This document shows, piece by piece, positions 1 to 64,000 of a DNA stretch of 64,000 bases (positions within the stretch are counted from its first letter, which is position 1; the number at the start of each line of letters is the position of its first letter). The notes below the pieces were generated by a model, which searched no databases, was not told the origin of the DNA, and saw only the letters and a program-made list of their open reading frames with translations. Location: contig DATABL010000222.1 in assembly GCA_036259595.1 (NCBI GenBank), forward strand, positions 1,862 through 65,861, in the 5' to 3' direction. Source of the stretch: Actinophytocola sp. (GTDB taxonomy: Bacteria > Actinomycetota > Actinomycetes > Mycobacteriales > Pseudonocardiaceae). A program made the translations under genes and the position numbers.

Positions 1-18
1 GGAAGCGAAGGCGAGCTG

Positions 19-930
19 ATGACCAGCAAGATCGCGTTCGTCGGTCTCGGCGCGATGGGTGGCGGCATGGTGTCGCGTCTGCTCGCCGCCGGGGCGAACG
101 TCACGGTCTACAACCGGACCCGATCGCGGGGCGAGGCGCTGGCCGGCGAGGGCGCGGTACTGGCCACCACGCCGGCGGCCGCCGCGCAGGGCGCGGACGT
201 CGTGTTCCTGTCGCTGGCCACCAGCGAGGTCGTCGAGGCGCTGCTGTTCGGCGAGAACGGCGTGGTCGAGGGCCTGCCGAAGGGCGCGATCGTGGCCGAC
301 ATGTCGACCGTCGCGCCGGACTTCGCGGTCGGGCTGCAGGCCCGCCTCGCCGAGACCGGGCACCGCGGCCTGGACGCGTGCGTCCTCGGCAACGCCCAGC
401 ACGCCAAGGACGGCGAGCTGCGGTTCATGATCGGCGGCGCGGCCGAGGACGTGGCCGCGCTCGAACCGGTGATCGAGCCGCTGGCCAAGGAGGTCACCCA
501 TCTCGGCCCGGGCGGCAAGGGCGCGACCGCCAAGCTCGCGCTGAACCTGCTGATGGGCGTCCAGATGCAGGCCCTGGTGGAGGCGATCGCGTTCGGCGAG
601 CGGGCCGGGCTGGACCGGCAGACGCTGATCAGACTGATCGCGGCCGGCGGGTACAGCAGCCCGATGATGAAGTTCAAGGCCGGCGTGATGGGCCGGCGGG
701 CGTTCGAGCAGCCGGACTTCCGCCTGAAGCTGATGCGCAAGGACCTCGGCCTGGTGCTCGCCGAGACCCAACGCCTCGGCGTGCCCATGCCGACCACCGC
801 CACCAGCCACGACTGGCTGACCGCGGCCCAGAACCGCGGTCTCGGCGAGCACGACGTGGCCGCCCTGCTCGCGTACATGGAGTCGGTCTCCGGCCTGGAC
901 CGCTACCCGTGGCCGGGCGAGGCGGCCTGA
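19..930 (+). CDS. NAD(P)-dependent oxidoreductase, 3-hydroxyisobutyrate/beta-hydroxyacid dehydrogenase family
   Basis: N-terminal GLGAMG Rossmann motif, YNRT, DMST, catalytic Lys in AKLALNLL, C-terminal FRLKLMRKDL; RBS-like gaagg upstream. Confidence 0.85.
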   Translation: MTSKIAFVGLGAMGGGMVSRLLAAGANVTVYNRTRSRGEALAGEGAVLATTPAAAAQGADVVFLSLATSEVVEALLFGENGVVEGLPKGAIVADMSTVAPDFAVGLQARLAETGHRGLDACVLGNAQHAKDGELRFMIGGAAEDVAALEPVIEPLAKEVTHLGPGGKGATAKLALNLLMGVQMQALVEAIAFGERAGLDRQTLIRLIAAGGYSSPMMKFKAGVMGRRAFEQPDFRLKLMRKDLGLVLAETQRLGVPMPTTATSHDWLTAAQNRGLGEHDVAALLAYMESVSGLDRYPWPGEAA

Positions 931-938
931 CGAACCGG

Positions 939-982
939 AGGACGATGCCGGTCCGGATTTCCCGGGCCGGCATCGTCCTTTT
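939..982 (+). terminator. Intrinsic terminator-like hairpin
   Basis: aggacgatgccggtccgg / ccgggccggcatcgtcct inverted repeat followed by ttt, right after the stop at 930. Confidence 0.65.
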
Positions 983-984
983 CG

Positions 985-1013
985 TCGAAGGCGGCTCGAA
1001 TTTCGTTCGAGGC
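985..1013 (+). promoter_or_regulatory. SARP-type direct repeats upstream of the type II PKS operon
   Basis: TCGA cores at 985, 996 and 1007, exact 11-bp period. Confidence 0.7.
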
Positions 1014-1114
1014 GGGTCATCTGCCCAGCCCGCCGGGACGACCGACTCATGCCGATGGGACCCCCAAGACCGCATTCTTCGATAAACACCTCGTCGCCGA
1101 AGCTGGAGAATGGC

Positions 1115-1432
1115 GTGCACCGATCACTCATCGTCGCGCGAATCAAGCCCGACGCACACGACAAGGTCGCCCAGATCTGGGCCGATTCCGATGCCACCGA
1201 ACTGCCGCGCATCGCCGGCGTCGAGCACCGTTCCCTGTGGACGCTCGGAGACGTCTACATCCAGCTGCTGGAGACGGCCGAGCCCGGCCAGGAGACGATC
1301 AACCGCATCAAGGGACACCCCGAGTTCGTCGGGATCTCCGAGAAGTTGAGCGAGTTCATCTCGCCGTACCTGCCGACCTGGCGCTCGCCGAAGGACGCCC
1401 AGGCCCGTCGCTTCTACACCTACGAGAAATAA
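1115..1432 (+). CDS. TcmI-family type II polyketide cyclase
   Basis: GTG start after ggagaa; MHRSLIVARI...ELPRIAGVEHRSLW...HPEF...ISPYLPTWRSPKDAQARRFY is the TcmI/JadI/WhiE-VII signature. Confidence 0.9.
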   Translation: MHRSLIVARIKPDAHDKVAQIWADSDATELPRIAGVEHRSLWTLGDVYIQLLETAEPGQETINRIKGHPEFVGISEKLSEFISPYLPTWRSPKDAQARRFYTYEK

Positions 1433-1444
1433 GGAGCCCCGCAC

Positions 1445-1690
1445 ATGGCGGACGTGTCGTTCGACGACATCGAGACGATCCTGGTCAAGAAGGTCGGCCT
1501 GGCCCCCCAGACGCTGGCCGACGCCCCGGAGAACTCGCTGGAGGACCTGGGGCTCGACTCGCTGGCCGTGCTGGAACTGCAGATCGTGATCACCAAGCAG
1601 TACGGGATCGAGATCCCCGACGAGAGCGGCGGCCTCAACGTCGGCGAGATCGTCGAGTTCATCAACAACGCAGGCGAGCAGGCAGCGTAA
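1445..1690 (+). CDS. Type II PKS acyl carrier protein
   Basis: 81 aa acidic protein with LGLDSLA phosphopantetheine site; aaggag RBS. Confidence 0.93.
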   Translation: MADVSFDDIETILVKKVGLAPQTLADAPENSLEDLGLDSLAVLELQIVITKQYGIEIPDESGGLNVGEIVEFINNAGEQAA

Positions 1691-1704
1691 AGGGGAAGAG
1701 TGAC

Positions 1705-2595
1705 ATGGCTGGGCACACCGACAACCAGATCCGCATCGAGGCACCGTTCCAGCTCGTCTGGGACATCACCAACGACGTGCCGAACTGGCCGAACCTGTTC
1801 ACCGAGTACGCCGCCACCGAGGTGGTGAGCGAGGAGGGCGACACGATCACCTTCCGCCTCACCATGCACCCGGACGACAACGGCAAGACCTGGAGCTGGG
1901 TCAGCGAGCGCACCCGCTACTACGACGAGAAGCGCACCCACTCGCACCGCATCGAGACCGGTCCGTTCGAGTACATGAACCTCGACTGGTACTACGAGGA
2001 GGTCGAGGGCGGGGTCATCCTGCGCTGGGTGCAGGACTTCCACATGAAGGACACCGCGCCGGTGGACGACGAGTGGATGGTCAACAACATCAACAAGAAC
2101 TCCAAGGTCCAGATGCAGGTCATCAAGGACAAGATCGAGAAGGCCTACCACTCCCGGCGGGCCTCGGAGTTCAAGACGGTCTCGATCCACGACTGCCCCC
2201 AGGACCACCGCCGGGGCGGGACGATCCAGACCCTGCTGTCCCCGCGCACGGTCGGCTCCACCTCGGGCTTCATGGGCGGCGCGACGCTGCAGCCCGGCGA
2301 GGCCATCGCCGAGCACTACCACCCGTACAGCGAGGAGTTCGTCTTCTGCATCCGCGGTGAACTGGAGGCCGACGTCGACGACCAGGTCGTCCCGGTCCCG
2401 GCCGGCACCGCGATCCTGGTGCCGAAGGAGACCCGGCACCGGCTGCGCAACGTCGGCTCCGACGAGGTCTTCGCGGTCTTCCACCTCGGCCCGCTCGCGC
2501 CCCGGCCCGAGCTCGGCCACGTGGACACCGAGACCCGCGAGGAGGCGGCCGCGGTCGCGAAGAAGATCCTGGCCGCCCGGGAGCAGCGGTCATGA
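1705..2595 (+). CDS. Fused aromatase/cyclase (TcmN/WhiE-VI SRPBCC domain) plus TcmJ-type cupin cyclase
   Basis: N-half MAGHTDN...WPNLFTEYA...WSWVSER...RWVQDF; C-half RRGG...LLSPRTVGSTSGFMG...EHYHPYSEEF...RHRLRN...LAPRPELGHVDTE; one reading frame, no stop between. Confidence 0.88.
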   Translation: MAGHTDNQIRIEAPFQLVWDITNDVPNWPNLFTEYAATEVVSEEGDTITFRLTMHPDDNGKTWSWVSERTRYYDEKRTHSHRIETGPFEYMNLDWYYEEVEGGVILRWVQDFHMKDTAPVDDEWMVNNINKNSKVQMQVIKDKIEKAYHSRRASEFKTVSIHDCPQDHRRGGTIQTLLSPRTVGSTSGFMGGATLQPGEAIAEHYHPYSEEFVFCIRGELEADVDDQVVPVPAGTAILVPKETRHRLRNVGSDEVFAVFHLGPLAPRPELGHVDTETREEAAAVAKKILAAREQRS

Positions 2596-3860
2596 GCCAT
2601 CGGAGGGTGGTGGTCACCGGGGTCGGCGTGGTCGCCCCCGGTGGCGTCACGCGGGAGGGCTTCTGGTCGACGCTGACCGCCGGGCGCACCGCGACCCGGA
2701 AGATCACGTTCTTCGACGCGACCAAGTTCCGCTCCCGGGTGGCCGCCGAGGCCGACTTCGACCCGGTCGCGGCCGGCCTGAGCGCGCAGGAGATCCGGCG
2801 CGCGGACCGGTACGTCCAGTTCGGACTCGCGTGCGCGGCCGAGGCGCTGGCCGACTCCGGGCTGGAACTCGACGAGCGGACGCTGGACAACACCGGCGTG
2901 GTGATGGGCTCGGCGGTCGGCGGCACGATGGCCCTGGAGGACGAGTACGTCGCGGTGTCCAACACCGGCAAGGACTGGCTCGTCGACCACACCTACGCCG
3001 GGCCGTTCCTGTACCAGGCGCTGGTGCCGTCGTCGCTGTCCGCGGACATCGCGCACCGGTACGGCACGCACGGCCCCACCCAGGTGGTGTCGACCGGCTG
3101 CACGTCCGGCATCGACGCGATCGGGTACGCCTGGCACCTGGTGCAGGACGGCGAGGCGGACGTGATCATCGCCGGCGCGTCGGACAGCCCGATCTCGCCG
3201 GTCACGGTGTCCTCGTTCGACGCGATCAAGGCCACCACACCGGAGAACGACGACCCGGAGCACGCCTCCCGCCCGTTCGACGCGACCCGCAAGGGCTTCG
3301 TGATGGGTGAGGGCGGCGCGGTGCTGATCCTCGAGGAGCTCTCGCACGCGCTCGCCCGCGACGCGAAGATCTACTGCGAGGTCACCGGGTACGCCAGCCG
3401 CTCCAACGGGTTCCACATGACCGGGCTGCGGCCCGACGGGCTGGAGATGGCCGAGGCCATCCGGGTGTCCCTGGACCAGGGCCGCACCAACCCGTCCGAT
3501 GTGGACTACATCTGCGCGCACGGCTCGGGCACCAAGCAGAACGACCGGCACGAGACCGCGGCGTTCAAGAAGGCGCTCGGCGACCACGCCTACCGCACCC
3601 CGGTGAGCTCGATCAAGTCGATGGTCGGGCACTCGTTGGGCGCGATCGGCGCGATCGAGATGGCCGCGTGCGCGCTCACCATCGACCGGAACACGATCGC
3701 GCCGACGGCCAACTGGTCCAACCGCGACCCGGAGTGCGACCTGGACTACACGCCGAACACCGCCCGCGAGGCAGGCGTCGACGTGGCCCTGTCGGTGGGC
3801 AGCGGCTTCGGCGGGTTCCAGTCGGCGATGGTGTTCAGCCGCCTGAAGGAGGCGTCATGA
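2592..3860 (+). CDS. Type II PKS ketosynthase alpha
   Basis: VSTGCTSGIDA active-site Cys, AHGSGTKQND, KSMVGHSLGAIG, GSGFGGFQSA; ATGA overlap with upstream gene. Confidence 0.96.
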   Translation: MSHRRVVVTGVGVVAPGGVTREGFWSTLTAGRTATRKITFFDATKFRSRVAAEADFDPVAAGLSAQEIRRADRYVQFGLACAAEALADSGLELDERTLDNTGVVMGSAVGGTMALEDEYVAVSNTGKDWLVDHTYAGPFLYQALVPSSLSADIAHRYGTHGPTQVVSTGCTSGIDAIGYAWHLVQDGEADVIIAGASDSPISPVTVSSFDAIKATTPENDDPEHASRPFDATRKGFVMGEGGAVLILEELSHALARDAKIYCEVTGYASRSNGFHMTGLRPDGLEMAEAIRVSLDQGRTNPSDVDYICAHGSGTKQNDRHETAAFKKALGDHAYRTPVSSIKSMVGHSLGAIGAIEMAACALTIDRNTIAPTANWSNRDPECDLDYTPNTAREAGVDVALSVGSGFGGFQSAMVFSRLKEAS

Positions 3861-5092
3861 CAGGGTCCCGTGCGGTGATCACGGGGATCGGGGTGGTCGC
3901 ACCCTCGGGTGTGGGTGCCGACGCGCACTGGAAGTCCGTGCTGGACGGGAGCTCGAAGCTCGGCGGGATCACCCGGTTCGACGCGTCGGGCTACCCGGTC
4001 TCCCTGGCCGGCGAGGTGACCGACTTCGACCCGGACGACTACGTCTCGCCCCGGCTGAAGGTCGCCACCGACCGGTGGACCTGGCACGGGTTCGCGGCCA
4101 CCCAGGAGGCCCTCGACGACTCCGGCGTCGATCTGTCCACGATGGACCCGTACGACACCGCGGTCGCGCTGGCGTCGTCGTCCGGGGGCAACGAGTTCGG
4201 CCAGGGCGAGCTGCAGTCGCTGTGGGCCGAGCCGGACGGCGCGGTGAGCGTGTACCAGTCGATCGCGTGGTTCTACGCGGCGAGCGTCGGGCAGATCTCG
4301 ATCCTGCACCAGCTCAAGGGCCAGTGCAGCGTACTGGTCGCGGAGAGCGCCGGCGGGCTGGACAGCTTCGCGCAGGCCACCCGGACCGTCCGGCGCGGCA
4401 CGAAGGTCGTGCTCGCCGGCGGCACCGAGGGCCCGCTGTCGCCGTACGCGCTGACCTGCCAGCTCGCCACCCGCCGGCTCTCCACCGGCACCGACCCGGA
4501 CACGGCGTACCAGCCGTTCGGGGCCGGCGCCGCCGGCTACGTCGCCGCCGAGGGTGGCGCGGTGCTGCTGGTGGAGGACCTCGACCACGCGCGGGAGCGC
4601 GGCGCGGACATCCACGGCGAGGTGCTCGGCTGGGCCGCCACGCACGACGGCCGCGCCTCCCGTCCGGGCGACGGGGGCGACACCGAGCAGGTCGCGCGGG
4701 CCATGCGGGTGGCGCTGGAGCGGGCCGGCCGGCCGGCGTCCGAGGTGGACGTCGTGTTCCCGGACGCGCTCGGGGTGCCGGAGTGCGACCGGGTCGAGGC
4801 CGAGGCCATCCGCTCGGTGTTCGGCGACGACGTCCGGGTCACCACGCAGAAGGGCCGGCTGGGTCGCATGTACCAGGGCGGCGCGGCGGTCGACGTGGCC
4901 ACCGCGCTGCAGGCCATGCGCTACGACACGCTGCCGGCCACGCCGGGTCTCACCGAGCCGGCGCCGGGCTGCGAGCTGAACTTCGTCACCGAGCCGACCA
5001 CCCAACGCACCTCGCTGGCGCTGGTCAACGCACGCGGGTTCGACGGGTACAACACCGCGCTCGTCGTCGGGCGCTACGAGGAGGACGCATGA
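3857..5092 (+). CDS. Type II PKS chain length factor (KS beta)
   Basis: AVITGIGVVAP, SSSGGNEFGQ, YQSIAWFYAA, ESAGGLD (no catalytic Cys), ARGFDGYNTA; ATGA overlap with KSalpha. Confidence 0.95.
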   Translation: MTGSRAVITGIGVVAPSGVGADAHWKSVLDGSSKLGGITRFDASGYPVSLAGEVTDFDPDDYVSPRLKVATDRWTWHGFAATQEALDDSGVDLSTMDPYDTAVALASSSGGNEFGQGELQSLWAEPDGAVSVYQSIAWFYAASVGQISILHQLKGQCSVLVAESAGGLDSFAQATRTVRRGTKVVLAGGTEGPLSPYALTCQLATRRLSTGTDPDTAYQPFGAGAAGYVAAEGGAVLLVEDLDHARERGADIHGEVLGWAATHDGRASRPGDGGDTEQVARAMRVALERAGRPASEVDVVFPDALGVPECDRVEAEAIRSVFGDDVRVTTQKGRLGRMYQGGAAVDVATALQAMRYDTLPATPGLTEPAPGCELNFVTEPTTQRTSLALVNARGFDGYNTALVVGRYEEDA

Positions 5093-5415
5093 GCAGGGCG
5101 CGGATCGTGTTTCTCATCCGGGTGCCCGAGGAGAACGTGGAGCGGTTCCTGGCCGCCTACGAGCGGATCCGGTACCAGGTGGCCGGCGGGGTGCCCGGGC
5201 ACGTCCTGGACCAGGTGTGCCAGTCCACGACCGACCCCGAGCAGTGGCTGATCACCAGCGAGTGGGAGTCGCTCGACCACTTCGTCGCCTGGGAGCAGAG
5301 CCCCGGCCACCGCGAGCTGGCCGGGCCGATGCGCGCCTGCATGACCGAGGCCAGGTCGATCAAGTTCGAGATCCGGGAAGAGACCGCCAACACGACCAGC
5401 AGGCTGGCCGGCTGA
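5089..5415 (+). CDS. Antibiotic biosynthesis monooxygenase (ABM) domain protein
   Basis: FLAAYERIRYQVAGGVPGHVLDQVCQS..DPEQWLITSEWES..HF..WE resembles the ABM domain of WhiE-ORFI-like proteins; ATGA overlap. Confidence 0.85.
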   Translation: MSRARIVFLIRVPEENVERFLAAYERIRYQVAGGVPGHVLDQVCQSTTDPEQWLITSEWESLDHFVAWEQSPGHRELAGPMRACMTEARSIKFEIREETANTTSRLAG

Positions 5416-5428
5416 CAGGAGAGAAGGA

Positions 5429-5896
5429 ATGAACACGACTCTCACCATCATGAGTGTCTGGGTGCTGGCCGCGTCCGGCATCCAGCTCGGCACGCTCTGG
5501 ATCATGAAGCTGTCGATCCTGCCGCTGCTCAACGGCCTGCCCTACGGTCAGTACGTCAGCACGTGCCAGCGCATCGACATGCACGTGTTCCACCCGATCG
5601 CGGTGTGGAACGGCGTCATCGCCGCGGGGGTCGGCGTGCTGGCGGCGTTCGCCACCACGGGGGCCGGCTCGGCGGCGCTGTTCGTCATCGGCAGCGTCGG
5701 CATGCTCATCGTCGGCCTGGCGTCCGAGGGCGTGAACCGCCCGATCTGGCGGCAGATCGAGAAGTGGAGCATCGACACCGTCGACGACGAGCAGTGGGCG
5801 AAGAAGCGGCACATCTGGCACATCGCCCACCAGGTGCGGACCTACGGCGGCATCCTCGCGGTCGTGGCCTATCTCGCCGCGATCCTGACCGTCTGA
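5429..5896 (+). CDS. DUF1772 / anthrone oxygenase-family membrane protein
   Basis: 155 aa, four hydrophobic segments, N.PI...I..W...W..W...H.VRT pattern. Confidence 0.65.
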   Translation: MNTTLTIMSVWVLAASGIQLGTLWIMKLSILPLLNGLPYGQYVSTCQRIDMHVFHPIAVWNGVIAAGVGVLAAFATTGAGSAALFVIGSVGMLIVGLASEGVNRPIWRQIEKWSIDTVDDEQWAKKRHIWHIAHQVRTYGGILAVVAYLAAILTV

Positions 5897-5946
5897 CCAG
5901 GACACTCGAGAAACGCTGACAGCCAACCGTCCCACACGGTCGAGAT

Positions 5947-5982
5947 ATCCCCGCCCGGCGCGCCGGGTGGGGATCATCTTTT
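5947..5982 (+). terminator. Terminator-like hairpin
   Basis: atccccgcccggcg / cgccgggtggggat inverted repeat followed by catctttt. Confidence 0.45.
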
Positions 5983-6015
5983 CCTGGACGACTATGCAAT
6001 CACCCGGGAGGTGTC

Positions 6016-7653
6016 GTGCAGTTACCGAAGAGCGCGCGGCGTCGGTGGCAGGCGTTCGGCGCCGGCCTCGCCGCCGTGACGATAGCCGCGTTGGGGATCA
6101 CCGCCGCGTCCGGGCCCACGGCCGCGAGCGGCGACCCGGATTCCCAGCGGCACTGGCGGTCCAGCGACTGGCCGACCTGGCAGCTGAACCCGCAGGGCAC
6201 GCGCTACAACAAGGACGAGCGCAGGATCCGCCCGCACAACGTGGACGAGCTGGAACTGAAGTGGGCCTACACGTTCGGCCACGTGCCGTACGCGCGGGTG
6301 GGCAGCCAGCCCGCGGTGGCCGACGGCGTGCTGTACGTCGGCGGCCCGGACGGCGAGTTCGCCGCGCTGGACGCGAAGACCGGTGAGACCCGTTGGACCT
6401 ACGACGCGACCGCGGTCACCGGCCCGCTGCCCGACGGGTCGCCGAACGGCATCCGGGACGGCGCCGCCGTCGCCGGCGACAAGGTCTACTTCGGCGACTC
6501 CACCGGCCGCGTCTGCGCGCTGAACCGCGAGACCGGCGAGGAGGTGTGGGTCCACAGGGCCAGCGAGCAGGCCAACTCGGCGATGACGAGCTCCCCGCTC
6601 GTGGTGGGCGACCGCCTCTTCATCGGCGTGTCCACTTTGGAGGCCGGGCAGGCGCGGGATCCCAACTACCCGTGCTGCCGGCACCGCGGCCAGGTGGTGT
6701 CACTCGACGCGGACACCGGCGAGCGGCTCTGGTCCTACTACACCATGCGGCCCGCCGAGCCTGCCGGCACCTGGCCGAGCGGCGCGACGAAGTACGCCCC
6801 GTCCGGCGGAAGCGTGTGGGGCAGCCCGGTGGCCGACCTGAAGACCAGGACGATCTTCGTCGGCACCGGCCAGAACACCACCGGCTCCGAGGGCGACATC
6901 AACAGCGTGATCGCGCTGTCGATGGACACCGGCGAGGTGCGGTGGAAGAACCGCATGACGTTCCCGGACACGTACACGGTCGCGTGTGAGAACGAGAACC
7001 CCGGCGCCTACTGCCCCGGCAAGGGCACCACCGCGCTCGACGCCGACTTCGGCGCCTCCGCCAACGTGATCAAGGTGCGGGGCCGCACGCTCGTCACGAT
7101 CGGCCAGAAGAACGGCATGTACTACGCCTTCGACGCGCGCAGCGGGCGCCTGGTGTGGGACGTCGAGCTGGCGCCCGGCCCGCACGGCGGCGTCGGCGTG
7201 CAGTGGGGCAGCGTGTTCGACGGCCGGTACCTGTACGCGGCCACCTGGTACGAGGAGCCGAGCACGATCTACAAGATCGACCCGCGGAACGGCCGGATCG
7301 TCTGGGAGAGCCCGCACCCGGAGGACGGCTGTGCCACCGGTGGCGCGGCGGCGCACCCCGAGCTGTGCATGCCGATCTACACGGCGGCGGTGAGCGGATC
7401 GCCCGGCCTGATCTACGAGGGCAGCGCGGACGGCAAGTTCCGCATCTTCTCCTCCCGCACCGGCGAGCAGCTGTTCGAGTTCGACGCGATCCGCGACTTC
7501 CAGGGCGTCAACGGCGTTCCCGGCCGGGGCAGCGCGCTGTCCGGCAACGGCGGCGCGGTGATCGCGAACGGCATGGTCTACGTGATGGCCGGCTACTACC
7601 CGTTCTACCCGACCGACAAGGGCACGGTGCTCCTGGCCTTCGGCCTGGAGTAG
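6016..7653 (+). CDS. Secreted PQQ-binding beta-propeller protein (polyvinyl-alcohol-dehydrogenase-like quinoprotein)
   Basis: Signal peptide (RRRW + hydrophobic stretch), DWPTW...GTRYN, repeated ALDAKTGE.RW PQQ repeats, GGSVWGSP, DADFGAS, vicinal CC. Confidence 0.8.
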   Translation: MQLPKSARRRWQAFGAGLAAVTIAALGITAASGPTAASGDPDSQRHWRSSDWPTWQLNPQGTRYNKDERRIRPHNVDELELKWAYTFGHVPYARVGSQPAVADGVLYVGGPDGEFAALDAKTGETRWTYDATAVTGPLPDGSPNGIRDGAAVAGDKVYFGDSTGRVCALNRETGEEVWVHRASEQANSAMTSSPLVVGDRLFIGVSTLEAGQARDPNYPCCRHRGQVVSLDADTGERLWSYYTMRPAEPAGTWPSGATKYAPSGGSVWGSPVADLKTRTIFVGTGQNTTGSEGDINSVIALSMDTGEVRWKNRMTFPDTYTVACENENPGAYCPGKGTTALDADFGASANVIKVRGRTLVTIGQKNGMYYAFDARSGRLVWDVELAPGPHGGVGVQWGSVFDGRYLYAATWYEEPSTIYKIDPRNGRIVWESPHPEDGCATGGAAAHPELCMPIYTAAVSGSPGLIYEGSADGKFRIFSSRTGEQLFEFDAIRDFQGVNGVPGRGSALSGNGGAVIANGMVYVMAGYYPFYPTDKGTVLLAFGLE

Positions 7654-7695
7654 GCGGCTTTCCTCTCCTCACCGACCATCCGAACGGACAACTCC

Positions 7696-8871
7696 ATGAC
7701 AGACAACCTCATCGTCAACACACCAAGACCCGAGGGCCTGGGACCTCGGCCCACCGCGCTCCGCGCCCTGGCCCCGGACCTGTCCCGCGGCATCATGCTG
7801 TTGCTGATCGCCCTCGTGCACGCGTCGGTGTTCCGCGCCGCGGGAGGAAGCGGCGGCTACGCGGCACCCGACACGCTCGACGTGCTCGTGAGCGGCTTCG
7901 TCACCCTGTTCGCCGACGACCGCGGCTTCGCGCTGTTCGCCCTGCTGTTCGGGTACGGGGTGACCCAGCTCTACCAGCGCGGCATCGCCGACGGGCGGGA
8001 ATGGCCCGTGGTGCGCGCGTTGCTGCGGCGGCGCGGCCGCTGGCTGGTCGTCATCGGACTGCTGCACACCGTCCTGCTCTTCTTCGGGGACATGCTCGCG
8101 GTCTACGGCCTGATCGCGCTGGCCTTCGCGGGCGCGTTGCGGTTCACCGGACGCCGGCTGCTCGGGCACGCGTTCGCCTGGTTCGCGGGTGGGACGTTGG
8201 TCTACGCGATCGGCATCCCCATGACCTACGGGATCCTCGCCGCCGGCGTCGATCCCACCGCGGGCACGCCCATGAGCGACCTGCTCTTCCGGCTCGGCTG
8301 GCCGCTGATGATGCCGTTCACGTTCGCCAACGCGGTCTTCCCCTTCCTGATCGGCATCTGGGCGGCCCGGCGCCGCCTGCTGGAGGAGCCGGAGCGGCAC
8401 CAGCCGTTCCTGCGCCGCGCGGCCGGTTACGGCGTCGCCGTCTCGGTGGTCTTCGGGCTGCCGTACGTCCTGATCAACATGGGGATGCTGGCGGCGTCGC
8501 CGATGCTCTACATCGGCGCCTACTGGGTGAACCTGATGGCGAGCTTCGCCGGCGGGATCGGGTACGCGGCACTGGTCGCGTTGCTCTGTGTCCGGATCGG
8601 ACAGCGCCGGGGCCCGGTGGTCAACGCCTTGGTCGCCACCGGGCAGCGGTCGATGACCTGCTACCTGGTGCAGTCCGTGGCGTGGCTGCTGCTCGGCGCC
8701 CCGTACCTGTTGGGGCTCGGCAGTTCCATGTCGAACACCGCCGCGCTCGGCATGGGCGTCGCGGTGTGGCTGTTCACCGTCCTGCTCGCCGATGCGATGC
8801 GGCGTAGTGGAAAGCGCGGTCCGGCGGAGACCTTCTACCGACGCATGACCTACGGCCGTCGCACCACCTAG
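7696..8871 (+). CDS. DUF418 (YeiB-like) integral membrane protein
   Basis: APDLSRGIMLLLIA, FALLFGYG, GDML..YG, GQRSMTCYLVQS, RGPAE..RRMTY. Confidence 0.8.
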   Translation: MTDNLIVNTPRPEGLGPRPTALRALAPDLSRGIMLLLIALVHASVFRAAGGSGGYAAPDTLDVLVSGFVTLFADDRGFALFALLFGYGVTQLYQRGIADGREWPVVRALLRRRGRWLVVIGLLHTVLLFFGDMLAVYGLIALAFAGALRFTGRRLLGHAFAWFAGGTLVYAIGIPMTYGILAAGVDPTAGTPMSDLLFRLGWPLMMPFTFANAVFPFLIGIWAARRRLLEEPERHQPFLRRAAGYGVAVSVVFGLPYVLINMGMLAASPMLYIGAYWVNLMASFAGGIGYAALVALLCVRIGQRRGPVVNALVATGQRSMTCYLVQSVAWLLLGAPYLLGLGSSMSNTAALGMGVAVWLFTVLLADAMRRSGKRGPAETFYRRMTYGRRTT

Positions 8872-8887
8872 CCGCCACACGGCCGAA

Positions 8888-8930
8888 GCCCTGAAGGTGA
8901 CCTTCGAAACGAGAAGGTCACCTTCAGGGC
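8888..8930. repeat. REP-like palindromic element, copy 1 (likely bidirectional terminator)
   Basis: Perfect 18-bp stem gccctgaaggtgaccttc / gaaggtcaccttcagggc between convergent genes; related copy at 41297. Confidence 0.75.
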
Positions 8931-8948
8931 GTTCGGTCGAGCACGGCC

Positions 8949-9161
8949 CTATTCGCGCTGAAGCCGGATCGCACCGGACGGGCAGGCGAACGCGACGTCC
9001 TCCAGGTCCCCGGCGAGGTCCTCGGGCGGCCGCTCGTCGAGCAGCACCACGACCGCGTCGTCGCCCTGGTCGAACACGGCCGGCAGCTCCTGTGCGCACA
9101 GACCGGCGCCGCAGCACCGGTCCCGGTCCACCGTCACCCTGATCATCGGAGTCACCGTCAC
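8949..9161 (-). CDS. Ferredoxin ([3Fe-4S] type, P450 partner)
   Basis: RVTVDRDRCCGAGLC...ACPSGAI; GTGA overlap with the P450 stop (alternative ATG at 9146). Confidence 0.88.
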   Translation of the reverse strand: MTVTPMIRVTVDRDRCCGAGLCAQELPAVFDQGDDAVVVLLDERPPEDLAGDLEDVAFACPSGAIRLQRE

Positions 9162-10378
9162 CAGACCACCGGGCACTCGAACAGCCCGTAGACCCACATG
9201 TCCTTGCGGTACCGCAGTTCCTCCACGGGCGCGGTGGTGCGCAGCTCGGGGAACATCGCGAACAGCTCGCGCAGCACCACCCGGACCTCGGTCCGGGCGA
9301 GACTCTGCCCGGCGCACTGGTGCACGCCGTAGCCGAACGTCAGGTGCGGTGCGTTGTTCTGGGCGGTGTCCACCGCGTGCGGGCAGCCGTAGCGGGTCTC
9401 GTCCCGGTTCGCCGACGCCAGCGAGCTCACCACCCAGTCGCCGGCCGCGATGTGCACGTTCTCGCCGTTCACCTCGAGGTCGATGTCGTCGGTGGCGCGC
9501 CGGATGATGCCCCACTGGATGATCGCGTGCATGCGCATGATCTCCTCGACCAGCGCGGTTCCCCGGACGAGGTCCGGCAGGTCGGCGATCAGCTCGCGGT
9601 TGTCCATCAGGGTCGCGACGCCCAGCCCGATCATGTTCGCCGTGGTCTCGTGTCCGGCGATGAGCAGCAGCATCGCCTGGCCCACGACGATGTCGTGCGG
9701 CGCCGGCTCGCCGGCGATCTCCGCGCGGGCCAGCCGGGCCAGCACGTCGTCGGCGTCACCGGACTTCCGCTTGTCGCTGACGAGTTGGTCGAGGTACTCG
9801 TACAACGCGGTCGTGGCGGCGTTCACCCGCTCCGGCGGCGCCCCGACCTGGCTGCGCACCTCCGCCTGCTCCTGGAAGAACTCCTGGTCGGCCGGCGGCA
9901 CCCCGAGCACCTCGCAGATCACCCTGGACGGCACCGGGAGCGCGAGGTCGGGCACCAGGTCGGCCGGCGGCCCGGTCTCCCGGATGCGCTCGAGGTACTC
10001 CCTGGTGATCGCCTGGATCCGCGCCTCCATCGACCGCGCCCAACGCGGGGTCATCTCGCGCACGATGGCGCGCCGCCAGGGCGTGTGCTCCGGCGGGTCC
10101 ATGGCGACCAGCGACCGCGGCAGCATCGCCTCCGGCTTGCGGTCCTTGACCACCGACACCGACGGAGGCGGGCTGTTGAACCGGTTGATCGACAGCCTCG
10201 GGTCGGCCAGCAGCTTGCGCACCTGGTCGTAGGTGGTCACCAGCCAGCCCTCGACACCGTTGGGCCAGACGAACCGCGAGATCGGGGATTCCTTGCGCAG
10301 CAAGGTGTACTCCGGCGGTGGGTCGAACGGGTTCGTACGGGTGCGCGGCAGGTCGGGCGGGGGAGATGCCGGTGCCAT
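9158..10378 (-). CDS. Cytochrome P450 (CYP105-like)
   Basis: MDPPEHT, LLIAGHETT I-helix, EEIMR, HLTFGYGVHQCAG heme motif. Confidence 0.95.
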   Translation of the reverse strand: MAPASPPPDLPRTRTNPFDPPPEYTLLRKESPISRFVWPNGVEGWLVTTYDQVRKLLADPRLSINRFNSPPPSVSVVKDRKPEAMLPRSLVAMDPPEHTPWRRAIVREMTPRWARSMEARIQAITREYLERIRETGPPADLVPDLALPVPSRVICEVLGVPPADQEFFQEQAEVRSQVGAPPERVNAATTALYEYLDQLVSDKRKSGDADDVLARLARAEIAGEPAPHDIVVGQAMLLLIAGHETTANMIGLGVATLMDNRELIADLPDLVRGTALVEEIMRMHAIIQWGIIRRATDDIDLEVNGENVHIAAGDWVVSSLASANRDETRYGCPHAVDTAQNNAPHLTFGYGVHQCAGQSLARTEVRVVLRELFAMFPELRTTAPVEELRYRKDMWVYGLFECPVVW

Positions 10379-10451
10379 GGCAACCTCTCGGATCGGGTCT
10401 TCTCTGGTCGCTTTTCCGTTGTCCCCACCATGACGTGCCCTTCTGGCCGCG

Positions 10452-10472
10452 CACTCAAGGACGGTTCGAGAA
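10452..10472. promoter_or_regulatory. SARP-type repeats in the divergent P450/RCC1 promoter region
   Basis: TCAAG at 10455 and TCGAG at 10466 (11-bp spacing). Confidence 0.45.
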
Positions 10473-10577
10473 CCCTGGCGTGAGCACCTGCGGGAATTCA
10501 TCATCGATGGCGAAAGACCGCAAATGTCCGATCAGGGCGCGACGGCACGGTGCATCCGAGAACGAGAGGTACCCAGC

Positions 10578-11762
10578 ATGAAAGAAATCGTCAGTGCGTG
10601 GGGCGATAACACCAATGGCCAGCTCTCCAACGGAACCACCGCCGGGCAGGCCGAAACGCCCCAGCAGGTCAAGGGGCTCGAGGGCGTCCGCACCGTCGAG
10701 GGCGGCAGCGGCCACGTCATCGCGATCATGGAGGACGGCAGCGCGTACGGCTGGGGCCGCAACGGCTTCGGGCAGATCGGTGACTGCTCCACCGACCAGC
10801 AGACCGAGCCGACCCGGGTGAAGCTGGACGGGATCAAGGCGGTCGCGCCCGGCGGCGGGCACACCCTGTACCTGCTCGAGGACGGCAGCGTATGGGGTTG
10901 CGGCGCCGGCTTCTTCGGCATGCTCGGCCCGGACAACATGCGGGTGCACCCGGTTCCGGTGCGGATCGAGGCGCCGACCAACATCGTGCAGCTCGCCTCC
11001 GGCGGCAGCCACGCGCTCGCCCTGCTGGACGACGGCACGGTGTGGGCCTGGGGGCGCGACGACTGCGGGCAGCTGGCCGACGGCGACCAGACCGGCAAGC
11101 GCCCCGGCTCGCTGGTCCAGGTGCACGCCGGCCGGGAGTACCCGATCCGCGCGCTGCCCGCGCAGGTGGAGGGGATCAGCGAGGCCACCTTCGTCGCCAC
11201 CGGCGGCGGGCACTCGCTGGTCGTGCACGAGGACGGCAGCCTCACCACCTGGGGCCTCAACGACTGTGGCCAGCTCGGCGACGGCGCCACCACCGACCGC
11301 AAGCGTGAGTACCGCACCCCGGTGAAGGCCAAGGTGTCCGGCGTGCGGGAGGTCGCCGGGGCGTACCACCACACGCTGATCCTGCTCCAGGACGGCACCG
11401 TGCGCGCCTGCGGCATCAACGACCGCGGGCAGTGCGGCGACGGCACCACCATCGAGCGCGCCACCCCGGTCGAGGTGGTCGGGCTGACCGACGCGACGCA
11501 GGTCGTCGCGACCGGTGGTGGCGGCGACGACAACCCGGGCGACGCCGGGCACAGCCTCGCCGTGCGCGCGGACGGCACGGTGTGGGGCTGGGGCAACAAC
11601 GACTTCGGCGAGCTCGGTCTCGGCCACACCGAGCTGCAGACCAAGGCGACGCAGGTGCCCGGCCTGACCGGCGTCCGCCAGCTCACCGTCTCCGGCGAGG
11701 TGCCCGGCTTCCGGGAGCTGCCCGGCGGCGGCAGCACCATCGCGATCCACGCCGAGAAGTAG
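10578..11762 (+). CDS. RCC1-repeat beta-propeller protein (no signal peptide)
   Basis: About seven repeats of G..H.LAL..DG.V.AWG.N..GQLGDG; gagagg RBS. Confidence 0.9.
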   Translation: MKEIVSAWGDNTNGQLSNGTTAGQAETPQQVKGLEGVRTVEGGSGHVIAIMEDGSAYGWGRNGFGQIGDCSTDQQTEPTRVKLDGIKAVAPGGGHTLYLLEDGSVWGCGAGFFGMLGPDNMRVHPVPVRIEAPTNIVQLASGGSHALALLDDGTVWAWGRDDCGQLADGDQTGKRPGSLVQVHAGREYPIRALPAQVEGISEATFVATGGGHSLVVHEDGSLTTWGLNDCGQLGDGATTDRKREYRTPVKAKVSGVREVAGAYHHTLILLQDGTVRACGINDRGQCGDGTTIERATPVEVVGLTDATQVVATGGGGDDNPGDAGHSLAVRADGTVWGWGNNDFGELGLGHTELQTKATQVPGLTGVRQLTVSGEVPGFRELPGGGSTIAIHAEK

Positions 11763-11805
11763 CCGACCGAACAGCTGCTGACCAGTAAGGGAGCACGGAA
11801 CAGAC

Positions 11806-12840
11806 ATGAGCACCGAACCGACCGATACGACGGTCAAGGACGTCCAGGTACTGCTCGACCTGATGTTCCCGACGTCCGGGCAGTGCCTCGGCATCGCCGC
11901 CGAGCTCGGGGTGGCCGACCTGCTCGCGGACGGCCCGCTCGGCATCGCCGAGCTGGCCGAGAAGGCCTCCGCGCACCAGCACGCGCTGCAGTCGACGCTG
12001 CAGATCCTGGCCGAGGACGGCATCTTCGCCGAGGTGGAGCCGGGCGTGTTCGCCAACACGTCGCGCTCGGAGCTGCTGCGGGCCGGGGTGCCCAACTCCC
12101 AGCACGTGATGTCGCAGTTCGCCGCGTCGGAGTGGCTGTGGCACTCCTACGCCAAGCTCGGCCACAGCGTGAAGACCGGCCAGGCCGCCTTCGACGAGGC
12201 GTACGGCATGAGCCTGTGGGCGTTCCTGGGTCGAAACCCGGAGAAGGGCCGCGAGTTCAACGCCGCGATGAACGAGTTCTCGGCCACCCTCGGGCCGCGC
12301 ATCGTCGCCGACTACCCGCGGTTCGGCGAGGCGGGCGCGATCGCCGACCTGGGCGGCGGCACCGGCACCTACCTGGCGACCATCCTCGAGCAGTACCCGT
12401 CGGTCAGCCGCGGCGTGCTCGCCGACCTGCCGCCGGTGATCGAGCAGGCCAAGGCGCGGCCGGACCTGGCCGGGCTGGTCGAGGGCGGCCGGTTGGAGTT
12501 CCACCCGGGTGACTTCTTCGAGACCGTGCCGGCCGGCGTGGACCTGTACGTGTGCAAGCAGATCACGCACTCGTGGAACGACGAGAAGCTGCTGTCGGTG
12601 CTCAAGCGGTGCCGGGACGCCTCGCCGACGGCGCGGATCGCGGCCGCCGAACTGGTGCTGCGGCCGGGCGTGCAGAAGTTCGTGAAGTACTTCGACGTGA
12701 TGATGCTGGTCACCATGGCCGGCTTCCTGCGCACCGAGGAGCAGTACGCCGAGGTCTTCCGGCAGGCGGGCTACCGGCTCGAGCGCGTGGTGCCGACCCA
12801 GACCGCGTTCTCGATCATCGAGGCCGTGCCGGTCGACTGA
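11806..12840 (+). CDS. SAM-dependent methyltransferase (Methyltransf_2 family with dimerisation domain)
   Basis: AELGVADLLADGP, IADLGGGTG, DLPPVI, GDFFETVP, KQITHSWND, RTEEQY. Confidence 0.9.
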   Translation: MSTEPTDTTVKDVQVLLDLMFPTSGQCLGIAAELGVADLLADGPLGIAELAEKASAHQHALQSTLQILAEDGIFAEVEPGVFANTSRSELLRAGVPNSQHVMSQFAASEWLWHSYAKLGHSVKTGQAAFDEAYGMSLWAFLGRNPEKGREFNAAMNEFSATLGPRIVADYPRFGEAGAIADLGGGTGTYLATILEQYPSVSRGVLADLPPVIEQAKARPDLAGLVEGGRLEFHPGDFFETVPAGVDLYVCKQITHSWNDEKLLSVLKRCRDASPTARIAAAELVLRPGVQKFVKYFDVMMLVTMAGFLRTEEQYAEVFRQAGYRLERVVPTQTAFSIIEAVPVD

Positions 12841-12880
12841 CCGGGGCACCCCGGGCCGTGCGCCCGCTGGACAACCGACA

Positions 12881-12912
12881 GGCACCGGCCACCCGCCGTG
12901 GTGGCCGGTGCC
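12881..12912. terminator. Intergenic stem-loop
   Basis: Perfect 13-bp stem ggcaccggccacc / ggtggccggtgcc between co-directional genes. Confidence 0.5.
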
Positions 12913-12935
12913 GTCCCAGGCTGAGGAGAAAGATT

Positions 12936-14222
12936 GTGAATGCGCACAGCGCCGGCGAGGCTCCGGACGAGGCTCTCGTCAAGGCGGAGGTGACCGAGTG
13001 GATCCGGCAGTACGGCCTCCCACTGTCCACAGCGGACCCGAAGGAGCCGTTGCGGGACATCGAACCGCTCGGTGACATGGTCGGCGACGCGGTCGTGGTG
13101 GGCATCGGGCCGTCGACCTACGGCGGGCACGAGCAGTTCACCCAGACCCACCGGATCATCCGGGTCCTGGTGGAGCGGCTCGGTTTCCGCACCGTGGCCA
13201 CCGAGGAGGACTGGGACGTCGCGCGGGACGTCGACCGGTACGTGCGGACCGGCGAGGGTGACCTGGACGCGTTGCTCAAGGGCACCGGCGTGCCGTGGCG
13301 GGTCGCCGAGACCCGCGACCTGGTCGAGTGGATCCGCGAGTTCAACACCACCAGCGACGAGCCGGTGCGGTTCGTCGGCGCCGGCGTGATCGACACCCGT
13401 GCGGCGCTCTACGACGAGGTGAGCGCGCACGTCGAGGCCGTGGCACCGGACCGTGCCGCCGAGTTGGCCGAACACTTCGCGGTGATCCGGCCGACCGCCG
13501 AGGAGCACGTCCGGTGGTTCATCGGCGAGGTGCGCGACAAGGACCGCTACGTCGAGCACGCGCGGGCCGCGCTCGCGCTGGTCGAGTCGCTGCCGCACGC
13601 CGAGGGCGACCGCGAGCACGAGTGGTTCGTCCAGCAGGCCAGGCAGATCGTGGCGTTCTACGAGCACTACGCCCACCACCTGGTCGACGACGGCTACCGC
13701 GACGAGAAGATGGCGGAGAACCTGCACTGGTGGCAGCGGTACACCGGCCACCGGATCGCCTACTGGTCGACCAACGCGCACAGCGTCCGCGCCGACGAGC
13801 TGACGATCAGCGTCCCGCCGCGCGGCACGCTGACCTTCAAGCCGGCCGGCGGGCACCTGCGCGACCTGTTCGGCGACGGCTACTTCTCGATCGGCATCAC
13901 CTTCACCAGCGGCACCGTCAACTCCGGTTGGGGCCTGCCACCGTTCACCAGCGGCCCGGTCCCCGCGCCGGTCCAGTCGTCGGACTTCGCCGAGCGCTAC
14001 TTCCACAACTACGGCTCGCCGCGGTACCTGCTGAACCTGCACCGGGGTGTGCCCCCGGTCGTGCGGGAGTGGCTGGACCGCCCGGTGAAGGCCCGGGTCA
14101 TCGGTTCGATCTGCGCCGCCGACCAGCCCGCCGACGGCTACTATCTCGCCGGCGGGACGCTGGCCGAGTGGTACGACGTGCTGATCCACGAGAAGGAACT
14201 CACCCCCACCCGGATCCTGTGA
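12936..14222 (+). CDS. Erythromycin esterase-family protein (catalytic motif degenerate)
   Basis: DIEPLGDMVGDAVVVGIG, LVERLGFRTVATEEDW, YRDEKMAENL.WW, G.HLR..FGD.Y.SIG, L.EWYDVLIH; GTG after gaggag. Confidence 0.8.
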   Translation: MNAHSAGEAPDEALVKAEVTEWIRQYGLPLSTADPKEPLRDIEPLGDMVGDAVVVGIGPSTYGGHEQFTQTHRIIRVLVERLGFRTVATEEDWDVARDVDRYVRTGEGDLDALLKGTGVPWRVAETRDLVEWIREFNTTSDEPVRFVGAGVIDTRAALYDEVSAHVEAVAPDRAAELAEHFAVIRPTAEEHVRWFIGEVRDKDRYVEHARAALALVESLPHAEGDREHEWFVQQARQIVAFYEHYAHHLVDDGYRDEKMAENLHWWQRYTGHRIAYWSTNAHSVRADELTISVPPRGTLTFKPAGGHLRDLFGDGYFSIGITFTSGTVNSGWGLPPFTSGPVPAPVQSSDFAERYFHNYGSPRYLLNLHRGVPPVVREWLDRPVKARVIGSICAADQPADGYYLAGGTLAEWYDVLIHEKELTPTRIL

Positions 14223-14236
14223 CCACGGAGCATGCG

Positions 14237-15082
14237 ATGCAGGTAACGACCACCGCCGACCCCGCGGAGTTCATGGCTACAGCCGGCGACTGGCTCGTCC
14301 GCGAGCCGGTGGAGAACAACGTGCTGCTGGTCCACGCGCTCGACCCGAACGGCGTGCCGCCGGGCGATCGGGAGCCCGTCTTCGCGACGGTCACCGACGC
14401 CGGCGCGGTCGCCGGGACCGCCTTCGCCAGGTCGCCGTACCGGATGACGATCTCCGGCATGCCGGCCGAGGCCGCCACCGCGCTCGCCGAGCACCTGGCC
14501 AAGGAGGGCGAGCCGGTGCCGGGCGTGAACGGTCCGACCGAGGCCGCGACCGCGTTCTCCGCCCGCTGGACCGAGCTCACCGGGCAGCGGGTCCGCCACG
14601 AGCGGGCGCAGTGGATCATGCGCTGCACCGAGACCACCCGCCCGGTGAACCCCGACGGCAGGCCCCGGCTGGCCACCGCGGACGACCAGGACGCGGTGGC
14701 CGAGTGGTTCACCGCCGGGATGCGGGACTCCGGTCTGTCGCCGGAGGAGATCCTGCGCCGCACGCAGCACATGGTCGGCGGCCAGATCGCCAACCAGCGC
14801 CTCATCGTGTGGGAGACCGCGGACGGCGAGGCCGCGGGCGCGGCCGGGTGGAACCCGCCGCTGCACGGCGTGGTGCGCCCGTCCGGCGTGTTCGTCTCGC
14901 CGAACCACCGCGACGGCGGCATCGCCACGCTGGTGCTCGGCGAGGTGGTGGCCCGGGCGCTGGAGGACGGCGCGGACGCGTGCGTGTGCACCCACTTCCT
15001 CAAGTACGAGTCGATGCTGGCGGTGGTGGAGAAGGTGGGCTTCCGCCGGCTGGTCGACGTCGTCGAGCACATCTACGAATGA
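14237..15082 (+). CDS. GNAT-family N-acetyltransferase-like protein
   Basis: WLVREPVENNVLL N-domain; C-terminal GVFVSPNHRDGGIAT acyl-CoA motif and EKVGF. Confidence 0.75.
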   Translation: MQVTTTADPAEFMATAGDWLVREPVENNVLLVHALDPNGVPPGDREPVFATVTDAGAVAGTAFARSPYRMTISGMPAEAATALAEHLAKEGEPVPGVNGPTEAATAFSARWTELTGQRVRHERAQWIMRCTETTRPVNPDGRPRLATADDQDAVAEWFTAGMRDSGLSPEEILRRTQHMVGGQIANQRLIVWETADGEAAGAAGWNPPLHGVVRPSGVFVSPNHRDGGIATLVLGEVVARALEDGADACVCTHFLKYESMLAVVEKVGFRRLVDVVEHIYE

Positions 15083-15105
15083 GGCCTCCTCCGGAAGGGA
15101 ATCAG

Positions 15106-15879
15106 ATGGATCCGAACGTGCCCAGCTACCCCGACCTGGCCGGCAAGGTCGCCGTGGTCACCGGCGGCTCCCGCGGCATCGGCGCGCGGACCTGCCGGTA
15201 CTTCGCGGCCAACGACATGAAGGTCGTCGTCAGCGGCCGCGACAAGGACGCCATCCAGGCGGTGGTGGACACGATCCGGGCCGACGGCGGCACGGCCACC
15301 GGCGTGGCCGCCGACGTGACGGACAAGGCCGCCGTCGCCGAGCTGGCCGAGACCGCCGAGCGGGAGTTCGGTCCGGTCGGCGTGCTCGCCGCGTTCGCCG
15401 GGTTCGACCTCGCGCCGGGCACGCTCGACGAGATCAGCGAGCAGGACTGGCACACCGTCGTCGACGGCAACCTGACCGCCACGTTCCTGACCGTGCAGGC
15501 GTTCCTGCCCGGCATGATCGCCGGCGGCGGCGGTTCGATCGTCACCATGGCCTCGGCCGCGGGCCGGGCACCGGCGCGCTCGTCGATCGCCTACGCGACG
15601 GCGAAGGCCGGCGTGCTGATGTTCACCAAGCGGGTCGCCCTCGACGTCGGCGCACACGGCGTGCGCATCAACTGCATCGCGCCGTCGGCCATCCTCACCG
15701 AGCGGCAGGAGCAGCGGCTGCCGGAGCAGGTCCGCGAGCAGGTGGCCAAGCAGTTTCCGATCTCCCGGTGGGGCACGCCGGACGACTGTGCGAACTCCGC
15801 GCTGTTCCTGGCCTCGGAAGCCTCGTCCTGGATCACCGGGCAGACGCTCGACGTCGCCGGCGGAAAGGTGATGATCTGA
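15106..15879 (+). CDS. SDR-family oxidoreductase (FabG-like)
   Basis: TGGSRGIG, YATAK, GVRINCIAP, WITGQTLDVAGG. Confidence 0.92.
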   Translation: MDPNVPSYPDLAGKVAVVTGGSRGIGARTCRYFAANDMKVVVSGRDKDAIQAVVDTIRADGGTATGVAADVTDKAAVAELAETAEREFGPVGVLAAFAGFDLAPGTLDEISEQDWHTVVDGNLTATFLTVQAFLPGMIAGGGGSIVTMASAAGRAPARSSIAYATAKAGVLMFTKRVALDVGAHGVRINCIAPSAILTERQEQRLPEQVREQVAKQFPISRWGTPDDCANSALFLASEASSWITGQTLDVAGGKVMI

Positions 15880-15881
15880 AC

Positions 15882-15910
15882 TCGAGAACAACTCGGGAAC
15901 AGGTCGGGAA
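15882..15910 (+). promoter_or_regulatory. SARP-type 11-bp tandem repeats
   Basis: ctcgagaacaa / ctcgggaacag / gtcgggaatgg; cores at 15882, 15893, 15904. Confidence 0.6.
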
Positions 15911-15989
15911 TGGGTGCGGAAATGCACACCGTGCGTTATCCGGAGAATACAGTTGACTGGTTTGAAGGACTCCCGCTGAAGGAGGAGAA

Positions 15990-16379
15990 ATGGCCGACGT
16001 GAAACAGTTGCAGTCGTCGACCCCTTATCGAGTCACCCTGGTCGGCCTGCTTGTCGCCGCGCTCGGCATCGCGATTCTGTACGTGGCGGGCGCGGAGATG
16101 CCGGTCGTGCCGCCCGGTTTCGTGCTGCTCCTGATCGCGGCCGGGCTGCTCGCCAAGGGGCCGTGGCGGTGGACCCCGATCGTGGCGATCGTCATCGCGC
16201 TCTTCGAGGCGGCCGGCACCTTCGCCACGTCGGCGGACCTGCTGGTCGACACCAGCACGTTCAGCCACTTCGCCGGCACCTGGGTGCGCGTGATCGGCAT
16301 CGTGCTGGCCCTGGTCGGCGGAATCGTGGCGACGAAGGCGGCCTACCGCAAGTCGGCTACGGTCTCCACGGCCGGCTGA
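15990..16379 (+). CDS. Small membrane protein (4 TM), unknown function
   Basis: aaggagga RBS, four hydrophobic segments, typical codon bias. Confidence 0.7.
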   Translation: MADVKQLQSSTPYRVTLVGLLVAALGIAILYVAGAEMPVVPPGFVLLLIAAGLLAKGPWRWTPIVAIVIALFEAAGTFATSADLLVDTSTFSHFAGTWVRVIGIVLALVGGIVATKAAYRKSATVSTAG

Positions 16380-16403
16380 GGCACGCGCCGAGGCCGAGCA
16401 CAC

Positions 16404-16441
16404 TGCCCCGGACGACGCCCACCGGCGCGGCGTCCGGGGCA
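16404..16441. terminator. Intergenic stem-loop
   Basis: tgccccggacg / cgtccggggca inverted repeat. Confidence 0.4.
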
Positions 16442-16478
16442 TTCTCGTGTCCATCACCGACAGTGGGGAGAACCCAGC

Positions 16479-17033
16479 GTGTCCGTCCGGGATTCCGAAA
16501 GCACCCGTGCCAGGCGCACGGCACCGATGCCGCCGAAGGTCCGCAGGACCGTGCTGGTCCTGCACATCATCGCGGCGGTCAGCTGGCTCGGCCTGACCTT
16601 CGCCGACGTCACGCTCGCGATCACCGCGATGGCCTCGGAGAACCCGGAGGTGCGGCACGCGATGTTCCGCGCCCTCGGCACGATCGCCGACATCCTGCTG
16701 ATCCCGGTCGCGTGGACGGCGTTCCTCACCGGACTGCTGCTGGCGCTCGGCACCCAGTGGGGCCTGCTGCGGCACAAGTGGGTGCTGACCAAGTTCTGCC
16801 TCACCGTGCTGACCGTGGCACTGACCACGTTCTCCCTGGTGCCCGGCCTGAAGGGGATGCGCGACGAGGTGAACGCGACGCCCGCGGGTGAGCTGGTCCA
16901 GCTGAACACCAGCGACGTCACCGCGCTGATCTCCGCCGGCATCATCTCCACCACGATCTACACCACCTGTGTGGTCCTGTCGGTGTTCAAGCCGTGGGGA
17001 CGCACGAAGCGGGGCCGCGCCCAGACACGCTGA
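16479..17033 (+). CDS. DUF2269-like membrane protein
   Basis: LVLHIIAAVSWLG, LTGLLLALGTQWGLLRHKWVLTK, LSVFKPWG. Confidence 0.7.
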   Translation: MSVRDSESTRARRTAPMPPKVRRTVLVLHIIAAVSWLGLTFADVTLAITAMASENPEVRHAMFRALGTIADILLIPVAWTAFLTGLLLALGTQWGLLRHKWVLTKFCLTVLTVALTTFSLVPGLKGMRDEVNATPAGELVQLNTSDVTALISAGIISTTIYTTCVVLSVFKPWGRTKRGRAQTR

Positions 17034-17057
17034 GCGCGACCCCGCCACTGTCCGGAG

Positions 17058-18281
17058 CTAGCCGCGGGTGGCCGCCGGCTCGGACTGTTCCGGCTTGTCC
17101 GGCACGCTCAGGTCCTTGGCCCGCAGGAACCGGCGCAGCTTCTGCGTCGGCAGCTCGACGTAGTGCCAGGACAGCAGGCCGAACAGGTAGGACAGCGGCA
17201 GCGAGAGCACGAGCAGCGTCCACTGGTCGGAGACGCCGAGCGCGATCGCCGACTGCTGGATCACGCCCGCCCAGATGAAGATGCCGTAGCTGCCCATCAC
17301 CCACCGGCCGCTCCGCTCGAGCGACTTGGGCCAGTGGTGCGCCAGCGTGATCGCGCCGTACCCGGCCGCCACCAGCATCAGGTACTGGTTGAACAGCGTG
17401 AGCGCCACCGAGTCGGCCGCGCCGCCGTTCCAGTTCGGCGTGGCGTCGACGGCCTCCGGGGCGATGGTGAAGTTGACCAGCACCCAGACCGCGAACAGCG
17501 CGATCGCGGCGAGCGGCCGGACCGGGATGCGGTCCCGGAACTTGTAGAGCAGCGCACCGACCCCGAAGGCGATCAGGAACTTGACCATGAAGTTCAGCGG
17601 GGTGTCGAAGAAGTAGCCACCCGCGCCGTAGTCGCCGATGGTGGCGACGTAGATGCCCCGCCACACCCCGAGACCGAGGACCACCAAGACCATCAGCCAG
17701 CGCGACACCCGGAAGGCGAGCAGCACGCCGAGCACGAGGATCCCCGCGTAGCCGACCAGCTCCATCGGCAGTGTCCACAGTGATGGGTTGATCGAGTAGT
17801 TGCTGAAGTTGGTCTCGAACACCCCGGGCAGCGTGTGGTACAGCACCAGCGGGAACGCGCCGAGCAGGAACTGCCAGGTGGCGCCCTGCGAGTAGTACTC
17901 GCCGACCGGCAGCGTGGTGAACAGCGCGCCGACCAGGAGCGAGGTGATGATCAGCATGGCCGCCAGCGGCGGGATGATCCGCAACAGGCGCCGGGCGCCG
18001 AACCGCCACCAGGACGGGTCGTTCTCCCAGCTCGCCTGCACCTGGTAGCCGCTCATCGCGAAGAACGCGAGGATCGCGACGTCGCCGACGTGCCAGTGTG
18101 CCGGGAACAGCGACGGGTTCTCCGGGTCGATGAGCGCCCAGCTGTGTTCGAGCACGACCACGAGCGCGCCGACCATGCGCAGCCAGGCGAACCCGATGTG
18201 TGCCTTCGCGTACTGCTTGTCCTTGCCTAAGCCGTCCGGGGGTAAACCACCCGCTGGCTCGGCGATGGGCGATGCCGTCAT
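17058..18281 (-). CDS. Membrane acyltransferase (Acyl_transf_3 / OafA-like)
   Basis: LRMVGALVVVLEH, FFAMSGY, RRLLRIIP, NPSLWTLPME, SYGIFIW, SWHYVE.P. Confidence 0.88.
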   Translation of the reverse strand: MTASPIAEPAGGLPPDGLGKDKQYAKAHIGFAWLRMVGALVVVLEHSWALIDPENPSLFPAHWHVGDVAILAFFAMSGYQVQASWENDPSWWRFGARRLLRIIPPLAAMLIITSLLVGALFTTLPVGEYYSQGATWQFLLGAFPLVLYHTLPGVFETNFSNYSINPSLWTLPMELVGYAGILVLGVLLAFRVSRWLMVLVVLGLGVWRGIYVATIGDYGAGGYFFDTPLNFMVKFLIAFGVGALLYKFRDRIPVRPLAAIALFAVWVLVNFTIAPEAVDATPNWNGGAADSVALTLFNQYLMLVAAGYGAITLAHHWPKSLERSGRWVMGSYGIFIWAGVIQQSAIALGVSDQWTLLVLSLPLSYLFGLLSWHYVELPTQKLRRFLRAKDLSVPDKPEQSEPAATRG

Positions 18282-18339
18282 GTCCTACCTCTCCTGTCTC
18301 GAACCTTCCCCCGGCCCGTGCCCGGCGCCGGGACGCACC

Positions 18340-19326
18340 TCAGTGCGCCCCGCTGTCGGGCAGCGCGAGCCACCACGGGTTCTCCCGCGCCCACGCGATC
18401 GTGTCGGCGACTCCGGTCGCCAGCGGTGTCGCGCACGCCCAGCCGAGCCGGGTGCGCGCCTTGGTGTTGTCCGGTACCCGGCGGGTCAGGTCCTCGTAGG
18501 AGCTGCCCAGCTTCTCCCCGGTGTCGACCTTGGTCACCTCGACGCCCGGCCCGGCCAGCTCCGCGACGACCTCGGCGACCTCGGCGACGGTGGTCTCGAC
18601 CATGCTGCCGATGTTGAACACCTCGCCCACGGCGGACGGGCTGTCCGCGGCGAGCAGCGTGCCGGCGATGGCGTCGTCGATGAAGGTGAAGCAGCGGGTC
18701 TGCTGGCCGTCGTCGTAGACCACGATCGGCTTGCCGTTCAGCGCCCGGTGCACCGACCGGCTCACCACGAAGCCGGGGCGCTGCCGGGGACCGTAGGCGT
18801 TGAAGTAACGCACGATCGTCGCCTCCAGCCCGCGCTGGCGGACGAAGGCGAACGTCAGGTGCTCGGTGAGCGCCTTGCTGGAGCTGTAGGTCCAGCGGTC
18901 GGCCGCGGTGGCGCCGAGCACCCGGTCGTCGTCCTCGCGCCACGGCACCGCGGGGTTCTTGCCGAACACCTCGCTGGTGCTGGCGACCACGACCCGCGCC
19001 CCGGCGTCGGTCGCGAGGTCGAGGACGTTGCGCGTGCCGGTGAAGTTGACGTCGATGACGTCCAGCGGGCGTGCCAGGTAGTTGTCCACTCCCACCACGG
19101 CGGCCAGGTGGTACACGACGTCCACATCGGAGGTGATGGCCTTCGCGAGCGACTCCCGGTCGAGGATGTCACCCTGGACGAACCTGGCGTGCCGGCGGGC
19201 GGTCTCCTGCCAGGCGGGCGGCGGAGTGCCGTCCAGGATGGTGACCTCGTCGCCGCGCGCGACCAGCTTCTCCACCAGGTGACTGCCGATGAACCCGCAG
19301 CCCCCCGTGACCACAACCCGGCTCAC
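18340..19326 (-). CDS. NDP-glucuronate decarboxylase-like extended SDR (ArnA/CalS9/MdpA3-type)
   Basis: TGGCGFIGSH, HLAAVVG, STSEVFG, RWTYSSSK, RYFNAYGPRQ, TRCFTFIDD; adjacent to an NDP-sugar dehydrogenase. Confidence 0.8.
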   Translation of the reverse strand: MSRVVVTGGCGFIGSHLVEKLVARGDEVTILDGTPPPAWQETARRHARFVQGDILDRESLAKAITSDVDVVYHLAAVVGVDNYLARPLDVIDVNFTGTRNVLDLATDAGARVVVASTSEVFGKNPAVPWREDDDRVLGATAADRWTYSSSKALTEHLTFAFVRQRGLEATIVRYFNAYGPRQRPGFVVSRSVHRALNGKPIVVYDDGQQTRCFTFIDDAIAGTLLAADSPSAVGEVFNIGSMVETTVAEVAEVVAELAGPGVEVTKVDTGEKLGSSYEDLTRRVPDNTKARTRLGWACATPLATGVADTIAWARENPWWLALPDSGAH

Positions 19327-19456
19327 TGTTCCGCCTCCCCGAATTTCTTACTGTTGGTCGCGTCGAGTAGTGCGCGCTGGGGTTGGTCACGTACTTGTGG
19401 CTGAGTTGCGTCACGTTCCCCTGAGGTGACGGTTCTTGAGGTGCACAAGTGGCGTC

Positions 19457-20803
19457 TCACCGACCAATTCCTCGGTAGCCGTAGCCGAGGGCGCGGAGTT
19501 CGGCGATCTTGTCGCGGGAGTAGTAGGCGCGGCCGTCGAGGACGAGGCAGCCGTCGGCGACCGGTAGGGCACCGAAGTCGAGGTCGGCGAAGTCCCGGTG
19601 CAGCGCGAGGATCGCGATGCAGTCGGCGCCGCGCACGGCGTCCTCGACGGACTCGGTGACCGGCAGGCCGAACAGCGCCTCGGCCTCCGCCACGTCGACG
19701 AGCGGGTCGTGGATGCGCACCTCGCCGCACGCCCGGACCAGTGCGGCGACCGCGTCCTCGGTCGGGGTGGCGCGCAGGTCGCCGGTGTTGTTCTTGAACG
19801 CGAGGCCGAGCACCGCGATCGTCGACGTGGCCGGGTCCTTGCCCTGCTTGGTGAGCTCGTCGACGGCGAGCTGCGCGGTGTACTCGGGCATGCCGGCGTT
19901 GACCTGCCGGCCGGCCGGCGCGGTCAGGATCTCCAGCCCCCGCTCGCGGGCGGAGTACCAGGCCATCCACGGGTCCTTGGTGAGGCAGGAGCCGCCGACG
20001 CCGACGCTCGGCAGCAGGATGTTGACCATCCCCTTGCCCTTGGGGATCGAGTTGGCCGCGGCGATCACGTCCAGCACGTCCACGCCGAACAACGCGGAGA
20101 ACTTGGCGAGCTCGTTGCCCAGCGCGATGTTCAGGTCGATCCACCAGTTGTCGGCGAGCTTGACGATCTCCGCGGCCTCCAGCGAGTCCAGCGGGATCAC
20201 CTCGACGCCCAGGGAGGAGCGCCAGAACTCGGCGGCGTCCGCGGCGCTGTCGGCGTCCAGGCCGCCGGCGACGATCGGGAACGCGTTGAGCTCGGCCAGG
20301 GCGGTGCCCTCGGCGAGGCGTTCCGGGGTGAAGGCGAGGCCGAAGTCGCGGCCGCCGACCAGCCCGCTGCGCTGCAGCAGCGGCAGCACGGTGCCACGGG
20401 TGGTGCCGGGCGGCACGGTCGACTTGAGCACGAGCAACTGCCCCTTGCGGATCCGGGTGCTCAGCTCCAGGCACGCGCTCTGCAGCTGCTCGTCGGCGAG
20501 CGAGCCGTCCTCGCGGACCGGGGTGCCGACGGTGATCAGCACGACGTCGGCCGCGGTGACCTCGGCGGTGTCGGTGGTGACCCGCAGCCGGCCGGAGTCG
20601 ATCCCGGCGAACAGCAGCTCGGCCAGACCGTGCTCGGCGAACCGGCAGTACCCGTCGGACAGCTCGTCGATGAGCGTGGCGTTGGCGTCCACCCCGACGA
20701 CGTCCAGGCCGCGGTCGGCGAGCGTGGCCGCGATGCACGAGCCGACGTAGCCGAGCCCGATGACCGCGACCTTCAGATCCTCTTTGCCGGAAACGAATTG
20801 CAT
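19457..20803 (-). CDS. Nucleotide-sugar (NDP-glucose) 6-dehydrogenase
   Basis: IGLGYVG, ITVGTP, KSTVPPGTT, PERLAEG, AEIVKLADN, GVGGSCLTKD, GLAFKNNTGDLR. Confidence 0.92.
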   Translation of the reverse strand: MQFVSGKEDLKVAVIGLGYVGSCIAATLADRGLDVVGVDANATLIDELSDGYCRFAEHGLAELLFAGIDSGRLRVTTDTAEVTAADVVLITVGTPVREDGSLADEQLQSACLELSTRIRKGQLLVLKSTVPPGTTRGTVLPLLQRSGLVGGRDFGLAFTPERLAEGTALAELNAFPIVAGGLDADSAADAAEFWRSSLGVEVIPLDSLEAAEIVKLADNWWIDLNIALGNELAKFSALFGVDVLDVIAAANSIPKGKGMVNILLPSVGVGGSCLTKDPWMAWYSARERGLEILTAPAGRQVNAGMPEYTAQLAVDELTKQGKDPATSTIAVLGLAFKNNTGDLRATPTEDAVAALVRACGEVRIHDPLVDVAEAEALFGLPVTESVEDAVRGADCIAILALHRDFADLDFGALPVADGCLVLDGRAYYSRDKIAELRALGYGYRGIGR

Positions 20804-20939
20804 TCTCTGGCTCCTCAGCAGACGTGCCGCCCGGTCCTCATCGAGGCCCGAGACCGAGGCTCGGGGTCGACAGACCAAGGTTGTCCGCGAGCGGTCCCCG
20901 CGTCGTGGGCCAGAGATCACGACGCGGTGGGATTCGGTC

Positions 20940-22112
20940 CTACGTGTAGGACTTCAGCCGGGCGGCGATCGTGTCCGGGGAGGGCATGCCGGCGATCTCC
21001 TCGGCGACGGCGGTGGCGGCGTCCCGGCGGGCGTCGTCGCCGAGCAGCGTGCGGGCCCGGGCGGCCACCGACTCGGCGTCGACCTCCTCGAGCAGCAGGC
21101 GCTCCGCCGCACCGGCGGCGACGACCATGTCGGCGTTGAGGAGCTGGTCGGGACCGGGCTTGTTCTGCAGGAACAGCTGCGGGCGCCCGGCGGACATGGC
21201 GCTGAACGTGGTCCCGTTGCCGCCGTGGTGCACCACGAGGTCGGCGTGGGGCAACAGGTCCGCCTGCGGCACCCACGCCTCGACGACCACGTTGCCCGGC
21301 ACCTCGCCCAGCGCCTCGACCGGCAGCCGGCCGGTGGCCACCAGCACGTCCACGTCCAGTGTGGACAGGCCGTCGACGGCGTGCCGGAGCATCTCGACCG
21401 AGTCGGACTCGGTGCCCATCGTCAGGTACACCAGCGGCCGGCCGCGGTCGCGGGTGCGCACCCAGCCCGGCAGCTCGGCCGGCGGGTTGAACGGGACCGG
21501 GCGCAGCTCGACCCGATCGGCCGTGGCGAGGAAGTGCGGGTCCTGCATGGACGGCGGGCAGATGTCGAGGAAGGTGTTGCCGAGGTGGACGGCGTACTCC
21601 TCGGGCAGCGTCACGCCCAGCTCGGCGGCGTACTCGCGGAGCACCACGGCGGTGCGGGCCATCATCTCGTTGTCGTCCGCCCGCGCGCGGCCGGTGCCGT
21701 GGCAGAGCGCGGGGATGCCGTCGACGGCGGCGGCGATGCCCGGCCCCGGGCAGTACCCGCCGTGGATCACCAGGTCGGGACGGTTCTCGGCGAACACGGG
21801 ACGCAGGGCGTCGACGAAGGCCTGCGGCATGAGGCGGCTGAACCTCGTCGAGATCAGCTCCAGCTGCCGCTCCTGCGGGAGCTGGTCGAAGTCCGGGTGC
21901 TCGGCGCGCACCGCCCCGACGGCGTCGCCGACCACCTCGTCGGTCGAGCGGCCGGCCAGCACCGGGGTCAGCCCGAGACCGCTCAGCAGCGGGTGCCGCA
22001 CCTCACCGGTGGCGAACAGCACCTCGTCGCCGCGCTCGCGGGCGGCGACCGCCAGGGGGAGAAGTTGGAAGAAGTGCCCGTACGCCGAGAGACTCGAGAA
22101 CAGAACGCGCAT
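20940..22112 (-). CDS. GT1-family natural-product glycosyltransferase
   Basis: MRVLF...YGHF..LLPLA, RPLVYLTMGT, WVPQADLL, VVHHGGNGT, DQ. Confidence 0.92.
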   Translation of the reverse strand: MRVLFSSLSAYGHFFQLLPLAVAARERGDEVLFATGEVRHPLLSGLGLTPVLAGRSTDEVVGDAVGAVRAEHPDFDQLPQERQLELISTRFSRLMPQAFVDALRPVFAENRPDLVIHGGYCPGPGIAAAVDGIPALCHGTGRARADDNEMMARTAVVLREYAAELGVTLPEEYAVHLGNTFLDICPPSMQDPHFLATADRVELRPVPFNPPAELPGWVRTRDRGRPLVYLTMGTESDSVEMLRHAVDGLSTLDVDVLVATGRLPVEALGEVPGNVVVEAWVPQADLLPHADLVVHHGGNGTTFSAMSAGRPQLFLQNKPGPDQLLNADMVVAAGAAERLLLEEVDAESVAARARTLLGDDARRDAATAVAEEIAGMPSPDTIAARLKSYT

Positions 22113-22165
22113 GCCACCGATGCTAGCCACGAACTCCGGGCGGTAGCCGGAAAACCGTGGTGGCT

Positions 22166-22208
22166 TCGAGAAGCCTTCGAGACCGCTCCGAGTGGGATGC
22201 GGCATCGT
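22166..22208 (+). promoter_or_regulatory. SARP-type repeats plus candidate -10
   Basis: TCGAG 22166, TCGAG 22177, CCGAG 22188 (11-bp period); CATCGT 8 nt after the last heptamer and 8 nt before GTG 22217. Confidence 0.65.
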
Positions 22209-22216
22209 CTCGCCCT

Positions 22217-22678
22217 GTGACCGATGTGCTTCCCCAGACCGACAACGACCTCCAGCCCGCGGTCGGCCGGATCTCCCCGTGCCGCATGGTCGACCTCACC
22301 GAGCACACCGACCCGCGCGGCAAGCTCACCGTGGTCGAGCCGGGCAAGGAGGTCGACTTCGAGATCCGGCGCGCCTACTACATCCACCACGTGCCGGCGG
22401 GAGCCGAGCGGGGTGCGCACGGTCACCGCAGACTGCGCCAGCTGATCGTCGCGGTGCACGGCAGCTTCGAGGTCGTGGTGGACGACGGGTACGCCAGCGC
22501 GCGGTTCGTGCTCGACGACCCGAGCCGGGGTCTGTACGTCGGTCCGATGGTGTGGCGCGACATGGTCGCCTTCGCACCGGGAACCGTGGGCCTGTGGCTG
22601 GTGTCCGAGCCGTACGACGAGTCGGAGTACTACCGCGACTACGACGAGTACCTCCGTGACGCAAGGGCGATCAATTGA
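22217..22678 (+). CDS. NDP-4-keto-sugar 3,4-ketoisomerase (FdtA/QdtA/Tyl1a-type cupin)
   Basis: DPRGKLTVVE, FEIRRAYY, RGAHGH, GLYVGPMVWRDM, YDESEYYRDY; start uncertain. Confidence 0.88.
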   Translation: MTDVLPQTDNDLQPAVGRISPCRMVDLTEHTDPRGKLTVVEPGKEVDFEIRRAYYIHHVPAGAERGAHGHRRLRQLIVAVHGSFEVVVDDGYASARFVLDDPSRGLYVGPMVWRDMVAFAPGTVGLWLVSEPYDESEYYRDYDEYLRDARAIN

Positions 22679-23793
22679 CTATCCCGTTCCTGGATCTCGG
22701 CGCCGCGTACCGCGAGCTGGCGTCCGACGTGGACGCGGCGGTCCAGCGGGTGCTGTCGTCCGGCTGGTACCTGCTCGGTCCCGAGGTCACCGCGTTCGAG
22801 GCGGAGTTCGCCGCCTACTGCGGGGCGGAGCACTGCGTCGCCCTCGGCTCCGGCCTGGACGCGATCACGCTCTCGTTGCGGGCCATGGACATCGGCCCCG
22901 GCGACGAGGTGGTCGTGCCGTCGCACACGTTCATCGCGACCTGGCTCGGCGTCGCGGCGACCGGCGCCACGCCGGTCCCGGTCGAGCCGGACCCCGGCAC
23001 GCTCAACCTCGACCCGGCGCGGCTCGCGGCCGCGATCACCCCGCGCACCAGGGCGGTCGTGCCGGTGCACCTGTACGGACAACCGGCCGACCTGACCGCG
23101 ATCGGCGCGGCCGCCGGCGACGTGCCGGTGCTCGAGGACGCCGCGCAGGCACACGGCGCGTACCACCGGGGCGAGCGCGTCGGCTCCCGGCACGCGGCGG
23201 CGTTCTCCTTCTACCCCGGGAAGAACCTGGGCGCGCTCGGCGACGGCGGAGCGCTGGTGACGAACTCCGCCGAGCTGGCCGAGCGGGTGCGACTGCTGCG
23301 CAACTACGGCTCCCGGGTGAAGTACCAGCACGAGGTCAAGGGCACGAACTCGCGCCTGGACGAGCTCCAGGCCGCCGTGCTGCGGGTCAAGCTGTCCTGT
23401 TTGGACGAGTGGAACGCGCGCCGCAAGGCCGTCGCGGCCCGGTACCTGGCCGAGCTGTCCGAGGTGGACGGTCTGGTGCTGCCCGAGGTGCCGGCCTGGG
23501 CGGACCCGGTGTGGCACCTGTTCGTGGTCCGCACTCCGCACCGCGACCGGCTTCGGGAGCTGCTCGACGCGGCCGGGGTCGGCACGCTCATCCACTACCC
23601 CGTCGCCGCGCACCGCGCGCCCGCGTTCGCCGACGCCGGTTGGCCCGACGGCTCGCTGCCGCTGGCCGAGCGGGCCGCGGCCGAGGTGCTGAGCCTCCCG
23701 ATGGGTCCGCACCTGACCGAGGACCAGGTGACCGAGGTGATCGCCGCGGTGCGTGCCGCCATGGCCGAGATCGGCGGCCGCGCCGCGGCGTGA
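22675..23793 (+). CDS. DegT/DnrJ/EryC1/StrS sugar aminotransferase (C-3 type, FdtB/TylB/DesV-like)
   Basis: PVHLYGQ, EDAAQAHG, FSFYPGKNLGALGDGG, NSRLDELQAA; TTGA overlap with the isomerase. Confidence 0.92.
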   Translation: MTIPFLDLGAAYRELASDVDAAVQRVLSSGWYLLGPEVTAFEAEFAAYCGAEHCVALGSGLDAITLSLRAMDIGPGDEVVVPSHTFIATWLGVAATGATPVPVEPDPGTLNLDPARLAAAITPRTRAVVPVHLYGQPADLTAIGAAAGDVPVLEDAAQAHGAYHRGERVGSRHAAAFSFYPGKNLGALGDGGALVTNSAELAERVRLLRNYGSRVKYQHEVKGTNSRLDELQAAVLRVKLSCLDEWNARRKAVAARYLAELSEVDGLVLPEVPAWADPVWHLFVVRTPHRDRLRELLDAAGVGTLIHYPVAAHRAPAFADAGWPDGSLPLAERAAAEVLSLPMGPHLTEDQVTEVIAAVRAAMAEIGGRAAA

Positions 23794-23800
23794 CCCCCGC

Positions 23801-24535
23801 TCACCCGCGCACGCCCACGAACCTCCCCCGGCCGGACGGCCCGTCGACCAGGTACTCGACCGTCGCGCAGCCCGCGTCCCGCAGGGCGTTCTCGTACTGC
23901 TCGCGGGTGAACAGCGTGTTGACCACCGTGTTGGTGAAGTGCCGGGCGCCGTCCTCCTCGGTCGCCACGACGTAGTGCACGACCATGGTCGTCACCAGGC
24001 CCTCCGCCCTGGTGTGGGAGACCCGGGAGATCGTGTAGCCGTCGCGGCGCACGATGTCACCACCCACGTAGTTCGGCAGGAAGTTGTCCGGGAACCACCA
24101 CGGCTCCACGACCAGCACGCCGCCCGGCTCCAGGTGCGCGACCAGCCGCTCGGCCGCCGCGGCGAGCTCCTCGGCCGTGCGCATGTGCCCGACCGCGGCG
24201 AACAGGCAGGTCACCACGTCGAACGTGCGGCCGAGGTCGAAGTCCCGCATGTCGCCGACGTGCAGCGGCACGAACGGCAGCCTGCCCTTCGCGATCGTCA
24301 GCATGTCCTCGGACAGCTCGACGCCCTCCACGTGCTCGAACAGGTCGGTGAAACCGCGCAGGTGCAGGCCGGTGCCGCAGGCGACGTCCACGAGCGACCG
24401 GGCGTCCGGGCGCCGCGCGGTGACCAGCCTGGTGAGCTCGGCGACCTCGGCGGCGTAGTCCTTGCCCCGGCCCTGGTAGATCAGGTCGTAGACGGTGGCG
24501 TAGCGGTCGTCGAACGCGGGTCGTGGGTCGTGCAT
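23801..24535 (-). CDS. Amino-sugar N,N-dimethyltransferase (TylM1/DesVI-like)
   Basis: YDLIYQGRGKDY..E, LVDVACGTG.HL, GDMRDFDLG, VEPWWFP..F, SRVSH, LFTREQYE. Confidence 0.88.
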   Translation of the reverse strand: MHDPRPAFDDRYATVYDLIYQGRGKDYAAEVAELTRLVTARRPDARSLVDVACGTGLHLRGFTDLFEHVEGVELSEDMLTIAKGRLPFVPLHVGDMRDFDLGRTFDVVTCLFAAVGHMRTAEELAAAAERLVAHLEPGGVLVVEPWWFPDNFLPNYVGGDIVRRDGYTISRVSHTRAEGLVTTMVVHYVVATEEDGARHFTNTVVNTLFTREQYENALRDAGCATVEYLVDGPSGRGRFVGVRG

Positions 24536-24548
24536 GTTCGTTCCCTCC

Positions 24549-25103
24549 TCAGGCGACCGACCGGCGGGGCTGTTCCCGCGCCCGGTCGACGATCAGTTGC
24601 AGCAGCCCGGCGACCGACACCCCGCCCACGATCTGCCGGCGCCGGATCAGGTCGGGCACGTCGGCCAGCGGGATCCAGTCGACGCGGTCGGACTCGTAGG
24701 CGTCCGCCGGCGGACCGGTGTAGCGCGCCCCGTCGGCGACGTAGATCCACTGCTCGGCGTCGGTGATGCCGGCGACCGGCTGCAGGTACGCGAGCTCGCG
24801 CAGCCGCGACGGCCGCCACCCGGTCTCCTCCTCCGCCTCACGCGCCGCGGCCCGCACGGGCGACTCACCGGGATCGACCCAGCCGCCGGGCAGCTCCCAG
24901 TTCCAGGTGTCGGTGGTGAAGCGGTGCCGCCACACCATGAGCACGCGGTCGGCCCGGTCCAGCACCGCGATGCCGACCGACGCGGGCAGCCGGACCAGGT
25001 GGTGCTCCCAGCGCACGCCGTCCGGCCGCTCCACATCGGACAGTCCGAGGGACACCCAGGCACTGCTGTACAACCGGCGCTCCCCGTGCACGGTCCAGCG
25101 CAT
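24549..25103 (-). CDS. NUDIX hydrolase
   Basis: Nudix box GGWVDPGESPVRAAAREAEEETGW. Confidence 0.88.
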   Translation of the reverse strand: MRWTVHGERRLYSSAWVSLGLSDVERPDGVRWEHHLVRLPASVGIAVLDRADRVLMVWRHRFTTDTWNWELPGGWVDPGESPVRAAAREAEEETGWRPSRLRELAYLQPVAGITDAEQWIYVADGARYTGPPADAYESDRVDWIPLADVPDLIRRRQIVGGVSVAGLLQLIVDRAREQPRRSVA

Positions 25104-25108
25104 CGCCG

Positions 25109-26536
25109 CTACCCCCGGACCGCCGCGGGCTCCGGCTCCCGCGCGGCCGGTGGGACCGTCCTGCGGCGCCACGCCAGCACCAGCGCGGGCAGCAGGCCGG
25201 CGATCGTCAGCACGAGTGGAAGCCAGAAGACCAGGTCGAACGCGGCCGCCGGCTCGGGTGCGGCCCGCAGCCTGGCGTCGAGCACCACCACGAACAACGC
25301 GACCGCGCTGGACGCGCCGAACTCCTGCACGATCGAGAACGTGGCGGTGGCGTGCGGGATCTTCATCGGGTTCAGCGCGCGGTACGCGGCGGTCATCGCC
25401 GGCATGATCGTGCAGCCCGCGCCGATCCCGATGATCCACAGCGACAGGCCGAGCCGCAGGTAGCCGCCGTCCGCGCCGGCCTGGGTGAAGGAGAAGAAAC
25501 CCAGTACCAGCAGAGGAATCCCGGCGAGCACCAGCGGCGCCTGCTTGCCCCGGTCGACCAGCCGGCCGGCGATCGGCATCATCATCGCGACGCCGATCCC
25601 CTGCGGCGCCAGCAGGAGCCCGGCGACCAGCGCCGACTCACCGTGCACGATCTGGTAGTAGAGCGGGAAGAGCATCATCGAGCCCGACAGGGTGGCGTTC
25701 ATCAGGAACTGGATGCCGGCCGCGCCGGCGAACACCCGGTTGCCGAACAACCTGAGGTCCAGCAGTGGCTTCTCGGTCCGCAGCGCGTGCCGCACGAACA
25801 GCGCGAGCAGCACGATCCCGGCACCGCCGGGCAGCAGGAACCCGGCCGAGGCGAGGTCGGCGGCCGCGGAGACGTTGACGATCCCGAACACCAGCAGCGT
25901 CACCCCGGGGCACACCAGCAGGAACCCGCGGAGGTCGATGCCACCGCCCGCCTCCCGCTCCGGATCGCGGTCGAACGCGAACCAGGCCAGGGTGACCGCG
26001 ATGGCGCCGATCGGCAGGTTGATCAGGAAGATCCACCGCCAGGACACGGTGTCGATCAGCAACCCGCCCAGCACCGGACCGAGCACCGGACCGAGCACCA
26101 GCGGCACCCCGACGACGCTCATCGCCCGGCCCATCCGCTCCCGGCCCGCCGTCCTGGCCACGATGGACGTGCCGACCGGGGCGATCAGCCCCGCGCCGAT
26201 CCCCTGCAGCACCCGGAACGCGATCAGGCTGGGCACCGACCACGCCAGCCCGGCGAGCAGCGACCCGACCGCGAAGATCACCGCCGCGGTCAGCCACAGC
26301 CGCCGCGCGCCGAAGAAGTCCGTCGCCCAGCCGGTGAGCGGCACGACCAGGGCCGCGGCCAGGATGTAGGCGGTCGTCACCCACTGGATGGTCGACAGGC
26401 CGACCCCGAACTCGTCGGACAGCGTGTGCAGGGCGACCCCGATGATCGTCATGTCGATGATCGCGGTCACCGCGCCGAGCGCGACGATCAGGGCGACTCC
26501 GAGGACCTTGCGGTCCAGCGGCGGGGCGTCACTCAC
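25109..26536 (-). CDS. MFS drug efflux transporter (DHA2, EmrB/QacA)
   Basis: IDMTIIGVAL, QWVTTAY, FRVLQGIG, GPVLGG, WRWIFLINLPIG; about 14 TM. Confidence 0.92.
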   Translation of the reverse strand: MSDAPPLDRKVLGVALIVALGAVTAIIDMTIIGVALHTLSDEFGVGLSTIQWVTTAYILAAALVVPLTGWATDFFGARRLWLTAAVIFAVGSLLAGLAWSVPSLIAFRVLQGIGAGLIAPVGTSIVARTAGRERMGRAMSVVGVPLVLGPVLGPVLGGLLIDTVSWRWIFLINLPIGAIAVTLAWFAFDRDPEREAGGGIDLRGFLLVCPGVTLLVFGIVNVSAAADLASAGFLLPGGAGIVLLALFVRHALRTEKPLLDLRLFGNRVFAGAAGIQFLMNATLSGSMMLFPLYYQIVHGESALVAGLLLAPQGIGVAMMMPIAGRLVDRGKQAPLVLAGIPLLVLGFFSFTQAGADGGYLRLGLSLWIIGIGAGCTIMPAMTAAYRALNPMKIPHATATFSIVQEFGASSAVALFVVVLDARLRAAPEPAAAFDLVFWLPLVLTIAGLLPALVLAWRRRTVPPAAREPEPAAVRG

Positions 26537-28097
26537 CGGCGCCCACCTTCTCCCGCTCGGGCGCGTCGCCGTGCCCGTGCCCGTGCTGGTCGCGCAGCAC
26601 GGTGTTCGGCAGGAACCAGGCCAGCACGAACGCCACCACCATCAGTCCGCCGGCGGTCAGGAACACCGTCCGCAGCGAACCGGTGAAGGCCTCGATCACC
26701 TGGGGGTAGACCTCGGGCTGGGTCGTCGCCAGCTCCTTGATGGCCGCCGGGTCCTGGTAGACGGCGTTGGAGGTCGCACTGGACGTGCCGGCCGACACGA
26801 GCCCGGCGGCCAGCAGCGCGCCGAACACCGCGGCGCCGATGGCCGAGCCGATCACCCGGATGAAGTTCGCCTGCGCGGTGATCGCACCGAGCTCCCGCCG
26901 GCTCACCAGGTTCTGCACCGCGATGATCAGCTTGGAGATCACCATGCCCATGCCGAGGCCGAGCACCGCCTGGTACAGCCACAGCCGCCAGGCCGGGGTC
27001 GACGCGTCCAGCAGGGACAGCAGGAACAGCCCGCCGGCCATGGTCGCCACGCCGGCGACCACCACGACCTTGGTCCGGCCGAGCACCGCGGCGATCAGCC
27101 ACCCGGACAGGCCGGAGCCGAGCATGACCGCGATCATCAGCGGCAGCAGGTTCAACCCGGCCATCGTCGGGTCGTCACCGCGCACGACCTGCAGGTAGAT
27201 CGGCAGGAAGAAGTAGGCGCCGATGGTCGCGACGCCGATGACGAACGTGATCACCATGGCCAGGGCGATCTCCGGCACGCGGAATATCCCGAGCGGCACG
27301 ATAGGTTCCTTCGCCCGCCGCTCCCAGGCCAGGAACGCCGCGGTCAGCAGCACCGCCGCGGCGATCAGGCCGAGCATCTGCGGGGAGCCCCACGCGTACT
27401 CGGTGCCGCCCCAGATGCTGACCAGCACCAGCACCGAGATCGTCGCGACCAGCAGGGTCGCGCCCAGGTAGTCCACCGACACCGGCCGGCTGATCCGGGG
27501 CAGCTTCAGGTTCCTGGCCAGCACGACCAGCCCGATCAGCCCGATCGGCACGTTGATCCAGAAGCACCAGCGCCAGGACACGTACTCGGTGAACGCCCCG
27601 CCGACCAGCGGTCCGACCAGCGACGCCAGCGCGTACATGGCACCGACCATGCCCTGCACCCGGCCGAGCTGGCGGGGCGGCACGACGCTCGCGGAGATGG
27701 TGAACGCCAGCACCACCAGGCCGCCGGCGCCGATGCCCTGGACGGCACGGAACAGGACCAGCTGGGTCATGTCCTGACTGAAACCGACGAGCAGCGAACC
27801 GGCGGTGAAAATCGCGATGGAGAACATGTAGACCGGTTTCGGCCCGTACATGTCGCCCAGTTTTCCGTACAGCGCCATCGCCGCGGTGGTGGTCAACAGG
27901 TAGGACGTGACGACCAGGGAGAAACTGTCGATCTGGCCGAACTCGCCCACCATCGTCGGCAGCGCGGTACCCACGATCGTCTGGTCGAGCGCGGAGAGCA
28001 GCTGACCGGTGAGCAGCACGATCAGCACCGTCCGCAGCTGCCATGGCGCGAGCCCGACCTGCGGAGAGGACGCGTCCTGGGGATTGCCTGCGGCCAT
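26529..28097 (-). CDS. MFS drug efflux transporter (DHA2, 14 TM)
   Basis: LDQTIVGTALP, YGKLGDMYG, RAVQGIGAGG, WRWCFWINVPIG. Confidence 0.92.
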   Translation of the reverse strand: MAAGNPQDASSPQVGLAPWQLRTVLIVLLTGQLLSALDQTIVGTALPTMVGEFGQIDSFSLVVTSYLLTTTAAMALYGKLGDMYGPKPVYMFSIAIFTAGSLLVGFSQDMTQLVLFRAVQGIGAGGLVVLAFTISASVVPPRQLGRVQGMVGAMYALASLVGPLVGGAFTEYVSWRWCFWINVPIGLIGLVVLARNLKLPRISRPVSVDYLGATLLVATISVLVLVSIWGGTEYAWGSPQMLGLIAAAVLLTAAFLAWERRAKEPIVPLGIFRVPEIALAMVITFVIGVATIGAYFFLPIYLQVVRGDDPTMAGLNLLPLMIAVMLGSGLSGWLIAAVLGRTKVVVVAGVATMAGGLFLLSLLDASTPAWRLWLYQAVLGLGMGMVISKLIIAVQNLVSRRELGAITAQANFIRVIGSAIGAAVFGALLAAGLVSAGTSSATSNAVYQDPAAIKELATTQPEVYPQVIEAFTGSLRTVFLTAGGLMVVAFVLAWFLPNTVLRDQHGHGHGDAPEREKVGAGE

Positions 28098-28206
28098 CGA
28101 GGCCTCCTCCTGGGCTGGGCGTAGGTCGCTCCAGCGTCCCCCTCGACCGTCCCAGCGGCGTCCCCCCGAGGTCCCATCCGGGCTGGGAAACCGTCCCGCC
28201 GGTTCG

Positions 28207-28280
28207 TCGAGCTAGTCTTGAGCACCGTTCGAGTACCGCACCGGAAGGTCGCTTGCGTCGGAATTCGAGTCGGTCACGAG
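28207..28280. promoter_or_regulatory. SARP-type repeats in the divergent transporter promoter region
   Basis: TCGAG 28207, TTGAG 28218, TCGAG 28229; second pair TCGAG 28265 / ACGAG 28276. Confidence 0.6.
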
Positions 28281-28297
28281 AATGCGTGGAGTAGCCG

Positions 28298-29548
28298 GTG
28301 GACGACAAGCGTGCGATCTGGGGGCTGTTCGTTCCCCTCTACATGAGCCAGTTCCTGGCGATCGGATTCCTCTTCACGGCGCTCACCGCGATCTCCCGGG
28401 ACCGCGGCGGCCAGCTCGAGGACATCGGCGCCATCTACGTGCTCGGCATGGTCTGGGCGGTGAAGTTCCTGTGGGCGCCACTGGTCGACCGGTTCGGCTC
28501 GGCCACCCGAGGGCACTACCGCTCGTGGCTGCTGTGGACCCAGCCGATGATGGCCGTGATCCTCCTGGGGATCATCCCGTTCGACGTGGTGGACGACATC
28601 TGGGTGATCCTGGGCATGCTCGCGCTGGTCGCGATCCTGTCGGCCACCCAGGACGTCGCCACCGACGCCATCGCGGTGCGCTCGATGTCCGGCCGCGACC
28701 GCGGCGGGATCAACGGCGTGCAGATCGGCGCCGGGTTCGTCGGCGACATCATCGGCGGCGGCCTGGTGCTGGTGGTCTACGACCAGTGGGGCTGGACGCC
28801 GGCGATCCTCACCCTCGCGGTGTGCACCGCGCTGCCGATCCTCAGCGTGACCCGTTACCGGGAGCCCGCGCTGGTGCAGGTCGACCCGGCCGCGCCGCGC
28901 CCGTCGATGCGGTCGCTGTTCCGCCAGCGCGGCGCCGCCCGCTGGGCGTTCGTGCTGACCCCGCTGATGGCGCTCGGCATGCCGGGCGCGTACGGCCTGC
29001 TGGTGCCGATCATGATCGACGCCGGGGTGTCGGTCGGCTCGGTCGGCCTGCTGACCAACGGTGTCGGCGGTGCGATCGGCTGCGGCGCGGCGATCGTCGC
29101 CGGCATGCTGATCCACCGGCTCGGCCGCAAGCGGGCGCTGGTGCTCTACGGGCTCGGTCAGGTCGTCGCGATCGCCTCGGTGCTGCCGGTGGTGTGGGCC
29201 GGCGGCATGGTGTGGGTGCTGACCGCGATCGTGCTGCTGAACGTCTTCAACACCGCCGGCTACGCGGCGATGTACACGATCAACATGGACTACGCCCGCC
29301 CGGAAAGCGCCGGGTCGGACTTCACCGTGCAGACCAGCATCTCCTACGCCGTGCGGTTCGCCGGTGCCGGTGTGATCCTCGGCTTCGCCGGCTCGCTCGG
29401 CTACACCTGGGCGCTGTTCCTCTGCATGGGCCTGGCCGCGCTCGGGGTGCTCGCCACCGTGCTGCTGTTCGTCGAGCGGAGTGTTCACACCGCGCCGGTG
29501 GCCGACGAGGTGGTTCCGCCGTCGAGCACAGTGCCGCAGCCGGCCTGA
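28298..29548 (+). CDS. MFS transporter, AmpG/RhtX/FptX-like
   Basis: LY.SQ, KFLWAPLVDRFG, SATQDVATDA, AGSDFTVQ. Confidence 0.85.
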   Translation: MDDKRAIWGLFVPLYMSQFLAIGFLFTALTAISRDRGGQLEDIGAIYVLGMVWAVKFLWAPLVDRFGSATRGHYRSWLLWTQPMMAVILLGIIPFDVVDDIWVILGMLALVAILSATQDVATDAIAVRSMSGRDRGGINGVQIGAGFVGDIIGGGLVLVVYDQWGWTPAILTLAVCTALPILSVTRYREPALVQVDPAAPRPSMRSLFRQRGAARWAFVLTPLMALGMPGAYGLLVPIMIDAGVSVGSVGLLTNGVGGAIGCGAAIVAGMLIHRLGRKRALVLYGLGQVVAIASVLPVVWAGGMVWVLTAIVLLNVFNTAGYAAMYTINMDYARPESAGSDFTVQTSISYAVRFAGAGVILGFAGSLGYTWALFLCMGLAALGVLATVLLFVERSVHTAPVADEVVPPSSTVPQPA

Positions 29549-29582
29549 CCGCACACCCCGCGACGCCGGGTCGGACACGGTT

Positions 29583-29625
29583 CCGATCCGGCGTTGCGCG
29601 TCTCTCGAGCCACCCTCCGTAGAAC
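29583..29625 (+). promoter_or_regulatory. Degenerate SARP-type repeats plus candidate -10
   Basis: CCGAT 29583, TTGCG 29594, TCGAG 29605; TAGAAC 8 nt after the last heptamer. Confidence 0.45.
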
Positions 29626-29658
29626 GAAAGCGTTGAGTCACAACGCGACGAGGTAGGT

Positions 29659-30150
29659 GTGAGCATGTCCGACACCAAACCGTTCCTGTGCGGACCGCAG
29701 CAGGGCCGAGCCATCTGGCACTTCGGTTCCCTGGTCGTGTTCCGCGCGACCGGTGAGGACACCGACGGCCAGTACTGGCTGGCCGAGATGTCCTGCAACC
29801 GCGGCTACGGATCGCCGGTGCACGTGCACAGCCGCGAGGACGAGCTGTTCCACATCCTCGAAGGCGAGATGAGCATCGAGGTCGGCGGCCAGCTGTTCAA
29901 CGCCACCGCCGGCTCGTCGGTCTTCCTGCCGCGGAACATCCCGCACTCCTACAAGGCCGAGTCCGACACCGTGCGCACGCTGGTGCTGGGCACCCCGGCG
30001 GGCTACGAGAACTGGTTCGTCGAGACCGGGACGCCGGCCGAGAAGCTGGAGATCCCCGCGTTCGACCCGTCCACCTTCCCCGACTTCGGCGACGTGATCG
30101 CCTCGACGCAGAAGTACGGCGGCCAGGTGCTCGGCCCGCCCCGGGACTGA
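29659..30150 (+). CDS. Cupin protein (quercetin 2,3-dioxygenase-like)
   Basis: PVHVHSREDELFHILEG and PRNIPHSY cupin motifs. Confidence 0.8.
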   Translation: MSMSDTKPFLCGPQQGRAIWHFGSLVVFRATGEDTDGQYWLAEMSCNRGYGSPVHVHSREDELFHILEGEMSIEVGGQLFNATAGSSVFLPRNIPHSYKAESDTVRTLVLGTPAGYENWFVETGTPAEKLEIPAFDPSTFPDFGDVIASTQKYGGQVLGPPRD

Positions 30151-30152
30151 GT

Positions 30153-31088
30153 ATGACCATCGATGTGCACGGGCACGTCACCCCGCCCGAGCTGTTGAAG
30201 AAGTTCCCCATGCCGCCGAGCCTCGGGGACATCGACGGCATGGTGGAGCGCAAGGCCGCGCTCGGCATCACCACGACCGTCGTCGGCAGCCCGGTCGGCG
30301 CGGGCACGATGCTGCCGGTGCCGGGGATCGACAACTACGCCCAGCCCGCGGACGCGCTCGCCCGGTTCCACGACTGGGTCGCCGAGACCGTGCGGGAGAA
30401 GGCCGGGCGGCTCGCCGGGTACGTGTACCTGAACCCGCTGGAGGGCTCGGCGAGCGTGGCGCGGGCGGCGGAGCTGTTGCGCCGACCCGAGTTCGTCGGG
30501 CTGATCGTGAACTCGAGCGTGCGCGGGGAGTTCCTGAACGACGCGCGCAGCGACGAGTTCTTCGCGATGGCAGCGGAGACCGGGGCACCGGTGCTGCTGC
30601 ACCCGCCGGCGGTGCCGGTCGCGGCGGACGCGATGAAGGCGGTGGGCGCGATCGAGCACGTGGTCCGTCCGTGCGACATCACGATGGGCGTGGCCGCGAT
30701 CCTGCTGGCCGGGCGGCTGAGCAGCTTCCCCGGGCTGAAGCTGATCGCGCCGAACGCGGGCGGTGCGCTGGCGCTGCTGGCGGAGAAGCTCGACATGGCC
30801 CAGCGGCGCGACGGCGTGGAGGGTCCGCCGATCTCCCAGCAGCTGCGGGAGATCTACGTGGACACCGGCACGCCGTCGGTCACCGCGCTGCGGGCGGCGG
30901 CGGAGGTGTTCGGCCCGGACCGGATGCTGTTCGGCACCGACTCGCCGCCGCTGGCGACCCCGCTGGACGCCGCGCTCGCCGCGGTCGACGCCCTCGGTCT
31001 GTCCGATGAGGACCGTGCGAAGGTGTCGCGGGGCAACGCGGCCAGGCTGTTCGGGCTGGACGAGGTCGAGTTGAGGAAGGCGTCATGA
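30153..31088 (+). CDS. Amidohydrolase_2 family protein (ACMSD/aromatic acid decarboxylase-like)
   Basis: IDVHGH, PVLLHP, FPGLKLI, IYVDT, MLFGTDSP, NAARLF. Confidence 0.82.
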   Translation: MTIDVHGHVTPPELLKKFPMPPSLGDIDGMVERKAALGITTTVVGSPVGAGTMLPVPGIDNYAQPADALARFHDWVAETVREKAGRLAGYVYLNPLEGSASVARAAELLRRPEFVGLIVNSSVRGEFLNDARSDEFFAMAAETGAPVLLHPPAVPVAADAMKAVGAIEHVVRPCDITMGVAAILLAGRLSSFPGLKLIAPNAGGALALLAEKLDMAQRRDGVEGPPISQQLREIYVDTGTPSVTALRAAAEVFGPDRMLFGTDSPPLATPLDAALAAVDALGLSDEDRAKVSRGNAARLFGLDEVELRKAS

Positions 31089-31837
31089 CCGATCGACAGC
31101 GGGTACTGGTCGTGGGCGGGTACGGCGGGCTCGGCGCGGTGATCTGCGAGCAGTTCGCCGAGCAGGGCGCGGCGGTGGCGATCGCGGGCCGGTCGCTGGA
31201 GAAGGCGGCCGAGCTCGCGGAGAAGCTGACCGCGAACGGGCACACCGCGCTGCCACTCGCGCTCGACGTGGTCGACCCGGCCAGCACCGACGCCGCCGTG
31301 TCCGAAGTGGACAAGGCGTGGGGCGGGATCGACGTGCTGGTGAACTCGGCCAGCAAGCTGGTCACCGTGCCGGCCGAGCACTTCGACCCGGAGGAGTGGG
31401 GCGAGGTCGTGCGGGCCAACCTGGTCGGCGCGTTCCTGCTGTCCCAACGGGTCGGCCGGCACATGCTGGAGCGCGGCAGCGGCCGGATCATCCACCTGTC
31501 GTCGGTGCGCGGTGACGCCGGCGGGCGGATGGGCTTCTCCGCGTACGGCGCGAGCAAGGCCGGGGTCAACCTGCTGGTCAAGCAGCTCGCCACGGAGTGG
31601 GGCGGGCGCGGGGTCACGGTGAACGCCGTGGCGCCGGGGTTCATGCGGACCGACTTCGTGGAGGCCGCACAGCAGAACCAGCAGTTCGTCGCCCGGCTCC
31701 AACAGCGCATCCCGATCGGCCGCTTCGCCGAGCCGGACGAGGTGGCGAGCGCGGTGACCTACCTCGCCTCGCCGCTGGCCCGGTTCGTCAACGGCCAGGT
31801 CATCTACGTAGACGGCGGCGTAACCGCCAGCCACTAG
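31085..31837 (+). CDS. SDR-family oxidoreductase
   Basis: VGGYGGLG, YGASK, VNAVAPG, VNGQVIYVDGG. Confidence 0.9.
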   Translation: MTDRQRVLVVGGYGGLGAVICEQFAEQGAAVAIAGRSLEKAAELAEKLTANGHTALPLALDVVDPASTDAAVSEVDKAWGGIDVLVNSASKLVTVPAEHFDPEEWGEVVRANLVGAFLLSQRVGRHMLERGSGRIIHLSSVRGDAGGRMGFSAYGASKAGVNLLVKQLATEWGGRGVTVNAVAPGFMRTDFVEAAQQNQQFVARLQQRIPIGRFAEPDEVASAVTYLASPLARFVNGQVIYVDGGVTASH

Positions 31838-31866
31838 AAGGTTCCCGTCTCAACGGAGGTCAAGGA

Positions 31867-32247
31867 ATGTCCACCTGGCACGCGCTGCAGTACCCGATCA
31901 AGCGGGGTAGCGAGGAGGCCGTCAAGGAGCTGTTCCGCACCAGCGGCCGGCCGAACTTCGAGATCACCGGGCCGGACGGCAAGGTCGTCGGCCGGCTGCT
32001 GGCCACCATGGCGTTCGTCGGCGAGGGTCTCGCGATCCGCGCGATCGAGGTCGACGGGCCGCTGCCGCTGGTGGCCGCGCACATGAGCCGCCAGCCGGAG
32101 GTCCGCGAGTTCGAGAAGCAGCTGGAGCAGCACCTGACCGAGGGCCGCGACATGGTCACCCCGGACGGCGCGCGGGCGTTCTTCCAGAAGGCCGGCATGG
32201 AGAACGTGCTCAACCGGCGCGCTCCCGGGCACGAGGCGGCCGCCTGA
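31867..32247 (+). CDS. Stand-alone SchA/CurD-like domain protein
   Basis: HALQYPIKRGSEEAV..LF, RLLAT..F, RAIEVDG, HMSRQPEVRE.E..L..HL...RDM..PDGARAFF..A.M. Confidence 0.75.
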   Translation: MSTWHALQYPIKRGSEEAVKELFRTSGRPNFEITGPDGKVVGRLLATMAFVGEGLAIRAIEVDGPLPLVAAHMSRQPEVREFEKQLEQHLTEGRDMVTPDGARAFFQKAGMENVLNRRAPGHEAAA

Positions 32248-33104
32248 TGGAGATCGGCGTCGGCCTGCCGGGCGCGATCCGCGGCGTGTCCGCGGAGAAC
32301 GTGCTCGAGTGGGCCCGGGAGGCGGACCGGGCCGGGTTCTCCAGCCTGGCCACGCTCGACCGGCTGGTGTACGACAACTACGACAGCCTCACCACGCTCG
32401 CGGCCGCCGCGGCGGTCACCGAGCGGGTGCGGCTGACGACGTCGATCCTGATCTCGCCGCTGTACTCGAACACCGCGCTGCTCGCCAAGCAGGCGGCGAC
32501 GATCGACCGGCTGTCCGGCGGCCGGCTGGTGCTCGGCGTCGCGGCCGGCTCCCGGCCGGACGACTTCCGGGCCAGCGGGGTCGAGATGGGCGGCCGGGGC
32601 AAACGGATCGAGGCCCAGGTGGCCGAGCTGCGGGCGATCTGGTCGGGTGAGCGGCGCGGGTTCGCCGGCGGCATCGGGCCGTCGGTGAGCGCGCCGCCGA
32701 TCCTGATGGGCGGCCACTCCCCGGCCGCCCTGTCCCGGACCGCCCGGGTGGCGGACGGCTGGATCTCCGGCGGCGGCGGGGTGGACATGTTCGCCGGCGG
32801 CGTGGCCGCGCTCCGGGCGGCGTGGCAGGAGGCGGGCCGCGAGGGGAAGCCGCGGATCGTGTCGCTGACGTACTTCGCGCTCGGCTCCCGCGCGGCGGAG
32901 CTGGCCGACCAGTACCTCAGCGACTACTACGGCTTCGCGCCGCCGTACGCGCAGCTCGTCCTCCGCAACGCCGCGGTGGGCGAGGCGAAGCTGGCCGAGA
33001 CGCTCTCCCGCCTGGAGGAGATCGGCTGCGACGAGGTCCTGCTCGCCCCGTGCGGCGCGGACCTGGACCAGCTCAAGGAGCTGCGCGCGGTCGTCGGCAA
33101 GTAG
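32247..33104 (+). CDS. LLM-class flavin (possibly F420)-dependent oxidoreductase
   Basis: AREADRAGFSSL..LDRL, LAAAAAVTERVRL, LAKQAATIDRLSGGRLVLG, PPILMGG. Confidence 0.88.
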   Translation: MEIGVGLPGAIRGVSAENVLEWAREADRAGFSSLATLDRLVYDNYDSLTTLAAAAAVTERVRLTTSILISPLYSNTALLAKQAATIDRLSGGRLVLGVAAGSRPDDFRASGVEMGGRGKRIEAQVAELRAIWSGERRGFAGGIGPSVSAPPILMGGHSPAALSRTARVADGWISGGGGVDMFAGGVAALRAAWQEAGREGKPRIVSLTYFALGSRAAELADQYLSDYYGFAPPYAQLVLRNAAVGEAKLAETLSRLEEIGCDEVLLAPCGADLDQLKELRAVVGK

Positions 33105-33110
33105 CACCCA

Positions 33111-33152
33111 ACGGGAAAGGGGCCCATCGTCCGCGATGGGCCCCTTTTCCGT
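33111..33152. terminator. Bidirectional terminator hairpin
   Basis: acgggaaaggggcccatcg / cgatgggccccttttccgt between convergent genes. Confidence 0.75.
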
Positions 33153-33159
33153 GCTCGGG

Positions 33160-34815
33160 TCAGGCCGCCTGGCCCTCGGCGGCGGCGAGGATCTGCTGGC
33201 GCAGGGCCTTCTTGTCCACCTTGCCCACCGGGGTCAGCGGAAAGTCCGCCATGACCTCGAGCCGTTCGGGGATCTTGAACTTCGCCACGCCGCGCGCGCT
33301 GAACTCCTCGCGCACCTGGGCCAGGGTGAGCGCCGTCCCGGCGTGCGGCACCACGCAGACGCACACCGACTCGCCGTACTCCGGGTCCGGCAGGGCGATC
33401 GCGGTGGCCCGGCGCACCTGCGGCAGCGCCTCCACGACCGCCTCGACCTCCGGCGCGGAGATCTTCTCCCCGCCCCGGTTGATCAGGTCCTTCACCCGAC
33501 CCTCCACCACGAGGTTGCCGGTCTCGTCCCAGCGCACCAGGTCGCCGCTGCGGTACCAGCCGTCCGCGGTGAACGCCCGCGCGTTGTGCTCGGGCGCCCG
33601 GAAGTAGCCGCGCGGGGTGTACGGGCCGCGGGTGAGCAGCTCACCCGTGCCGCCGGGGCCCACCGGCTGCCCGTCCTCGTCGACGAGCAGCACCTCGTCC
33701 CCGTCGCTGATCGGGCGGCCCTGGGTGCGCACGATCGCGTCCACCGGGTCGTCCGGGCGGGTGTAGTTCAGCAGCCCCTCGGCCATCCCGTACACCTGCT
33801 GCAGCGTCGCCCCCAGCGCGGGCCCGATCCGGGCCGCGAACGCCGGGTCCAGCACCGAGCCGCCGACCTGCACCAGCCGCAGGCTGGACAGGTCGTACCC
33901 GCCGCCCGGCGCCGCCTCCACCCACCGGTACGCGATCGCCGGCACCAGCGAGGTCACCGTGGCGCGCTCCCGTTCGATCACCGGGAACGCGACCTCCGGC
34001 TTGGGTGAGCGCAGCATCACCACCCGCCCGCCGTGGATCAGGGTGGCGAGGATGCCGGGCGAGCCGAGCGGGAAGTTGTGCCCCATCGGCAGCGTCACCA
34101 GGTACACGGTGTCCGGCCCGAACCCGCACACCTCGCCGCTGCGCCGGGCGTTGTACTCGTAGTCGTCGTGCGTCCTGGCGATGATCTTCGGCGTGCCGGT
34201 GGTGCCGCCGGAGAGCAGGAACAGCGCCACCGCACCGGGGTCCGGCGCGGACGCGTCCAGCCGGGCGCGCAGCCGGGCCGGGTCCTGCCAGTGCTCCAGC
34301 AGCGAGCGCAGCTCCACCGCCGAGTCGTCGTGGTGCTCGCCGAGGACGAGCACCGCGCAGGGCTGGGGGCGGGTGGCGGCGAGGTCGACCGCCATCCGCT
34401 GGTGGTCGAAGCCCTGCCAGCGGTCCGGCACCACGATCGCCCGCACGTCGGCCAGGTCGGCGAGGCAGCGCAGCTCGTGCTCCCGGTGGGCGAGCAGGGC
34501 CAGCACCGGGGCCACCCCGATCCGCTGGCAGGCCAGGAACAGCGCGACGAACTCCCAGCTGTTCGGCAGCTGCACGAGGATGTTGTCCCCGTCGCGCAGA
34601 CCGAGGTCGAGCAGGTGGTCGGCCAGCGCGTCGGCGTGCTCGGCCAGCTCCCGGTAGGTGATCGACACCTCGCCGTCGACGACCGCCACCCGGTCGCCGT
34701 CCCGCTCGGCCCAGGTCCACATCCAGTGGCCGAGTGGCTCGCCCCGCCAGTAGCCCTCGGCCCGGTACTTCTCGGCCAGCTCCGCCGGCCAGGGGGTCAC
34801 TCCGTCCCGATGCAT
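33160..34815 (-). CDS. Aryl acid-AMP/CoA ligase (DhbE/EntE-like; MdpB2/PokM3 type)
   Basis: YRAEGYW, LSGGTTGTPK, HNFPLGSPG, QQVYGMAEGL, RGPYTPRGY, KDLINRGGEKI, VGKVDKK. Confidence 0.92.
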   Translation of the reverse strand: MHRDGVTPWPAELAEKYRAEGYWRGEPLGHWMWTWAERDGDRVAVVDGEVSITYRELAEHADALADHLLDLGLRDGDNILVQLPNSWEFVALFLACQRIGVAPVLALLAHREHELRCLADLADVRAIVVPDRWQGFDHQRMAVDLAATRPQPCAVLVLGEHHDDSAVELRSLLEHWQDPARLRARLDASAPDPGAVALFLLSGGTTGTPKIIARTHDDYEYNARRSGEVCGFGPDTVYLVTLPMGHNFPLGSPGILATLIHGGRVVMLRSPKPEVAFPVIERERATVTSLVPAIAYRWVEAAPGGGYDLSSLRLVQVGGSVLDPAFAARIGPALGATLQQVYGMAEGLLNYTRPDDPVDAIVRTQGRPISDGDEVLLVDEDGQPVGPGGTGELLTRGPYTPRGYFRAPEHNARAFTADGWYRSGDLVRWDETGNLVVEGRVKDLINRGGEKISAPEVEAVVEALPQVRRATAIALPDPEYGESVCVCVVPHAGTALTLAQVREEFSARGVAKFKIPERLEVMADFPLTPVGKVDKKALRQQILAAAEGQAA

Positions 34816-34828
34816 CAGCGGTCCTCCC

Positions 34829-37800
34829 TCAGGCCGCCACCGCGGGTGGCAGCGGCGTGTCCGGTTCGTCGTCGCCCGGCTCGGTCGCGCGGTCCGGCGT
34901 GAGCAGCTCGGCCAGGAAGTCGCCGATGGCCTGGACCGTCGGGCGGTTCCACAGCAGCGTCGCCGGCAGGCTGACCCGGAACGTCCGCTCCAGCCGGTTG
35001 CGGATGATCTGGGTCATCACCGAGTCGAGCCCCATCTCGATCAGCGGCCGGCGCACGTCGAGCTCGTCGGCGGCGAGCTTGATCTCGCCGGCCACCTCGC
35101 CCGCGACCTCGCCCACCAGGTACTCGCGCAGGTCGTCGCCGCGCAGCTCCGCCCACGGCGCCGCGGTGCCGGCCGGCGCGGCCGCGGGCTCCTCGGCGGT
35201 CAGCTCGCCGAGCAGCGCCGGGCGGGTCATGCCGGGCAGCAGCGGGATCGTGCGCAGCACCGCGACGTGGGCGACGTCGTGCCGGGCCGCGTACTCCCAG
35301 GACCGGAACGCCTCCGCCGCGGTGATGTCGGCCGTGCCGCGGGCGGACAGCTCGGCGTCGATCGCCGCCGACGAGGTCGACATGCCCAGCCCGCGCCAGG
35401 AGGTCCAGCCGAGGCTGATCGTGTCGGTCCGCCCACCCGCCCGGCGGTGGGTGGCGAGCCCGTCGAGCACCGCGTTGCCGGCGGCGTAGCTGGTCTGGCC
35501 GGGCAGGCCGAGCAGCAGGCCGGCGGAGGAGAACAGCGCGAGGAAGTCCACGCTCCCCGGCGGGAACAGCTCGTGCAGCACGAGCGCGCCGGCGACCTTG
35601 GGCCGCATCACGGTGGCCAGCGAGTCCTCGTCGACATCGACGGCCATCCGGTTGTCCAGCACACCGGCGGCGTGCACGACCCCCCGGATCGGGGGCAGAC
35701 CGAGCTCGTTCGCGGACAGCAGCCGGGCCGCCTGCGCGCGGTCGCCGATGTCCAGCGCCAGCACGCGCACGGTGACGCCGGCCGCCTCCAGTGCCCGGAC
35801 CGCCTCGATCTGGGCCGTCAGGCCCGGGTCGGTGACGGTGTTCCAGGACGACCGCGGCGGCAGCCCGCGCCGGCCGGCGAGCACGATCCGGCGGGCGCCC
35901 CGGCCGGCGAGCCACTGCGCCACCTCCAGACCGAGCACGCCGAGGCCACCGGTGACCAGGTAGGTGCCGTCCGGCCGGCAGGACACCGTGTCCCGGTCCG
36001 CGCCACCCTCCACCTGGGCGAGCCGGGCGACCTCGATCGCGGTGCGCCGCACGGTGATCACGTCGTCGGCCGGGCGGGCGGCGAGCACCTGCCGGAGCAT
36101 GCCGACCGAGCCGAGCGGGTCGGCCGCGTCGAGGTCGACGATGCCGCCCCACAGCCCGGGGTGCTCCCCGCCGAGGACCCGGCCGACGCCCCAGAGCGCG
36201 GCGTCGCCGACCCCGGCCAGCTCGGTGGCCTCCCGCACCCCGCGGGTCACGCACCACACCGCGGGCTGGCTGTCCCAGGTGGACAGCAGCTGCACGGTCC
36301 GGGTGAGCAGCCAGGTCGCGGCCAGCGACTGGTCCCAGGCGTCCTCGGCGCGCTCCGGCAGGACCACGACCGCGGTCGCGCCGGTGACCTCCGCACCGTC
36401 CAGTTCGGACGGATCGGTGACCGCCCGCCACGGCACGCCGGCCTCGGCGAACGACGTGCCCAACTCCGCGGCGAACTCGGTGTCGCCGACGAACACGACC
36501 CCGTCCAGGTCACGGGTCCGCTTCGGCAGTTCCAGCGCGCGCCAGACGACCTTGTGCACCAGCCGGCGCGGGCTCGCCGGGGCGCCGATGTCGCCGTCCA
36601 GCACGCCGTAGCGCAGGCCGGTCAGGCTCGCGACCACGGTGCCGTCCGGCGCGGCGACCCGCACGTCGACGGTGTCGGTCGAGCCGGGCCGCACCCGCAC
36701 GCTGAGCACCGCCTCCTCCGGCGGGCGGCCACCGACGACCACCTGCCGAATGTGCGCCGGCATCCGCAGCGTCGCGGGCCCGTCGAACACCACCGAGGCG
36801 GCGGACAGCGCGGCGTCCAGGATCGACGCCCAGGTCCGCGGCAGGGTGCCGGCCGGGTCGGCCACGACGCGGACGAACAGCTCGCCGGGCCCCCGCCGGA
36901 TCCGGTTGATCCGCCACGGGAAGCCCATCGCGGCCACCCCGATCGAGGCGAGCCGGTCCACCACGTAGTCGGGGTCGAGCCGCTCGGTGCACCGGTTGCG
37001 CAGCTCCTCCAGCGCGAGCGTGGCCTCCCCGCCGAGGTCGGCCACCGCGGGCACCACCGCGGTGGTGTGGGTCTGCCAGCCGCTGTCCTGCTCGGCGGCC
37101 TCACCCGGCAGCCGGGACGCCAGCCGCAGCGTGCCGTCCATGTGCACGACCTGCAGCTCGCGGGCGGCGGCCACGGACACCGGCACCCGCAGCGACACGT
37201 CGGTCAGCACGTGCCCGCCGGCCGCGGCGAAGAACGTGTTGAGCAGCACCGCGGCCGGGATGATCTCGGTGCCCTGCACGGGGTGGTCGCCGGGGTAGGG
37301 CCGGCTGCCGTGGTCCAGCCTGGTCTGCCACAGCCGCACCGTGGAGGTGCCGTTCACGGTGAGCGGCGAGCCGAGCAGGGTGTGGCTGTCCTCGTCGTGC
37401 AGTCGCGTCTGGACCCCCGGCGCGCGCACCTCGACCCGGTACTCCCGGTGCTGCCAGGCGATCCCCGGCAGCGGCGCCAGCCGTCCGCCCGGGAAGGCCG
37501 CCGACCAGTCGACCGGGACCCCGGTGCAGTGCAGCGTGCCGAGGTTGTCCACCAGCGTGGTGCGCTCGGGCCGGTTGCGCCGCAGCGTGTGCGCGACCAC
37601 CGCGTCGTCGACCCCCTCGGCGGCGAGCACCTCGTTGATCGAGTACGACACCACCGGGTGCGGCGACACCTCGACGAACGCCCGGTACCCGTCGGCGAGC
37701 GCGGCGCTGACCGCGTCGGCGAACCGGACCGGGTTGCGCAGGTTGCCCGCCCAGTAGGCGCCGTCGCGCGGTGCCTCGCCGCGCGGGTCGGCCAGCGACG

Positions 37801-40105
37801 TGGAGTACACCGGCAGCGCGGGCTCGCGGACCGTCAGGTCGTGCGCGGCCTCGGCCAGCTCGCCGACCAGCGGGTCCATGTGGTGGCTGTGGAACGCGAC
37901 GTCGGAGTTGACCCGCTGGACGTGCAGTTCGGGGTCGGCGCTCCACTGCTTGACCACCACGTCGAGCACCGCGGTGTCGCCGGCGATCACGGTCGAGCTC
38001 GGCGCGGCGGAGATCGCGGCGACCACCCCGTCGTGGCCGGTCAGGCGCTGTTTCGCCTCCTCGAACGGCAGGTTGACCATGGCCATGCCGCCGTTGCCGG
38101 CGACCCGCCGCAGCAGGGCGGAGCGGCGGCAGATGAGCCTGGCGCCGTCGGCGAGGTCGAGGATCCCGGCGACGACCGCGGCGGCGATCTCGCCGACCGA
38201 GTGCCCGATCACCGCGGCCGGGCGGATGCCGTGCTCGTACCAGACCTCGGCCAGCGCCACCTGCATCGCGAAGATCATCATCTGGATGACGTCGGTGTGC
38301 AGCAGGTCGCCCTCGAGCAGCGCGCGGCGCGGCGAGATCCCGGCCTCGTCGAGGAAGACCGGCTCCAGCTCGTCGAGCACCCGGCCGAACGCGGGCTCGG
38401 TCGCCAGCAGCTCGCGGCCCATGCCGATCCACTGCGAGCCGTGCCCGGAGAACACCCACACCGCGCCCTTGGCGGCACCGTCGAGCGGCTGCCCGGCGGT
38501 GATCCCGTCGCCCGGCTCGTCCACCCCCACCTGCCGCAGGCGCGCGATCAGCTCCTCCTGACCGGTCGCGGTGATCGCGGTGCGGTGCGCCAGGTGGCTG
38601 CGGCGGCGGGTCAGCGTGTAGGCCACGTCGGCGAGTTCCGCGTCCGCGGCACGCAGCCCGTCGCCGGCCAGCCACTGGGCCAGCCGGACGGCGTACTCCC
38701 GCACCGCCTCCGGGGAGTTGCCGGACAGCGGGTAGACGCGCTGCGCGGTGCCCTTGTCCAGCGCGGTGACCGGCTGGTCCAGCCGGGGCGCCTGCTCCAG
38801 CACGAGGTGCGCGATCGTGCCGCCGTAGCCGTAGCCGGACACCCCGGCCCGGCGCGGCCCGGCGGTGCTCGGCCACGGGGTGACCTCGGTGACCACCCGC
38901 AGGCCGCTCTCGGCCCACGGGATGTCCGGGTTCGGGGTGTCGAAGTTGAGGCTCGGCGGGATGGCGGCGTGCTCGATCGCGAGCACCGCCTTGATCACCC
39001 CGGCGATCCCGGACGCGGCCTCCAGGTGTCCGATGTTGGTCTTGACCGAGCCGACCAGGCACGGCCGGTCCACCGGGCGGCCGGCGCCGTAGACCGACGC
39101 GAGCGCGCCCGCCTCGATGGGGTCGCCGGCCCGGGTGCCGGTGCCGTGCGCCTCCACGTAGTCCACCGACTCGGGCGCCACGCCGGCCTGCGTACAGGCC
39201 TGGCGCAGCATCTCGGTCTGCGCCTCGCCGCTGGGCGCCATGATCCCGTTGGTCCGGCCGTCCTGGTTGACCGCGCTGCCCCGGATCACCGCGAGCACCC
39301 GGTCGCCGTCACGGCGCGCGTCGGACAGCCGCTTGAGCACGACGACGCCGCAGCCCTCGCCGCGGCCGTACCCGTCGGCGGAGGCGTCGAACGACTTGGA
39401 CCGGCCGTCGGGCGCGAGCGCGCCCGCGGTGTCCATCACCATCGTGAGGCCGGGGGCGACCATCAGCATGATCCCGCCGGCGATCGCGACCGGGGTCTCG
39501 CCCTGGCGCAGACTCTGACAGGCCAGGTGCAGCGCCACCAGCGACGACGAGCACGCGGTGTCCACGACCATGCTGGGGCCGTGCAGGTCCAGCACGTAGG
39601 AGACCCGGTTGGCGACCGCGCACATGGACGAGCCGATCCCCGTCCACGCCTCGATCCGCGGCAGGTCCTCCAACAGCTTGCGGCCGTGGTCGTCGGTGTT
39701 GACGCCGACGAACACACCGGCGTTCGTGCCCGCGAGGTCCCCCGGCACGATCCCGGCGTGCTCCAGCGCCTCCCAGGTCACCTCCAGGGTCATCCGCTGC
39801 TGCGGGTCCATCAGCGTCGCCTCGCGCGGGGACACCCCGAAGAACGCGGCGTCGAAGGAGTCCACATCGGACACGAAGCCGCCGCGCCGGGACACCTTCC
39901 GCACCGCGGCGGCGTTCTCCGGCGCAGCCTCGTAGTGCTCCCAACGGTTCGGCGGCACCTCGCCGATCGCGTCGAAGCCGTCGACGAGCGCGTTCCAGAA
40001 CGCCTCGGGTGAGTCGATGTCGCCGGGTAGCCGGCAACCCATGCCCACGATCGCCACGGGTTCGGGCGCGTCGGGCTGCCGGTCGGATTCGCTTGAGGTC
40101 ACCAT
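34829..40105 (-). CDS. Iterative type I PKS KS-AT-TH(DH)-KR-ACP (6-methylsalicylic acid synthase-like; ChlB1/MdpB/PokM1 type)
   Basis: [20 protein letters not shown] (KS); GHSVG and VAFHS (malonyl AT); [14 protein letters not shown] (TH); TGGLGVLG and YAAGN (KR); GLDSV (ACP); no TE. Confidence 0.93.
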
Positions 40106-40202
40106 GGTTGCTCTCGTCCTCCTCACCACACCGGGGCCAGTCTGTGGCGGCGGGTGTCCCGAGAGCATCGGTCGGTGATCACGGACGCGCTGGGACAGTG
40201 GC

Positions 40203-40257
40203 CCGATTCGGCCCCGATTCACCTTCGAGCGGTCCGCGAGACGACCGGAACTATCGT
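40203..40257 (+). promoter_or_regulatory. SARP-type repeats plus candidate -10 in the divergent iPKS/NTF2 promoter region
   Basis: CCGAT 40203, CCGAT 40214, TCGAG 40225, GCGAG 40236 (11-bp period); TATCGT at 40252, 6 nt before ATG 40264. Confidence 0.6.
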
Positions 40258-40263
40258 CGGGAC

Positions 40264-40647
40264 ATGACTGTTTCCGCCACCATCGAGCAGTTCGCCGCCG
40301 CCGAGCGCGGCGCCGACGCCGAGGCGCTCGACACCCTGCTGACCGCCGACTTCCAGGGCGTGGGCCCGCTCGGATTCGTGCTCACCAAGGACCAGTGGAT
40401 CGACCGCTACCGCTCGGGCGCGCTGGTGCCGGAGGCGTTCGAGCTGCGGGACGTCCAGGTGCGCGAGTACGGCGACACGGCGGTCGTGCTGGCCGTGCAG
40501 CAGCAGGAGGGCAGCTACCACGGTCACCCGGCGACCGGGGAGTTCCGCGCCACGCTCGTGCTGTCCCGGCAGGGCGGGAGCTGGCTGGTCGCGCACTGCC
40601 ACCTGTCCGGCCCGCTCGGCCCGCCGCCGGGCCGGCCCCCTCAGTAA
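40264..40647 (+). CDS. NTF2-like (DUF4440) protein
   Basis: AERGADAEALDTLLTADF..VGPLGFVLTKDQW, VREYGDTAVV, FRATLV, W.VAHCHLS. Confidence 0.8.
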   Translation: MTVSATIEQFAAAERGADAEALDTLLTADFQGVGPLGFVLTKDQWIDRYRSGALVPEAFELRDVQVREYGDTAVVLAVQQQEGSYHGHPATGEFRATLVLSRQGGSWLVAHCHLSGPLGPPPGRPPQ

Positions 40648-41276
40648 GCGATCTCCACCGTGGACCGGAAGGTCGACGCGTCGCCGACGTGCGCGAGCAG
40701 GTAGTGCGCCACGTCGGCGCGGGAGATCGACCAGCAGCCGCGCAGCTTCTCGCCCAGGGCGGTGCGGTACTTCCCGGTCACCGGACCGCCGGTGAGCCGG
40801 GCGGCGCGCACCAGGGTCCAGTCGACGTCGCTGGCCCGGACCCGCCGCTCCATCAGTGCCATGTCCGCGTACGGCTTGGCCAGGATCTTGTGCAGCAGGA
40901 ACCGCGCGAGGAACCACTCCGCGAACCGCCTGGGGGACGGGACCTCCAGCGACGACGTGGACACCACGAGCAGCCGTCCGGTGCCCTCGGCCCGCATCGC
41001 GTCGACGATGTTCCCGGTGCCCTGCGAGTACACCGTCGTGGCGTGCCGGCGCATCCCGATGCCCAGCGCGGAGATCACCGCCTCCGACCCCGTGACCACC
41101 CGGGCGACCGCGTCCGGGTCGAGCACGTCCCCGGCCACCACGGTGATCCGGTCGCCGAACTCCGCCAGCGCCGCGGGGTCCCTGGCCAGCGCGGTCACCT
41201 TGTCACCGGCCGCCAAGGCCTGCGCGATCACCGCGCGCCCGGTTCCCCCGGTCGCGCCGAACACCGCCAGCCGCAT
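40641..41276 (-). CDS. NAD(P)H-binding reductase (BVR-B/flavin reductase-like)
   Basis: FGATGGTG, ALARDP, GDVLD, DWTLVR, ISRADVA. Confidence 0.88.
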   Translation of the reverse strand: MRLAVFGATGGTGRAVIAQALAAGDKVTALARDPAALAEFGDRITVVAGDVLDPDAVARVVTGSEAVISALGIGMRRHATTVYSQGTGNIVDAMRAEGTGRLLVVSTSSLEVPSPRRFAEWFLARFLLHKILAKPYADMALMERRVRASDVDWTLVRAARLTGGPVTGKYRTALGEKLRGCWSISRADVAHYLLAHVGDASTFRSTVEIAY

Positions 41277-41296
41277 GGCTCCTCCTCGCTTCTCAT

Positions 41297-41349
41297 GCCC
41301 TGAAGGTCACCTTCGAGGCGCTGGGCGTCTCGAAGGTGACCTCCGGGGC
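41297..41349. repeat. REP-like palindromic element, copy 2
   Basis: gccctgaaggtcaccttcgaggcg / cgtctcgaaggtgacctccggggc; same core as 8888-8930. Confidence 0.7.
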
Positions 41350-41353
41350 TTTC

Positions 41354-42787
41354 TCAGGCGGCCTGCTGACCCGCGGTGGCCGCCTGGACGGCGGCGACCA
41401 GCTCCGCGCGGCTCGCGCCGGGGAGCTGCGGCGGGGGGCCGCCGGCCAGGGCCCGGCCGACCCGCTGCTTGATCTCGTCGTTGGCGTACAGCTCCGCCGG
41501 GGACACCAGCGACATCATCACCTGGGCGACCCGGCGCCAGACCTCGGCGTCCTTGGTGGACGCCCCGACGACCGCGCCGAAGGTCAGCACGCCCGGTGGG
41601 GGCGCCTGCGGCCGCTCGCCGGCGACCGTGGCCGCCCACAACCCGGCCCGGCCGCGGTCGTTGGCGATCGACTCGCCGAGCCACGGCGCGAGCAGCGCCT
41701 TGCTGGCCCCGGCGAACCGCGCCGCCTGCGCGCGGTCCACGGTCGGGTGCGCGGCGAGCAGGTCGACCAGCTCGAACACGTGCGCCAGCGCCAGCGACAC
41801 GCCCCGCCCGTAGGCCGGGTTGGTCGTGCACACCGAGTCGCCGAGGCCGTAGAAGCCGACCGGCAGGTCACCGGCCGGGTCCGCCAGCCGCGAGCTGTTG
41901 TCCAGCCCGCCCATCGCGTACACCGGCGAGATCGGCTCGGAGTTGCCCGGCGCGACCCAGCCCGCGAGCAGCGGGGTGGCCCGGATCGCCGCGGTGAACG
42001 CCTCCTCGGTACGCAGCGCCTTCAGCTCCTTGTCGTCCGGCAGCACGCCGAGCGAGATGGAGAAGGTGTCGCCGTCGCCGAGGAACAGCACCGCGGTGTA
42101 GCTGTCCCACAGCCCGCCCGCGCCGAACCCGCGGTTGAGCGGGCCGGGCGGCGCCGGGGTGAGCCGGCGGTAGTAGCGGGTGTAGTAGGTGATCCGGCAG
42201 CTCTCGCTGGTCTGCTCGGGCACCGGCAGGCCGGCCGCGTCGAGCCACTGCGGCGCGGCGGTCTTCCGGCCGCTCGTGTCCAGCACCAGGTCGGCGGTCA
42301 GCTCGGTGCCGTCCGCCAGCCGCACCCCGCGGACCGGTCCGTCGTCGGCGAGCAGGCCGCGGACCGTGGCGCCGGTGCGGACCGACACCCCGGGGCGGGA
42401 CAGCGCCCGCTCCCGCAGCACCCACTCGAACACCGAGCGGCGGGCGGTGATCATGTTGAGCTCGTCGTCCTCGGGCCTGCGCTCGAAGTCGCCGAGCATC
42501 GGCGGCGGGTGGTCGGCCAGGTTCACCGTGCCCGCACCGGCCGCGAGCAACGCCTCGTAGACGTCGGGCAGCCGGTCGCGCAGCAGGTTGGTGCCCCGCG
42601 AGCCGAAGGCGTGCGAGTGCGCGGCCTGCGGCACGGTCGGCCGTGCCCAGCCGTCCGCCGCTTCGTCCAGTGTGGACGGTGGTTCGGCGGACTCCCGCTC
42701 CACCAGCAGCACCTGGTGGCCCGCGTCGGCCAGCGCGGCCGCGGCGGCCAGGCCGGTGACGCTCGCTCCGACAGCGATGATCCTCAT
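41354..42787 (-). CDS. FAD-dependent oxidoreductase (monooxygenase/epoxidase-like)
   Basis: IIAVGASVTGL dinucleotide motif, VPQAAHSH, ADLVLDTSGR, GDSVCTTNPAYGRG. Confidence 0.85.
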   Translation of the reverse strand: MRIIAVGASVTGLAAAAALADAGHQVLLVERESAEPPSTLDEAADGWARPTVPQAAHSHAFGSRGTNLLRDRLPDVYEALLAAGAGTVNLADHPPPMLGDFERRPEDDELNMITARRSVFEWVLRERALSRPGVSVRTGATVRGLLADDGPVRGVRLADGTELTADLVLDTSGRKTAAPQWLDAAGLPVPEQTSESCRITYYTRYYRRLTPAPPGPLNRGFGAGGLWDSYTAVLFLGDGDTFSISLGVLPDDKELKALRTEEAFTAAIRATPLLAGWVAPGNSEPISPVYAMGGLDNSSRLADPAGDLPVGFYGLGDSVCTTNPAYGRGVSLALAHVFELVDLLAAHPTVDRAQAARFAGASKALLAPWLGESIANDRGRAGLWAATVAGERPQAPPPGVLTFGAVVGASTKDAEVWRRVAQVMMSLVSPAELYANDEIKQRVGRALAGGPPPQLPGASRAELVAAVQAATAGQQAA

Positions 42788-42792
42788 GCGGC

Positions 42793-43188
42793 TCACGCGT
42801 TCCAGAACTCGTCGACGGCGTACACGTCGTTCGGGTAGGTCCAGAACTCCTTGATCTTCCCGTCGACGATCCGCGCCACGTTGATGAACGGCATCTCCAG
42901 CACGCGGCCCTTGCGCTCGTAGCGGGTGTGCAGGATGGCGAACGCGTGGTTGTCGCTGCCGCCGATCTCCAGCACGTCCATCCGCATGTTGCCGTTCGTG
43001 AGCTCCCACATCTTGTTGGCGAACGCGGTGGAGTCCTTGATGCCGATGTGCTCACCGGACAGCGGGTTGCGGCCCGGGTAGTGGTGCACCGAGTCCTCGT
43101 GCCAGTAGGTGGCGGCGGTCTCGACGTCGCCGACGCCGAACGACGCGTAGACCTTCTCCATCAGCTGGACGTTGGGGTGGTCGGACAT
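42793..43188 (-). CDS. SnoaL-like / NTF2-family protein
   Basis: YASFGVGD, HYPGRNPLSGEH.G, RIVDGKIKE.W, D.YAVDEFW. Confidence 0.82.
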   Translation of the reverse strand: MSDHPNVQLMEKVYASFGVGDVETAATYWHEDSVHHYPGRNPLSGEHIGIKDSTAFANKMWELTNGNMRMDVLEIGGSDNHAFAILHTRYERKGRVLEMPFINVARIVDGKIKEFWTYPNDVYAVDEFWNA

Positions 43189-43198
43189 GGTCAACTCC

Positions 43199-44230
43199 TC
43201 AGGATGCCTTGCTGACTACGGAACTCGGAAGGGTGGAACGAACCGCGTCGACGATCTTGTCGGCGTTGGGCGGGAACGCGTCCTCCAGCGCCGGACTGAA
43301 CGGCACCGGCGCGTGCGGGCCGGTGACCGTGCGCACCGCGGCCGACAGCGCGGCGAACCGGTTCTCCGCCACGGTGCCGGCGATGTCGGTGGCGACCGAG
43401 CAGCGCGGGTTGGACTCGTCGACCACCACGAGCCGGCTGGTCTTCTCCACGCTCGCGTAGACGGTGTCGAAGTCGAACGGCGACAGCGTGCGCGGGTCGA
43501 TGACCTCGGCCTCGACACCCTCGGCGGCCAGCCGCTCGGCGGCGGCCAGCGCCTCGTTCACCATCCGCCCGATCGCGACGATGGTGACGTCGCCGCCCTC
43601 GCGCACGACCTTCGCCTCGCCGAGCGGGATCGTGTACCGCTCCTCGGGCACCACCGCGCGGCTGCCGAAGTAGAGCAGCTTGTGCTCGAAGAAGATCACC
43701 GGGTCGTCGTCCTGGATGGACGCGGCCAGCAGGCCCTTGGCGTCCACCGGGTTGGACGGCGCGACCACCTTCAGCCCGGGGATGTGGGTGAACAGCGAGT
43801 ACAGCGCCTGGGAGTGCTGCGCGCCGCGGCGCATCCCGGTGCCCCACATGCAGCGCAGCACCATCGGCACGGCCGCCTTGCCGCCGACCATGTACCGCAG
43901 CTTCGCGGCCTGGTTGAGGATCTGGTCGAAGCAGACCCCGGCGAAGTCGACGAACAGCAGGTCGGCCACCGGGCGCAGACCGGTCGCGGCGGCACCGACC
44001 GCGGCGCCGACGAACGCGGACTCGGTGATCGGCGCGTCGAGGATCCGGTCGGGGAACTGGTTGTGCAGTCCGCGGGTCGGCCCCCAGGCGTGGCCCATGG
44101 TGCCGTCGCAGCCGTGCCCGCCGACGTTGTCCTCGCCGAACACCACCACCGACGGATCGGCGGCCAGCTCCTGCGCGAGCGCCTCGTTCAGTGCCTCCAG
44201 GTAGGACAGCACTCGTTGCGGCTGAGTCAT
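43199..44230 (-). CDS. TPP-dependent dehydrogenase E1 beta subunit (acetoin dehydrogenase AcoB-like)
   Basis: FGED, DAPITESAFVG, DQILNQAAK.RYM, AQHSQ, DDPVIFFEHK, IDPRTLSP. Confidence 0.9.
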   Translation of the reverse strand: MTQPQRVLSYLEALNEALAQELAADPSVVVFGEDNVGGHGCDGTMGHAWGPTRGLHNQFPDRILDAPITESAFVGAAVGAAATGLRPVADLLFVDFAGVCFDQILNQAAKLRYMVGGKAAVPMVLRCMWGTGMRRGAQHSQALYSLFTHIPGLKVVAPSNPVDAKGLLAASIQDDDPVIFFEHKLLYFGSRAVVPEERYTIPLGEAKVVREGGDVTIVAIGRMVNEALAAAERLAAEGVEAEVIDPRTLSPFDFDTVYASVEKTSRLVVVDESNPRCSVATDIAGTVAENRFAALSAAVRTVTGPHAPVPFSPALEDAFPPNADKIVDAVRSTLPSSVVSKAS

Positions 44231-44253
44231 CTTCCTCTTCTCCCTCGGTGCTG

Positions 44254-45228
44254 TCAGTACGAGACGTAGACGTCGGTGAGCAGCTCGGCCGCCTCCGGGG
44301 CGGGCGCGGCCTTCGCCTCGGCCACCGCGACCTCGACGGCCGCCTCGACCGTGACGTCGACCCCGTTCGTGTCCTCGGTGGACAGTCCGGCGGCCGCGGT
44401 GAACCGGACCAGGCAGTCCTCGGCGCGCAGCCGGTCGACCTCGCCGGCGCCGCGGTAGCCCTGCTGGTCGAAGCCCTCCATGTGGCCGAAGAACCGACCG
44501 GCCTTGCACTCGATGAGCGAGGGGCCGCCGCCGGTGCGGGCGCGCTCCACCGCGGCGTCCGCGGCCGCGCGCACCGCGAGGTAGTCGGTTCCGTCCACGA
44601 TGGACGCCGGCATGCCGAACGCCTCGGCGCGGCGGGCCACGTCCAGCCCGCGCAGGTGGTAGCGGGTGCCGGTGGCCTGCGCGTACCCGTTGTCCTCCAC
44701 CACGAACACGACCGGGAGCTGCCAGACCGTGGCCAGGTTCAGGCTCTCGGCGAAGGAGCCCTGGTTGGCCGCGCCGTCGCCCACGAAGGCGACCGAGACG
44801 TGCCGCTTGCCCAGGATCTTCGCGGTCAGCGCCGACCCGCACGCCAGCGGCGCGCCGCCGGCCGCGACCCCGTTGGCACCGAGCATCCCGCGCTCGAAGT
44901 CGGCGATGTGCATGGAGCCGCCCTTGCCGTTGCAGGAGCCGCCGGCCTTGCCGTACAGCTCGCGCATCATGGCGCCGATGTCGCAGCCCTTCGCGATCGC
45001 GTGCCCGTGCCCGCGGTGGGTGCTGGCGATGTAGTCGCCCTCGACGAGCGCGCCGCACACGCCGGCGGCGACCGCCTCCTGGCCGGCGTAGAGGTGCACC
45101 GCGCCCGGCAGCTCGCCGGAGCCGAACTCGGCGTGGACCCGCTCCTCGAACGCCCGAATGGTCCGCATCACCCGGTACGCCTCGATCAGTTCCTCGCGCC
45201 CGAGCGTGCCGGCGGATTCTGTGGCCAT
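44254..45228 (-). CDS. TPP-dependent dehydrogenase E1 alpha subunit (acetoin dehydrogenase AcoA-like)
   Basis: HLYAGQEA, STHRGHGH, GKGGSMH, GDGAANQG...EDNGYA TPP motif. Confidence 0.9.
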   Translation of the reverse strand: MATESAGTLGREELIEAYRVMRTIRAFEERVHAEFGSGELPGAVHLYAGQEAVAAGVCGALVEGDYIASTHRGHGHAIAKGCDIGAMMRELYGKAGGSCNGKGGSMHIADFERGMLGANGVAAGGAPLACGSALTAKILGKRHVSVAFVGDGAANQGSFAESLNLATVWQLPVVFVVEDNGYAQATGTRYHLRGLDVARRAEAFGMPASIVDGTDYLAVRAAADAAVERARTGGGPSLIECKAGRFFGHMEGFDQQGYRGAGEVDRLRAEDCLVRFTAAAGLSTEDTNGVDVTVEAAVEVAVAEAKAAPAPEAAELLTDVYVSY

Positions 45229-45262
45229 GAGACGGTTCCTTTCCACATGATTGCCTGCGGTG

Positions 45263-45294
45263 AAGCTAGGGCGATTTGCGCAATTGCCCCTCGA
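45263..45294 (-). promoter_or_regulatory. SARP-type repeats plus -10 for the E1 alpha/beta operon
   Basis: Minus strand: TCGAGGG (45294), TTGCGCA (45283), 8 nt, TAGCTT (45268). Confidence 0.5.
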
Positions 45295-45351
45295 AGGCTG
45301 AGCAACGCGGCCCCGTACGCTGGGCCTACGCGGCAGGCATGAGGAGGCGAA

Positions 45352-46506
45352 ATGCAGGACTCGCGGATCGAGACCCAGGCCGTGCACGCCGGCGAGCGGT
45401 CGCCGGGCCCGGAGAACTCGGTGGTGTTCCCGATCTACCAGGGCACCGTGTTCCGTTCCGAGCCGGGCGAGAGCTACCACGACATCCAGTACCTGCGGCT
45501 GAACTCGACCCCGTCGCAGGCGTACCTGCACGACAAGCTCGCCGCGCTGGAGGGTGCGGAGTCCGCGGTCGCGACGGCGTCCGGCATGGCCGCGGTGACC
45601 ACGATCCTGCACTCGCTGCTCGGCGCCGGCGACCACCTGCTGGTCGGCGACGTGCTGTACGGCGGCACGCACGGCTTCCTCACCGCGCACGCCGAGCGGC
45701 TGGGCTGGAGCTACACGTTCGTCGACCCGCACGACCCGTCGTCCTGGGCCGCGGCGCGCCGCCCCAACACCAAGGCGTTCCTGGTCGAGACGATCACCAA
45801 CCCCCTGATGCGGGTGGGCGCGCTGCCCGAGGTGGTGTCCTTCGCGCGGGCCGAGGGCCTGGTCAGCGTGATCGACAACACGTTCGCGAGCCCGGTCAAC
45901 TTCCGCCCCCTCGCGGCCGGTTTCGACCTGGTCTTCCACAGCGCGACGAAGTACCTCAACGGCCACTCCGACCTGGTCGCCGGCGCGGTCGCGGGCTCGA
46001 CGGCGCTGGTCGACCGGGTACGCGAGACCCTCAACATCTACGGCGGCAGCCTGGACCCGCACGCCGGGTTCCTGCTGGCCAGGGGCCTGAAGACGCTCGC
46101 GCTACGGGTCCGGGCCCAGAACGCGAACGCGGCCGCGCTGGCCGAGTTCCTCGCCACCCGGTCCGAGGTGTCGGCGGTGAACTACCCGGGCCTGAGCGAC
46201 CACCCCGACCACGCGCACGCGAAGGAACTGCTGTCCGGCTTCGGCGGCATGCTGAGCTTCCGCCTGACCGGCGGCGTCGAGGCCGCGGAGGCCTTCCTGT
46301 CCGCGCTGCGCCTCCCGGCCGTGGCCCCGTCCCTGGGCGGCGTCGAGTCCCTGGTCACCCGCCCGTCCCTGACCTCCCACGCCGGCATGACCCCCGAAGC
46401 CCGCGCCCGAGCCGGCGTCCACGACGACCTGATCCGCCTCAGCTGCGGAATCGAACACCCCGACGACCTGCTCGAGGACGTGGCCCAGGCGCTGGCGAAC
46501 CGGTAG
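45352..46506 (+). CDS. Cys/Met metabolism PLP enzyme (cystathionine gamma-synthase/lyase family)
   Basis: ASGMAA, YGGT, ETITNP, DNTFASP, HSATKYLNGHSD, SLGGVESL, IRLSCGIE. Confidence 0.92.
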   Translation: MQDSRIETQAVHAGERSPGPENSVVFPIYQGTVFRSEPGESYHDIQYLRLNSTPSQAYLHDKLAALEGAESAVATASGMAAVTTILHSLLGAGDHLLVGDVLYGGTHGFLTAHAERLGWSYTFVDPHDPSSWAAARRPNTKAFLVETITNPLMRVGALPEVVSFARAEGLVSVIDNTFASPVNFRPLAAGFDLVFHSATKYLNGHSDLVAGAVAGSTALVDRVRETLNIYGGSLDPHAGFLLARGLKTLALRVRAQNANAAALAEFLATRSEVSAVNYPGLSDHPDHAHAKELLSGFGGMLSFRLTGGVEAAEAFLSALRLPAVAPSLGGVESLVTRPSLTSHAGMTPEARARAGVHDDLIRLSCGIEHPDDLLEDVAQALANR

Positions 46507-46528
46507 GGCGGCGCCGCGCCCCACCTGC

Positions 46529-47233
46529 TCACCGGGGCGGCGAGACACGCAGCCACAACGCGTTGCGCAGCACCTGCCAACTCGCCCCGCCGAGGCGCAC
46601 CTTGGTCCGTCCGTGCATGCGGCGGGCGAAGACGATGTCGTGGGTGCCGATGGTGAAGCCGGCCGCGCGGGCCCGCACCAGCAGCTCCAGGTCGAACGCC
46701 CACCCGTCGGGATGCAGGCGGACCCGGTCGAGCACCGCCCGGTGGACGACCTTGAGACCCGACTGGACGTCGACGCCGAGCCCGTGCATCGTCTGCAGCA
46801 CCTGGTAGGAGACCCTGCTCAAGAGGCGTCGCACGGGGTCGCCGTCGCGCATGGTCCGGTTGGCCACCACGAGGTCGGCCCACCCGGTGTCGACCATGGC
46901 GACCATGGCTGGAATGGCCTCCGGTGGGTACTGCAGGTCGGCGTCGATCATGCAGACGATCCTCCCGCCGCTGGCGGCGATGCCGTCCGCGACGGCCAAA
47001 CCCTTGCCCGGCGGACCGGTCCGGGTGATCACCACCACCGGGTGCGCACGTCCCAGCGCGACCGCCACCACGGGCGTGCCGTCGGTGGAGCCGTCGTCGA
47101 CGACCACCAGCTCGTAGTCCCATCGCCCGGCGACGGCCAGCCGGATCCGCTCGACGAGGACCGGCAGGTTCTCCGCCTCGTCCCGAGCCGGCACGATGAC
47201 CGACAGCGTGGGCTGCACGGGCCGGGGGCTCAC
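46529..47233 (-). CDS. GT2 glycosyltransferase (polyprenol-phosphate mannose synthase/Ppm1-like)
   Basis: LSVIVPARDE, VVDDGSTDGT, GKG.A, IDADLQYPP, DVQSGLK, FDLELL; GTGA overlap. Confidence 0.85.
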   Translation of the reverse strand: MSPRPVQPTLSVIVPARDEAENLPVLVERIRLAVAGRWDYELVVVDDGSTDGTPVVAVALGRAHPVVVITRTGPPGKGLAVADGIAASGGRIVCMIDADLQYPPEAIPAMVAMVDTGWADLVVANRTMRDGDPVRRLLSRVSYQVLQTMHGLGVDVQSGLKVVHRAVLDRVRLHPDGWAFDLELLVRARAAGFTIGTHDIVFARRMHGRTKVRLGGASWQVLRNALWLRVSPPR

Positions 47234-48483
47234 CGCGCCACCGATCGGGACGCGGTCCCCGCCGCCGGCTGTTCCGGTGCGCGCGGGTGCGGGGACAGGC
47301 GGGGGAACAGCAAGGTCAGCGCGCCCGCGACGAGCAGCAGCAGGCCGACGATGGTGAGCGAGTTCGTCTCGAGTTGCTGACCCAGCGTGGTCGGCGTGAC
47401 CGCGGCCTCCATGCCCATCCACGTGTAGGGCGCGAGGAAGGACGCCGCCGCGGCGAGCAGCACCGCCGCGCCCCACAGCCAGGACCGGGTGCGCACCGCG
47501 AGCGCGGTCAGCACCACGAACACCGGCACCAGCCAGACCCAGTGATAGGCCCACGACACCGGGGAGACCAGAAGCGCGACCACGCCGACCAGCACCGCCC
47601 CCTCGCGGACGAGGCCCCGCCGGTGCAGCCCGACGCACACGGCGAGCCCGCCGACGAGCACGACCAGGGCGACGGCCAGCCAGGACGTGAGCACGTCCGG
47701 GTCGTGCAGCAGCCGGGCGAGCATGCCGCGCAGGTTCTGGTTGAACTGGATGCCGGGGTGCGGGTGTATCCGGTCGGCGTCCCAGGCGTGGCTGGTCCAG
47801 TAGGTCCACGCCGGACCCGGCATGGCCGCGAACCCGACGGCGACGGTCACCGCGAACGACGCGACGGCGGTCCACGCCTCCCGGAACCGGCGGGTGAGCA
47901 GGAAGTAGAGGACGAACAGGCCGGGCGTGAGCTTGATCCCGGCCGCGATCCCGATCATGATCCCGCGCCCGCGCGCCCCGTCCCGGCGGCACAGGTCGGC
48001 GACGACCAGCAGCGTGAGGAACATGTTGACCTGGCCGGACCACAGCTCCTGCCAACCCGGGTCGAACACGAGGAACACGCCGGCGGCGAACAGCACCACC
48101 GCCAACCGCACCCAGGCGCGCCGGACGCCGACCCAGCCGGTGGCGAGCCAGACGACACCCTGTAGGGCGAGGAAGATCCCGGCGAACCAGACGATCCGCA
48201 TCACCTCCAGGGACAGCAGTGACAGCGGGGCGAGCAGCAACCCGGCGAAGGGCGGGTAGACGAGGCTGAGCTCGGCCTGCGGGAGCCAGAACAGGTACGG
48301 GTTGTCCCCGTTCCACACCGCGGTGCCGCTGGCGTGGAAGACCTGCAGGTCGAGCGTGGTCCAAAGCCCCTCCTCCACCAACTGTCGGGCGAGGAGGGCC
48401 AGCGCGACCGACACGACGAGCGTGCCGAGCACGACGAGCGCGGACCGCCACCCGGCGTGTCCGCTTTGAGTCCGCACATCCAT
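47230..48483 (-). CDS. GT87 (DUF2029/PimE-like) polyprenol-dependent mannosyltransferase
   Basis: LDLQVF, YPPFA, GQVN, GIAAGIKLTP, NQ.LRG, SPVSW.YHWVW; frame stays open upstream to 48816. Confidence 0.88.
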   Translation of the reverse strand: MDVRTQSGHAGWRSALVVLGTLVVSVALALLARQLVEEGLWTTLDLQVFHASGTAVWNGDNPYLFWLPQAELSLVYPPFAGLLLAPLSLLSLEVMRIVWFAGIFLALQGVVWLATGWVGVRRAWVRLAVVLFAAGVFLVFDPGWQELWSGQVNMFLTLLVVADLCRRDGARGRGIMIGIAAGIKLTPGLFVLYFLLTRRFREAWTAVASFAVTVAVGFAAMPGPAWTYWTSHAWDADRIHPHPGIQFNQNLRGMLARLLHDPDVLTSWLAVALVVLVGGLAVCVGLHRRGLVREGAVLVGVVALLVSPVSWAYHWVWLVPVFVVLTALAVRTRSWLWGAAVLLAAAASFLAPYTWMGMEAAVTPTTLGQQLETNSLTIVGLLLLVAGALTLLFPRLSPHPRAPEQPAAGTASRSVAR

Positions 48484-48812
48484 GACGCCGCCTCGGGGCT
48501 GTCGACCGGAGCCGAGCCGAAACTTTTTCGGCTTTCCTCGAGGGTCCGGGCGACATGTCCCACCGACAGGAGTCGGAGGTCCCGCCGGCGTGGGAACGTC
48601 GGAAACGATCGTGCGCGTCCGCGCGTACCGGGCGTCAGCTCTGGCGGCGGTCTCCGGCCAGACCGGCTCCGCACGCACCGACTCGTCGCCTCGGGCCAGG
48701 CGGACAAGCAGGTCGATGTCGCCGCGGTCCCGGGTGGACAGCGGCGCGAGGACCGCCCGTGGCATCCCTGGACCAGCGGCGACGACAGGCCCGGGACCGA
48801 GGCGGCCTCGAC

Positions 48813-50072
48813 TCACTCACGCCCTGATCCGGTCACCTCGGCGCACTGCTCGACCAGCTCGGCTCGCAGGTGCTCGAGCCGTTCGCGTGCCGCCGTGACC
48901 TCGTCGTCGCGCAGCAGCTGGCGGCCGTCCTCGATCGGCTCGGTCCAGAGTGGAGGCTCGGCCAGGGCGCCGAACAGCGGACGCCGCCGCCCCGGCTCGA
49001 ACACCGGAGCGTGGGGGCCGGCACGGCCGTGCTCGTGCCGGCGCCGCAGGATGTGCTCCCAGGCCTGGTCCAGGTGCCGGGAGCCCTGCGCCGTCAGCTC
49101 GGCGAGCAACCCGCGCAGCCGCTCGTTCGCCGCGGCGAACGCGGCGACGGCGACACCGGCGTCGGTGGCGAGCGTGTCCCCGGTGGCGCCGGCGGCGGCG
49201 AGGCGCCGGTCCGCTCCGCGCGCCGAGTCCGCGTGGGGGTTGTGGTAGATCGCCTTCACCGCGATGGCGGTCACGCTGAACAGCAGCAACAACAGCGTGA
49301 CCGCGTCGGTGGGGGTGCTGACCGCACCGGTCTGCGAGTCACGTGCCCGCAGGACCGCCCACAGGGCCAGCGTGCCGAGCACGAGCAGGCCGAACCCGGT
49401 CGGCAACCACCAACGGGCCCACGGCAGGTCGTCGCGTTCGCGTTGCCGGTGCGGGCGGCGCCGGCGTTTCCGGATCAGGCTGCGCTCGGCGCGCTCCCGG
49501 GAGCGGAACAGGGCCTCGCCCAGCCAGTGCCCCGCCACGAGCAGCGCCACGGTGACCATCACCCCGGGCAGCAGCGCGACGTAGAACACCGGGTTCGTCG
49601 GGCTCGGCTCGACGTCGACCAGCGTGAGGAACACGACGGCGAAGAACGCGGTGTCGTACAGGCCGGCCGCCGGCACCGCGAGCCACAACGCCCACTTCGC
49701 CCACGCCGGCCGGACCCGTCGGTCCTCCGCGCCGTCGGACCGGTGCCGGTGCCACACCCGGCGCACGTCGGCCCATCTCCTGGCGAGCGCGCCGCCCTGG
49801 AGGAACACGTGCAACCGGCGCAACGCGTCCGCCGCCGCGCGCTCGTGGTCGAGCAGGGCGGCCACACCGGCGTCGATCTCCGGCCGCGCGGCCGCCACGG
49901 TCCGGTCGGCGGCGGTCCTGGCCGCGACGACCTCGGCGGCCTCCTCGTTGTTCAACTCGTCCCGCCGGTAGGCCGGGTGTTCCACCGACGGCTCCGGTGG
50001 GGCGCCGTGGCACGGCATGCCCTTGGGGCAGGGGGTGTGCAGGTAGAGCGTGCGCGCTCCGTTCTCGGTCAT
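48813..50072 (-). CDS. Uncharacterised 4-TM membrane protein with helical N- and C-terminal regions
   Basis: ATGA overlap with upstream gene; four hydrophobic segments; N-terminal CPKGMPCH. Confidence 0.72.
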   Translation of the reverse strand: MTENGARTLYLHTPCPKGMPCHGAPPEPSVEHPAYRRDELNNEEAAEVVAARTAADRTVAAARPEIDAGVAALLDHERAAADALRRLHVFLQGGALARRWADVRRVWHRHRSDGAEDRRVRPAWAKWALWLAVPAAGLYDTAFFAVVFLTLVDVEPSPTNPVFYVALLPGVMVTVALLVAGHWLGEALFRSRERAERSLIRKRRRRPHRQRERDDLPWARWWLPTGFGLLVLGTLALWAVLRARDSQTGAVSTPTDAVTLLLLLFSVTAIAVKAIYHNPHADSARGADRRLAAAGATGDTLATDAGVAVAAFAAANERLRGLLAELTAQGSRHLDQAWEHILRRRHEHGRAGPHAPVFEPGRRRPLFGALAEPPLWTEPIEDGRQLLRDDEVTAARERLEHLRAELVEQCAEVTGSGRE

Positions 50073-51289
50073 GGCGTCCCGCTCCCCGGTGCGGCGACGA
50101 CGTCGACCCGCCGGTTGCACTGCCGGGACCGGTCGTCGGCCGCCGGGGCCGGGCAGCCGGGCGCGGTGCCGGCGTGCCCGGTCGCGCGCGCGACGTGCAC
50201 ACCGAGGCCGGCCAGGAACGAGCGGACGACGTTCGCCCGCCGCTGGGCGAGCGTCCGGTTGGCCTGCGCGCTCGCCTGCGCCTCGGTGTAGCCGTCCACG
50301 GTGACGCGCGGCGCCGGCCGCTTGGCGATGTCGGCGGCGACGGCGGTCAGCTCGGACCTGCCGGCCGCGCTCAACGTCCAGTCGTTCGGGGTGAACAGCA
50401 CCGAGGAGTCCAGCCGGTAGACGACCGAGCCGTCGGCCTGTCGTACGCCCCGCTCCGCCGGAGGGAACGACACGACCGGGTCGGGTGGGGCGTCGGCCGC
50501 GGTGCGCACCCGCGCCTCCGCCACCGGCGTGGTGGACACGGCACAGCTCGCCCGCAGACTCTCGCACAGCGTGGACCACAGCGACGCCAGCCACTCCAGC
50601 TGCAGCGTGGAGGGCACGGGGTGACCGTCGCCGGGGTGCCCGACGCCCAGCAGCGTCACCGCCGTCCCGGACAGGTCGGGCAGCCCGCGCTCACGGCACA
50701 GCCGGTCGATCGGCCCGATCATCGCGAGGTCGCCGACGGTGACCCGGGTCAGGTCCGCGCACCCGGTGGTGGCGAGTCCGTCGGTGGCCACCGCGATCCG
50801 CCGGTCGCCCTCGGTGCCGGCCAGTTCCTGCCCGGCCACGGCGATCGCGCCCAGGACGTCGGTACCGGGCGCCTTCGCCGGCACGGCGGCCGCCCGCTTG
50901 AGCTCGGTCCGCAGACACGTCCGCGCCGTGTCGCGGTCGGCCTCCCGGTTGCTCTCCTTGTTCCGGCCGCGATCGGTCACCCACCCCTCCGCGATCCACC
51001 GCACGGTGCTCGCGGTGCCGTCGAACGTGCCGACGTACACCACGTGTCCGGCCTCGACCGCGTCGTGGACCACGCCCCCGAGCGCGGAGACGTAGTCGGG
51101 TCCGGTGGCCCCGGCGGTGGAGGCCGACCGGTCCAGCAGGACGATCGTCCGGCCGGCGTCCCCCGCGGACCCGGCGGTCATCCAGTCGCACGCGCCCACG
51201 CCCTCGGCCTCGTCGAAGAAGCTGCAGCCGGCGAGCGCCGGCACCGCCAGCAGCGCGGCGACCGCGGTGACGCTGATCCCCTTCCTCAT
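50069..51289 (-). CDS. Lipoprotein with vWA (MIDAS) domain and C-terminal OmpA-like peptidoglycan-binding domain
   Basis: Lipobox LAGC; VLLDRSAS, GTDVLGAI, VATDG (complete MIDAS); LDSSVLF...VDGYTE...N..LAQRRA..V...NRRVDV. Confidence 0.82.
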   Translation of the reverse strand: MRKGISVTAVAALLAVPALAGCSFFDEAEGVGACDWMTAGSAGDAGRTIVLLDRSASTAGATGPDYVSALGGVVHDAVEAGHVVYVGTFDGTASTVRWIAEGWVTDRGRNKESNREADRDTARTCLRTELKRAAAVPAKAPGTDVLGAIAVAGQELAGTEGDRRIAVATDGLATTGCADLTRVTVGDLAMIGPIDRLCRERGLPDLSGTAVTLLGVGHPGDGHPVPSTLQLEWLASLWSTLCESLRASCAVSTTPVAEARVRTAADAPPDPVVSFPPAERGVRQADGSVVYRLDSSVLFTPNDWTLSAAGRSELTAVAADIAKRPAPRVTVDGYTEAQASAQANRTLAQRRANVVRSFLAGLGVHVARATGHAGTAPGCPAPAADDRSRQCNRRVDVVAAPGSGTP

Positions 51290-52089
51290 GCCGCACCCGC
51301 TTCCTCGGCCGCGGCCAGCACGTCCTCGCGCACCCCCGCCTGCCGGGCGAAGGTCCGCGCCGCCAGGTCGTAGGACTCGGCCAGCTCGAACATGCCGATC
51401 CGTCCGTGGCCGTTGCGGGCCTTCTCCAGCACGCTGACCAGGTCGGTGCCCAACGCGAGCTGCCGGTCGGCCAGGCCGTCCAGCGCGGCGGCGAGGTCGG
51501 TGTCGGTGAGCGTCGCCGCCTGGACGACCAGCGGGGTGGAGCCGAACTCCGCCAGCACGTCCCGCCACCGTTCCAGCAGGTCGACGAGGTGGTCGATGCG
51601 CCGATGCTCGACCCGGTACCGCAGGTCCAGCTCGACCAGCCGCTCCCACAGCGGCAGGTGCCGGTCGAGCACCCGCCCGTCGGCCAGCACCCGCACGCTG
51701 GCCCGGCAGGCGACGAGCTCGCCGGTCTCCTCGCCGTAGCACCAGCCGTCGCGCAGCGCCTCGTTCATCGCGCGCTCGGCGTCCTCCGGGCGGTGCGGTT
51801 CGGTGGCGCGGGAGATGGGCCAGATCGCGGTGCGCAGCGCCCGGACCGCGCTGTCGTGGTAACGGTCGACCCGCTCGCGCAGCGTTTCCGCCCAGACACC
51901 ACGGGCGGACCAGGTCAGGTCGTACTCCACGGTGAAGGTGAAGACCCCGCCGTCGGCCGGCACGACGATCGGGTCACCGGTGCGGTACTCGAGGACCACC
52001 GTGTCGGCCGGCGTCAGCACGGGCCGGGTGAACCAGCCGCGGATCCTGGCGAAGAGGCCTCGCCGCGGGGTCGGTGCTGCTGTGGTCAT
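51286..52089 (-). CDS. Uncharacterised protein, possibly SPFH/band-7-like with C-terminal helical region
   Basis: ATGA overlaps at both ends; VPADGGVFTFTVEYDLTW beta-rich segment followed by helices; fold assignment tentative. Confidence 0.6.
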   Translation of the reverse strand: MTTAAPTPRRGLFARIRGWFTRPVLTPADTVVLEYRTGDPIVVPADGGVFTFTVEYDLTWSARGVWAETLRERVDRYHDSAVRALRTAIWPISRATEPHRPEDAERAMNEALRDGWCYGEETGELVACRASVRVLADGRVLDRHLPLWERLVELDLRYRVEHRRIDHLVDLLERWRDVLAEFGSTPLVVQAATLTDTDLAAALDGLADRQLALGTDLVSVLEKARNGHGRIGMFELAESYDLAARTFARQAGVREDVLAAAEEAGAA

Positions 52090-54353
52090 GTGCTCATTCC
52101 CTTCGAGAGGTTGTCGTGCAGGCGCCGCAGGATCGACAGCTCGGGGTAGCGGTGCCGCCAGAGTTCGAGGTGGAACCGGGCCCGGACGTACACGGCGTGG
52201 TGGTGCAGGAGCTCGCCGGCGAACCGCTCGGTCGCCTGGTCGAGCTCGCCCCGGCCGTCGGCCCGGACGAACCAGGCGAGCAGGGCTTCCCAGCCCCGCG
52301 TCGCCGTCCTGGGTTCGGTCAGCGTGGCCCGCCACAGCTCGACGAGCCGGTCCCGGGCGACGCGGTCCGCGCGGGCCAGGCACAGCAGTGCCGGCCAGCA
52401 GTCGTCCGGCGCCGGGGCCGGCCGGTGGGCGAGGAAGGTCAGCGCGCGGGCCGCGTGCACGCGCACGCACCGCTCGCCGTCGCGGGCCCACCGGGACAGC
52501 TCGTCGAGGACGACGTGGGCGAACTCCGGGTCGTCGGGGCGGTAGACGTGTGCGAGCGCGCGGGCGACCGCGGGGCTGCCCTCCTGCTCCCGCCGGAAGG
52601 CGATCAGCCAGAGCGGGGTCAGCGCGTCCTCGGTGAACTCGGATCCCAGCCGGGTGGCGTAGCAGCGGGCGGCGGTGTCGTTGCGGAACGGGTCCGGGCT
52701 GAGCGCCCAGTCGCGGACCTGCCGGCAGACCCGGCGGGTCATGGCCGGCTCCAGGACCGCCCGTTCCATCGCCCACGCCGCGGCCTGCCGGTGCGACCGC
52801 CGCTCCGAGGCCGCCCACACCCGCAGCAACCGGCGGTACACCAGGCCGAAGTCGAAGACCGCGAGCTGACCGGCCACCTGCCCGGCCCGCATCCGGACCC
52901 GCTCTCGCTGGTCGCCGCCCAGGTCACCGAGCCAGTCCAGCAGCGGGTTCCGCAGGTGGTCGTAGTCGTGCCAGACCACGTCGAGCACCGCCTTGGCCAG
53001 CGTCGGGTCCACCAGCCGGGCCCGGCGGGCGGCCGGCTGCTCGTCGTCGGGCCGGTCCGGGCCGGAACGCCCCCGCATCTCGGCGTCGACCAGGTCCTCC
53101 AGGCCGCCCGCGAACACGGAGCTGACCAGCCCCGGCTGTTCGGCGAGCGTCTCCTCGGGCAGCGCGGCACGCAACGCGGCGGCGAGCTCGAAGACCAGCG
53201 GGTGCGGATGGCCGTTGTAGACGGCATAGGCGATCCGCGTGGTCAGCCGGCGCAGCGTGTGCACGTCGCCGTCCTGGTTCGCCCCGGCCAACATGCGTGC
53301 CGCGAGGTCGCGCAACGCGCCCGGCAGCAGGGCGACGGCCTCGGCGGGGTCCCCGCCCTGCTGTCCGGTCTCAGCCAGGCGTTGGGCGAGGGTCACCACC
53401 TCGCCGGGTCGCGACGAGGCCCGGAGCTGCTCGGCGACGGTGGGGTCGAGGCGACAGGTGCGGACGAACTCCGCACACCGCGCCTCCGACCAGCCCTGGA
53501 CACGCAGCAGGTGGGTCAGATGGCGTTCGAGCACCTGCGCGGCGGGCGGCGGGCGGAACGGCACCGCGTACGGCTCGAGCGCGTCGACCGGCGCACCGAC
53601 GACGACCAGGTAGCCCTGGTTCTCGTCCAGTACGCCGCCCGCCGTGGCCAGGGTCTGCTTGCGCGGCGGGCGGGCCGGCGAAAGCTCGACGACGTGACCG
53701 TGCCCGGTGGCCAGCAGCCCGTCCTGGTCCAGCACCGTGGTCAGGTCCGCCTCGTCGTCCAGGTCGATCGAGACGACCTTGTCGCTACCGCTGAGCTCCG
53801 CGAGCGCGGCCAGGGCCGTCGCCAGCCGACCGGTGCCCTCGTGCCCGTTCAGGAAGGCGACCCGGTACTGGCGCAGGGTGTCGAGCAGCGCGCCGTACTC
53901 GGCGGTCCAGACGTGGGTGGCCAGGGTGGTCTCGACCAGTCCCACCGGACGCGCGCTGCGCGCCCGCTTCGTCGGTTCGGCGCCGAAGTAGTTCGAGATG
54001 CTGTCGGCGACCATGGCGCGCTCACCCGACGCCGCCTTGTCGGAGATGGACCACGGCGTCAGGGGCCGCTCCGCGGCGTACCGGCTGCGGGCGGCCCCCC
54101 GGCGGACCGAACGGAGGACGTCGAGGTCGACACCGAGACGCCGCAGGCTCTCGTCCCGCGACTGCTGGTCCTGCCACTCGGTGTCGGGCTCATCCGTCTC
54201 GTCCAGCAGCGCCTCCGGTGCGGGTTCCGGTTCCGGTTCTGGTGTCGGTGTCGGCTCCGGTGTCGGCTCCGATGGCTCGACGGGCTCGGCCGGCTGGGCG
54301 ACCGGTTCCGGCTCGGCCGGGGGCGGGTTCTGGTCGGGGTCCATCCGACTCAC
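52086..54353 (-). CDS. STAND/NLR-like protein: Pro/Glu-rich N-terminus, degenerate P-loop NTPase, C-terminal ARM/HEAT-like repeats
   Basis: RVAFLNGHEGTGRLATAL (Walker A with R for K, no S/T), GYLVVVG strand, Ala/Leu/Arg/Trp helical repeats; GTGA overlap with the BTAD gene. Confidence 0.7.
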   Translation of the reverse strand: MSRMDPDQNPPPAEPEPVAQPAEPVEPSEPTPEPTPTPEPEPEPAPEALLDETDEPDTEWQDQQSRDESLRRLGVDLDVLRSVRRGAARSRYAAERPLTPWSISDKAASGERAMVADSISNYFGAEPTKRARSARPVGLVETTLATHVWTAEYGALLDTLRQYRVAFLNGHEGTGRLATALAALAELSGSDKVVSIDLDDEADLTTVLDQDGLLATGHGHVVELSPARPPRKQTLATAGGVLDENQGYLVVVGAPVDALEPYAVPFRPPPAAQVLERHLTHLLRVQGWSEARCAEFVRTCRLDPTVAEQLRASSRPGEVVTLAQRLAETGQQGGDPAEAVALLPGALRDLAARMLAGANQDGDVHTLRRLTTRIAYAVYNGHPHPLVFELAAALRAALPEETLAEQPGLVSSVFAGGLEDLVDAEMRGRSGPDRPDDEQPAARRARLVDPTLAKAVLDVVWHDYDHLRNPLLDWLGDLGGDQRERVRMRAGQVAGQLAVFDFGLVYRRLLRVWAASERRSHRQAAAWAMERAVLEPAMTRRVCRQVRDWALSPDPFRNDTAARCYATRLGSEFTEDALTPLWLIAFRREQEGSPAVARALAHVYRPDDPEFAHVVLDELSRWARDGERCVRVHAARALTFLAHRPAPAPDDCWPALLCLARADRVARDRLVELWRATLTEPRTATRGWEALLAWFVRADGRGELDQATERFAGELLHHHAVYVRARFHLELWRHRYPELSILRRLHDNLSKGMST
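54218..54325 (-). repeat. Pro-Glu/Pro-Thr low-complexity coding repeat
   Basis: Encodes PPPAEPEPVAQPAEPVEPSEPTPEPTPTPEPEPEP; imperfect 6-bp units such as ggttcc/ggtgtc. Confidence 0.7.
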
Positions 54354-55252
54354 CCACCCGTCTGCCAGTGGTTGGTGATGGACCCGGCGATCATCGCGCG
54401 CTCCCCGGTGACGTGGTTGCCCGAAATGTGCACGGCGCCGGGTGCCTCGGTGGCGGACGAGTCGTCCGGTTTGGCATCCGGTTTCGTGATGGCCTCGATG
54501 GCCTCTGCGCGGGCAGGGATCAGCGCGGGGTCATGGTCGAGGATTCGCTTGTGCATTCTCGCGAGTGGTTCGCGCACTTCATTGCCGAGTTCGTCCATGA
54601 TGAATTCGGCGGTTTCGCGGTACACCGCTAGTGCCAGATCCTGGCGACCCGAGCGGTAGTGCGCGAGCATCAGCAGCTCGGCCACCATCTCGTCGAACGG
54701 CTTGTCGCGGTGTAGAGCGGCGAGTTCGGGCAGGTACTGGTCGTGGTTGCCGAGCCGGAGCTCCACCTCCATCCACCGGACCCGAGCGATGTCGATCCGA
54801 TCGACCAGCTCGACGCGGTAGTTGCCCAACCGTTCGCCGGTGAGCACGCCGAGGGGATCCCCGTAGACGAGGTCGAACGCCTCGCGGTACAGCACCGCCG
54901 CCCGCTCGTCGTCGGCCTGCCCCGCGGCCCCGACCAGCGCTTGGAACCGGTGCACGTCAACACTGTCCGCCGGCACATTCAGCTTGCACTGCCCCTGCTC
55001 GCAGACCAGCGCGCCACTCAGGCCCAGGTCGTCGAGCCGGCCGCGCAGACCCGCCATCAGGCTCTCCACGGTGTTCCTGGCGACCGGCTGGTCCCACACC
55101 CACCGCTGCAGCGCCTCACGAGACATGAACGTTCCCCTCTGCGCCAGCAGAGGCACGAGCGCGCGCTGCTCATTGGGCGACCCGAGGGCGACGGGCCGGT
55201 CGTCGAGGTACGCCTGCGGCGGACCAAGTATCCGGAAGTTGGTTGCCATCAT
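54350..55252 (-). CDS. SARP/AfsR-like regulator (winged HTH + BTAD) with C-terminal extension
   Basis: FRILGP, MSREALQRWVW, VDVHRF, ELRLGNH, PFDE...LMLAHYRSGRQDLALAVY...DELG. Confidence 0.88.
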   Translation of the reverse strand: MMATNFRILGPPQAYLDDRPVALGSPNEQRALVPLLAQRGTFMSREALQRWVWDQPVARNTVESLMAGLRGRLDDLGLSGALVCEQGQCKLNVPADSVDVHRFQALVGAAGQADDERAAVLYREAFDLVYGDPLGVLTGERLGNYRVELVDRIDIARVRWMEVELRLGNHDQYLPELAALHRDKPFDEMVAELLMLAHYRSGRQDLALAVYRETAEFIMDELGNEVREPLARMHKRILDHDPALIPARAEAIEAITKPDAKPDDSSATEAPGAVHISGNHVTGERAMIAGSITNHWQTGG

Positions 55253-55397
55253 CGTCTTTCTGTCTCGTTCGAATTGATCCGATATCCAGCTACTCATCCA
55301 GTCGAACGCAAGTAAAACGCCCAGCTCACCACCCAGGAGCGCCCTGAATCGTCGTTCTCACGGCGGCAGAAAGCCACCGAAAAACGACGGAGGAAAA

Positions 55398-55622
55398 ATG
55401 CGCGAGAACTACTGTGCTGTCGAGATTCCGGCGAACGCCGAATGGCGTAAGGCCACGTACAGCGAGGCGCACGGATCGTGTGTGGAGCTCACCCCGGTCG
55501 GCGCCGGGTTCGCCGTGCGGGACTCGAAGAACACCGACGGTCCGGTGATGCGGCCGGTCGTCTCCGGGTGGGCGGTGTTCCTCGGCCGGGTCCGCACCGA
55601 CGGCTTCGACCGCCGGGCCTGA
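55398..55622 (+). CDS. DUF397 domain protein
   Basis: WRKATYS...SCVEL...AVRDSKN..GP...W..F. Confidence 0.88.
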   Translation: MRENYCAVEIPANAEWRKATYSEAHGSCVELTPVGAGFAVRDSKNTDGPVMRPVVSGWAVFLGRVRTDGFDRRA

Positions 55623-55630
55623 TCCCGTCC

Positions 55631-55685
55631 CGGTGACGCGGGGTGTGTCGCACCCCCAGACCGCGGCACACCCCGCGCCTCACCG
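55631..55685. terminator. Bidirectional terminator-like hairpin
   Basis: cggtga-cgcggggtgtgtcgc / gcggcacaccccgcg-cc-tcaccg between convergent genes. Confidence 0.6.
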
Positions 55686-55713
55686 CCGCGACGGCTGCTC
55701 GGCAGCGCGCCCG

Positions 55714-56586
55714 TCATCCCCGGGCGGCCCGTGCCTCCGAGCCGAGCTCGGCGAGCAGCGCGCGGGCGGCGTCGCCGAACAGGGCGGCACCGGCCAGCAG
55801 TTCCCACCTCCGCTGATACAGCGTCACGTCGCCCGGCTCCCGGGCGAACAGGTTGGCGTGGATGGTGTCGACCTCGACGTAGGCGTCCTGCCCGTCGTCG
55901 TTGGCCTCGTAGATGACGAACCCGTGTGAGGTCGGGCTCGCCGCGGGCGCGTCCAGCGGGATCAGGCCGATGGAGACGTTGTCCAACGTGGTCAACGTCG
56001 CGATCCGGTCGAGTTGGGCCGCCAGGAGCCGGGGCGGGCCGGGACGCCAGCGCAGCGCCGCCTCGGTGATCACGAACTCGAACCGCCGGCCCTCGTCGTA
56101 GACCACCAGCTGCCGCCGCAACCGGCCGGCGAGCGTGTCGGCCATCTCCTCCGCCGATCGCGACACCTGCCCCATGGCGATCACCCGCCGTGCGTACTCC
56201 GCCGTCTGCAGCAGCCCCGGCACGAGGGCGGGCTGGAAGGTACGCAGCAGCCGCGCACGCATCTCGCGCTCCTCGATCTCGCCCTGGATGTGCGCCCGGT
56301 CGCTGAGCGTGGCGGGCCAGCTGTGCACCTCGGTGAACACCGACTCGGTCAGCGCGACCAGTTGTCCGCGCCGTTCGGTGGTGGCGCCGACCTCGTCGGC
56401 CCATCGCGACACTTCCAGGACCGTCGGGGTCGCATGGCCGGACTCGATACGCGACACCTTGGACTGGCTGACGCCGATGCGGCTCGCGAGCTCCCGGCCG
56501 GACATGCCGACCAGCTCGCGGGCCTGGCGCAGCTCGCCACCGAGCTGCCGACGCCTGGTCGGCCGTGCAGCGCCGCCCCCGGCCAT
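55714..56586 (-). CDS. XRE-family HTH + DUF5753 regulator (WhiJ/Scr1-like)
   Basis: RRRQLGGELRQAR, SQSKVSRIESG, LVPGLLQTAEYAR, RLRRQ, VITEAALR, SIGLIP. Confidence 0.9.
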   Translation of the reverse strand: MAGGGAARPTRRRQLGGELRQARELVGMSGRELASRIGVSQSKVSRIESGHATPTVLEVSRWADEVGATTERRGQLVALTESVFTEVHSWPATLSDRAHIQGEIEEREMRARLLRTFQPALVPGLLQTAEYARRVIAMGQVSRSAEEMADTLAGRLRRQLVVYDEGRRFEFVITEAALRWRPGPPRLLAAQLDRIATLTTLDNVSIGLIPLDAPAASPTSHGFVIYEANDDGQDAYVEVDTIHANLFAREPGDVTLYQRRWELLAGAALFGDAARALLAELGSEARAARG

Positions 56587-57109
56587 CGCCACTCCTGCCG
56601 TCCCGTCGCCCGATCACCAGCAACCACATTCTCCCTGATTCAGAATGATTCATAGCGAACCATCGTGATGCAAGCCCGTCAAGGGTCAATCTCGTGTCGA
56701 TCAATTTCCGGTCGCTCGGCCGATCACCTCAGGAATTCCTGCGCACAAATCCCGACCGAGTCCGAATGGAATCGCGATCTTCGCGCGGTAGCGCACACAG
56801 TGGACCTCACCCACGGACCAGGCCGCCCTGCGGTCATGACGGTTCCGATCTTGACATTTTCTTGGTACACAAGCGAAACCTCTACCTCCTGGCCACGCAC
56901 GCCGACGACGCGCAAGATCGAACAACCCCGGCGTCGTGCTGATTTCTCCGGTTTCTCGCAAGCCCTCGCGAATCGCCCACCCGCCTTTGTCGTATGGTGT
57001 GCCGCACATGGTGGACCAACTGGGAAGCGTCCACCGCAAGAGCTGGAATCATCTGGAATCGCCTGGGCACGAGTACCGCCCCGGCCCGGGATCCCTGGGG
57101 GATCGACCA

Positions 57110-59452
57110 GTGTCCGACGAGCGTGACCGCACCGACGACGACGTCCCGGCGAGCGAGCTCGCCGCCGAGCTGCGCAAACTCTGGGCGGCGGCCGAACGTG
57201 CGCGCGGAGCCGAGATCAGGGTGAGCGCCTTCGCCAAGGAGGAGGCGTTCCTGTCGCCGAGCAGCCTGTACGCCTACCTCGCCGGCACGACCGTGCCGAC
57301 GGCGCTGGTACTGGACCGGATCCTGCGCGCGCTCGGTGTGCACGGCCCTGCGCTCGGACACATGGCCGACCTGCGCGAGGAGGCGGTGTCCGCGCGTCAG
57401 CGGGCCGGCCGGCGCAGGCGGAACCCGGTCCGGCCCGAGCCCGATTCGGTGCCCGCTCCCTGCCAGCTCCCGCCGGATGTGCGCGGGTTCATCGGCCGGG
57501 CCGAGCAACTCGCCGAGCTGGACCGGCTGCTCGTCGCGCGGGAGCGGCAGCCGGCCACGACCGTCGCGCTGGCCAGCGGCACTCCGGGGGTGGGGAAGAC
57601 CGCGCTGGTCACACACTGGGCGCACCGGGTCCGGAACCAGTTCCCGGACGGGATGTTGTACGTGGACCTGCGTGGGTTCGACCCGGAACAGCCCCTCGAG
57701 CCGGGTCAGGTGCTCGGCACGTTCCTGCGCGGCCTCGGTGTCAGCGGCGACGCGATCCCCGCCGAGCTCGCCGAGCGCACGGCGTTGTTCCGCGCGCGGC
57801 TCGACCGGCGCAAGGTCCTGGTCTTCCTGGACAACGCCGCCTCCGAGGACCAGGTCCGGCCGCTGCTGCCGAACAGCCCGGACAGCGTCGTGGTGGTGAC
57901 CAGCCGCAACACGCTCCCCGGCCTCGTCGCCCGGGACGGCGCCCACCTCGTTCCGGTGCCGAGCCTGCCCGTGGGGGAAGCGGTCACGTTGCTGCGGCTG
58001 CTCATCGGCGAGGAGCGGGTGGTCGCCGACCAGGACGGGGCAGCCGAGCTGGTCAAGCGGTGCGCGCTGCTGCCGCTCGCGATCCGCGTCGGCGCCGACC
58101 TGGCGACGACCCGCAGGCGCGAACGGCTCATCGTGCTCGCCGACGAGCTGCACCGCTACCACCTGGACCTGTTCAGCGCCGGCGGGGACGAGCGCACCGC
58201 GATCCGCGCGGTGTTCTCGTGGTCCTACCTGCACCTGCGGGCCGACCGCGCCCGAGCGTTCCGCCTGCTCGGCCTGCACCCGGGCCACGACCTCGACGTC
58301 TACACCTGTGCCGCGCTGCTCGACGTCGAACTCGCCGCCGCTCGCCTGCGGATCGACGACCTGGTCCGGGCGAACCTGCTGGAGCACGCGGGCGACCAGC
58401 GGTACCGCATGCACGACCTGCTGCGCGCGTACGCCCACGAGCAGACGCCGCGCGACGAGGCCGAGGAGGCGATGCACCGCCTGTTCGACCACTACCTGAG
58501 CACCAGCGCCGCGGCCATGGACCTGGTGATCCCCGACGACCACCACAGCCGCCCGGCGATCGCGATGCGGGCGTCCGAGCACCCCCTGGTCTCCGCCGAG
58601 GAGGCCATCGCCTGGCTCGACGCGGAGCGGCGGAACCTGCTGACCCTGGCCGAGGTCGCGGCGAACGAGGACTGGCCGCCGGTCTGCGCCACGCAGATGT
58701 CCGCCCTGCTGTGCCGGTACCTGCACAACCGGGCGCACTACGCGGACGCGATGGCACTGCACACCCTCGCGTTGAAGGTGGCGCGGCACCGGGAGAGCGC
58801 GGAGCTGGAGGGCTGGGAGCTGGCGCGCATCGGCGACGTCCACCTGCGGCTGGGCCACCACGTGGAGGCGCTGGACCACCTGGAGCACGCGCTCACCATC
58901 GCCCGGCAGATCGGTGATCCGAGGCTGGAGGCCAGGGCGCTGCGGCTGCTGGGCCAGGTGTGCTTACGCCAGGGCCGGCACCAGGACGCGCTGGCCCTTC
59001 TCCGCCAGGCACTGCCGCTGACCCGGACCGTGGCCGACCGGCACCTCGAGGGACACGTCCTGAGCATCCTGGGCGTCGTGCTCGACGAGTTGGGCCGCCA
59101 CGAGGAGGCCCGGACCTGCCACGAGGCCGCGGTCACCGTCTCCCAGCAGGTGCGCGACCACGACCTCGCCGGGCACGTGCTCAACAACCTGGGCATCCAC
59201 CACCAGCGGATCGGAGACCCGGAGGCGCACGCCTACCACCGCCGCGCGCTCACCATCGCGCGGCTGGCCGCCAACCCCGGCCTGGAGGCGGACTCGTCGC
59301 TGCGGCTGGGCGTCGCCCTGCGGGACCTGGACCGCACCGAGGAGGCACGGGTCGCGCTGGACAACGCCAGGAGCATCGCCGCCGGAATCGGCGACCGAAC
59401 CGTCATGGCCGAGGTCCACCGCGTCCTGGACACCCTGGGCGGACCGCGATGA
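57110..59452 (+). CDS. HTH + NB-ARC (STAND) + TPR regulator
   Basis: SPSSLYAYLAG HTH; QLPPDVRGFIGR, SGTPGVGKTAL, LVFLDNA, VVVTSR, LPLAIR, YRMHDLLR; C-terminal TPRs; start uncertain (ORF opens at 56936). Confidence 0.9.
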   Translation: MSDERDRTDDDVPASELAAELRKLWAAAERARGAEIRVSAFAKEEAFLSPSSLYAYLAGTTVPTALVLDRILRALGVHGPALGHMADLREEAVSARQRAGRRRRNPVRPEPDSVPAPCQLPPDVRGFIGRAEQLAELDRLLVARERQPATTVALASGTPGVGKTALVTHWAHRVRNQFPDGMLYVDLRGFDPEQPLEPGQVLGTFLRGLGVSGDAIPAELAERTALFRARLDRRKVLVFLDNAASEDQVRPLLPNSPDSVVVVTSRNTLPGLVARDGAHLVPVPSLPVGEAVTLLRLLIGEERVVADQDGAAELVKRCALLPLAIRVGADLATTRRRERLIVLADELHRYHLDLFSAGGDERTAIRAVFSWSYLHLRADRARAFRLLGLHPGHDLDVYTCAALLDVELAAARLRIDDLVRANLLEHAGDQRYRMHDLLRAYAHEQTPRDEAEEAMHRLFDHYLSTSAAAMDLVIPDDHHSRPAIAMRASEHPLVSAEEAIAWLDAERRNLLTLAEVAANEDWPPVCATQMSALLCRYLHNRAHYADAMALHTLALKVARHRESAELEGWELARIGDVHLRLGHHVEALDHLEHALTIARQIGDPRLEARALRLLGQVCLRQGRHQDALALLRQALPLTRTVADRHLEGHVLSILGVVLDELGRHEEARTCHEAAVTVSQQVRDHDLAGHVLNNLGIHHQRIGDPEAHAYHRRALTIARLAANPGLEADSSLRLGVALRDLDRTEEARVALDNARSIAAGIGDRTVMAEVHRVLDTLGGPR

Positions 59453-59877
59453 GCCGGAACGGTGACCGCTGTCGGGACACCACGATGACGTTGTCGACCA
59501 CGGTGGCGCGCTGTCCGCCCGGTCCGACGGCTTCTCGCGGCCGCCGCTCCAGCACGTCCGCGTGGCAGCCGGACGGCAGGTCGACCTCGGCCAGTACGTC
59601 GGCGGGGGTCGGGTAGCGGACGTCGGTGGTCCAGCCCCACGGCCGGTTCGACCCGTGGTCGACGACCACCAGCCGCGGTGGCCGACACGTCGACCGCGGT
59701 CACCGACCAGCCCCGTTCGGCCAGCCACAGGGCGTCGGTCCCGTTGCCGCAGGCCAGTTCGAGCGCCCGGCCGGGTGGCCGGTCCGCGACGAGGTCGGCC
59801 AGCACCGGGTTCGGCGTCCCCGGCTCCGTGCGCTGCCGGTAGTGCTGGTCCCAGTGCGTCTCCGCGTCCGTCGTCAT
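59449..59877 (-). pseudogene. Class I SAM methyltransferase remnant (internal deletion + frameshift)
   Basis: HWDQHY...PNPVL...GRALELACGNGTDALWLAERGWSVTAVDVSAT then jumps frame near 59672 into RLVVVDHG...VDNVIV; central part missing; 3' end approximate. Confidence 0.7.
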
Positions 59878-59945
59878 GCCGGACACGCTCGACTCAAGTC
59901 GGCCGAGGTTGCAAAGTCGCTTGCCGTTCCGGCAAAGTCGGCCGC

Positions 59946-60518
59946 ATGGACGAGTTCGCGGACGTGCTGGCGGCGGTCGGGCCCAGGTTGCGCGCGCTGC
60001 GCCGGCAGCGCGGGATCACCCTGGCCGACCTGGCCGCCAGCACCGGCATCTCGGAGAGCACGCTGTCCCGCCTGGAGAGCGGCGGGCGACGGCCGAACCT
60101 GGAGCTCCTGCTGCCGCTGGCCAAGGCGTACGGCGTCCCGCTCGACGAGCTGGTCGGCGCCCCGCAGACCGGCGACCCGCGCGTCCACCTGCGTCCGGTG
60201 CGCCGGCAGGACATGACGTTCATCCCGCTGACCAGGCGGGCCGGCGGGCTGCAGGCGTTCAAGGTGATCATGCCGAGGTGGCGGGGTGAGCCGGAGCCCC
60301 GCACCCACGAGGGCTACGAGTGGCTCTACGTCCTGGACGGGACCCTGCGGCTCGTGCTGGGCGACCGGGATCTGGAGCTCAAGCCGGGCGAGGCGGCCGA
60401 GTTCGACACGCATCTGCCGCACTGGCTCAGCTCGGCCGGCCCGGGCCCGGTGGAGCTGCTCATCCTCGTCGGGCCGCAGGGCGAGCGCGCCCACCTGCGC
60501 GCCCGCGGCGGCCGGTAG
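59946..60518 (+). CDS. XRE-family HTH + cupin transcriptional regulator
   Basis: VGPRLRALR, TGISESTLSRLESG, THEGYEWLYVLDG, AEFDTHLPHW. Confidence 0.9.
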   Translation: MDEFADVLAAVGPRLRALRRQRGITLADLAASTGISESTLSRLESGGRRPNLELLLPLAKAYGVPLDELVGAPQTGDPRVHLRPVRRQDMTFIPLTRRAGGLQAFKVIMPRWRGEPEPRTHEGYEWLYVLDGTLRLVLGDRDLELKPGEAAEFDTHLPHWLSSAGPGPVELLILVGPQGERAHLRARGGR

Positions 60519-60558
60519 GGCGGGTGTGGGGCGGGACGGGAGCGGGAACTCGGGCCGC

Positions 60559-60872
60559 ATGGATACCGAGATCGGCCTGCTCGTCGACGGCAAGCGACAC
60601 CGGCTCGCGGACGGCGAGCTGCACCCCGTGCAGCAGGCGTTCGTCGACCGGGACGCGTTCCAGTGCGGGTACTGCACCCCCGGCCAGGTCGTCTCCGCCG
60701 TCGGGGTGCTCGACGAGTTCGACCGGGGTGGCCCAGCGCGGTCACCGGCACCGGCGAGCCCGAGCTGGACGACGCCGAGATCGCCGAGCGGATGAGCGGC
60801 AACCTGTGCCGCTGCGGCGCCTACGCGAACATCGTCCCGGCCGTGCGGGAGGCCCGGCGATACCCCGAGTAA
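60559..60872 (+). pseudogene. Xanthine dehydrogenase/aldehyde oxidoreductase 2Fe-2S subunit (YagT-like) remnant
   Basis: LHPVQQAF...AFQCGYCTPGQ, then frameshift near 60725 to EIAERMSGNLCRCGAYANIV; first 2Fe-2S domain deleted; no partner subunits nearby. Confidence 0.75.
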
Positions 60873-60939
60873 ACCAGGGGTTCTCTGAGGATTCGATCTT
60901 CGTCGGCTCGGCTACAGCCTTGCTGACCAGGTGTTGCGG

Positions 60940-61012
60940 TGGGCCGCCTGGGGCTCGAACCCAGAACCTACGGATTAAAAGTCCGCAGCTCTACCAATTG
61001 AGCTAACGGCCC
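60940..61012 (-). tRNA. tRNA-Lys (anticodon TTT)
   Basis: Reverse complement GGGCCGTTAGCTCAATTGGTAGAGCTGCGGACTTTTAATCCGTAGGTTCTGGGTTCGAGCCCCAGGCGGCCCA: cloverleaf with D-arm, CTTTTAA loop and GTTCGA T-loop; CCA not fully encoded. Confidence 0.96.
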
Positions 61013-61072
61013 GTGCTTCGGGCGTCATGCTACCGAGGTGCCGGGGCCGTGTCCGGTATGGGCGTACTCGTG

Positions 61073-62515
61073 TCACCGGTCGTGGAAGATGCCCTGGCCG
61101 GGGGCCAGTACGTGCCGCGGGTCGTGGGTCGCCTTGGCCAGGGCGAACCCGGGGTACCGGTCGCCGTAGTGGGTGCGCCAGTCGGCGGGGGTGAGGGGGA
61201 TGGCGCCTACCGGGTAGTGGGTGCCGCCGACCGCTCGGGCCTGCTCGTACAGGTCGCGGTTCACGCCGAGGAGGCGCTCGACGTCCGCCTCGTTCGGGGG
61301 GTTCACGGCGCGCAGGATCGCCAGCAGGAAGATCACGTCGCTGTCGGGGACGGTGACGAACGGGCGGGTCAGGAGCGCCCTCGGCACGGGGTACAGCAGG
61401 ACCACGCCGCCGGCGTCGGCGGGCGTCAGGTCGGTCAGGAGGTCGGACACGTAGGCGTCGGTCGCGGCGTCGGGGAGGAAGACGTTGATCCACGGGCCGG
61501 GCAGGCGCAGTGCCTTGAGGTCCTCCACCAGGGCGTAGATGCGGTTCAGCCAGTCGAAGTACGGCAGGTCCGAGATCTCGCTGGACACCGGGTCCAGGCC
61601 GGCCAGGAGCGCGGCGTCGTCGGGGGTCGACGGCGGCGTGTAGTACTCGACGCCCTCCAGCATGTACTGCCAACCGCCCTCGGCGGGGATCAGTTGGCCC
61701 TCCAGGTAGCTGAAGCGCCGATCGGCCAACGCGACGCGCTGGGCCGCCGTCATCGACTCCAGGTCCGGGTAGAACAGGTTGTAGACCCTCGCCGTCGTCT
61801 CCGCGGGGACCAGCTTCACCGCGGCCCGGACGATGATCGCGAACTGGCCCAGCCCGCCGAGCACCGACCGGAACAGGGCCGGGCGCACGGTCGGCGAGCA
61901 GTGCAGGTGCTGGCCGGATCCCGTGACGACCTCCAGCTCCAGCACGTTGTCGACCTGCATGCCGTGGTGCGAGCTGGCTCCGCCGATCCCGCCCACCGAC
62001 AGCGTCCCGCCCACGGACAGGCCCAGGTAGTCGGTGTTCACCGGCGGCGTCAGGCCCTCGGCCACCGTGGCGCGCACCAGGTCGAGCCACTGCACGCCGG
62101 CGTCCACGACCGCGCGGTCGGGCGACACCTGGTGGATCGTCGCCAGCGTGCGGGAGTCGATCACCACCCCACCGCCGGCCTGGGCCTGACCGAACGTCGA
62201 GTGGCCCTGCCCGCGCATCGCGACCCGGAGGCCGTGCCGGCCCGCGTACCGGACCATCCGCACGATGTCGCGCACCGACCCCGGCCGCAGCACCGCCACC
62301 GGCCGCCGGTGCACGATGTGGCCGTAGTCGTCGGCCGCCTCGGCCAGGGACTCCTCGTCGACGACCAGTTCGCCGTCCAGGTGCGGCACGCGCACCCCGC
62401 CCGGCGACGCGTCGGCCTCGGTGACCCAGCCCAGCCCGGCGGGGTCGAACGCGACCACGGCCGCGGCGGCCGAGCCGGCCAGGAAGGTTCGCCTGCCGAG
62501 ACGGGACATGGGCAC
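61073..62515 (-). CDS. Tat-secreted FAD-linked oxidase, cytokinin dehydrogenase-like (VAO/PCMH family)
   Basis: LGRRTFL twin-arginine signal; RGQGHSTFGQAQ covalent-FAD His; TDYLGLSVGGTLS; LGGLGQFAII; DPRHVLAPGQGIF. Confidence 0.85.
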   Translation of the reverse strand: MPMSRLGRRTFLAGSAAAAVVAFDPAGLGWVTEADASPGGVRVPHLDGELVVDEESLAEAADDYGHIVHRRPVAVLRPGSVRDIVRMVRYAGRHGLRVAMRGQGHSTFGQAQAGGGVVIDSRTLATIHQVSPDRAVVDAGVQWLDLVRATVAEGLTPPVNTDYLGLSVGGTLSVGGIGGASSHHGMQVDNVLELEVVTGSGQHLHCSPTVRPALFRSVLGGLGQFAIIVRAAVKLVPAETTARVYNLFYPDLESMTAAQRVALADRRFSYLEGQLIPAEGGWQYMLEGVEYYTPPSTPDDAALLAGLDPVSSEISDLPYFDWLNRIYALVEDLKALRLPGPWINVFLPDAATDAYVSDLLTDLTPADAGGVVLLYPVPRALLTRPFVTVPDSDVIFLLAILRAVNPPNEADVERLLGVNRDLYEQARAVGGTHYPVGAIPLTPADWRTHYGDRYPGFALAKATHDPRHVLAPGQGIFHDR

Positions 62516-62613
62516 GCTCCTTCGAGTTCAGAGTGGACGCCCGGCGGACGATAGTCCAGGATCGACCCGCCCGGTTCCCCCTTTTGCCAAGCCCGGTAAG
62601 GCAAACGGCCGCG

Positions 62614-63936
62614 TCAGTACGCCGGCGCCAGGGCCGGCACGCGACGGGTCGGCAGCGAGTGGCGCCCGGTCGCCCGGTTGCGGTTCGGGGCCCGGCTCGC
62701 CATCGCCGCCGCCGGGATCGGGCGCGGCTCGGCCGGGGCCAGGCGCTCGCCGGGCGCGGGGTTGTGCCGCATCACGGTCTCGGTCCAGGTCAGCACGGCG
62801 CCAGGACTGTCCAGGCCGATCACGCCCATCAGGCGGCCGTCGGTGACGTAGCCGACGACGGTGCCGTTGCCCTTCTGCGGGGTGCCGAGGGAGATCGTCT
62901 CGGTGCCCAGCTTCGGCACCCCCGCCGCCTGGATCCGCACGCCGAACTGCTCGGTCCAGAACCGCGGCATCGGGGTGAACGGCCGCGCCGCGTCCCGCCC
63001 GGCGAGCAGGCTCTCCGCGGCCGCACGGCCCATCTCCACCGCGTTCAGCCAGTGCTCGATCCGCCGGGGCTTGTCGTCGAAGCGCAGGTTCGGCCACTGG
63101 GCCACGTCACCCGCCGCGACCACGTCCTCCGCGCCGACCACGTGGCAGGTGGCCTCGCAGACCACGCCGTCGTCCAGCGGCAGGCCGGAGCCGCGCAGCC
63201 AGGTCGTCGCCGGCACGGTGCCCGCGGCGACGATCGCGCACGAGGCCAGCATGAACGTGCCGTCGGACAGGTGCAGCTCGATCCCGTCCGGCCGGGGCAC
63301 CCAGTGCCGCACGGACGTCTCCAGCGCGAGGTCGACGTCGTGGTGGCGGTGCATGGACGTCGTCCACTCACCGAGCTGCGGCCCGAGCACGTTGCCGAGC
63401 AGGTTCGGCCCGCGGGCGACGATCGTCACCTCGCGGTTGAGGTGCCGCATGCTGCACGCGATCTCGCAGCCGGTGAACCCGCCGCCGACGATCGCGACCG
63501 GCGCGCGGCCGGCCGACACGGCCCGCTCGATGCCGAGCGCGTCCTGCATCGTGCGCAGGCCGAGCACGCGCGGGTCGTGGTACGGCACGCCGGGGAGGCG
63601 GCGGGCCTCCATGCCGGTGGCGATGACCAGGCCGTCGTAGGTGAGGTCCTCGCCGCCGGGCAGGCGCAGGGTGCGCTTCTGCGGCAGGAGGTACTGGACG
63701 GGGGTGTTCAGCCGCCACTTCGCGCCGATCTCGCGGTACGCGGGCAGCATCAGGTCCACCGGCTTCATCGCCCCGGTCAGCAGCTGCTTGGACAGCGCGG
63801 GCCGGTGGTAGGGCGGGGTGGCCTCGTCGCCGACGATCACCAGCTCGCCGTTGAACCCGAGCTCGCGGAGCCGCTCCGCCGCCCGCAGGCCGGCCAACCC
63901 GGCGCCCACGACGACCACACGTTCGAGCCGGCTCAT
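62614..63936 (-). CDS. NAD(P)/FAD-dependent ferredoxin reductase-like oxidoreductase
   Basis: VGAGLAG, PYHRPALSK, VIATG, VGGGFTGCE, AAGDVA, RIEHWLNA, PRFWTEQ. Confidence 0.9.
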   Translation of the reverse strand: MSRLERVVVVGAGLAGLRAAERLRELGFNGELVIVGDEATPPYHRPALSKQLLTGAMKPVDLMLPAYREIGAKWRLNTPVQYLLPQKRTLRLPGGEDLTYDGLVIATGMEARRLPGVPYHDPRVLGLRTMQDALGIERAVSAGRAPVAIVGGGFTGCEIACSMRHLNREVTIVARGPNLLGNVLGPQLGEWTTSMHRHHDVDLALETSVRHWVPRPDGIELHLSDGTFMLASCAIVAAGTVPATTWLRGSGLPLDDGVVCEATCHVVGAEDVVAAGDVAQWPNLRFDDKPRRIEHWLNAVEMGRAAAESLLAGRDAARPFTPMPRFWTEQFGVRIQAAGVPKLGTETISLGTPQKGNGTVVGYVTDGRLMGVIGLDSPGAVLTWTETVMRHNPAPGERLAPAEPRPIPAAAMASRAPNRNRATGRHSLPTRRVPALAPAY

Positions 63937-64000
63937 TTGCTTCCTACCTCCTGCAAGTGGATGGCCCGCATGGGACAGGCGCGTGCCGCGGCCTGCGCGC
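63933..64000 (-). CDS. Ferredoxin, C-terminal fragment (truncated by window edge)
   Basis: AQAAARACPMRAIHLQEVGSK*; ATGA overlap with the reductase. Confidence 0.7.
   Translation of the reverse strand, partial: AQAAARACPMRAIHLQEVGSK

Follow-up and report, generated by a model that had tools for sequence, protein, structure and literature searches.

The window, by which we mean the whole 64,000-nt stretch of DNA that was analysed, from the soil actinomycete Actinophytocola sp., carries a gene for a SARP-type transcriptional regulator, a receptor gene and a third, SPFH-like gene, all on the minus strand. The SARP and the receptor each contain a copy of a short tag resembling those of bacterial amyloid signalling (BASS) pairs. 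The features are as follows.

48813..50072, minus strand: predicted multi-pass membrane protein; accessory, common to L002, L003, L004 and L039
50069..51289, minus strand: predicted lipoprotein with vWA-like and OmpA-like domains; accessory, common to the same four loci
51286..52089, minus strand: SPFH/Band-7-like coiled-coil protein, 267 aa; third core gene
52086..54353, minus strand: receptor, 755 aa, with an acidic Pro/Glu N-terminus, the tag, a degenerate P-loop (STAND/AAA+-like) and HEAT/ARM repeats
53823..53846, minus strand: degenerate Walker A, sequence GHEGTGRL
53985..54047, minus strand: receptor-side tag ISDKAASGERAMVADSISNYF, receptor residues 103-123; pLDDT under 50 in the monomer model
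54350..55297, minus strand: SARP-type regulator of 315 aa (300 aa if started at the ATG at 55252), with winged helix and BTAD, followed by a Pro/Asp/Ala linker and the tag
54365..54427, minus strand: effector-side tag ISGNHVTGERAMIAGSITNHW, at the SARP C-terminal end; BASS-like, resembling cluster C09
55398..55622, plus strand: DUF397 protein (Pfam DUF397, E 2.2e-14), divergent from the SARP gene
55714..56586, minus strand: XRE helix-turn-helix plus DUF5753 regulator (Pfam)

As the original prediction had it, both motifs lie on the minus strand in genes that overlap by 4 nt (GTGA), and our alignment reproduced the gapless 21-residue match between ISGNHVTGERAMIAGSITNHW and ISDKAASGERAMVADSISNYF, with 11/21 identities (52%). 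The DNA of the two copies is identical at 40 of 63 nt, and the same codon is used for 5 of the 10 identical residues that have a synonymous choice (5.3 expected from codon bias); there is no trace of recent DNA copying between the two tags. Nor is the tag pair an assembly artefact, because one contig from soil run X3, which comes from a different study, covers both motifs (53296-54742) with 2 differences, both outside the motifs. Runs X1 and X2 gave exact matches, yet they are a possible source of the window itself.

We compared the tag match with other coupled ORF pairs of the same genome, scored tail-to-head. Among 1,650 such pairs, a set that was called in this genome and includes some false ORFs, the window pair had the highest local BLOSUM62 score (55; mean 25.9, 99th percentile 42, runner-up 48), and its shuffle p of 0.003 is the floor of 300 shuffles. 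The genome is 63% complete, and in its 23,067 stop-to-stop frames a two-copy profile found no third copy of the tag.

Tails and receptors were also compared across related loci, where kin loci enter the counts and are thus not independent of each other. The mean cognate score was 46.5 versus 25.0 in 61 coupled loci (4 of 65 were left out for gaps over 60 nt, and L007, the same locus as L004, was removed before counting). After dereplication at 50% identity, 33 pairs gave a mean of 49.8, compared with 25.5 +/- 1.4 in 20,000 permutations; the tail ranked its own receptor first in 22 of these pairs, and the cognate receptor outscored that of the nearest relative in 28. In a held-out set of 48 loci (5 of 53 left out, 3 without a pair and 2 with long gaps), the own receptor ranked first in 17 and among the top three in 29. 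The unpublished genomes G062, G686 and G783 count in search tallies only. The window tail scored 24-37 on the three closest receptors (53-61% identical), well below the value for its own, and tails from the six loci whose effector is SARP plus tag only ranked their own receptor 1, 1, 1, 2, 6 and 7 of 109. L003 (37 on its own receptor, 35 on a close relative's) and L006 (34 on either) did not favour their own receptor, and 7 of the 18 SARP loci, namely six SARP-cyclase-type fusions and L143, stood at rank 20 or worse, the lowest being 104 of 109. Apart from these seven, where it is weak, the co-variation that the original prediction set as a test was borne out. Its placing of the motif at the C-terminal end of the effector and in the N-terminal part of the receptor is supported, and so is conservation at the protein level. 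A chance match, or a compositional artefact of G/S/N-rich linkers, would be in keeping with the shortness of the motif and with the background-level scores of some homologous pairs. However, the first place of the window pair in its genome, the permutation and nearest-relative controls and the held-out loci all oppose such a reading, which is largely refuted and which we consider almost certainly wrong.

The receptor had been described as NLR/STAND-like. A degenerate P-loop domain followed by HEAT repeats is indeed present, but not a canonical NB-ARC/NACHT NLR. The Walker A sequence has Arg at the expected Lys position, and Walker B reads HVVEL and lacks the intact Asp; at the Walker A position 93 of 109 receptors have Arg and 14 have Lys. 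An ATP-driven switch is therefore doubtful, since Lys is kept in so few receptors. The AlphaFold model of residues 103-755 (pLDDT 92.9) matched ARM repeats in Foldseek, and SAMD9 at E 1.6e-4 with a TM of 0.17. VIA gave, among the matches listed, HEAT at Z 13.6 and AAA+ domains at Z 9-11.3; VIA-align returned no STAND chain among the 50 matches listed, a result still compatible with STAND membership. Searching the PDB by sequence with the receptor profile yielded only weak matches, the best P-loop at E 0.014. For the window receptor itself, Pfam, NCBIfam and PADLOC gave no match. Among 64 receptor relatives searched with Pfam at E<=0.01, none matched NB-ARC or NACHT, 30 matched nSTAND3 (4 above cut-off; the nSTAND3 matches cover mainly the first 40-60 profile positions) and 13 matched HEAT.

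What had been taken for a two-gene pair, correctly as regards the paired tags, is part of a three-gene core. An SPFH-like gene lies downstream of the receptor in 100 of 109 loci, as scored with profiles built from 33 of those loci, 7 further loci matching only a self-built profile. The window copy has no Pfam match, and the third gene has no PADLOC or NCBIfam family; profile comparison joins it to a larger third-gene family (probability 96.5, E 9.6e-10), of whose members 6 of 28 match Band_7. A model of that family (L048 copy) has an SPFH fold with a long coiled coil, to which the window copy is tied through profile comparison only; it resembles prohibitin (Foldseek E 1.6e-7), vault and HflK/C. 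Farther downstream are the lipoprotein (OmpA E 5.2e-11; VWA_2 at E 0.001, and that just for the L002 orthologue) and the membrane protein, with no MoxR + vWA pair.

The upstream effector varies across the 109 loci, being cyclase-like, TIR or SARP. The SARP of the original prediction is one of several interchangeable effectors, and it arrives with an XRE/DUF397 cassette: the XRE gene is upstream in 18/18 SARP loci and in 0/91 others, and the DUF397 gene accompanies 14 of the 18. By comparison, 33 of 57 cyclase-type loci have a Crp-like gene upstream, and none of the 18 SARP loci does. Both conserved aspartates are retained in only 1 of 11 SARP-cyclase fusions, versus 44 of the 54 loci labelled cyclase, a group that includes four TIR loci by Pfam (L043, L046, L054 and L059), the class labels under-calling TIR. 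SARP loci fall in several receptor clades, and in a receptor tree of 39 rows, which carries a long-branch warning for the position of L111, the SARP label requires 6 changes, at least 5 of them forced by strongly supported branches; SARP has therefore been coupled or replaced repeatedly.

The window SARP (300 aa in protein record P0016) matches Pfam BTAD at E 7.8e-23, and its match to Trans_reg_C (E 9.2e-5) has 22.9 bits, below the cut-off of 26.2; the SARP part of NCBIfam AfsR matches at E 2.5e-34, far below the NCBIfam cut-off. A homologue search with its C-terminal part returned generic BTAD proteins only. The recognition-helix pattern [YH][VI]x[RSK] occurs in 0/18 tag-linked SARPs, compared with 7/19 control SARPs, and this helix differs even among close orthologues. 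No direct repeat was clearly conserved in five aligned upstream regions, a result that leaves room for targets elsewhere, and a promoter scan gave nothing above chance. None of the RNA runs listed contained the stretch. A separate tag-only product is unsupported in the window, where the tag is not preceded by any internal ATG that has a ribosome site.

The atypical helix is one of several observations consistent with a cassette history in which SARP was fused onto a resident effector whose domain then decayed; the tagged protein would now serve as a non-DNA-binding scaffold, amplifier or decoy of the amyloid, or its tail would be a fading remnant. Eleven loci encode SARP joined to a cyclase-like domain, and L143 encodes it joined to what is probably a Bell-like one; several of the fusions show weak co-variation. 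In L129 and L143 the second domain begins at an in-frame ATG after a Shine-Dalgarno-like stretch. Yet the six SARP-only tags track their own receptors, have diverged in step among receptors that are 51-61% identical and are doubled in three loci; moreover, BTAD is above the Pfam cut-off in 18/18 SARP loci and Trans_reg_C is found at E<=0.01 in 15. We accordingly judge the decayed-fusion history to be unlikely.

The tag is probably not a new motif family: compared by eye, both copies resemble published members of BASS cluster C09, such as ASGERAIAVGG. Cluster C09 is likely BASS6, to go by file order and family sizes (PMC8086366, supplement 1). Relative to receptor cores, the tails are enriched in N (5.2x), I and G and depleted in L, E and P, a bias similar to that reported in the accessible text of Dyrka 2020 (bioRxiv 10.1101/2020.01.06.895854) for BASS, where Q, N, G, V and I are enriched and K, P and L depleted; the exception is K, which is enriched 1.95x in our tails, unlike in BASS. 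The identity of the window pair is inside the 43-56% published for cross-seeding BASS pairs. In 3 of the 4 loci of the window's own clade (L002, L003 and L006) the SARP-side tag consists of two pseudo-repeats, the second of which is missing from the window's own SARP. A complex predicted with each 35-residue tag region in triplicate scored 0.01 (mark 0.34), to which we give no weight either way. In the accessible parts of the literature consulted, the families assayed as amyloids are BASS1, BASS3 and BASS11, and BASS6 is not among them.

The two tags might instead be docking strands of a non-amyloid kind, with the SARP tail mimicking the receptor segment or both forming a small beta-sheet in a soluble complex. 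Look-alike paired adaptors without amyloid, the effector-associated domains, are described for actinobacterial conflict systems in the accessible text of PMC8195603, and the receptor tag lies about 100 residues inside the protein rather than at its very start. On the other hand, a folded adaptor would need a longer and less variable sequence than the tag, which is undocked in the monomer model and resembles a BASS cluster; we regard docking strands as rather improbable.

We propose, as a reading that has about an even chance of being right, that the SARP and the receptor are partners in amyloid signalling of the BASS type: once activated, the receptor would template the SARP tail, cluster the SARP and switch it on. 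The HEAT repeats may sense an invader or an envelope insult, possibly on an SPFH scaffold; receptor oligomers would then nucleate an amyloid, and the SARP tail would join a shared cross-beta assembly. Activation of TIR and cyclase effector families through clustering is established. Clustering would likewise activate the SARP, as proximity would the TIR or class III cyclase effectors of sister loci, and the output would be transcription, bypassing the cyclase-to-Crp route that sister loci apparently use. The amyloid-to-transcription idea of the original prediction gains from the layout, the co-variation and the likeness to C09; its transcriptional side gains from the missing Crp-like gene of the SARP loci, from the lost aspartates of the SARP-cyclase fusions and from the AfsR precedent for SARP as an NLR output. 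It loses by the departure of the recognition helix from that of ordinary SARPs. From the sequences, it is likely that the sensor controls the transcription factor by prion-like templating.

The same coupling could have the opposite sign, the activated receptor trapping the SARP in a fibril, off the DNA. Amyloid conversion inactivates Rho of C. botulinum (PMC13506858, accessible text), and the SARP gene, always accompanied by XRE and mostly by DUF397, looks like part of an operon-regulating cassette; the pair might then provide feedback on, or derepress, either the operon or the XRE/DUF397 circuit. Activation by clustering, however, better fits the TIR and cyclase-like effectors found in the same slot, and SARPs are activators that dimerise on DNA, according to the accessible text of bioRxiv 10.64898/2026.09.02.748808. 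Trapping of the SARP is, in our opinion, unlikely.

Like the BASS1-10 Bell/NLR pairs of Dyrka 2020 (as far as its accessible text goes), the activating pair that we propose has overlapping collinear genes that place one tag at the C-terminus of the effector and the other close to the N-terminus of the receptor, G/N/V/I-rich tags of 20-25 aa, effector-side pseudo-repeats and an occurrence in filamentous actinomycetes. It differs in its SPFH-like third gene, in a receptor without NB-ARC/NACHT plus TPR/WD repeats, and in its SARP effector: that text already names TIR and guanylate cyclase as alternative effectors, and 'BTAD' and 'SARP' occur 0 times in it. In Bab/Agp (BASS11) antiphage defence (bioRxiv 10.1101/2024.11.07.622273, accessible text), a non-NLR receptor similarly templates an effector via a shared amyloid tag during phage infection, but with Bell-domain cell death, a TPR-GreA/B-PIN receptor and another motif family. 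AfsR and other large SARPs (SARP-NB-ARC-TPR) likewise place SARP at the output of a STAND-type switch whose sensor is made of repeats; they are one chain with an active NB-ARC, whereas here separate genes are joined only by the tag, and the accessible text of the AfsR paper (bioRxiv 10.64898/2026.09.02.748808) contains 'amyloid' 0 times. The pair could be regarded as a split AfsR, just as HET-S/NWD2 is the split form of all-in-one fungal NLRs. HET-S/NWD2 (fungal HRAM; layout per the accessible text of Dyrka 2020) has one receptor repeat and two effector repeats, as do L002, L003 and L006; it differs in its pore-forming effector and from the single repeat of the window SARP, and the likeness noted is one of layout. 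The iSTAND/iSTAND2 MoxR-vWA ternary systems (PMC7159879 and PMC8195603, accessible text) also combine an inactive STAND sensor with TIR or cyclase partners in multicellular bacteria; here the core has no MoxR-vWA pair, coupling is by a short tag rather than a folded effector-associated domain, and none of the 64 receptors had a Pfam match to iSTAND families.

The original prediction that a transcriptional output is undescribed agrees with the accessible BASS literature, in which SARP/BTAD is absent among effectors. The full-text literature searched, with most subscription papers outside its scope, yielded neither a BTAD/SARP-amyloid motif link nor the three-gene core; such pairs may be listed in Table S2 or Fig. 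S5 of Dyrka 2020 or in the supplement to the Bab/Agp preprint. Bacterial amyloid signalling as described ends in cell death or enzyme effectors, and SARP as the sole tagged domain would extend it to direct gene control. SARPs govern antibiotic production in such bacteria. The outcome could be a self-propagating transcriptional state in the mycelium. More tentatively, with somewhat less than even confidence, we suggest a three-gene platform, widespread among actinomycetes and so far unannotated (effector-tag, tag-pseudoATPase-HEAT receptor and SPFH scaffold) that uses the amyloid tag as a plug-in port, into which one XRE/DUF397/SARP cassette lineage would have been plugged repeatedly, replacing the cyclase-Crp relay with a receptor-nucleated, potentially heritable prion switch that would act directly on a transcription factor. 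With TIR, cyclase and SARP versions all occurring naturally on one receptor family, tag swaps offer a way to test the mechanism.

The receptor family, for which Pfam, NCBIfam and PADLOC have no dedicated entry, comprises 1,311 clusters at 50% identity (E<=0.001). Given the size of this family and the lack of such an entry, counts that rely on NB-ARC/NACHT probably understate BASS signalling by a wide margin. No receptor loci were found in viral contigs; receptor matches at E<=1e-60 occur in at least 73 of 400 sampled genomes of the window's taxonomic family, and plasmid records contain 2 distant ones.

The paired tags of the window are real, and they lie in two adjacent, overlapping genes as follows:

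55297-54350, minus strand: SARP gene, whose product ends in ISGNHVTGERAMIAGSITNHW
54353-52086, minus strand: receptor gene, overlapping the SARP gene by 4 nt; ISDKAASGERAMVADSISNYF at residues 103-123

Pairwise alignment of the two tags gave 11 identities in 21 residues without gaps, as originally observed, and the score of the SARP tail on the receptor (55) was the highest among 1,650 coupled ORF pairs in the same genome, for which the 99th percentile is 42. Both motifs are also spanned by one contig of a different soil study. In the genome itself (63% complete), we found neither a third tag copy nor a second receptor, and codon use gave no sign of recent DNA copying, the same codon occurring at 5 of 10 identical residues compared with 5.3 expected. 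The window SARP carries one tag repeat; in the related loci L002, L003 and L006, the SARP has a pair of pseudo-repeats, against a single copy on the receptor.

In the mechanism we propose, a trigger would cause the receptor to nucleate a cross-beta assembly, which would recruit and cluster the SARP and so switch on transcription. From the sequences, we consider this complete scheme to have about an even chance of being correct, and amyloid-type coupling as such to be probable. The pair stands out by a SARP as a new class of effector, by a receptor family that had gone unrecognised and by its SPFH partner.

Related loci came from scans of genomes and metagenomes and from members of the window's family and class, and the last 60 residues of each upstream gene product were scored against the receptor segment that precedes the ATPase domain. 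A tightly coupled upstream gene was present in 61 of 65 first-set loci; for these 61, the mean score was 46.5 on the cognate receptor, from the same locus, versus 25.0 on others, and the cognate ranked first in 26. Co-variation of the tags in homologous pairs, the check originally proposed, was borne out: after dereplication at 50% core identity the cognate ranked first in 22 of 33 pairs and outscored the nearest relative's receptor in 28, with a mean (49.8) that none of 20,000 permutations reached (their maximum was 33.6), and in a held-out set (48 coupled loci of 53 fetched) it came first in 17 and within the top three in 29, although these statistics are not exact probabilities because kin loci are not independent. 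The tags themselves are of many unrelated-looking types. The window tail scored only 24-37 on the three closest receptors, and therefore both copies changed together after the loci split. Beside these results, a chance resemblance is scarcely credible. We count against the proposed mechanism that the cognate ranked 20th or worse in 7 of 18 SARP loci, and that in L003 and L006 the own receptor was not preferred over that of a close relative.

Both window tags are close, by eye, to sequences such as ASGERAIAVGG in cluster C09 of the training data for bacterial amyloid signalling (BASS) pairs (PMC8086366, supplement 1); from file order and family sizes in that material, we infer that C09 is likely to be BASS6. 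The identity of the window pair (52%) falls within the 43-56% of tested BASS pairs that cross-seeded. In layout and co-variation the window pair resembles a BASS pair, but its receptor lacks the NB-ARC or NACHT domain. Non-amyloid docking of tail on receptor is improbable, and we consider that the pair is like a BASS pair in its working, as judged from sequence. Under the proposed mechanism it would be a split version of AfsR, whose NB-ARC-TPR switch has its output through a SARP (bioRxiv 10.64898/2026.09.02.748808), and would parallel the split and all-in-one layouts that are reported for NLR effectors (Dyrka 2020, bioRxiv 10.1101/2020.01.06.895854). In animals, amyloid signalling reaches gene expression indirectly, via IMD/NF-kB (2026 review). 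Term searches of PMC12261475, PMC8086366, PMC8195603 and PMC7159879, as far as their searchable text extends, did not return 'BTAD', and passages of the Bab/Agp preprint and of a 2026 review named no transcription-factor effector for BASS. In the largely open-access literature searched in full text, no description turned up of a SARP/BTAD linked to an amyloid motif or of the three-gene core.

The window receptor had no match in Pfam, NCBIfam or PADLOC, and, at E<=0.001, a profile of 12 close relatives retrieved 1,311 clusters. A model built on 135 sequences (pLDDT 92.9, confident everywhere but the tag) combines a P-loop domain, which has a helical lid and aligns to AAA+ domains (Z 9-11), with a solenoid of HEAT/ARM repeats (Z up to 13.6); Foldseek gave weak whole-length matches to SAMD9. 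Among 64 relatives, 30 matched nSTAND3 (only 4 above cut-off), 13 matched HEAT and none matched NB-ARC or NACHT. The partner originally described as 'NLR-like' has instead a degenerate P-loop with HEAT repeats, as modelled, and lies outside the canonical NLRs. At the Walker A lysine position, 93 of 109 receptors have Arg and 14 Lys. The receptor is probably an inactive STAND-like or AAA+-like sensor, and its degenerate P-loop counts against the proposed mechanism in offering no account of the trigger. Two short receptors (about 520 aa; L092 and L094), with neither tag nor coupled effector, adjoin an apparent tRNA gene.

Effectors in the 109 coupled loci, labelled by local profiles that under-call TIR, were 54 cyclase-like, 33 TIR, 18 SARP-containing, 3 double cyclase and 1 TIR-cyclase. 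The cyclase-like family matched class III cyclases in PDB (E 3.5e-8), and Pfam BTAD confirmed all 18 SARP calls. SARP and tag stand alone in six loci (window, L002, L003, L004, L006 and L111); a cyclase-like domain or remnant is also present in 11 of the 18, and both conserved cyclase aspartates occur in 1 of these 11 fusions versus 44 of 54 cyclase-labelled loci. On the receptor tree (39/109 receptors), which carries a long-branch warning on L111, the SARP label requires 6 changes, at least 5 of them forced by strongly supported branches. By FastTree, 17 of 18 tag-linked SARPs cluster away from control SARPs. All 18 SARP loci, versus 0/91 others, have an XRE-DUF5753 gene no more than 2.2 kb upstream, and a DUF397 gene is present in 14 of the 18; a Crp-like gene occurs upstream in 33/57 cyclase-type, 0/33 TIR and 0/18 SARP loci. 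The graded series of fusions suggests that a SARP cassette fuses onto resident tagged genes and takes the place of a cyclase-Crp relay; the succession of these steps is inferred on an unrooted tree. Two observations count against transcriptional activation: the recognition helix pattern was found in 0/18 tag-linked versus 7/19 control SARPs, and no operator repeat was evident in aligned upstream regions. We regard sequestration of the SARP as unlikely, and a non-DNA-binding scaffold or remnant as a shade less likely again; activation by clustering is the reading we prefer.

Several loci differ in their arrangement. The SARP protein of L143 (3247-4515, plus strand; internal ATG after a Shine-Dalgarno-like stretch) has, ahead of its tag, an extra small helical domain whose look-alikes are actinomycete proteins of 130-145 aa, some RHIM-annotated; it is probably Bell-like, which we offer as a lead only. 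In L043, L046, L054 and L059, TIR is fused to the front of a cyclase remnant in which the conserved aspartates are missing, the replacement pattern of the SARP fusions. A DA1-like metallopeptidase region precedes the cyclase-like domain and tag in L066 (7944-9401, minus strand), and a similar region forms a separate gene in the neighbouring locus, L088. In the window (55398-56586) and in 14/18 SARP loci, the XRE-DUF5753 and DUF397 genes point towards each other, unlike the S. coelicolor pairs, which are described as tandem (PMC10364602). Divergent from the XRE gene, at 56936-59452 (plus strand), is an HTH-NB-ARC-TPR regulator gene, AfsR/HaaT-like without the SARP. L002 has a similar gene in the corresponding position, and L003 a fragment of one; combined with the SARP gene, the window's regulator gene would supply the parts of an AfsR.

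The coupled downstream gene matched SPFH-like profiles, built from 33 of these same loci, in 100 of 109 loci. Band_7 was matched by 6 of 28 family members, the family model matched prohibitin, vault and HflK/C, and profile comparison linked the window's subfamily to the larger family (probability 96.5). Among the accessory genes are phosphatase-kinase-vWA triads and a Pycsar-type membrane effector, while the window's clade has a vWA/OmpA lipoprotein and a membrane protein; they point to defence or envelope stress, short of proof. The PP2C phosphatase-kinase-vWA triads, 2-4 genes downstream of the receptor, occur in L052, L064, L065, L068, L073-L075 and L078-L080 (nine TIR-type; L073 cyclase-type), and we take them to be like TerY-P systems. 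L005 (9207-13702), a Streptomyces cyclase-type locus, is followed by genes for a Pycsar-type membrane effector and for a vWA protein, and by one that is tubulin-like by eye.
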